A stretch of 44,673 bases of DNA from Catajapyx aquilonaris (GCA_000934665.2 JYFJ02003247.1:1-44673); one strand, 5' to 3'. Shown: positions 1 to 44,673, counted from the stretch's first letter. A program made the numbers and translations. Notes: generated from the letters alone by a model not told the origin.

Positions 1-3000
1 GATGACCCTTTTTTCCCTCATTAATATTGTTACATGGGCATTGGACCTAATATCAGCAGGTGCTATTCCCGATTCTCCAGAAAGTAACTCTTATTGAGCT
101 TTTAGCAACGACCTGATTATAAACAAGCAGCTTGTTGATTTTTCCAATAACTGTTGGTGCCACAGAGTTGGATCACCCTGTATATTGTGTTAATTGTCTT
201 GAATATTTTCTCTAGCTTTCTGATATCTTCCTAAGCACTACCTACTCCTACAGCATTCCTTGAAACACTTGTTCACGGTGGATACTTGCGAGGCCTTACC
301 ACATTTCCACTTTATTTTTCAGTTCCAGGATCAGATCATCACTGGTCCATATCCAATAGAGTTGTCACAGCTTCGACATTAGTCTGGTCGATTGCAGTAC
401 GGGAGAGGGCCTTCTTTAAAAGCTTGTACGAACCTCACAATGGTACGATACGGGAAGCAGAGTCATGCACTTGAAGGTGCTGTCTGGCAGATTTTTCACA
501 TGAAAGAGATATCTTGATGAAGCAGGGCTGTCTTGGGGCGATCTCGTGGAGGGGGTCCACTTTGAGCAGGCATTGCTCCGCACATACTGATGGGACTGCT
601 TCTCTAATGGTACCGTAGGGTTCCCCAGGGGTGACTCTTAAAGTACTATATCGCTCAAAAAGATCGAGACGATTGGCATTTGATTCAAGTGCAAGTTGCA
701 AGAGCAAAATAGTCTCTATCTTTTTGGGCGATATAGTACCTATCCACATTCGGTCCTGGCAGCTTCAGGTACCGAGTGGTAACAGTGTTGCCAATAATTA
801 TTGGACAACCATCGTATACCCAGGTGTCACTGTCACTTGTGATCTAAAAATGGGTGATGTAATACTTCAAGACATACTTGTCATGATGCCACTCCCCATG
901 AGTCATGAACTAATTCTCTTTATCACATTAAAAAATCAGTCTCAATTTGTTTTGACTCGCCCTAGTAAATATATGAATTGTATTGTGGCACATTTTTACG
1001 TGTCCTGTATTCCATAAGTTGAGCTCTTATTTCTTTGCATGTTATTTGGTTTTTTACATTACATTCAAAAATTAGCATGGACATGAATTCATTAATTCAC
1101 TATTGACCCATCTACACTTTGTTCAGTAAGGAAAACACAATGGCCTGAAAGTATCGAGAGGTGGCAATCACAAGACGGTTTGTGCTTATATGTTTTTAAT
1201 GTACATGCAGCTTTTAAAAACAGGTTTTTAAGGGAGATATATTTTTGTACTATATTACTGTATATTTTCAGGTCTTGCAACACAAAATGCACTCAGAAAA
1301 AAAACTGTTTCCATTTTTCAAAACTTATTTTTAATGATCTTGATTAACATTAAAAAATAACAAAAAGCTCTGCCAGCAGCATTAATCATTATGACACTTT
1401 TTAAGTCATCTATGTACAAGCTGGCGTAAGTAAAAAAGATATGTACTCTTTTCCTGCATCCTGATTACTCTATCTTTTCTTGACAGGAGGAGCAGTCTAA
1501 AGTTTCTATCTGCCATTGTGCAGATCCAAAGTATTTCAATTACTATAAAACTGTCCAATGCCCCTGAAGCACTCTGGTTCACGAAAGCTTGGAAATCTCG
1601 CCTGCAGTTTTTCGCAACAATCTCTACTCTACATACTTGAACCAAAAATGCTTCCGGAGCATTCCCATAGCTACCAACATGTCCAACCATAATCAAGATC
1701 CAGGAACACAATGAGTCACATGTCTAGAAATTAATTTTTTCTTTCTTTCTTCACCAAAAAACACCCTTACTGTTACACATGTAATCCTTTGCAATCCACG
1801 TTGTACATTATGAACTGCAGAAGGTTAAACAGATGTTAACAAAACTCAGGCCAAGCAATATCATTATGATTACCAAAACCTTTCAGGAACTTTTATCACA
1901 CTTTTATGTACCTCTCACACAACATGTAACTTTTAAAAGGTCCAAAGTTGAGGGCAATAAAAAGGAAGGCGAGGAATTCATGGCAAGGTCAAGGAGGAAA
2001 TTACAACCTGTGCAAAAATAATCTCAACATAATGTCAGGAAAGACATTGGAAAATAAAAAGTAAACTATTAATCCACCATGACAACTAATGCATGGTAAA
2101 GCACGGACTATTATGCAAGGATGGAATGTACTACCGTTAGAAAATGATGGATCTTACAGCTGTCACAAGGAAAGTAGAGAGAGGAAGAAGGGTCACATTT
2201 TCTTTTTCTTTTTTTAGCTCAAATAAAGCTGCCATAAAACAAGTAAGAGCTACATACACTTGTTACATGCTTACAATACCAAAAAAGACATCATACCATA
2301 TTTAGAACAATAGAGACAAACACGCTGCAATGAGGATAGTTTTTTTTTTTTTAACTTTAAATCTCACATGGGCAGACCACCCAAAGAGGTTGAGCATGTT
2401 TGCGGACTTTGAGCATACTCTGTACGTGATTTGTTTAGAACCACTTTCTACTCGTTTCCATTAAATGCACTTTCCATCCAATTTTGCAGTAAATAACTGT
2501 AAACAATAGAAATTATAATAATAGTAAATGAATGGGGGAGGGGGTACAAAATCGCTCCTAAAATAGGCTACATCATTTGTACTATTATGAAATGAACCAC
2601 AAAACACAAAACCCATGATCCAGCGGTACTCGGCTAGCAGTTAAACCAATTGCTGGGTTTGTGGCTGGACTAACATAGTTTGTTTTTTCCCTTTCATATT
2701 TTTCATTCTGAGCTGCAAAAAAGATTGCCCAGTGAGGTAAATATTCAGTAGGTCGTTGAGTATGGCAGTTTTCAATTGTTTTGTTTTTTTTCCACCGGTG
2801 TTCAAAGATTAATTTTTCCATATGAAATTTTACAAAGGCACTTTGACTAGGTCAAATTATGTCTCATGAGTTTTTGTAATTTCTCTCCCGCTATTGGGAA
2901 CAAATTACTTAAATTCCTTCCCATATGTGGCTGGAAAATACAAAAATAATGAATTTACTAACAGGTGAACACAACAGTGGAGGAAATTAACGTTTCTGCA

Positions 3001-3951
3001 CACAAGTGTGCTCTGACCAGAAAAATAAAAGCAATGTACTGTTATTTTCTGTTAACAATAAATTGTGGTGCACTTGTAGTTGGAAGAGTTCCTGAAATTC
3101 TTCCCTGGGGACATAGAGAATTTTCTGTTTCAGCCAGTGTGGAAATGAAGTTGACTGCAACGCTACCAGAGAACTTACGAACTGTCAGTAAATCAGAAAT
3201 CCTGAGTCGAACTACTTGAGGAATTTGACTTGAATTCACCCAGTAATGACGGGAGAAAAAATATACCCTAAATTTCTTTTACTCATAGTACTTTACCCAT
3301 TAAAACAAACAAAAACTTATGTGGATTTTAAAATGCACTATACAGTACTGCAAAGTTTGTGCTCACCTTCTCATTCATATACTATGGCAATGGATACACC
3401 TGCACAAGTTTTGAATACCAAAGACAACAACAGGAAACACATGCTGGCATTTTAACCAACTCACACTTATGGTACCCATAACAAAACAAAAGTAAAAATA
3501 AATAGAAAATAGAAAATAATGTACACACCATCTGCCCTTCCCAGCAACAAATAAAACCTAGTCCTTAACCTGAATTACCTCCAGTTTTCACTCTTTAGCT
3601 TTCTTGAATGCAAGTGGCATCTCACGAGGCACTTTCATTTAGTTCCTTGCATGCTGCCAGCACATTCTTCTGTATGAAAACCTCTTCACAACAATTGTTA
3701 TGCCTCCAGAAAAGCCATCCTGCAAGAACGGAAAGACAGTAAAAAGCAACTAGATACATCAGGCTCACGATGATGGTAACGACAAAAATAAGCACTATAA
3801 AAATGCAATCTTTTCTGTTGTTGTGGTCGCTCAATCCATTTATGTTTCCTTAATGAAATGAGATTCGGGGCCACCAAAAATCTGAATAAAGCAGATGGCT
3901 CTTAACAAAACGTGAAACAACATGACAAGAGGCCTTATAATTCCAGGAGGC

Positions 3952-4077
3952 TTACACTTTGAACTCCTCTGAAGCACCGAAGTTGGCAATGGTCTTCTTA
4001 ATCCTTAAGGCTGTTAATCTAGCAGCTGCATTCTGGTACCAACATTCTTTCATCACCTTTGACATCATCCTCAGAAC
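3952..4077 (-). CDS. babo: babo terminal coding exon
   Basis: [41 protein letters not shown] (TAA at 3954-3952). Confidence 0.95.
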
Positions 4078-7000
4078 CTGTGGTAATTTAAAAAATCAAT
4101 ACCTTGCTGTATGTTTTCTTCTTCTTTGTGCACAACATTCAAACTTCATCCTACCCTACTTAATGTGCATTGAAATTCCTATTGGTCAGAGAACTTATTT
4201 ACTCTATCTTACACAAGGCTTTAGGATAGTCCAAAACGACATGAAACTATAAGTGCCGACTTGGGAACCTACACCCATGCATACGTACCGGGGCATTTTG
4301 ACAAAAAACAAACCATGTTCGTCTGATCAAGATATGGAACTTGAATCAAATTACAGTCCTGACAATAGGAATTGCAACACTGAATTGTTAATCTGACCTT
4401 CACCAGTCTATTTTCTACATTTTTACATTTCTTGTGGCAGAATAAGGGCCATGATATGCCCTCACTCTTTTGTTGATGCATACCTCTGAAGCTTGCCACC
4501 GATTAGGTATAGATGGCCTCTGCTGATCCATACACACAACCTTTCTCATCTCCTCTATTGTAGGATCATTGGGAACCAGGTCATAAAAGGGAAGCTGATA
4601 ATCCTCATAGATGCCTGGAAATAGAGGTTGTAATTAATGTAATACACTGAGAAGAGACAGGATGCCTAAACCACTTTACCTCCCATATTGCACCTCCTGG
4701 CAATCTCCCAAAAGACGAGGCCAAGCGCATACACATCTGCTCTCTTGAATGAATCAAAATGAGTCATGTTCATGGTGTCATCCAGCACCTACAGGAGTAA
4801 CAAATACCATAGAAATACCTTGGTGTGTGGAAAATGCAGAAAAGTACTACACCAGTAAAGGGTACTTACCTCTGGAGCCATGTATCTCTTTGTTCCTACT
4901 CGGTTGTTGAGAGGAATGTCAACCGTGTCACTGGCTGCATCATATCTAACAGCGAGTCCCAGATCCCCAATAGCACATGTGCCATTGCTCCTGACTAATA
5001 TGTTCTTGGACTTGAGGTCCCTGTGAGCAATGGCTGGTTTGCCCTGAGTACCCACTATCTCCATATGCAGATGAGATAAGCCAGTTGCAATGGACAGGGC
5101 CATGCGAACCAAGCCTCCTGAGTCCACAGTGCAACGGTTCAGATAGTCAAAGAGGGACCCATTCTCATGGTAATCAGTGATAAGCCACAGTTGTGTCCAT
5201 GTTCCATTGTCTGAAAATAGCCACACCTCGTGAAAAGGACCTTCAACTTTTTGAACATACACACAATACCATCAGCCATATTATGCCACAGAGCTTATTA
5301 CTGCGTAAAATCATAACCACACACCTTTGTTGTCAGCTGCAATGAATCCAAGAATGTTATCATGCCTCAGCATGACGGTCTGGTAGATCTCAGCCTCCCT
5401 GAACCAGGACCTCTCTTCCCTGGAGGAGAATATCTTGACGGCAACATTCTCTCCCCTCCATCTTCCTCTCCACACCTCTCCAAATCTCCCCTTCCCAATG
5501 ATCTCAACCAGCTGAATCTGCCGTGCAATGCTACGCTGAACCAGTAGGGGAAGCCCAACTGACATTCCCAAAATGAAAAATTGCGATTATCTCAGGAAAA
5601 TTACTGTGAGTGACAGCTCTTTTCCAGCTTGAGCTATTACTCACCTGAACCTGATCCACTGGTGGTCATCTCAATCAAGTCTTTAATGGACTGCCCGCCA
5701 AGTATGGGATGATCTGGTGCTTCTATAGAATCCTCTGATCGTGAGTGATGCCGGTAGGCAGACGAGGATGGATGCTTCTGATGCCATCTAGTTAGGAGGA
5801 ACACGATGGCCATGCCCAGGACACAAATTGGTACTGCTATAATGAGTGCCAGCTCCCATGTCCCGAAGGATATTCCTTCGCCTAGACTGCCTTGGGCTTC
5901 TGTGTATAAGGAAGGACCACAAGCACACTATCACTTTCAATTCATATCATTTGAAATGTGCAGCCAAGGTATTTACTTTCTTTTAATTATTAAATAGCTA
6001 CACACAGGAGTAAGCCAGTGCCAGCATGTCAGCATAGAATGCCTCCATGTAATATATAAATTATCTGAAAATCCAGGTGTGACAAATGCAATCCAACGCA
6101 ACGTTAACATCCCTTAATCCCCCCAACAAACTCCAGTATATCTGGATAGCTGCATGAGTTCTAGGACCCTAATTCTTCACATTACTGGATGGTGCTATCT
6201 AATATTTATATTATGTCTCACAGAGTCAAAATAGTGTCTGTCTAGTTAGCATAATTTACTCTCCAAGTAGAAAAACTGGCAACTTTTCATGTTCAACTTG
6301 GTGCACTCTGATCTCTATGCATCCATTTAAGCACTGTTGTCTATTTTTTTTTGTCAACAAGTCATGACAGCTAGAGAAGTTGAAAATGTTTCAACATCCA
6401 GAGGCCTGATAACAAGTTCACTTATCAAAAAACTCCCAAGGCTGCACTGTTATCTAAATGTTGTAGTACTAATCATTCACAATGACGCCCACATACGTTA
6501 GCACATATTTCAAGACTATAACTTGGAAATGAATATAACTAAAACTGTACTTTGTACCACACACAAACACACATTACACACAAGTGCTACATATTTGTCA
6601 TTTACTTATGGTTGCTCAAATGTTTATGAATTTGGTACTCAATGTATACCTCTGTGTTTACAAAAAATCCACTTCCTAGGAATGAATATAAAGACATGAA
6701 AAAATATCCAAATATTTCATTTGCACAACCAGTGACATATTTAGTAATAAACCCATGCCATCAGCTTAGTTGGGCTAGAAATATACAGTTGCTGTTTTGT
6801 TAACCAAGCAAAAGGAGAGAAAAAAGGTCATAATTGTGCATCTTAACAATTCATCACAGCACTGCAACCACAAACCGGCATGCAGAAAAGGTGGAGAAAA
6901 GTTGGAAGAAGAGAAAGGTGTGTTTGGGAAATGGTGGAACAGGATGAACTGTAAATGTACTTCCAGCCAATATAAATAAATCCACCAACCTGACACCCTG

Positions 7001-10000
7001 AATAATAGTTGGCATGGACTTCGCCAACACACGGTTGTTAATTAACACACACTGGGGGAAATCATACCTGGTGTTACGTCCAATACTGCCTATCCATGAA
7101 CATAAAAGTCTAATCAGGATTTGGTTTCATCTCTGACAAATAACCACAAGAATGACACACACACAACTTAGTGTTTCATGGTAAATTGATCCCATGCATT
7201 TGCTCTACACCACATAACACACCCCAGCATTTCCAATTACTTACTGTAGCAACCCCAATTTGTGACATCTAGCAATCCAGTGTCAGAAAAACAGCATTGT
7301 AACTTAGCAATCACCTTGCCAAACTTTTCCTTGGACATCATTCCCAGCCATACATATGCTTCCAATTTTATTCCATTTCCACAAAGAGCATCATTTTTGC
7401 ACTGGGTCAGATTACACTGGGGCAAAACCTTAACTTACAAAACTTGTATGAAATATTAACTGTCTCCATTATCATTCTGCTTCAAAAAGGGCATCAAATG
7501 CAAACAACCAAACTGTACACCTTGGCATTTTGGAAACATATCTTGAAGCTGGGACAATTAGTTTGAATTTAAAAAATATCTCATTTGCAGAGATGGGTGT
7601 TGTTCAGCCACACCATACCCACCCCACTCCTGGTCCCTTGCAAATTAAAAAAATATCCAGTTCTGAAGCACCTGACCAAATGCGACTTTCAAGGCATGAT
7701 TGTTATTGTTGAGATTTTCCAGTCAGTGAAATTGTTGACCCTACAACAATGCATACACAAGCTGCATATGACTTTCAAAAAATGCTAGGCTGCTACGCCC
7801 GTACAAGCTTTGCTCACAAATAACATGGGTACATTTTAAAATAAGTTCACACTAATTACAGGTAAAACTCCATGAATCTGATTACTCCAAAAAATTAATA
7901 CATCTAGGCATTGTTGTAACTGCTTCAAGCCCCATCTGATGCCCGTAACTGACTGCCCAAACTAACCCTGACATTTCGGGTAAGCCCTTGTGCATTTACT
8001 CAACAAGGCATGCATCATTAATGCCCCACAAAAATATGAAACACCCAACATGTACTGTATCCCACTGTTTCAACAATCGAGTAGTAAAAATGACTGAATA
8101 ATAATAATTTTGTATTTAGCCCTAGATATGTACGGGATTACAAAAATGCACATGGTGGCTTTTTCGCCTTTGCCCAACGGGTTCAAGCACAGTAGTAGTA
8201 ACAATACATAAAGACCTGCTCACCTGCCAGTTGAGTAATAGGCTGCTCTGGAGAGCTACAGGTGGGTTTCAAATCGAGGTTACAAAAATCGCGGTCATTG
8301 CAGCAGAGGATGCTGTCACATTCCTTTGCATCTGCACTGTATGATACGGTTTTACACCACAGAGGGTTATCAGGTGGAAAGAGCGCTTTCTTATGGAAAC
8401 ACCTACAAGAAACCAAAGGCAAGTACAAAAAAAAATAAGTCTTGTTAGCTCCTAAAAATGGAGGCATTTGTTAGCAGCACAACTGAAAAATAAAGTGGAA
8501 ATGTGTAAGGCCTCGCAAGTATCCACCGTGAACAAGTGTTTCAAGGAATGCTGTAGGAGTAGGTAGTGCTTAGGAAGATATCAGAAAGCTAGAGAAAATA
8601 TTCAAGATAATTAACACAATGTATGGTCTAGAAATGAAATAATAAACAATCGAAAATTGCAATCTCAGTCTCTGCTAATCCAAGTCTCACAGTGACTTCT
8701 CATTGTCAAGATAAAAACTTGATCCTCACAAGTCCTTTTAAAATGTGATTAGTGATCATTCCCCGATACAGCTCAATGTATCACACTCAATTACTGACTC
8801 TATCAATTCACTAACACAGTGAGCACAGTCTGTACTCACAAGCAGTCTGCATGGTGCCATTTTTGGCCTTGCAGAACCCAATACAGCAAAACCCTCAAAA
8901 TGCTAATGCTGAAAGCGTAGTCCTTACTGCACAGAAGTAATCAGCATGTGAGGTTCAATGTGAAACTTGTCTGGGACAACCCCCTAGTTCATGCGCCAAG
9001 AATAAACACCATTACCTTCCACAGATATAGAAAAAAGGAGATAAAAAAATGAAAAGAAAAGCATAAGCAATACAAGCAAAAGCAAAAGCAGATGAGATTA
9101 ATATTGTTGCCAAAAAATTCCTGGTGGACTTCCTCGATGAAGGACTGATGAAGGAGTGGAGGACAACCTACCTTTGAGAGGGCGAATATGGAGAACTGGT
9201 TTCAGATTTCGGTTACACATGTCGTGGTTCTTGCAACACTCTATGACAAACGTCTCATTAAGTGCATTGGCATAATGACACAAGATGGGGTTCTCAGGGG
9301 GGTAGAGCAACATCTTGTCCAGGCACCTGCCACGCAAAGACACACAAGACACGAGGCTCCATTAGAAAAACACTGCTGCATGCAAGTATCACATATGTCT
9401 ATAGAGATGACAACCCCCCTCGTTATGGGCTGCTAGGGTGGGAGTTAGCCAGCCTTACACATCCCTTCCGAAACACTGTCGGAATGAGTTGGATGTACCG
9501 TCAGGGGCAATGTTGGGAATGATGTTTAGCACAACTTGGTAGTTGCACTACAAATATGTGATGGGTGTAGGATATACAGATCTTAGCAATTTACATCTAA
9601 CTACAAAACTCTTGCATATGAGTACAATTTCATCCTGAGTTAGTCAAACACCATCATTCGGAAGCAAAAACACACTCCAACGTAGTTAGTGGGGGGTATT
9701 GGGGAAACCACAAATGGACTCTGCTTGCTCATGTCTGGTGCCCAGCCTAGCCAAAAAATTGGCTACAGAACATAATTGAAACACAATCCACTATGTAAAG
9801 TGGAGCATCAATCTGTAGAACAACATGCATCTAACAGTTGCTGGCACCAACATGAGATCAAGTCCATTCCTGGCCTTACCTGTCAGGGGTGTAGTCGAGG
9901 GTGTGGCCAATGTGGGGCGCAGATGGATGTTGCAGAAATCAAAATTCCTGCAGCACTCAATGGCAAAGTATTGCTCCCAAAGGGGGGAGCTAGCAGTACA

Positions 10001-13000
10001 CCCCTTGGACTCCACAGGGGGGAACACTTTTTTCTTGTCCAGACACCTTTGGAGTACATGAAAAAGCTCTTTTTTTCTATCCCCATAACTCACTTCTTCC
10101 CTACTTCAAGTTCATTGACAGGGGGGAGGGGAAACACTGCTGAACTGACAAGGTTTCTAGAAAAAGAGCGGGTCAGAAATTCCACTGCAGCTGTATAATG
10201 AACATCCTGCCAACTAAATGTAACCTCCATTCCCAGCTATTTTTAACTACAAAATAGCACCACATGGAATTGTGGAGCTAAACTCAAGGAGGTAACACAC
10301 AAAATGCATGTGGCAGTGTTCCATGTTAATGTCTTGCAGTCACCTTGACCTGTTGCAAAATTCTTCTCTCATATAAGATTATCTTTATAGCATTTCAGTT
10401 TGTGGTATAGTCTCAGACAGCAAAATTCCTTCATATTTTTCTCACATAGACCTGAAAAATTCTTCAACTCGGAATATCCCAACATGCCCAGCCATCCTTC
10501 TTGAGCAGCCAGAAGGGAATTTAACTGGCTAAATCCCACTCCCAGCCCCTTACAATAAACTGACTTTTTGTCAAATGTTATCATTTCTTGGAATACCCAC
10601 AAATATGTATTTTCCTGCACACAAACGTTCACCCACAGGCCCCCACAATTCTGGCATTGGTTGATATAACATCAGCAGTGCAGGCACACAACAGTGACTC
10701 TCTACATTCCCCAGATACTGCCACCTACACTACTAACAATAATTATGTACAGTACTACTTGTACTAACAATAGTTAATATAATCTGTTAACTACAAAAGC
10801 ATCCTAATATACAAAACACCTTCACAAATCCCTCAAGTACTTTCCGGTGAGACAGAAATTCCAGTTTGTTATGAACACCACATATTGCACCTTGATAACT
10901 TAGGCTACATGCAGAGTTTTTCCATACACTTGCACTCCTGCTAAGACTACTGGACTACATGCAACTCACATGGGTTAGGTTGCTGGTGTACAGACATTAA
11001 GAGACACAATTGTCTACTATACAGCAACAATAATAAGGTAAAGGGGGTAACCACTTTGGTACTCCGGTGTACACTTGCAGTGGCACTCCAAGGTACTCCT
11101 TAGGTACCTTACTCTTTGGTACTCCTTGGTACTCCTTGAATTTGGTACTCCAGTGTACACTTTTCAGTTGAGTGGTTAACCCCTTGAACAAGGGTGAAGT
11201 ATTCTACAATGACTACCCCACATACAGCAGCATGCTGGTAAAAGCAACTTGACGGATTTTTTTTTTTTTTTTAAGTACAGATATGGTGGCTCTAATGGCA
11301 TGCCAGTATAAGTTGGACAGGCACCAATTTGCCAGTGTATGTCTGACATGAGATATGCCAGTGTTATTACAAGGTAGTAAATTGAATATGCTGTCAATTC
11401 AAGAAATTACTTTAGTCCTATTGCCACAAATAATTAAAAAATCAAGACTATCTTGTTAAGGCCCATACACACAGGCGGTCGACGGTTTCGGTCTTTGGTC
11501 GCGTTGACTCAGCGGACCAATCAACAAGCGCAACACAAGTGTTGAGTTTGTTTACATGAGTCATGATTGGTCCGCGGCGTCAACGCGACCAAAGACCAAA
11601 ACCGTCGACCGCCTGTGTGTATGGGCCTTTACTGTAAGAGTCATGTGTCCAATTGATTTGTGAATCTCAGGTTAAAAATAAAACGGATAATTTCCTAATC
11701 CTTAGAAAACATCCCATTAAGGCCTGTTTCCAAAGAAGCTTCAGCTTGAAAACATGCGCCCTGGCGCTCACTCTAGCTCCAGCTGCAACGCGTTTCTAGC
11801 GCTGGGTCGATATTTCAGCTCTCCTATTCAGCTTGCTTTGAACATCGAGCATGAGACGATATCCAAGCTGGAGCTGGAGCCTAGATAGCCTTACTGACCA
11901 ATCCGACGCGGCTCCTGGGGTCACGTGGGACCATCTCGGTGGGGAGGTGGCTAGGGGTGGGGCGATGACGCGAGGTGGGGAGGCCAGGACATAGTGAGGA
12001 AGGAGAGAGGAGAAAAAAAAATGACCTGTCGAAGGTCACGGAAGGAGCTGCTCGGGCTGAGGGCCCTGCCGATGCAGGGAGAGACAGACTGATTAGCAAC
12101 CTCAAAAGAGTGACCTTTAGCCTGAAGAGCAATCTCCTCCTCTCCGATGTGATCGCCGTCTTGGTTTTCACAAGGTGGCATGAGCTGGAAAGCCAAAGCT
12201 TCTTTGGAAACCGGTCTGAGGGCGCTAGCTGTGAAGCACCGGCTAAGGTGAGCTCCAGAGCTCACTTCTTCAAGCTGAAGCTTCTTTGGAAACGGGCCTT
12301 TACACTGATATGCTAACAAGCCCCGAGGTATTCCAGCTCAGTGATCCACTAAATTATACACTGGCACACAATTATGTGAGTAGTAATGCATATAAACACC
12401 AGGAATTGGCTCTCTGGTGAGGCAGGAAGCAGCTAACAATTATTCAGACCGTTACTTCTCACTAAAGCAGGTAAATTTATTTGTAGTGGAGACTGATAAA
12501 TGTGTAAACTACCTGTGCTCCTAGGCATTACAAGACTCAGAGCAATGCACAAAAGGGTTTTAAACATCATTATTTCAGTACTACTCTTCCAAAAAATTAA
12601 ATAAATAAATCCTGTGTTCTGCAGGAAATACCATCAACCACGAAGACAATCTGTAAGCTGATGTTATACAACCAAATTTTCAAATATGAAGAAGTAAATC
12701 CTCCACCACTATGTTACCTGTACGAATGATGTATCACCCCTGTGTCCTTCTGCATGGAGGTAGATGTAAAGCAATACCCATCAGTTTCACAGGTGTGATT
12801 TGAGTCTTCACACATGTCACAGTGGCACTTCAGGCCTGGTGGGTAGAGAGAGAAAAAGTGTTATGTGAACCATGTACACAAACTCTAGAACATTATTCAT
12901 ATTTAAAAATATGTGCAAGACCATCACATGGAGGCCAGGAAGGTACAGTCCTGAGCATAAAATTGGAGATGCTGCAGGCCTTCTCTGACCTCCCATTATC

Positions 13001-15192
13001 CGACTCAAATTAATGGACTCTTTTTGGACCCAGTTAGCTGCCGTACGCGTGTGTCCGTGTATTTATAACTGTAAGTTATATTTGATATCGTAATGGTGGG
13101 GATTGACAGAGCACCCAGCCAAAGGGGAGGGCCTGCCGTCTCCAACGTTATGCTCAGGGCTGTATATTTGTTCATAGTGACCATAGCCATATCTGAAAAA
13201 TACTTATATCAAAACTCTGTCAAAGCACATATGCATAAAGAATTTGCAGTTACCCCTTGTTACCTAGGCACAGGTGTTGGCTGCAGATGCCAAAATTCAA
13301 TGACAACCTTGAACATGTTGCAAAGGAACAAAATAGTTCTTAATATTGGCAGGTGCATTTTGTTTGCCAAATTTTTTTCTCCCGCACAAACACAAAGTAG
13401 TTGAAGCTACTGTTATGTTGACATGAGCTTGGTTGCAGTTCTAGAAAAAAATAATAATGCATACATTTCCATATTTAAAATGGCATAGCATGAAACAGCC
13501 AAAAAGTCAGGCGACTGACATAGGACAAACATGATTATTTTAATATCGTTGTTTAGCATAAAACCTTAGAATAACATGTAACAATGTCTAATATTGGTTT
13601 CATCTTCATAACCAAACCATTTGTCCAGCTACATTTGCACCTTTTCTACATAACGTGGCAAATAAAATTTTTCACTTTAGGTCTCCTGCCTACTTAATGC
13701 ACTGGCCTGGTTGGCTATATTTACATCCACTGAGATTGTTTCGTTTCAAGGTCTCTCGAACGTACAACTTCACAAAGCCTTCACGTATATAATTATTGGA
13801 ATGTGACTTCAATGAGCCATCAAGTTATTTGTTGTAGCTCTTCTTATTTTACTCAATAATGATGCTGATGATTCGACCAGGGAGCATATACTACATAAGA
13901 GGCGCAAACATTCGATTTTTTTCGTCTCTCTGTTTATGGCGTTGTCAAGGCTGGCGGCCATCTTGAAGTGTGTGGTATGTCAACGAGGTGTAAATAGGGT
14001 ACAGGCAGGCCGTCAAGGTCCGCGGGGTCCGCCATCTTTGATGGTTTGGGCTGCCATGGCAATACACGGCAACAACAATTTACTTACCCATTTTCCAATA
14101 TCGAATTCAAATTCGCGCGTGTTATTGCCGTGTATTGCCATGGCTGCCAAAACCATCAAAGATGGCGGACCTTATTTTTGCCTGTACCCTATTTATACCT
14201 CGTTGGCATCCCACACAGGTCAAGATGGCCGCCGGCCTTAGTAACGCCCTATAAACAGAGAGACGCTAACAACAATGGCCTGACAGAAATTTGCGCCTCT
14301 TATGTAGTATATGCTCCCTGATTCGACCCTATGCCAGGTGCCTTTTTGTGGCAACCAACTCAAGATATATTGAAACTCTAATTTTAGTATCACCACCGTC
14401 ACAGGCCACACCTCAATGACTTTTTGAAAGAGCTTCACTTTCGAACATAACTCGTTTTTTGTTCCCTCACTGAACCAAATGCACAGGCTTTTGCCCTTCA
14501 CATGCACCAGTCAGTTACCAGTCAAGGTTCCAGGGTTCTCCTATTCCGATATATGAGACATGAATGTGCAGCTCTCATTTCCAGCTGATTATGGCTCTTC
14601 CTATTTGGTGTAGCTGTACAACAAAAGCCTCCTTAAGTGCCTGCGCAAACTATTACCTTCGACTAAGCCTACAGGGTGGTGCATTGCCCAAATCCCCACC
14701 TCAAAACAGGTGCAGGCAAAAAAGTTATGGGCTGTTAACTCTCAGAAACCAGTTTAAAGAGAAGGAGACTGCAAGAAAAATACTCAGGGCCACATCCCAT
14801 CCTTACTACTTGTATTACTACATTTCTGGAGCAAACCATCTATAACTGTATATCATTTGGGGGGGGGNGGGGGGGCACGAAGTGGCAGTGCGGTAACACG
14901 CGCCCACGGATGGAAGGGTCCCTGGTTCGATACCAAGCATGGCCATTCCCCCCTTTCATCTGGTGCGGAGTTCGGGGTCGTCTCCGGCTTCGTCTAGGGT
15001 GGGATTTCCAATAGACGAACAACCCGGGGGAGCTCACAAAATGACCATATCACCGACATTGCACTGCACACTGCACATCCCCTCCCAGTCACCCTGCCCT
15101 TAGACCAGGGCTCTTCGCTGTCAAACTAAATGTATACGTTGACAAAATAAAGGTCTGTGCCAAGACCTCATCTGAGGTACGACACTATACCC

Positions 15193-15266
<74 letters not shown>

Positions 15267-18200
15267 CATTAGGGGGCATTTGAGATCAGCATGTCTGGTT
15301 TCCAAAAAATAGCATGTTAACTGGCGAGCACTTCCCAAGAGAGAGAAAACACTAGTTTGAGACACATTACATGACAGGTAAAACTAATTATTTATACAAC
15401 TGCATCTACACATCTACGAGGGCTGTAAATAAAATAGTGGCAACTACATCTCTACAAATCAGTGAAATGTAGGAAGTTTTACACTGCTCATGCCACAGAT
15501 AGGTTGGGTCTTGATCTAACCTAAGGACATAATGGGATCGTCCCACCTCAATATGCGCATACACAGTAAAAAGTATAATGTGAGCTGTTGCGATCACGGG
15601 TCTAAAGGCGATGTTTTCCAAATTTGAGCAAAGGCGCTGGTTAAAAATTTTCAATTTGTCATGAAGGGCTTTTACAGGCTTGTGGGAAACATGCATTTCC
15701 ACATAGAAAGGTTGCAAGGTGGACAAAAGCCTTCCGTCAGAGAAGGCAAAAAGTGGCAAAAAAGGAAATGCAAGTAAAGAACAAGTAGCTGCTGTTTCAT
15801 GGAGAACGATCAGAGGTAGACAGTTAGTGAGTTAGCCAGTGAGACGTACTTGTCGACTATGACTATCTATCCTGACCATTCTTAAGAAACGTGTGAGTAT
15901 GACTATCCCAGACCTTCTTGGCGCTTTAGACCGTTCTATACGAAACATCAACCAAACCAGTGCTGCCAATGGTATCCTTCGACTTCCACATCGCTAAAGA
16001 TGGGTGTTACATAATGTTGGTGACTACATTGAAGGACTTTGAAAATCTGAAGTTGCCATGTACGTATTTCCAGTCCCAAGTTATTAAATAGTTGCCATTA
16101 TTTTATTTACAGCCCTTGTACATAAATGAGTAAGTTTGTTCGTGGCTTCTCTATAGAAATCCAGAGGAATGTTCCTACAACGTCTTAAACTAGCATTCCA
16201 GGGGTTACTTTTTTCGAGAAATTAAATGGCGCATGTTTCAGCTTCCGATGAGCCATTCTCCCACGACACTCTGTACCTCCTCCCCTTGAACTATCATTCC
16301 ACAACAATATCAACAATAAATTGTATTTTTTTGAGGTCATATCCATGGAAACTTGAAAAGTGAGAATTTCCCGAGGTGCATTATCAGCGATATCGGGTGT
16401 CCGCTTTCTGCGTATTTCTCCATCAAATGCCTTCAAAGAAGCGTTACACTTTTGGACAATCTCCTGCTGCACAGAGGGAACAACACAACAAGGGCTTTAC
16501 ATTTCTACATTTATCTAAACTGACTTTGCAACATGTGCAACAAATTTGGCTCTGGAATCATCAAGAATTGCTGCAATAATTGAAGCGTATGGTGCAAGAA
16601 GGGGGTAAGTCAATTTTTGATTGGCGTTCATTTAATGGGTAGACTGTATATTGATAAAAACTTGCCGGATCGTTTGGTACAAGAACAGGAATCATCGCCC
16701 TGTGCAGGGTGACACCCTTCTGCCCTTCACACGTAATGACAAACTTTGGCTTATTGTTTTCAATTAGCCTACTACGCAATGACCAGTTTTAAGGGCTCCG
16801 AATACCTATGTGATTTTTCAGAATCGCGTCCTAAGTTTGGCCGAGTCACGGGCGCAGCGTTCTCTTTGCACCGCTGACGCAGGCATCTCGCTGGAGGTAC
16901 GGACCTGAAATTTTCACAGAATGGTGAGGAAAGCCCAATTGAGCCCCCGACTGAGTTTTGATCCATTAGAATAATAATTACGAGATCTACAAGGGGAAGA
17001 GTTTTCGAAAATAAGCTCACGACATCTTGGCTCCGGATTCGAATTTGGAAAAGATCTCGAAGTTGCGCGATGGCAAAGTTGTCCTCTCTTACTCCTCCAA
17101 AGTGCGATTAATTTGGGCTATTGGTTTTTGCACAGCCATTAAAAAGGTTTCACCTCATCTCGTAAAATCGGAGGTAGTACTTCCGAAATAGAACAGTTGG
17201 TTCCCTGTTGCCCACACGCTTTTTAAATATTTAGCCCGAACCAGTTCCCTGGCAACCTGGACAGGGAACCAACTGTTCCAGGTTCGAAAGTTCTCCGCCG
17301 ATTTTACGAGGTGAGGTGGTGAAACCGTTTTAATAGGTGTGAAAAAACCAATAGCCCAAATTAATCATGCTTTGGAGGAGTAAGAGAGGACAACTTTTGC
17401 CATCACACAACTTAAGAGATATTTTCCAAATTCCAATCCGTAGCCATTTTTCAAAATCTCTTCCCCTTGTAGATCTCGCAATTATCATTCTAATTGATCA
17501 AAATTCCATCGGGGGCTCAATTGGCCCTTCCTCGCCATGATGTGAAAATTTCAGGTCCGTACCTCCAGCGAGACGCCCGCATCAGCGGTGCAAAGAGAAC
17601 GCTGCACCCGTGACTCGGCCACACTTGGAACACGCTTCTGAAAAATCGCATACGTATCCCGCACCCGTAAGGCATATCAAATGTACATGGAATGCGAATT
17701 TTATAAACAAATAAGATTCCTAATAATAATACACACATGGATACACCGACCACTACAACATACCCGGGCAACGCAGAGTAACCTGCTAGTGTTTAATAAT
17801 GTAGTTCGCAGCAGCACTGGCAAAAATGTCATTTACACCCAACGTCCTGCTGGCATCCAGGAAGAATGGAAGGTTTTGCTAAGAGGTTGCATGAGGAGAG
17901 TGCATGTTCAGTTATTCTGACATGCTAAAATTTGCCAGGCTCAGGAATACCAGCTCTACACAAAGAGGGTCCATCACATTTTTACAGATACAGATGTAAG
18001 GTCAATAATTAGAAAATGTAACAATGCACAGTATTCAATAATGAAATCTGTGAAGCAATTTGCACAGCACCAAGGAATCTCAACCAGGTCCACTCTCTAT
18101 TTGGTTTGCTAAAGTGCATTCACAACATGAATTTGTACTGGTCCTTCCCCCTACTAGTTGTATGGTGCCTGGATATAACTGACAAGCACTTGACACAAAT

Positions 18201-18472
18201 ATATTGGACTACAATTATTATATTGTGGGCATGTAAGAACTAAGCTTTGCTGTGTATCATCTCGAAACTGGGTTTTTGCCCGTGGCATGTAACATCCCAA
18301 ATATTTTATGCTATATTTATACACTATATCCACTGCACATGGCATGACAACCCCCCACATCTTCTCCCAGGCTGTCATACTCACCGCTCCCAAGTGAGAG
18401 TAGCCCGAGCAGCACTCCGGCCAGGAGCACCTGCCCTGCCATCCCTCTGGCAGCAGCTGCAGCGGCCACCAT
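3952..18472 (-). CDS. babo: Activin/TGF-beta type I receptor Ser/Thr kinase Baboon (ALK4/5/7-like), full gene span, 9 exons per isoform, ~518/522/526 aa
   Basis: Spliced exons 18472-18385, 12835-12718, one of (10046-9880 | 9326-9172 | 8402-8224), 5899-5645, 5558-5325, 5210-4870, 4788-4680, 4614-4484, 4077-3952. All introns are GT-AG and phase-consistent. Motifs: signal peptide, Cys-rich ectodomain with CCx5CN, TM, GS box [18 protein letters not shown]45 loop ADNKDNGTW (Smad2/3 type), [30 protein letters not shown]. Confidence 0.96.
4484..4614 (-). CDS. babo: babo kinase exon
   Basis: [43 protein letters not shown]. Confidence 0.95.
4680..4788 (-). CDS. babo: babo kinase exon
   Basis: [36 protein letters not shown]. 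Confidence 0.95.
4870..5210 (-). CDS. babo: babo kinase exon (catalytic and activation loops)
   Basis: [19 protein letters not shown]...HRDLKSKN...DLGLA...GTKRYMAPE. Confidence 0.96.
5325..5558 (-). CDS. babo: babo kinase N-lobe exon
   Basis: [16 protein letters not shown]...[11 protein letters not shown]...VAVKIFSS...GFIAADNK. Confidence 0.95.
5645..5899 (-). CDS. babo: babo transmembrane + GS-box exon
   Basis: [24 protein letters not shown] segment then [17 protein letters not shown] acceptor, GTGAGT donor. Confidence 0.93.
8224..8402 (-). CDS. babo: babo mutually exclusive ectodomain exon, 3'-most ([16 protein letters not shown]...[15 protein letters not shown])
   Basis: 179 nt, phase 2 to phase 1, TAG acceptor, GTGAGC donor, Cys-box CCx5CN. 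Confidence 0.92.
8481..8620. repeat. ~140-bp inverted dispersed duplicate of 184-324
   Basis: Reverse complement matches 184-324 with one 1-nt indel and one substitution that I could see. Confidence 0.92.
9172..9326 (-). CDS. babo: babo mutually exclusive ectodomain exon, middle ([16 protein letters not shown]...[15 protein letters not shown])
   Basis: 155 nt, phase 2 to phase 1, CAG acceptor, GTAGGT donor, Cys-box CCx5CN. Confidence 0.92.
9880..10046 (-). CDS. babo: babo mutually exclusive ectodomain exon, 5'-most ([16 protein letters not shown]...[15 protein letters not shown])
   Basis: 167 nt, phase 2 to phase 1, AAG acceptor, GTAAGG donor, Cys-box CCx5CN. Confidence 0.9.
11041..11185. 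repeat. Small inverted-repeat element with an internal GGTACTCC tandem array
   Basis: Ends aagggggtaaccact ... agtggttaacccctt; about 6 copies or variants of ggtactcc inside. Confidence 0.6.
11459..11628. mobile_element. PIF/Harbinger (Tourist-like) MITE, 170 bp
   Basis: ~65-bp TIRs AGGCCCATACACACAGGCGGTCGACGG..., TTA target duplication on both sides. Confidence 0.88.
11720..12299. mobile_element. PIF/Harbinger-type MITE, 580 bp
   Basis: ~31-bp TIRs AGGCCYGTTTCCAAAGAAGCTTCAGCTTGAA, TTA flanks, internal partial TIR copy near 12197-12210. Confidence 0.85.
12718..12835 (-). CDS. babo: babo constitutive ectodomain exon ([40 protein letters not shown])
   Basis: N-terminal half of the activin receptor domain with 5 Cys; CAG acceptor, phase-2 GTAAC donor. 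Confidence 0.93.
12946..13162. mobile_element. Tc1/mariner-type MITE
   Basis: TIRs CAGTCCTGAGCATAAAATTGGAGA / TCTCCAACGTTATGCTCAGGGCTG, TA flanks. Confidence 0.8.
13878..14320. mobile_element. Near-palindromic MITE, probably P-superfamily-like (CAGGG ends, 7-bp TSD ATTCGAC)
   Basis: 31-bp perfect TIR CAGGGAGCATATACTACATAAGAGGCGCAAA plus extensive internal symmetry; ATTCGAC at 13871-13877 and 14321-14327. Confidence 0.82.
14871..15263 (+). mobile_element. tRNA-derived SINE with (TAT)n tail
   Basis: A-box-like TGGCAGTGCGG 14883-14893, B-box GGTTCGATACC 14924-14934, (TAT)n tail ~15193-15263, imperfect TSD TATATCATT(T/A)GGGGG at 14849-14863 and 15262-15276. Confidence 0.78.
15417..16118 (+). 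mobile_element. Internally deleted mariner transposon
   Basis: TIRs CGAGGGCTGTAAATAAAATAGTGGCAACT / AGTTGCCATTATTTTATTTACAGCCCTTG, TA flanks; transposase remnants [13 protein letters not shown] (from 15611) and [22 protein letters not shown] (~15971-16042). Confidence 0.88.
16793..17666. mobile_element. Foldback-type non-autonomous DNA element with ~410-bp inverted arms (possibly Kolobok-like)
   Basis: Arms ~16793-17210 and ~17260-17666 are reverse complements with moderate divergence; GGG...CCC ends; flanks TTAA / GTAA. Confidence 0.8.
18385..18472 (-). CDS. babo: babo coding exon 1 (signal peptide [29 protein letters not shown])
   Basis: CACCATGG Kozak context with an in-frame TGA upstream, hydrophobic core, and a phase-1 GTGAGT donor that joins the GLKCHC exon in frame. 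Confidence 0.8.
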
Positions 18473-18928
18473 GGTGTCCCTGCCTCAGTCCCTCACTCTG
18501 TCCTCTCTCTGGAGCCTCCAGTCATGTCCCCTGCTCCAAAGTGGACCAAGTCCCTCTCCTTCCAAGGGAACCACTAGGCCTAGCCCAGTGGAACACTCCA
18601 AGCTGGCTCTGCTGAGGGGCAGATCAGCCCTCTTCCCCCCCAGTGTCTTCTTGGCCCCCACACGCGCAGCACCGCCCGTCCTCTCCGGATGGCGACTGCG
18701 AACAGGGCAGGAGGAATGGACGGTCACAAATCAGCAACCCAACTCTTCCTTCCCCGTCGTCCTTTGCAGGCTCAGCAGCCCAACAGGAACAGGCGCAGTG
18801 CCCACCACCACCACCACCACCACCACTCAACCAGGGTTGGAACTACACGGTTGTCCTTCACACGGGAAGGGGCACGGGTTTATTTCCAACACTGCCACTG
18901 GTGACATTGCCCTCTCCGCAGGGGGGGT

Positions 18929-18971
18929 GTGACGTCACTATAGGGGGAAGGTGGGGGGGAGTGGGCGGGGG
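18929..18971. promoter_or_regulatory. Candidate babo proximal promoter: perfect CRE (TGACGTCA) next to a G-rich GC-box tract
   Basis: GTGACGTCAC palindrome at 18929-18938 and GGGCGG at 18963-18968, ~460 nt upstream of the ATG at the edge of a GC-rich leader. Confidence 0.45.
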
Positions 18972-19195
18972 AATTGAACCAGAGCCCTTTCGTTTATACT
19001 TATGACGCTTATAGATATGAGGAGGGGGGATTGAATGCGCAGCAGTATTTCTATGGCATCTTGGTAAAGATTGCACCGGAAGTGGGTAGGCGGATGTTAC
19101 AGGTTTCAGTGGAAACTTATTGTTCAGCACAACTTCCACTCTGAGAGACAATAAGCTTCTTATTAGGTTTCACCAAATATTATATAGTTAGTCGT

Positions 19196-19333
19196 CACTT
19201 CCAAGAGTAAGGAAACAAATCTGAAGCTCCAAATAGCTCCTACATCTTCCTGACAAGTCGTGAGAAATAGGCCTGCCTCTCTTGGAGGCTACTTATTTTG
19301 AGCTTCAGGTCTGCTACCTTACTCCTGGAAGTG
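19196..19333. repeat. Imperfect 138-bp hairpin (degenerate MITE)
   Basis: cacttccaagagtaaggaaacaaatctgaagctccaaata versus tattttgagcttcaggtctgctaccttactcctggaagtg. Confidence 0.65.
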
Positions 19334-19675
19334 GGTGTAGAGCATCTATTGCCGTTTGACTGGAAATTTTGCTTTTATCAGGAGATGATGGGAAGCGTGT
19401 TACAAAGGGAAAACCTCCATTCCAATCATGGCGGGTGAAAAGAGGTGCTTCTGATTGCACGGGTGGAGAGAGTTTTTCTACTTGGCACCTTATTTTATTG
19501 CTTCCATTCTTCCACTGTTTGCCTTTTTCCCTGTTGTGTGACTAGCCCCGTTCTCACTCGCCTCTTACTTTATTGCCCTTGACTATAGACGCGAGATAGC
19601 ATGCTGGACATGAATCAAACTTTCTCGTTGGAAGTTGCTCGTGCTGATTTCCTGTTACTATTCGTCTAATAAGTA

Positions 19676-20146
19676 CTGTAGAACGGGGTGACGTTGGCCA
19701 CCGGGGTGAACTTGGCCACAATTTCAAAAATGTCAGTAATGAATGTTTAAGATAATATTTGTCATAAAAATGATACTTTCAAATTCGCTTTCAACCACGC
19801 CATGTCATTATGGCAGCGTTTAGCATAATTATAATTAAGTTGTAGCCTACACCAAAAAGAATCGTCACTGTCGTAAGCCAACGAAATTCCTGCTCAGAGC
19901 AGTGCGTTTGTAAAGGGGAAAATTAGGTGGAAAGCCCACCAACCCCAACAGGTGGGCCATGACGTTATAAATTCTCATAAGAAGTATATTGTACAATGGA
20001 AAATTTCTTTACACTCGCCCTTTTGGCCAGCATTGTCCAACACGACCTTAAAAAATTTCACAGTCGTGGGTTAATACAGTACAGGGTTCATACTTATACG
20101 GCATTCGTAAGACAAATTTTTGGACCAAGTTCATCCCGATTGACGG
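19676..20146. mobile_element. Degenerate pogo/Tc1-like MITE
   Basis: TA flanks; ends CTGTAGAACGGGGTGACGTTGGCCA / TGGACCAAGTTCATCCCGATTGACGG, with a duplicated subterminal CGGGGTGA motif. Confidence 0.6.
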
Positions 20147-23100
20147 TAGAAAACATGTCCTCATGTTAATGTACCAAGCTTAATAATTTAAAATACTCAC
20201 AAAAGTTAAACTACAATCCTATATTACATACCACGTGGTAAGCAGCATGAAAAGGATTGAAAAAGGAAAGGTTTTCTCATATGCGAGGCAACCCGGTATG
20301 CACTATGGGTCATATGTCACTGTGGGTCATATTCTATTCTCATACGTGAGTGTGGCAGGTAGTGGCACTCACAGGATATAGACATATGCTACAGTATAAA
20401 CTACCAACCGCAATAATACTGTTTTGTCAAGGTTATCCGCAGACCTCACGAGTGTGACCGGACTCTCACACTCATTTTAGACCAGCACCGAAGCATATGT
20501 GACCTTTCACTCAGGAGCAACGTGTAGGATTTAGCCTGTGACTGAATACCCTTGGCATATGCACATTTTATTATACTTGAACATGACTCACGACGTGTAC
20601 GCACCGGAAGCATACATCATAAAAAGCACATGCTTGAATGTGGCATGGACTTGGGCAAATATGACCACCATCGTAAGAGAAACGGATCAACTGACAGGCC
20701 GTCATATTTTATTCCGCCATAAATGTCAGGGTGCCGAAGAGCATTTGAAGGGCGAGGATTCCCCGCGGTTCCGGAGTTCATTCCCTTCAGAGAGTTCGCT
20801 CCTTCACACACACACACAACCTTACTATATGCCTACCTGACTTGCTCTTGGAAAAATAAGCAGTGACAAAATTAACGCGCGCATTTCCCACCACCTCAAC
20901 ATGTTGCTTTGGCGGTTCATTAGCCTGCAATCCAGTGCGTGACATACAAAGGAGCTTGCCGATATACATCTGCTGGGCAACTTATTTTATCATACGCACA
21001 GCATTTGCAATGACGAGTGTAAATAGTGCAAGACTTATTTGGCAGTGCTTATTATAACTTTAATAGCCTTCGGTCGGCCTCAGATAAGGGCAGCTGGGGG
21101 AGCCAAAACTCCAGCTTGACATCTCCCTTCTTTCATACCAAAAATAGGCTCTTCCTTTTAGAGAGCTCCCATTCACGCACCCACATTCACACATCCTGTT
21201 TTAGTACACATACTGTATGTGTGTTACTCGAGCCTGGCAATGAACCGGGGGTAATTACAGCCCTATCTTTATACCCAGTCCTGCAGAAACATTACGGAAT
21301 GTAATCTCTCTCGTACGTGAGGTGATGAGAGAGTTAACTTGGATTTGTATTATATCTCGTAGTTAGGTGTCAGTGTGCCGCAGAGGATGTGTTGTGGAAA
21401 CCAGTAGCAATCTTCTGCGGGTGAGATAAGAGGAGATAAGGGACATCGCCTGATGGTGTTGTCAGCTAGGGAGAAACCTCTTTCTCCCCCCCCCCCTTTT
21501 TTCGAGAGAGATAATTACACCGAAGTAAACAATTGCATCGAAATTGTTGGCATTGATCCATTCGCATTGCAATAAATTATGTGACCAGCACATTTTAAGA
21601 ACTGTGGAATTTTAATAATTATTATATTATAGGCTCTATCCCTTTCAACGTTTTATTACTATTATTAGTGCAATAGTATACAATTCCTTCCAAATATGGG
21701 CATGTTCCACCTGTGCAATTTTGCAATGTGTGAGCTACGGTACCGACTGACACGAGTGTCGAGAATATTAATGAAAATGAGAGGCAGGTGTGACTTTACT
21801 AGCCGATTCTGTCAGAAAGGTCGCCGTGCAATGATGATATATTGCAGTAAGGCATTTCCTGCTCGAGGTCAAGTACTACAGGAAGAGAAAACAACGCGAT
21901 ATGTGGTATCTCGGAAACGGGGTGGGTGGCGTGACACGGCGAGGAACTTTGACCCTGTGACTCGATGCGATGCGGGCTTCAACGGAAATGCTTCAGAGCT
22001 GTCGAGGCAGATTCCTCTGACACTCCGAAATCTTGGCACACGAATGTATGTACAGCATGCTGCAGCAGTGACAAAAATAAGGGGGGTGTGAAGGGAAGGA
22101 TGAAAGCCATGGGGGGGGGGGTCTACGCATGACGTTTCTGAGCTCTTTGTCCACACCCACCAAGACACGTGGTTATCGGACAGTTGGTGACGCAAGGACA
22201 CCAATGCAAATATATAGAGCAAGGTCACATGTGATAATGGAACTTGCGTCGTCAACCAGAAGCACCTTTAACTGCCATAAGCAAGACCTTTCGATAAGAC
22301 ACGATTATTTTCAATTGAATTGTTCGCGGTATTGATTGCAACATTGCTGTCAACAATAGTCGATAATCAAGTTTCGAAATTCACATTCTCGGAAACTTCT
22401 TTTGTTGGAGGGGCTTCCTATTTCAGTTGCACAAAAAAAGCAATCTGCTGGACCTTCCAAGGGCTTCACATTTGCTTGTCGCAAGTGTAAAAATGACGAC
22501 ACACTGACATTGCAGGCACAGGAAGTAATTGAGCAACCACATCAACAGCCAGGAGGAAAAGGATGTCAAATGTCAGCGAGAATTTCGGCCTCCTTCGAGG
22601 CCAGTAGTTTATCAAGTGCATCTTGATGAGAATCGGATTACATGTATTATTGTCACTAGCTTACCGTCCACCTGTCACTTCAAAGGTCGCTGGCCCGCAC
22701 ACGACTGATAAGGTTTTCAGAAGAGGCGGTCTCTTTGAATTGGTATGATCGGCTGAAAGCTAGAGGAAATGCGAGCACCCAGCAATGAAGCATCACTTGA
22801 TGATTCAATCGAAGGCTTCCTTCGAGCTTCAATGGACACGAATATGAATGGTTAATATGATGACTGTGAGAACCCATGAATTTTTATTAGGCGGGCTATG
22901 GGAGCTTGGTTATCATGCTTCATGAATTATTATCCTTCGTAATGGAAGGTTGAAAAAAAAACACATGGTCCAATGATCCCCTGCTGTTGCATTCTTTCTT
23001 TTCAATTGTAGCAATAGTATCAATAAACTCATCATATATTGTGCACATTTTTATTGCTGCAGTTTTCCTCATTTGGTATGGAAATATTTACTACAAAATG

Positions 23101-26022
23101 CATATCTTATGCAATTATTATTTAACGTGCTTATTTTCAGAAAGCCACTCACCCGCAAATAGCAAGAGAGACACGTTTTATTAGAAGTGTAGTACACAAA
23201 GGAGATGTCATATCTAGAGATTACACTTCACAAACAGTGTGCATGATTCATAATCACATAACGAGCACGTCACCTTGTTAATCAAACTTGAACCATAGCT
23301 TCATGCAATGATATTAGCTTTTTAAAAATAAGCAAGAAAGAATGCAAAAAAATGAGTGTGAACTTAATTGCACCACCTGTGAATATATTAGGACTTTACC
23401 TTTGCTGTGATGACGCAGGCCAGAAAACTGCAAATCTTGTGTAAATCTGAAAATCATTACTACTCTAAAGTCAGAAGTTTTTGCAGAAGTTAGTGATGTT
23501 GGAGAATCAAGCAGAAATCAAAACTGGAAAAGCAGCATGTTTCATATCGTCTTTCAGACTAAAGAAGCCTCATTTTTAAGCACAGTATTTCAAAATACCC
23601 TCCACATATAGAGCATATACTAACATATCGGACATTTTGAAGAAATTTTCAAATAAAATACAAGATGCTTCATAAGCCAAACTTGATCTTAGGCGAACTT
23701 CTGGACATTGCATAAAGATGTCACATGGTCTTCAAAACTTCATCATCATCAGCGAAGAAATTGGCTTCAAACACAAGGTATAATAAAATAATGTCTTGCC
23801 TGGTATGCATCCCTTCACACAAAAACCTCTGACTTCCTCAATGAAAATTTAAGGTTACCAATTTTAATTTGAACAGTGATTTCATAATAAGGTGTCACAG
23901 GTAAGTACCAAGGTGATGGAAGTGTCGCAGGCTGTAGCTGTTACATAGCAAATATGGTGTCACTCCCTTTTTTATTAATACTCATCACCTCAGTAGTGAG
24001 GCTGAGGAGACCACTATGACGACCACTATACATAGTGATCCTCTGGTGCCCCCCCCCCCCATAAGTTTGTGTGAATCATTATGAAACATTCTCCATGTAG
24101 GCATCATAACGTAAATAGGTCACATTAAAATACACTCAGAAAATATTATGCCACTGGGTTTTCTATACAATAACCTTTTGGTTCAAGGCCTTTTCTGGGT
24201 TCTTGTTTGATCATCATGCTCTTCCTGGCATGAAAAGGCATATTGAGCTACTAAACACAAGTTGATGAAGCAGGCTTATACTATGTATGTAAAAACTGAT
24301 ACGTGGTCATGGTTGAACTCCTTCCTTGCTCACATTGCACATGTTAATAATCTCGCATATAGTTCAGAAGGCTGCAATAACTTTGGCAGGGTCAGCGCTG
24401 TGGAGCCTGAAATATGTTTACATCTCTCTTTTGCAAAAACACAAGTAGTGTAACACATACATGCATATTAAGCAAAATATGAAGGAATAAACATATCATG
24501 GACGTGACAAGATGTAGGCCTACTACAGGAATCGTAAAGTTCTGAACAGTTGATAATATATTATGCTGAGTAGGTTTTTTTTCTGAAAATAAAATAACTC
24601 ACATCATATTTTACAAGATTTATTCCAAAATGGAAATACAAACTATATATATATGACACGTTGTGCATTTTAATATTATTCCAATTCAACAAGATAATAC
24701 CCTTCAACTATCCAGTGCCTAAAAATTCTGTGCTCCATATTCTGGCGGTTTTCCAATACACTATGTGTCAGAATACATGAAAATGTTATCACAGTATATC
24801 AGGCATGTCAGTACCAAATTTTTTTGTCCTTTGCACAGTACTACATTCCTCCTCATGGCTGGTACTTTCTTCCTCTTAATTTTCCAGAGAGGTTATCACA
24901 CAGCCTGATTTGGTCCCACATGAGTCCACATGATAACCAATTTGGAAGGGGCAAAGAGGTCTCTCATGGAGGGACCTGCATTGCAGATATATTGAGTCAT
25001 TCACTATGTCCCCCACCACTGGAATAGCTGTACCTCCTGGCTCCATCACTTGTAGTCCCATCACTTGTAGAACTGGGTGTCCCATTTTGTTTGGGTCAAG
25101 ATGATACAACACAACAGTAACCAATACTAAGTTACATAATCCCTTTGAAGAAACTGATCATTACGGTTTGACATCAGCTACTAGATTGTCTACTCAGACT
25201 ATAAAGATCATATTTGAAGGGAAATAAAACAATTTCCTTGTCCCGTTAATTAACCTTTGAATCCCATAAACAATACATGGCACAAAATTCCAGTTCCACT
25301 GGAAGCGCTCTCCTCATAAAATATCAAATTACAGGAAAGTAGGGATTACTCATCTTGTTTTCATATCTGACTTAACCACTACACAAGTTTTACTCTGTGG
25401 GTTTTTGTGCATCCACAAATGCATATGAACACTACAGTACAGCAGGTAAAAAAAAATGCACAGTTCAAAAGCGTCACTATCACTCTTTACAAAAATGCTT
25501 TCCAGAAAGAAGAATTCTTGAGTTAAATATAGAGTCACTCCCACATCTCACAAAGTACTGTACACATTTAAAAAATTAACAATCACACACATAACATACT
25601 GAACTGTACAATCACACACAACATTTAACTCACTTGACTGTTTGCGCTGTGTGCCGGAAACGAGATTGTGCCATCAAGAGTTGCACTTTTGCCCATTTAC
25701 ATGTCTCTAAAGTCCTTTGTAGATCATGTCACCAGTGCTTGTTCGTGTTTTTTTTTAAATATACAATAGGGCATTTTGAAGGTCCAGCTGGTCAGAGAGG
25801 ATCGCTCCAAGAGTCATCCTTAAAGTAATGATCATGCATTAGGTCTAACATGCTCTGATGAGCTTCGGGATAAACTGTTGAGCTAGTCAGACTAAACTGT
25901 AAACTACACATAGTGCAAATGATCTGTATTTGTACGCTCTCTAACCCCTGCGAAGTGACCTCCTTGGCAAAGCACTTTTTGCTCGAGTCCCCTCAGACAA
26001 CAATCTCGTCGCCGGCCACTAG

Positions 26023-26480
26023 TCAGACCGTGGTCTCACTCCTCCTCCCTCCGCTCCCAGCCCCAACTCCAGCCCCAGCAACTGGAGCTAGTCCCACACC
26101 TGCTCCTGTACCCCCAGCCCCACTCACACTTACCCCTCCTGCAGGCTTGAGGGGCTGCAGTTCCCTCTGTAGGCGGTCAAGATCATTGTAATACTCATGA
26201 TCTGATTCCTCCTCAGATGACCTTTGAGGGGTTAACTGCTGTGGATGGTGCTGTGGAGGTTGCAGGTGGTGCTGAGGATGCAGGTTGTGGAAGTGCACCT
26301 GGGGTTGGTGTTGCTGGTGCTGCGGATGTGGTGGATGTGGCTGAGACTGCCTGCCACCACCACTGCCTTGGTTCATTATGTGGTACTCTGGGTTGTCCAT
26401 AATGGTAGCAGAGCGATTGGCATTTATTGGAAGGAAGTCAGGGTAGCTACCAAAGGTGCCTCCATTACGGAAATCTGCAT
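26023..26480 (-). CDS. Egfr: Egfr terminal coding exon
   Basis: MDNPEY, His/Gln/Pro-rich stretch, SDHEYYNDL, ends ...RRSETTV*. Confidence 0.93.
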
Positions 26481-29400
26481 CTGAAAGCGGAAATGTTACA
26501 TTAGCACCGGTACTTGAATATCTTCAAATTTCAAGCAAAGTCAAAGTAATCATGTAACTGGTAATGAAACATGCATATGAGAAGCACGTGTCATTTAAAA
26601 ATGTGCTATTTCACTTCAACTTTTCTAATAAAATCTCTTTGTTATATGTAACTTACCAGCAGATTTGGAGTCCCCAATGAGATCCATGTAAGCTGAGGAG
26701 TTGGACGGCACTTGCTGCGGTGATGGCATCAGATAGTCATCGTCATCTAGAGGAAGATCCAGTTTCAAGCCTCCCACCATGGCTTCTCTTTTCAGGGCTG
26801 GATCATAACTTTCATCTGATGTGTCTGGGGGCAAGTCAGGCAAATCTTTCCCACATGTTCCGAAAAAAACATGCTCTATCAAAGGTGCACTTCAAGGAAA
26901 TAACCATGCAGGAAGAAATTTGCCCAACCACCACCACTTTCGCAAATACTCACCTCTTCCAACCATCTTGAGCGGGTCGCTGCAATACCTCGATGAGCCA
27001 TCATGAGTGTGGATGGAACCTGTGGGAGTCCCTCGACCGGCTTCTAGATGTGCATAGCGCCTTTCCCTGTTCCAGTTGTGCATGTTCTGGGGTGACTCTC
27101 CAGATGTGAATGCCCCAGGGCCACCAATTGGCGCACTGGGGATCCCCAGACCTGCCATCCCCAAGTCCTTGTTTGGAGTGCAAGGTGGTGAGCTTGAACT
27201 GGTGGTCGTATTTGTTATTTGAGGAACATTCGATCCCCGTGGTTGCAGGTACTCTTCAGCATCCATCAGCACTCCAGGTCCATCCATAGCTGACGAAAGG
27301 TTGCGGATAAGCTCCTTCTCATCCTAAAAGGTGAGAAAAAATTGAAGTTACATTATTGTTTGCAAAAGGTGATTACAGATTTCAATATGTATTGCACAAG
27401 TGCTTCAGAGTGATCATTTTTTAGGTGAAATACTGATAACAACATACACTTACTTGAGGTGTATACGAAGGAAGACGCATGAGTTGATCCCATTCGATGC
27501 AGAGATAGCGGGCAGGATCACGAGCCATCTTGGCAAACTCATCAGCCAGTTCTCGGAATGAGGGTCGACTCTCTGCATCCAACATCCAACACTTCACCAT
27601 CAACATGTAAACCTCAATTGTAGCAATCGTGGGCTGCTCAAGCCTCTCTCCTTTTTCAAGAAGATCAGGAACATCCCGAGCAACCACAGTGTCATATGGT
27701 CGCTTTCCATATGTCAGAAGCTCCCAAACAGTGACACCTGAAAATAAAGCCCATATTAGATCACCTTATGTAAGAGAAGACGAAAGCAAAATCTTGACGT
27801 GCAAAAGGTCATTCATTCTTTTCATAATAACTGACAAGTGGTGACTGCAAGGGTACATGAGCCAAAAAATTGAAGGAACCTTACCAAAGGCCCACACGTC
27901 GCTCTTATGGGTGAAAACCCGATGCTGAATACACTCCAATGCCAACCACTTGATGGGCATCTTCCCTCCAGCAGCCTTGTATGCATCTTCATCAATGTCA
28001 AGAAGCTTTGCTAGCCCAAAGTCAGTGATCTTAACGCAATTGGGATTTTGCACCAAGACATTTCTGGCAGCCAAGTCACGATGGACCAATCGCCTTTCTT
28101 CTAAGTATGCCATTCCTGAGAAATTAATTCATCAGTATAGAGAGTTTGCTAATGATGCAAGTAAATAAAATTATGTACAGTATTCCCTGCCTTTACTCGT
28201 ACAATTAGGGCTCGTGCAAATGGATGGACTCCACAAATTATGAAATAAATCATATGAATGCACAAATTACTTCATTTACCTTTCGCAATCTGGGTGCACC
28301 AATTTAGCAGAGGTTTGGACCCAATCTTGTTCTTGTTGTTCTTCACATAATCAAGGAGGCATCCTAATGGCATCAGTTGAGTCACAAGCATCATCTCTGA
28401 AGTCATGCACACTGCCAAAAGTTGGAGCAAGTTTGGATGCTCTACTGATGCCATGATGTACGCTTCTTCTAGAAACTCCTTGCTAATATTGGCCTCTGTT
28501 CGTTCCCTTAGTACCTTGATGGCCACCGGTATCTTCACATTCTCGCCTTCAGGAATCCATACTCCTTTATGGACTGTGCCAAAAGCACCATTTCCAAGGA
28601 ATCCACCACGTCGTAGCTCAGCTTCCTTAACTATCCTCAACTTCGCTAGGTTGGGCTTCATGTTGGTTGGACGGAGTGGCTCTGAGTCTTCATAACCACT
28701 CATCACCATGGTCATCTTGACAGTGTTTTCTTTGGCACGTGCCCTCTGCCGCCAGTGGTATCCAAACAGAGCCAGAAATATGCCAAGAAGGCAGACACAG
28801 CCAAAGACACCTCCAATTATGGCAGCCACTTGGTCATCCTCTCCTCTGAAATTCAGATATGTACTTATTGAATTCAAAGCAAGATGGACATTACTATTAG
28901 GAAATCAGGACGCAGCCAATGCAGCCCTGCAGCTCCTCTTTCCTAGTTTATTCGCTACATTCAATTCTACAAAATGCAAATAATCAAGCTGCAACAAGTC
29001 CATCATCAATCAGTCAACCATCACCAGTCATAAGTGAACCATCAGCCATCAATCTGCCCAGTGGTATCCAAACAGAGCCAGAAATATGCCAAGAAGAAAG
29101 ATACCTCCAATCATGGCAGCCACTTGGTCATCATCTCCTCTGAAATTCAGATGTACTTATTGAACTCAAAGCGAGATGGACATTACTATTAGGGAATCAA
29201 GCTGACCCAGCCAATGCAGCCATGCAGCTCCTCCTTCCTAGTTTATTCACAAAATTCAACTTGACAACGTACAAAATAATAATCAAGCTGCAACAACAAG
29301 TCCATAAGCAATCAGTCAACCTTCATTGGTCATAACTGAACCATCAGCCGTCAATCTGCCCCGTCATCAGTATACCATGCCCCACGAGGTACCGTATTTA

Positions 29401-32400
29401 CCAAGCTCAGTATGTTATGCTCCCGGGAAAGACCCTATTTCAGGCTTTGACGCATTGGGATGGACATTAATGTATGGAAATTGAGAGAATGATCTGATGT
29501 CATCACGGTTTCCATGGAAATACCATCACAGAACAATACGAGTAAACAGTGTCAACAAAAAGCAACAATGGAAGAAATGATGACGTCATATCGTTCTCTC
29601 GTTTTCCATACATTACAGTGTTGTTAGTTTTATTCTCCATGTTTGGATCACAATTTGGATAATACTTAGGTGGCACAAAGGCAAGAAAAAAGTTGAATCA
29701 CCCAAGCTAATAACACACCTCCCTCATGTTAGGACAGTAAACGTGCTTACAAATGCTTCTTTCCTTAATGAAATGGTGTGCCACCAAACAGAAACGATAG
29801 TCATTGCACAAGCTTTCATACTTACACACTCATTCTGCTGACAGCAGGTTCCTTGGCACAGTATGGGTCAGTGTGTTCTTCAGGAAGGATCTTGTGTGGA
29901 TATTCTGCTGGGCAGGCTGCAGTGCAGTTGAACTCATTGTTGTCATCCCTTTCACCTCCATCCTATTAGAGGTAGAGAGAATGTTATGCATCGGTTGTTA
30001 CCCTGATTGATGGAGGCAAGTTGTTCATAAATGCGCAAGACTTTACTTGTATCAGTTTGCCTACGTGAGGCAGATATGAGCATTTGGCAGAAAAGCACTA
30101 CAATTGTCTGACCTAATGTGCGGACAGTCCATAATTTCCTTACCATGTAGATGCGGTAGTTGCGGCATGAGACACATTGGTGTGGCATTGGACCATGACA
30201 CTCTCTGCACTCAGGGTGGCAAGGAAGACATTCATGAGAATCCTCATCCGCATAGTGCTCTCGAGGGCATTCATCTTCACACTGCTCTCCTCTTCGATAA
30301 CGAGCACACTCTTGGCACACCTGAACATGGAACCCATATGCAATGCAGCGCTTGCATCTTGGGTGGCATCGGCGGCAGATGGGCTTTCCTGCTAGGGCCT
30401 TTCGACTGCCTTGCTCCTGAGGCCCCATGTATTCAGGGTAGTAACCGTCTGGACAGTGCTCATCTTTCTTCAAGCAGCGCTGTGGGAGAAAAAACAGCCT
30501 CCTTTAGTTGAATATTTACCCTTACGAATCATCTGTGCTCTATTACGAGTACGTATTAGTGCTGTATTACGTAAGTTACATTTCTTACAAAATCAAGTAA
30601 CACAATCAATTGTGTGCATATATTCAGTGATAACACTATTTTCTATTGAAACACAAGGCATCTACCTTAATGCAATGTCTCACTGCTATTCATTTTAACT
30701 GGTAAGATAATTGAAATTAGTTAGCTAAAATTTTATCGTTCAAAATAATGACCACGACTACTTTCATTGGACCCAATGACAATGTGGGGATTTTGCATTT
30801 TCAGACTGTAATAAAATTAAAATGGAAAATATTACCTCAACAACATCTCCATTGATGACAGCTTTCTCACATGAGTTGCATCCATCTGGCCCAACAGTGT
30901 TCTTGGGACCTTTGCACCCTTCAATGCAGTTTTCATGGCAAGGAAGACATTCACCGGCACTGCCATACTTGGTGATGGGACATTCCGCTACACAGAAAGG
31001 TCCGTCACGAACTTGGCGGCAGTGGGTGCATTTGCCAGGACCTGGGCCAGAACATGTTCCATTGCACTGGTGGTGGCAATGCTTGCAAATGCCTGGCTCT
31101 GCTTCATAAATTCTGAGGAGGAAAAGCAGCATATTGATAATGCACAGCTATTTATGAACTGGGTGCAAATTCAAGACAGGTAGGTACCCTGGTGTCTGAT
31201 TGCAACTCTGCACACAATGATCCACAAGCTTGTATCTTGCACAAGAGAGACATTCATCTGTGTTGGGTCCCCAGCATCCTTCAGTGGAGCACTGATCACT
31301 GCAGACTTTCCCTTGTGACTGACAAACTCCAGGATCCTGGTTGCTACGGATAAGAGTGTTGTGCTGGTAGGACCTAACAATTCGGGTCCAATTGATGCTG
31401 TCAGCAAAGCACAGGTTCTTATTCTCCAGAATGGACACTGCTCCAGAGCTTATCTTGTGCAAGGACCGGAGGTTTAGAGATTCCAAGGAAGTCTTCACAA
31501 TGTACAGGGCTGAGGAATATTCTGCATTGGTGCGGCCTCCAATAACCTCCAGATTCCTGCAACATCAAAAGTGTGTCATAAACACTAGAAATAAAACATT
31601 TCATACAAATACGCACCGAAAATAGGATAAGTTCTTAAAATCTGCATGAAATCCCTGTATGTCCAAGTGCCCAGTGATTTCCTTCAGTGTGCTAAAAACT
31701 TCCAAACGATCTGGATGCATCTTGGGATACCTCGGCCCAAAGGAGAAGTCAGAGTGGATGTGAAGGTAGCCGTCAAATGTGGTGTCCAAGATGGTGAGAG
31801 AGCCTTCAATTATGGTGCAGTCTTTGAAGCTGATGATGTTCTCAGAGTTGAGCTGAGAGACTCCTTGGCATGTCTTGGGGCATGGCCCATCACATGGCAC
31901 ACACTCTCCATTCATAGCCTAAATAATATGTCAATTGGTTTGTAAATATTTGTGAAATAACAATAAAATGAATAGACATTCTCACCTTTTTCTTGGGAGG
32001 GCACACCCGGACACAGGCACCATTGTCCTTCAGCAAATGATCTGGACAAGTCTTGACACAAGTGGCCCCATATGCATATTTTCCTTCCGGATTTGTCTCC
32101 CAAGAGTATGTGGTTGGATTGTACTTTTGCATTGCAGGGCATTCCTGCTTGCACACACCATCATCATAGAAGTTTCGGCATGCAAGGCAATCACTCTGCT
32201 TGGGTCCCTTGCAACCACCAGCACAGAATAAATGACAGCACTCCCGAGGATTTGGTCCAAAACAGCGCCCTTGGTAGCACTGAGGGCTGCAGTTGATTTT
32301 GGAAAATTTTTGGCAGTTCTCAGGCCCTTCGCCCCAGCACCCAGCTTCGCAGCTCTCGTTGCATGCAGGACACTCCCGCTCCGATTCCGTAAAATTGTAC

Positions 32401-35400
32401 CTGTACGTGTACCGTGCACCTGGTCCGGTTATAATCTCATCCCAGTTGATTGTCTTTATGTGGCAGAGATTATAGTTGTTGTAGATTCCAACACTGCCAA
32501 CCAGTATATCTGAAAGAGGAGTAATATCTGCATGTCACGACTAGTAATCCCACAAATTATCTCTAAATGCATTTACGCAAATGAAGAATTCACGTAATAA
32601 GTAATAACATTGTACCAGAATAAAGCAGTCCTATTGCAAAATGTAGCATTTAGTAATGTTATGAGAAGACAAGATTGCAGTTTATTTCATCAACAGCGAT
32701 AGCTTACTTATGCAATTTCTTTTTAAATACAAATACTCCTAAATGTACTGAATGGACAAGGATAGGAGCAAGAAAGGAGGTTGCAAGATTGATGGTAAAC
32801 CCAGGATTAATTACTTGGTCTTGGTTTACCATCAAGCAGCCGTGAATGTAAAGTAGACTTACCCCTGAGTGATGGTAACTCTAGGCTGTGCATTTTGGAC
32901 ATGGTAACCATAAGAGCAAATTCCTCCTCCTGCACACTGACCCTAAAAAGGGTCCTCCCCCGAATTATCTGCAGCCTGGGAAGAATAATCCGCTTCACAT
33001 CTACATGAGATATGAGCACGTATCCGGTCACCTGCATAGAGACATATCAATTAAGTCTCTTATCGACTAGGCAACAAAGAAAGAACGGATCAATTGAAGC
33101 CCCCTGTACACAAAACACACCTCCCGGATGAATTGCAGGAAAGAGAGATCAATGTTCTCATCTCGAAGCCACGTAAGCTCCAGGTTGCCGTCCACGTAGG
33201 TGCAGTTGCTGTACCTCTCCAAGAGATTACGGTAGTGGTTGTCCCTGTTGGACGGCACTGACATGCGGTCATTGGTTCCGATGCAAACTGCAATAAAAGA
33301 GAATACCATTGTTCAAAAACTATACACTTATTTTTTGTATTTATTTACTCCCCCAAAGAACACCACATCAACAACAACAGCAGCAAAGCCCCTATCGGCG
33401 AATAAGCCGGACGCATGATGCAGGATCAGGTTAGGTAGCATTCCAGAATTTGGAACCTGCCTCCGTGCACTTACAGCACACTCACACCTGACTTTTTACT
33501 CTCGCGACAAAAATAATGGCACGTTCAAATGGCCACGCCGGACTTTCACTCCAGAATACCGAAGGCGGCAAAGTAAAGCCTTGACCAACTTGGCCTCTAT
33601 CTACCTTTTGTCTCAACATATCCAAAGCAGGGCCATCGAGACATATTTAAAAATGTGACCATATTTTTTTACCATTAAAAAATATGGTGCTCATGCACAT
33701 GTTACATGTTGAACGTAACTTTCAACATTTGACCTAAAGAAGAGAAGAAGGTGCGCCCTCCCACCTGCTTGCTTTGCTTCCAAAGAGAGGCGGAGTGCGG
33801 ATGCTGTTGCCAGGACAGCACCACCCATTAAATAAGTGGGCTAAATGTTTCTGGGCTGGAAGTACGGTGGGAGTTAAGGGTCACGGGAGATGCATGTGTG
33901 GGAGGAGGGGCTTCCAAGTATTGGCGTGAATAAGCTGGCCATAGGGGCTGCTGAAGATGATGGCAGGCGCCAAGAACCGGCCAAAAGCTGGCTGGCGTAA
34001 GAGGACTTCCTCTCGAGAAAGGTATATGGATGAAAATTACCCGCCAGTCTATAATTTGCTCTCCGGGAGGCGAGAGATTAATTTTTTTTTATGCGTCACG
34101 ATTTTGGCTCAAGCGATGTGCATCATTAAGTATGCATGTGCACCACGCAACTCATGCATGAGGGATCACCGTCAACGCCATCAAACTTATTGACTCCTGG
34201 AATGCCAGGTCAACCACTGGAAACACATAACTTATCCGCAACCACTTTCAGCAAGACGGAAAATAAAACGACCTCTGTCACAACCACAAAGACCTTGAGT
34301 AGTGAGCAAAAGCTTCTATATATTTTTTTTCTTCATCTTTCCGCGCCTTCTCTTCAAAGACGTGGCAACCATGACGCGGATATCCATAGAAAATTTTAAT
34401 TTTACATGCGGCGGAGTTGCCTTCCACTTGCAATAAATTCGGCACGACCGCAGCAGAGTAAAGCATTTGTCAAACTTTCCTGCATTTCCTCGTACTCGCC
34501 CTTCACCTACGCAAATACTAGGATTTCTAAACGCGTCCTACGTACGCACACAGATGAAGACTCCAACGCATGAATGAGCCTGCCTCTTCCAAGGATTTCT
34601 AAGTGTACACACTAACAGCCTATAATGTGATCCAGTACCGTTAGAATCTTCTGATATACACCTTACCCCCGAGTTGAAAGTTTCCTTTGAAAACTGGGCA
34701 TAAAAAGGTCCTATATCATCTTCCCTAGGGATCCCCCCCTGAGAAGAAAGGCTTTCTGAGGACAAAAAAGAAAGGTTATGAAATGGAGCAAGGAAGAGGT
34801 TAGGCGGGTCTGCTTCTGGTCTTGTTGAGCAAAAGAAGAAGAGGGGGCACATCTTTTTATCGTCACCGAAAATCTTGGCCGGAGCAGGAGCTGGAAGGTG
34901 CGGACACCGATTCCTATCCCAGCTAGAGGCCCCAGCTGCACACCGTTGGGGGGTTCTCCAAGGACTACCACTCACTGGCCCTCAGTTAGGTAAAAAGCGC
35001 CCTCAGGATATCCACCTCCTTCATATAGGCCCTGTTTACTATGATCATGCAGCAAGTACACACAACTCTCAGCACGGAGCCCACAGCCACCCTTTCTCCT
35101 TACAGCAATAAATCGCGGCTGATCCTGTAAGTGATGAGCTTCTTCGCGCTTTTTCTGCACCCATTTGTGGTCAGCCACAGAGTAAATGCAAGGACACCTC
35201 TTTTTGTCACAACCGTGTGGATTATAAGCATTCCGGAAATTATGACCGTATAGAAATGCACAACCGGCGATTCTAATGGATCAGACGCATTACTTGGAGA
35301 GAGCCCATTAGTTTACCCTCTCACTAAATTCTAACAAGTTGCAAAAGACAGCACGAGGGCCCGGGCAATATGTCTAATCCTCCCCTGCCAGCTACTTTTC

Positions 35401-37762
35401 GTAATTCTCCAAGTCACGAACTCGATGGTCTTGGCGGCGAATTGGAAAGACCCCCACACATTTTATATCGTATCTGCCTCGGCTGTACAACGTGCGCTTT
35501 CTCATTGGCTTCTTGGTAATAAAGCGAAGGGAATGAAGCAAAAAAATATAAAAAATCTCCAAAATGGCCAACGTGGTAGGAATTTATTTTGAAAACCCTC
35601 GGCCTCTTCCAGCCACGAAGGAATGCTGCTGACCTCCTAAGTAGACCTTATAATAGATTTACCGAGTTACCTTCGATGGCGTATGTAATAAGTCACCGCA
35701 CCTCTGCAAAAAGGTGTGGAGGGAAAAAAAGGCTGGGGGAAGAGCTTATGAACTGCAGCAAATCAACTTGTATTAGTTTCAATACCGGCAGTACTATTTT
35801 TTATATTGTCCAGTAGTATTCCTTGATCGCAACCTGGTCTATGCGGCAGGTTCTACATCCTGTTTTGACTGATTTCAAGCATCGCGAAAGTACCCTGGCG
35901 CAGCACTACCTGACTCAAACCTGACTTCACTCTTCACCAGCTACTCCTCTTCATGAGAGGAACCAGTTTAATTGCAAGATATATTGCTCAGCTTCCGCAC
36001 TTTTAAAATGTCCAAATGACCTCACCATTGTTGTAATTACTCCAAAGTTATAGCAACAACCATGGACCATACACAGTGTACAGTACTGTAGTTTTGCCTA
36101 TGTTAGGTCGAGTTCCCAGAATCGGTTCGAATATTGAATACAAAGGGGCCGTGTTTGGGTCTGAGTCGTGGCAGATGCGCTTTCAGTTCCTGAAAAATCG
36201 GAAGGACAAGAACAGCATTCAAAGAAGGCGGACAAAATCTTTTCTTCCGGAGGGAACGACTCCCTCTCCGTCCCCACAACGATTGGAAGACGCCTTTTTT
36301 TTAGTATGAGGAGGGGTGTGGTAGGGGGGGACATATGTCTTTTCCGAACTATGGCCCCACCGCTGCCTAAATCCTCCGGCAATTCGTTAGGGACACCTCC
36401 TAAGGGGGGGAGCCCAACTTCCGGGTGAAACCGGACTCTCTTTCCTGCCATTTTCCAGCATCCTCAGAGACCTGTGCCTCCACCAACTTCCACTTCCTTC
36501 CAGCTGACAATCGTTACCATAAGGAAGAGGAAGTAGGGACGCTTCGATCTGCAGGTCATTTCACCTCACATACCACAGCTCTTGTAAAAAAACAGCTTGA
36601 AATTTTTTGCGTCTCAGAACTTCATATCTGCCAATATTATTATCAACATACTCTACATACGTACATAAGGGTTGTCAATGCGGAAGTAATGGAGTTAATG
36701 GCTTGATGCTGCAAAATAATAGTGCGACATCGCTCCAAAATAATATTTGAATGCCTCGGATGGAAGAATTTAGACTTGCATCACTAGACTGACACAAGAC
36801 AGTGTACTTTGCTCGACAAAAGTAAAGGGGTGGTCCAGAGAAGGGCCCTTTTAGTTCAGAGTGGTCTGGAAGGGAAAACTTGCCACACCCAGCAAAAGGG
36901 ACTGCTCAAGAGATGGTTTTTTAAAGCGTCGATCCCATTTTCAAGTTCAAATATGACATAATTGCAACACCGATTCATTTCAGAGTGAAGACTTATCAAA
37001 AGCTTATTCTTTATCAAGGGATTGCACTTGACTGCATTTACAATAATATTCACCTTTCATATTTCCTAAATTCGATTATTCATGGCCTGCCGTTGGCTAT
37101 TTATCCTGTTGTGACTTACGTTGCACTTGATTCCCTCACGGAGGTTAACCACCAAACCTGTTCAAATTAATGAAACTTTTCTTGCATGCGCACATTTACG
37201 TTATTAATTAAATGATCCTCTTATCTGATCGCACCCGTATGGCGTGCAAGGTACCTCAATAAAATTTTAACGCTTGGCTTCTTCACCTAATAATTGCCCT
37301 TTTATCAGCAATTAAAAACCGCGTGACACTGACTGAGGAATTGCGGAACTAATTTGCCACACTACAGTTAAGCGCATTTTTGCCCAACTAATTAAACAAA
37401 TCGGTAGACTAAAACATTCACCTGGTCGATGCAGTATATGTTTTGTTTTGGCAAATCTAATTCATTTAGACAAGTCATGCGCTATACCTTAGAAACGGGC
37501 ATTTCTTCACCCGCCACAATTTTGTAAGCGCGATTATGTTTTCAGCGGCATGTGTACTGTTCCGCATGTAACAGGTAAATTAAGTACACCACTCGATTTC
37601 GCTAACGAAGTTATCACAAACACCGTACATACAGCTGAAAATAAAAATGTACTCACTTTTTCCCTTGACAAATTCTCCTCCTTCCTTAGTGGGAGTGGGT
37701 GTTTGTGCAAACACATGGCAGAATATGAGCACTAGTGAAAACAGCAAGTCCGTATTTGCCAT
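26023..37762 (-). CDS. Egfr: Epidermal growth factor receptor tyrosine kinase, full gene span, 15 coding exons, ~1487 aa
   Basis: Exons 37762-37657, 33287-33121, 33031-32863, 32509-31986, 31918-31617, 31556-31188, 31112-30836, 30479-30144, 29962-29826, 28845-28280, 28115-27885, 27737-27454, 27323-26954, ~26824-26657, 26480-26023, all phase-consistent. Domains: L1, furin-like, L2, extended Cys-rich, TM, kinase ([29 protein letters not shown]), tail motifs DAEEYL, RYCSDP, DDYLMP, DNPEY, SDHEYYN, C-terminal ETTV. Confidence 0.97.
26657..26824 (-). CDS. Egfr: Egfr C-tail exon (5' boundary ambiguous: 26824 or 26875)
   Basis: [19 protein letters not shown]...AYMDLI; several in-frame AG acceptors are available. 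Confidence 0.8.
26954..27323 (-). CDS. Egfr: Egfr C-tail exon
   Basis: DEKELIRNL...MDAEEYLQP...RYCSDPLK. Confidence 0.92.
27454..27737 (-). CDS. Egfr: Egfr kinase C-lobe exon
   Basis: [11 protein letters not shown]...[10 protein letters not shown]...[13 protein letters not shown]...ARDPARYL. Confidence 0.96.
27885..28115 (-). CDS. Egfr: Egfr kinase exon
   Basis: [19 protein letters not shown]...DFGLAKLL...PIKWLALE...SDVWAF. Confidence 0.97.
28280..28845 (-). CDS. Egfr: Egfr TM + juxtamembrane + kinase N-lobe exon
   Basis: [53 protein letters not shown]. Confidence 0.96.
28752..29359. repeat. Tandem duplication, 2 x ~300 bp (28752-29057 / 29058-29359), copying the Egfr TM-exon acceptor and first ~94 nt
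   Basis: Both copies start ccagtggtatccaaacagagccagaaatatgccaagaag and end aaccatcagcc(a/g)tcaatctgc, with scattered substitutions and indels. Confidence 0.93.
29469..29614. repeat. Inverted repeat (37-bp arms), likely the core of a degenerate MITE in an Egfr intron
   Basis: aatgtatggaaattgagagaatgatctgatgtcatca versus tgatgacgtcatatcgttctctcgttttccatacatt. Confidence 0.7.
29826..29962 (-). CDS. Egfr: Egfr juxtamembrane extracellular exon
   Basis: [48 protein letters not shown] acceptor, phase-2 GTAAGT donor. Confidence 0.92.
30144..30479 (-). CDS. Egfr: Egfr exon, extended (invertebrate-type) Cys-rich domain
   Basis: CPDGYYPEY...[11 protein letters not shown]...[14 protein letters not shown]...CRNYRIY. 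Confidence 0.95.
30836..31112 (-). CDS. Egfr: Egfr exon, Cys-rich domain
   Basis: [20 protein letters not shown]...[10 protein letters not shown]...CLPCHENC. Confidence 0.95.
31188..31556 (-). CDS. Egfr: Egfr exon, L2 / domain IV
   Basis: NLEVIGGR...[10 protein letters not shown]...ENKNLCFA...[13 protein letters not shown]. Confidence 0.95.
31617..31918 (-). CDS. Egfr: Egfr exon, L2 domain
   Basis: [12 protein letters not shown]...[14 protein letters not shown]...[11 protein letters not shown]...NLSYFR. Confidence 0.95.
31986..32509 (-). CDS. Egfr: Egfr exon, end of L1 plus furin-like Cys-rich domain II
   Basis: [16 protein letters not shown]...[33 protein letters not shown]. Confidence 0.95.
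32863..33031 (-). CDS. Egfr: Egfr exon, L1 domain
   Basis: [12 protein letters not shown]...[13 protein letters not shown]...LELPSLR. Confidence 0.95.
33121..33287 (-). CDS. Egfr: Egfr exon, L1 domain
   Basis: [40 protein letters not shown]...FIRE. Confidence 0.95.
37657..37762 (-). CDS. Egfr: Egfr first coding exon (signal peptide [20 protein letters not shown]...EFVKGK)
   Basis: Hydrophobic signal peptide; the phase-1 GTGAGT donor joins 33287 to give EFVKGK-ICIGT, matching the insect EGFR N-terminus as I recall it from Drosophila. Confidence 0.87.
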
Positions 37763-40700
37763 CTTCGCTTCGGTATACTACACTTGTACTATGCAACACT
37801 TCATGTTCACCGTTTCAAAAAAAAATATAGTAATGTACGTATATAAAATATTGCTATCTGTCACAGTCAATAAAAATTGCACACGTCACAACCACAGCTT
37901 CATTCAGGTAGAACGTTGGTCATGCAGCAACGCAGTTTGGGATGTCCTGAGATCTGGAGGCCGGTTCTCCTGCCCCGTGCCAGAGTCCAGGTCCGCCAGC
38001 GTGCGGACCAACAAAGGCCCACCACTGTTTGGCTTTTCTTCTTCCAAGCCATCACAGTGCAGGACCACAATAACGCAACATCACACATCTCCAAGTCCTC
38101 CACCTGTGCCTCTTCATCAAACCCCTTGGTTCCATTTCCTGCTACATGAAACAGTGCATTTTTGTCACACACTGGTCGTTCGAACCAAGCAGCAGCAGCA
38201 GCAGCGATGGATTTTGCTTACATGGTTGGCTTCAGATAATCGTTGGTGCATTTGACGGTTGTCGCGTGACATTGTGGCGTGGGTCGTGGGAAATTTACAA
38301 GCGTCGGCATTTCAACCCCTGGACCCCCAGCCTCTGATCACATTAAGGGCTAACAATTAAGCGCGGCTCGGTGGCCAGCCGGGACACCTGACGCCCACGG
38401 ACACCGCCTACCACCTGTTGTTGCCAGCTAAACAACACACCCTTTTGATACCGAGGACTTGCACCGGCTTTTGCATCGGCGTGCATACCAACCGGCAACC
38501 TCCTTCATCTTCCTCACTCTCCGCGTCCAATTACAAATTGTAGCGCCGCAATAAAAGGCAAAAGAGTTGATTGCCTGTTGCGAATGTGGGCAAAGGGGTC
38601 ACGTGAGCATGTCCTCCAAAAATGGCCCGAAGGTACGAATGCCCCCGAGGCTTTCTCCGATTTTCCCAAGCCTCCATGGGGGTAATGCAGAATAGACCTT
38701 GGCATAACAACAGCTGCCATTAGGCTAACAAGTGATTCCAATTATAGGCGGGCATTCCCAGGATTAGTCACCTCTGTAATTTTTCTATTTAAAGTAAGTA
38801 AAGCCTCCGTAAGGAGAAATGTCAACAATAGTTTCATGCCACGCATGAAGAAAAAAAAGTGAGGTTCTCTCACAAAGGACGCTATTACGCGGTACTTCAT
38901 TACTTCATTTCATGCCTTCACGATGATATTCTAAGTATGTTGTCACGTTCAAATAATGAAGCATCTCTGTTCTCGGTACGATTGTGGCTCGGAAATAGTT
39001 GGAAATATCGCGTCGTGGAATGGTATGTGATGATCGTAAGAAGAGCTAACTGCACATTTTTTTCGAGACGTCAACATCATTGTTCGTCAGCATCTTGTGT
39101 TCTGTAGCACAATGGCTGTGCATTCCGACTACCTAATTTACCACAAGAAAAGATTCCGAGAAAAAATACAAATACTTCCGTTCTGGGTAATAGTTTGGTG
39201 TCTCACAGGAGGAACATATCATTGATAATTTTCATCTGTACTTTCCGTTTGAGAATCAACGTTTAAGTAGCCCCGACAATTTACCTTTGCAAAATCTGCC
39301 TAGCTGCGTACTGAATGGGTCAACATATGGGTTATGTAACTATCAGGACAAAGCTATAGGGATGACGAACATACGCTATGGTATCTTGTTTTAGATAATA
39401 TCTTCGAAGATAAGCGACTATTATTCCAGGAAAGATTTTACAGCCCATTAATCAGAATGGGTCCCCGTCTAAGGTTAAGTTTGGCAAATGCAATATTATA
39501 CTGCAGATGATAGCAAGCCGTCGGTTTTTTAAATGTCTCGCTGTGTCCTCAAGGTTTCTTCCTTTGCAACACGTGTGAAACTCACTGAATACAGCATCCC
39601 GCGTGATAACCGATATCAAACGATGAGCGTCCCATTCTTGTAGGTCATGCTATAAGCGTCAGAAAAAAATTCACAGCATGAAGGAACGAGAATAGTAACT
39701 TGTCTTACTATCTACATCATATCGATTATTATCGTGTTCATTTTGCCCAAAAATATATTGCGGCCGCATTTTTACAATCTTGTCACTCGATATTATTCAC
39801 AAACGGTCGTCAAAATGCACGGAAAAGAGAGAGAGAGAGGTGCCAAGTTGAGTGCGTATTTCATGTCCCCTTTTGTTGTCCCTCACAAAGGAGTCCTCCA
39901 CATTACACGTTCCAGGATAGAGCCCCCCAAAACCTCTGGGCCCCGCTTGTCCTTTCTCCTGGGCGCCATGCACCCCCCTGAAACCCCCCATTCCTTGACG
40001 TCAGCAGATCCCATCATTCCCAGCACCATGGGGGTGCAGGCCAGGAATGAGCCCACTTGTGTTATGGACTCCCCTACTCACAGGAGGGGCTCCACCAACC
40101 AGGTGCTGGCCAGCTCTTTTCTCTTTCCCTTTTTTTCTCTCTCCTCCTTCCCTACCTGTACTTCATTATCCTCTTGTGTTGGGCTTAGTTCCTGGAGTAC
40201 CTACAGTTTTTTTGAATTCCTACACGCGGATGGTCAGTCAAACAGCGCCTGGGACTGACACATGGCCATCAATTTGCACGTGCTGGTCCCGAATTCCAGC
40301 CCCGCAAAAACCAAACGGACAGTTGAACAGTTAATTTCATGTCGGACCGCACCAGTACACTAGAAAAACAAGCTTCTAGTCAGATGTAACGCTTGATCCC
40401 TGAACTTGCACTGCGGCATGAGTTGCACACTAAGATCTGTTTGGAACCTAAATATTTTTGTCGGTTTAGACAAGGTTTGCAGAAGGTGGTATAAAAGCAA
40501 AGAGGAGGAATGTGTTTTTGGTGGTGGGGGCCGTCGTCTGGGAAGCGCGCCCTCAGGGCCTGCTGTGTGCAGGTGAGCCCCATGGAATCGTGAGGAGATG
40601 GCAGCCAAAAGGTTCTGGGAAGCAGTTCTCCCTCTGATGGTATTAATCACGGTTATTACACCGAGAAGGGTTGGAGAGAGGGTGAGATTGAGAAAGTGCA

Positions 40701-43700
40701 CGACAAAACGACTTTGGGGCGTCAACTACCTTGCCCACTCTTGCGACTTGAGTACGATTCAGCTTCGAGGAAAATAACACAACCAGAAATCTTTCGCAAG
40801 CCGAAGTCTTAATTTTCAGCCTCTTTTGTTCACCTCCACGCTAACTTTATAGTGGCTGATGTGGAGGAAGATTTAGGGGCCTCCAGAGCCGGTCCACACG
40901 GACAGAGAGCAATACATAAATTACCAGCTTAAGAGAGGTTGAGATTAAAGCATTCCAATGGCATCTTTTTCCTCGTCGGGTGTTGTGTTTGAGCTGAATA
41001 ACGAATAAGACCACGTCCTTACGATCCTGTCTCCAAGGAGACAGAGAAAAAAAAGCCTAATGCAACACAAAGTCTTTCTCATTAGGATCAGTTATTTTAT
41101 AAACCCGACTGAAATAATTAGCGCGTCTGATAGATACGTACATCAGCCTGCTTAACAACTGCATTTTGTCGACTATAATGGCGAAAGATCCTGAATTTAT
41201 GATCAGCCGAAAAAGAACCCCATAATGTAACTGGGCGCCAAGCAATGAATTGGCAACAAAGCTCTCCCTGAGCCAGGTTCGTAAAGAAGCCAGGAGGCAG
41301 GGGGGCTGACAAAATATACGATTTCCAACGTTTCCTTCATCACGAATCCTGCTGGAGCTGCAGCCTGCAAAAATCGCCAAACGAGAAGCAGCAAAAGATG
41401 GCCCGAGGGCTACAAAACTTGCTGCCGGCCAAGGACCTCGATCGACCCACGGCTTCCTCCGCCTCCGCACCTTGTACCTACGTCCACTACTAGCCTTCGA
41501 CCACCACCCCCCACCAACTAGTGGTCACCGAAATGGACAGTGGTCACCTCTGACCCCGCCGGTGTCAGGGTTCTCCTACGTGCCCAGCCAAAGGGCAGCC
41601 CCCCCTGTCCAGCCTTTTTCTCTGATTGACGATCGGTGGCCCCGTAGCGCTCAGGTGGTAATGAAAAGGCCTCCAACCTCAAGGTTGGTGAATATGGGCA
41701 AAAGTCGATGGCAGAGAGAGAGGGGGAAAAAATGTTCATCGCATTCCTGGAGGAAAATTCATTGCTGAGCGGCCTCTCCAGGCTAGCCTCTTGCGAAACC
41801 TGTTTCGAAGCCAAATGGCCAACAGGTTGGGGCCGCGGAAAAGGTTCCCGACATCAACCAGCTGACAAGGAGCTAAAGAAGGGGTAAGTGGGGTGGAAGG
41901 TGGGGGGGCACATAAGTGGTAATGGAGGGAAAATGGCCACTCAGATGACTACGGAGTCCGCTGGCATGATCATTCTGAAGACACATGTACGGGACGAGCC
42001 GAGGGAACTAAGCTGATTTTTTTCACCCCTTAGGCGATCGCGAATTCTCTATCCCGCCCCCTTGTCTCCTCTCATTACTGACAATGTGCACATGTATTTT
42101 CAAATTGCACTTAAAATGTAGAAGAAAATCGAAGATTCAAATTCGTTTGGCAGGCAGCCACGTTTCCCTGTTGTACTATGAATAGCCAAATATTAATCAC
42201 GAGTTAATTTCAGTGTGCATATACATGGTAAGAATGTTGGATTGTTCCACACAGCAATTAAATTCAGTTGCAAGCTTCATTTGCAAGGTTGCGTCAGTTA
42301 GTCTGCTTAAAATGCAACAGAAACGTGGTTCCGTGCCAAGAAGTCATATTGGAATGCATTTATTCATGTCGCGGAAAATGGTTCCTTAAAATTCTTCGCC
42401 GAAGTTTCTTACCTATATATCAGTGGCAAGTTTCGCAAAATGGTATTATTCCAGCGCCAATATTACTTTCAATAAAAAGCATGGGTGTTTAGATACAAGG
42501 CAATTATGCTATAGACATTTATGCTCTGGGCAATGCAGCAACGGCCTCTATGTTGGCCTATCTCCAATGATATAATGAGCCTATCTTATAAACAGCATTT
42601 ACTTAACACTCCTTTTTCCCTGCCACAAAAAGACTTCAAGACCTTGTGGGATTCCCGGCCAAGATTGTGGCAACATGTTACTGCAAGATGATTTAGAGTT
42701 TTATACAATGCAGCATCATAACAGTTTTTTAGACCCACGACTATAATTCCCTCGAGGCGCTATTACTTTCCATCTGCAAATATGGATAATTTCTTCGGTC
42801 TCTTGTGATCTAAACAGACTCCAGCTGCACGTTTCTCCATCACGACTTACATCGCACGTATGAAAATGTTACAGTTGGACAGGCAAAAAAAAAGGGCATC
42901 TCTTCACGAGCGTCAAAGTTTTGTGGGAATCTTGCATGACTACCAATTTGGGCAAGTGGCCTTGGCGTCAGACATGGCCCCGAGGAGATGGATGAAAGAA
43001 GTCCGAGAGACGTACAGGGAGAGATGACCTATCTTCGTGGAATCTCCTCTTGTGACATCTAAGAGGACGTTGCCAGCATCACCAAAATCTAATCAAGCTA
43101 CGAGGTGCCTACATGAAGAACTTCATCAATCACGTCTACACGCGTTGAACAGAACAGTGGACTCGTCACATCAAGTAAATTCTCCCGCGATGTACCGGCG
43201 CAGCTATTGTCCGACTGATCAACACCTATAAGTCTATGAGCACATGTTCTTTTGAGGTCCAGGTGAAACTAGGTAGGACGGAGGGGAGAGAAAAAAAACA
43301 CCCTGTCCCTATAATTTGAAGCTATCCACTCACTCTTCTTAATGAGGAGTTATGGCTTGGGGAAGAAAGAAACACCATGTCATCTATCGCATTTTTTCTA
43401 ATGACAGACATTATGTCGGCATCTCTCCAGACAGTTTTCAGACCCAAAAAAATAGGCAGAAACGACAGCACATCTCGAGGCTCTCTGACCGGACGTGCAA
43501 CGGTTTCAAATGTCGGTCATGGAATTAATTCAAGTGCGGCGCAATTGATAACCATCAGACAATAACATTTAAATAAGACGCGTTCTGCTCTAAAACGTCG
43601 CAAGCGAATATTAAAAACCCGGCGGGAAAGGAGAGCGCAACCGAATCACTATAAAGGGTGAAAGGAACAAGACAGCAACAGAACCAGAAGAATGCGACAA

Positions 43701-44549
43701 GGTGATCCCCTCCTCCATTCGCGACCCCAAAACATGCTCAGGACACGCTCCACTGACAAGGTTGCCTCCTGCTGCCTTCTTACAAGTCTCCCAACCCTCA
43801 AACTTCGAGGGCCACTTCAGCCCTGCCTTTTCTTCACGAAATTTCGCTAAAATCTTGGTCGGCCATCACTTTGGCTCGACAATGTTACCCCCTTCCTTCG
43901 ATCACACACCCACACACCCGTACCAAAAATGCAGCCTCGGGCCACTAATTACAGCGGGCAACCTTGGCCAGCGACTGAAGTCATTCTCATAAACCTGCGT
44001 CCACGTACATAAATTATGAAGTGGTATGGAGGGGGAAGGGGGCAGTAAACAGCTGAGGAGGCCTTCTCCTTGGTCCACGATCTCGTGCCCTTCTCTGCCG
44101 CCATTAACTTCTCCACCACGCCCACCCACTTTTTAGTAAAATAAAAATAACAAAAAATAAACGGAGCATCGAATCTCTCTATCGGGAGATGCCATTTTGC
44201 AGACTTGTCGGCGCAACGGTACAGAATGGTGGCGACATTACACGTGTCAACGGACAACGAACCTGTGACCAAGGAGGTATATAAAAAAAAGGAAAGATGC
44301 CCGGATGGGAGGCGCCTTCTAGAAGACGCGATCAGCGTGCTTCCCCTTCACCTCACCACAGTCCTCTTTAATGGGCCTTCCATCAATCCCTAAGTGACAA
44401 TCACATCGCTAAAGAAGTAAGCAAATCAGATCCGCATGTTAGTAAAATTAAGAAGCTTTCTGGGGCTTTGAGGCGTTGTAAATCAAGCAGTGTGAATTAG
44501 GACGTGGTCAAGCCTCCCCAACACCACACCTCCCCTTCAAAAGATTCTT

Positions 44550-44597
44550 GAAGAAGAAGAAGAAGAAGAAGAAGAAGAAGAAGAAGAAGAAGAAGAA
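44550..44597 (+). repeat. (GAA)16 microsatellite
   Basis: Perfect trinucleotide run. Confidence 0.95.
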
Positions 44598-44673
44598 GGG
44601 GAGATGACCCCCTGCGAGCCAAGCAGTGCATGCTTCAAGATCACGGAGAGGCCATTGCAGAGTGCTGGACGGT

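Follow-up and report, generated by a model that had tools for sequence, protein, structure and literature searches.

Receptor isoforms without a kinase are a known means by which growth-factor signals are damped. The natural EGFR isoforms of this kind in the sources cited here are soluble; a form held at the membrane exists there as a tool of the laboratory. The Egfr-type gene of Catajapyx aquilonaris that lies within the stretch of DNA analysed here (44,673 bases, hereafter the window) raises the question of whether a membrane-held, kinase-less EGFR can also come from a natural transcript, produced by the partial duplication of one exon. An earlier note on this DNA had called attention to a tandem duplication of ~300 bp, placing a second intact splice acceptor upstream of the exon that encodes the transmembrane segment (TM) and the start of the kinase, and had suggested that splicing to the copied acceptor yields an ectodomain plus TM decoy. 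Below we ask, in turn, what the host gene is, how the copy arose, whether its acceptor is used, what the resulting transcript would encode and whether its sequence bears marks of selection.

Results

The duplication lies in an EGFR-type gene

The Egfr-type gene is carried by the minus strand, from ~33312 down to 26023 (Table 1); these coordinates leave out the first ~37 residues, which were not located in the window. Residues 38-1527 of Daphnia magna EGFR map in order along the gene in tblastn, with identities of 55-83% across the ectodomain, TM and kinase N-lobe exons that drop to 34.5% in the C-tail. Pfam searches with the exon translations recovered the furin-like region (PF00757, E 2.3e-20) and growth-factor-receptor domain IV (PF14843, E 2.1e-08), which, together with the tblastn match to Daphnia magna EGFR residues 38-798, identify an EGFR ectodomain. 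This ectodomain is followed, as expected of an EGFR/ErbB receptor, by a single TM and then a tyrosine kinase domain (PF07714, E 4.7e-28 and 4.2e-17). The receptor L domain exon (57 aa) has no Pfam match by itself and is 81% identical to Daphnia EGFR, and the TM and juxtamembrane region is 71-79% identical to crustacean and spider EGFRs.

In a large protein collection the closest proteins, which include ones from Daphnia, Tigriopus, Artemia, a spider and transcriptomes, are 68-79% identical; the best matches reach 68-70% for the domain IV exon and 76-79% for the TM/juxtamembrane region. Judged by its Pfam domains and its identity to Daphnia magna EGFR, the host gene is a crustacean-type EGFR. 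No same-species or close-relative proteins were found in the collection searched. The last ectodomain exon and the TM/kinase exon are separated by an intron of 980 nt.

Table 1 Features of the Egfr-type gene and of the duplicated segment (positions in the window)
Feature	Position	Strand	Evidence or content
Egfr-type gene as located	26023..33312	-	L domain, furin-like, GF_recep_IV, TM, kinase, C-tail ending ETTV
Last ectodomain exon, ending with 2 bases of a codon	29826..29962	-	tblastn to Daphnia magna EGFR residues 766-798; X5 joints 29961/30143 and 29139/29826
Donor GTAAGT of last ectodomain exon	29825-29820	-	Sequence
Unit A (upstream, derived copy): ~225 nt of intron 3' end plus exon-start copy	29058..29364	-	Repeat finding, gapped alignment
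CAG acceptor of copy	29140..29142	-	Used in X5 contig 26
Coding part of new exon: 1 base completing Val, 29 codons, TGA	29049..29139	-	Translation; 20-residue hydrophobic run
New exon portion present in RNA, 168 nt, 0 differences	28972..29139	-	X5 contig 26
AATAAA, candidate poly(A) signal of new terminal exon	28952-28947	-	97 nt after stop
Unit B (original): intron 3' end plus first 94 nt of real TM exon	28752..29062	-	Repeat finding, gapped alignment
Real TM/kinase exon: extracellular juxtamembrane, TM, RQRARAK stop-transfer, cytoplasmic juxtamembrane, kinase N-lobe	28280..28845	-	PF07714 E 4.7e-28; X5 contig 25 covers 28279-28780

A tandem duplication copies an intron-exon boundary

Tandem Repeats Finder reported a repeat at 28803-29361 with a period of 302, 1.9 copies, 85% matches and a score of 830, and this is the only tandem repeat scoring at least 150 in the whole window. 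The repeated unit consists of the 3' end of the Egfr intron and the first 94 nt of the TM/kinase exon, such that ~600 nt of the 980-nt intron, plus the exon start, make up the repeat. The 302-bp period and the match between the two acceptors bear out the ~300-bp duplication with a second intact acceptor that had been put forward, and all of the coordinates given in the earlier note, for the acceptors, the TGA, the 12-nt deletion and the AATAAA, were reproduced. When unit A (taken as 29372-29058) and unit B (29066-28752) were aligned with gaps, 79 of 82 aligned bases were identical in the exon part, which also contains one 12-nt gap, and 197 of 216 were identical in the intron part, with 22 gap columns.

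A third, older copy further upstream was considered on the strength of a 23-nt match (repeat family D6) and rejected, as its local alignment scores of 24-26 do not exceed the shuffle maxima of 31-33. The 23-nt match overlaps the end of a MITE-like element.

The public sequencing runs, whose contigs were compared over 27400-30600, comprise four of DNA type from one sample, and run X5, of unrecorded kind, from sample S2 of study P2, of which 2 contigs were compared. DNA contigs of runs X1, X2 and X4 contain both units with 0 differences, and the copy-specific DNA has a depth of 25-36 vs 29-34 in the flanks, that is, single-copy depth; the three runs stem from one sample (S1/P1) that is possibly the assembly's own source, which limits their independence. 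X5, which represents a separate sample and study, likewise has a contig that matches the copy-specific sequence with 0 differences. The duplication, ~300 bp in length, is probably lineage-specific, and its copy sits in the same intron, upstream of the original.

The duplicated acceptor is used in RNA

All four of the joints in the X5 contigs (4/4) fall at GT..AG borders on the minus strand and match the exon limits derived from homology, while contigs of DNA runs X1, X2 and X4 contain none of them (0 contigs each). Because its joints are spliced at GT..AG and absent from the DNA runs, X5 was taken as RNA. X5 contig 26 (810 nt, 0 differences) covers 30481-30143, 29961-29826 and then 29139-28972, and its loose end maps to an upstream exon around 30954-30983. 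The contig joins 29826 to 29139 exactly, with at least 136 nt on the shorter side. All three substitutions that mark the copy lie in it, together with the 12-nt deletion and the stop, and a further 77 nt of 3' sequence specific to the copy follow the stop. The junction that the earlier note had proposed looking for in RNA is thus present and is followed through the predicted stop. Within the 168 nt of the copy in this contig there is no downstream splice, the 77 nt beyond the stop being unspliced.

In a 31-base word across the joint, exon bases 7 and 28 both distinguish the canonical from the copy joint, and therefore the join is not an assembly chimera of canonical mRNA and unspliced copy. 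Contig 26 hence shows an upstream constitutive exon joined in RNA to an exon that lies inside the next intron: the duplicated acceptor is used, and the copy is an alternative exon in an mRNA with an ectodomain plus TM reading frame.

The other X5 contig compared, contig 25 (3372 nt), carries the kinase exons and starts at 28780, in a 39-nt stretch that is identical between the two units. X5 cover has a gap at 28781-28971, which takes in the last 126 nt before the real exon, and the canonical joint, 29826 to 28845, is in neither of the 2 contigs, which prove presence and not absence. The contig depths of 8.39 and 22.3 are whole-contig means and no measure of isoform ratio. Support for the copy joint consists of one contig of one run, and contigs give neither abundance nor RNA ends.

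The copy closes the reading frame before the kinase

The acceptors of the copy and of the real exon are alike, both reading ...CTGAATTTCAG directly followed by AGGAGA, with the exon starting at 29139 in the copy and at 28845 in the original. In both units a CTAAT is kept ~50 nt upstream of the acceptor; it resembles the branch-site consensus, and we take it to be branch-point-like. Translation across the join of 29826 to 29139 confirms that it preserves the frame, as had been claimed, and leads to a TGA at 29051-29049, 29 codons past the joint. The frame retains the ligand-binding ectodomain and stops before the kinase, as in truncated receptor isoforms. The TGA falls three codons beyond the end of the copy's match to the real exon, which is the duplication breakpoint. 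Its position just past the end of matching indicates that the stop was formed at the breakpoint; it lies >200 nt upstream of the real exon's start.

The copy comprises 94 nt of a 566-nt exon and has no donor. As such it is unable to replace the exon and instead ends the reading frame. A donor-like GAG/GTATCT within the copy was considered as a route to a cassette exon or an in-frame rescue and discarded, as its use adds 35 nt and breaks the frame, and the X5 contig reads through it. Between 29049 and 28846 no donor-like site of good quality was found by eye.

The only AATAAA or ATTAAA between the stop and the real acceptor is the candidate signal listed in Table 1. Unit A has the same AATAAA at 29247-29242, indicating that the hexamer is older than the duplication and was already in the ancestral intron. 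Contig 26 stops at 28972 without a tail, contigs being unable to reveal an RNA end.

The predicted product retains a shortened hydrophobic anchor

The hydrophobic run spans 20 residues in the copy vs 24 in the real receptor, and the Kyte-Doolittle means over 19 residues are 2.47 and 2.67, respectively. The ~19-20-residue hydrophobic span that the earlier note had expected to remain is therefore present, and by run length and Kyte-Doolittle mean the copy's predicted anchor is hydrophobic enough. The predicted tail past the anchor has two residues and nothing like RQRARAK, whose basic residues serve as the stop-transfer signal in the real receptor, so that anchoring, or passage through ER quality control, is uncertain. 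The 12-nt deletion also takes out a glycine of a GGxxG spacing. Small-xxx-small motifs of ErbB TM helices serve dimerisation, and with this glycine lost, pairing through the TM may be weakened.

A different fate is suggested by the C-terminus, which is made up of the 20 hydrophobic residues and HWAD, with S-V-G and then DDDQ just before the hydrophobic run. As a rule of thumb, a GPI precursor ends in a hydrophobic stretch that has no cytoplasmic extension behind it; ahead of this stretch come a short polar spacer and a cleavage site made up of small residues. The product is possibly processed to a GPI anchor, given its C-terminal hydrophobic tail behind S-V-G and DDDQ.

Divergence of the copy fits neutral drift

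Three substitutions distinguish the 82 nt of copied exon, and all are amino-acid-changing (E>D, I>M and V>I). The differences expected in 82 nt are 7.2 if both units drift and 3.6 if the real exon is frozen, and the substitutions in the exon part (3/82) and the intron part (19/216) do not differ significantly (Fisher p = 0.21). TM segments were collected from 22 relatives (the best 20 of 48 hits plus 2 decapod proteins from 22 hits), of which 20 were compared; one of the two that were dropped is without the anchor motif and the other starts inside the TM. The four TM residues deleted in the copy are kept in 20/20 of the relatives compared (G-C in 18, G-M in 2), as is the I at the copy's M site (20/20), and hence both the deletion and I>M arose in the copy. 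The V/I site has V in 9 of the 20 relatives, I in 9 and T in 2. As relatives also vary at the V>I and E>D sites, the direction of these two changes is not assignable.

The earlier note had pointed out that the deletion preserves the frame and that the substitutions are conservative, which would hint at constraint. The numbers lend this reading no support: the 3 substitutions observed compare with 3.6 expected and each of them changes an amino acid, and the deletion removes residues that all 20 relatives compared have kept. Nor is selection needed to keep open a frame of just 29 codons. The copy's changes, taken as sequence, fit neutral drift and give no sign of a product kept by selection, though with so few sites they may also be compatible with weak constraint. 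The copy is a real, expressed truncating exon that is probably young.

Discussion

A model for the origin and action of the new exon

The transcript predicted from the duplication is real, and the ectodomain plus TM decoy interpretation is in this respect partly supported. In the sequence of events that we propose, a ~300 bp tandem duplication would have copied the last ~225 nt of the Egfr intron and the first 94 nt of the TM/kinase exon. The copy's near-identical acceptor, which the spliceosome meets first and which is used in vivo, receives the last ectodomain exon, and the transcript would end at the candidate AATAAA 97 nt past the stop, making the copy an alternative last exon. If the truncated mRNA escapes decay and is translated, the product would have ~825-835 residues: the ligand-binding ectodomain in full, a hydrophobic anchor of 20 residues and a tail of two. 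Such a product could be tethered to the membrane by its short helix, receive a GPI anchor or be caught by ER quality control. By analogy with EGFR.DN, TrkB-T1 and DAF-2B, a membrane-held ectodomain would bind ligand and form dead pairs with the full-length receptor. Whatever the fate of the protein, every use of the copy would mean one full-length mRNA fewer.

We consider the chances evenly poised that the copy is a young, duplication-born alternative last exon giving a membrane-held kinase-less receptor that is, by analogy, inhibitory. The decoy role is plausible on the same analogy, and the product may be a young and tolerated side product with an inhibitory effect, not an evolved regulator. 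A stronger version, in which an endogenous dominant-negative EGFR was born in one step, is held at the surface by its shortened TM or by GPI and serves as a tissue- or stage-specific brake, appears rather unlikely.

Alternative explanations

The account that survives best beside the model is that of a tolerated by-product, whereby the copy yields either unproductive transcripts, through read-through and decay, or a protein that is degraded in the ER, with nil effect or a small loss of Egfr. This is a real possibility, although we would not bet on it. The divergence of the copy equals the neutral expectation and its three substitutions are all non-synonymous; the deletion has cost TM residues conserved in 20/20 of the relatives compared; the 29-codon frame is open without selection, its stop having been supplied by the breakpoint; and the protein search described below, a weak one, turned up no such isoform in any relative. 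The joint is, however, carried by an ordinary multi-exon mRNA piece, a contig of 810 nt with 0 differences, the candidate poly(A) signal is well placed and the anchor is still strongly hydrophobic. Moreover, a transgenic dominant-negative EGFR has been used as an inhibitor in flies (PMC2877733). An EGFR of ectodomain plus TM inhibits effectively when expressed there, so that a translated product would hardly be inert.

The copy could also act as a poison exon or attenuator, with splicing to it, with or without early polyadenylation, lowering full-length Egfr mRNA and with read-through forms undergoing NMD. In favour of such a role, the stop lies >200 nt upstream of the real exon's start, and two competing near-identical acceptors would be a simple means of titrating output. 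This explanation is nevertheless improbable: by eye, 29049-28846 offers no good donor with which to make a cassette exon, the contig continues unspliced for 77 nt beyond the stop and, if the AATAAA is used, the stop would be in the last exon and the mRNA no obvious target of decay. An artefact, be it a duplication created by assembly error or a joint in a mis-assembled contig, is very improbable, for even though X1, X2 and X4 come from one sample, perhaps the assembly's source, and are hence not independent, substitutions (9%) and several indels separate the two units, which a collapsed or duplicated haplotype would not show, the copy-specific DNA is at single-copy depth, the copy recurs in a contig of an unrelated sample and the words spanning the joint are copy-specific.

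Significance

The natural Catajapyx transcript, the predicted source of a membrane-held receptor form, has the design of the laboratory tool, and the DNA itself records how it came about: a single tandem duplication supplied the acceptor, the predicted membrane anchor and the stop, and the old intron supplied the candidate poly(A) signal. Should the protein be made, the locus would show how a core pathway can gain a negative regulator in one mutational step, and the product would be a test case for whether a TM helix in which one conserved glycine spacing is missing still pairs with the full receptor. If true, it would provide a clean example of a new signalling regulator from partial exon duplication. 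Even without the protein, the locus clearly illustrates how a duplicated splice site draws off transcripts of an essential gene and is nonetheless tolerated.

Comparison with known systems

Neither for crustaceans nor for insects did the literature searched, which covers a minority of subscription journals, describe a kinase-less EGFR that is natural and membrane-tethered. A search for short isoforms was limited to proteins of <844 aa among 120 of 131 hits; 40 of these, together with P0009 and with P0032 from the search that supplied the TM segments, make up 42 proteins that lack kinase motifs, and in this weak search none of the 42 was a clear natural ectodomain plus TM form. About half of them end a few residues after a CRN(Y/F)K motif, as though translation had been carried on into an intron, and the remainder are fragments or split gene models. 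If the decoy role is true, the Catajapyx product would, within the literature searched, be without arthropod precedent as a naturally occurring kinase-less EGFR held at the membrane.

The nearest natural parallels in transcript structure are RTK isoforms with an intronic terminal exon. Truncated RTK isoforms that arise via intronic polyadenylation are attributed to Vorlova 2011 and Mueller 2016 in one source (PMC7041946). In soluble EGFR, sFlt-1 and the PDGFRalpha decoy, an ectodomain exon is likewise spliced to an intronic exon with a stop and an AATAAA, and ligand binding is kept while the kinase is absent, as in the predicted Egfr product. The known EGFR isoforms are soluble, comprising the ectodomain only (PMC3356382), whereas the product predicted here keeps a hydrophobic anchor and its polyadenylation signal is a candidate. 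The new terminal exon furthermore repeats the beginning of the exon that follows, acceptor included, in contrast to the ordinary intron sequence of the known isoforms.

With TrkB-T1 and TrkC-T1, the predicted product shares an ectodomain and TM with no kinase. These receptors act as dominant-negative partners and ligand sinks, and TrkB-T1 in particular dimerises with full-length TrkB and serves as a ligand sink (PMC5591008). The TrkB-T1 tail is short, specific and encoded by a dedicated conserved exon, whereas the predicted Egfr tail has two residues and follows a shortened copy of the TM.

DAF-2B, a truncated insulin receptor of C. elegans that modulates signalling by sequestering ligand, resembles the present case in that an invertebrate RTK gene uses an alternative exon and intronic sequence in which a stop is followed by what is likely an intronic poly(A) site (PMC7041946). 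DAF-2B has no TM, is secreted and did not come from an exon duplication, whereas the predicted Egfr product would be anchored and is duplication-derived.

Tandem exon duplication feeds alternative splicing, as seen in mutually exclusive exons. There, too, a local tandem copy gives a second, competing splice site, but in the Egfr intron the copy has just the first 94 of 566 nt and no donor, and no substitution of one exon for the other is possible. Engineered EGFR.DN of flies and the cytoplasmic-deletion EGFR of mammalian work consist of the ectodomain and TM with the cytoplasmic part removed. The predicted product has this same design. EGFR.DN is, however, a laboratory construct with the native TM, whereas the Catajapyx form is specified by a natural transcript, and its TM is four residues shorter.

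Repeats in the Egfr intron and short-read assembly

The tandem copies of the Egfr intron end and exon start, unit A (the copy) and unit B (the original), share an identical 39-nt stretch, at which the DNA contigs (runs X1, X2 and X4) and RNA contigs (run X5) all start or end. This identity interrupts every short-read graph here and, therefore, Egfr transcript assemblies built from short reads are likely to be split or mis-joined at this stretch. The same intron also harbors a MITE-like element, whose inverted arms, of 48 nt each, show 81% complementarity and flank a 52-nt spacer. In the DNA runs, the summed depth in two bins across this element was 4,859-16,954, compared to ~30 in the flanks, and numerous short contigs and loose ends were found there; the element is thus a member of a very high-copy family.

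Features located in the window
Feature	Position	Strand	Remarks
Second tyrosine-kinase-like coding stretch	4927-5550	minus	tblastn
Single N	14868
Long homopolymer/simple-repeat runs	15150-15300; 44500-44673		seen as poly-L/I/Y and poly-E open frames
39-nt stretch, identical in units A and B	28752-28790; 29058-29096		CTTCTTGGC...CCACTGG
MITE-like element	29468-29615		inverted arms; within the Egfr intron carrying the duplication

Related kinase and kinase-less sequences

The second kinase-like stretch matches the EGFR kinase domains of Daphnia and Tigriopus at 25-26% identity (E about 1e-9). It probably represents a separate kinase gene that lies downstream of Egfr.

About half of the 42 motif-filtered, short kinase-less arthropod proteins, 40 of which come from the matches listed (120 of 131; <844 aa), stop a few residues past the conserved CRN(Y/F)K(I/V)(Y/F) motif. 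At this motif the counterpart of the Egfr exon 30481-30144 comes to its end, and the sequence of these proteins beyond it is intron-like in appearance. These proteins may represent ORF calls on genomic contigs or, alternatively, intron-retaining RNAs, the products of which would be soluble ectodomains.
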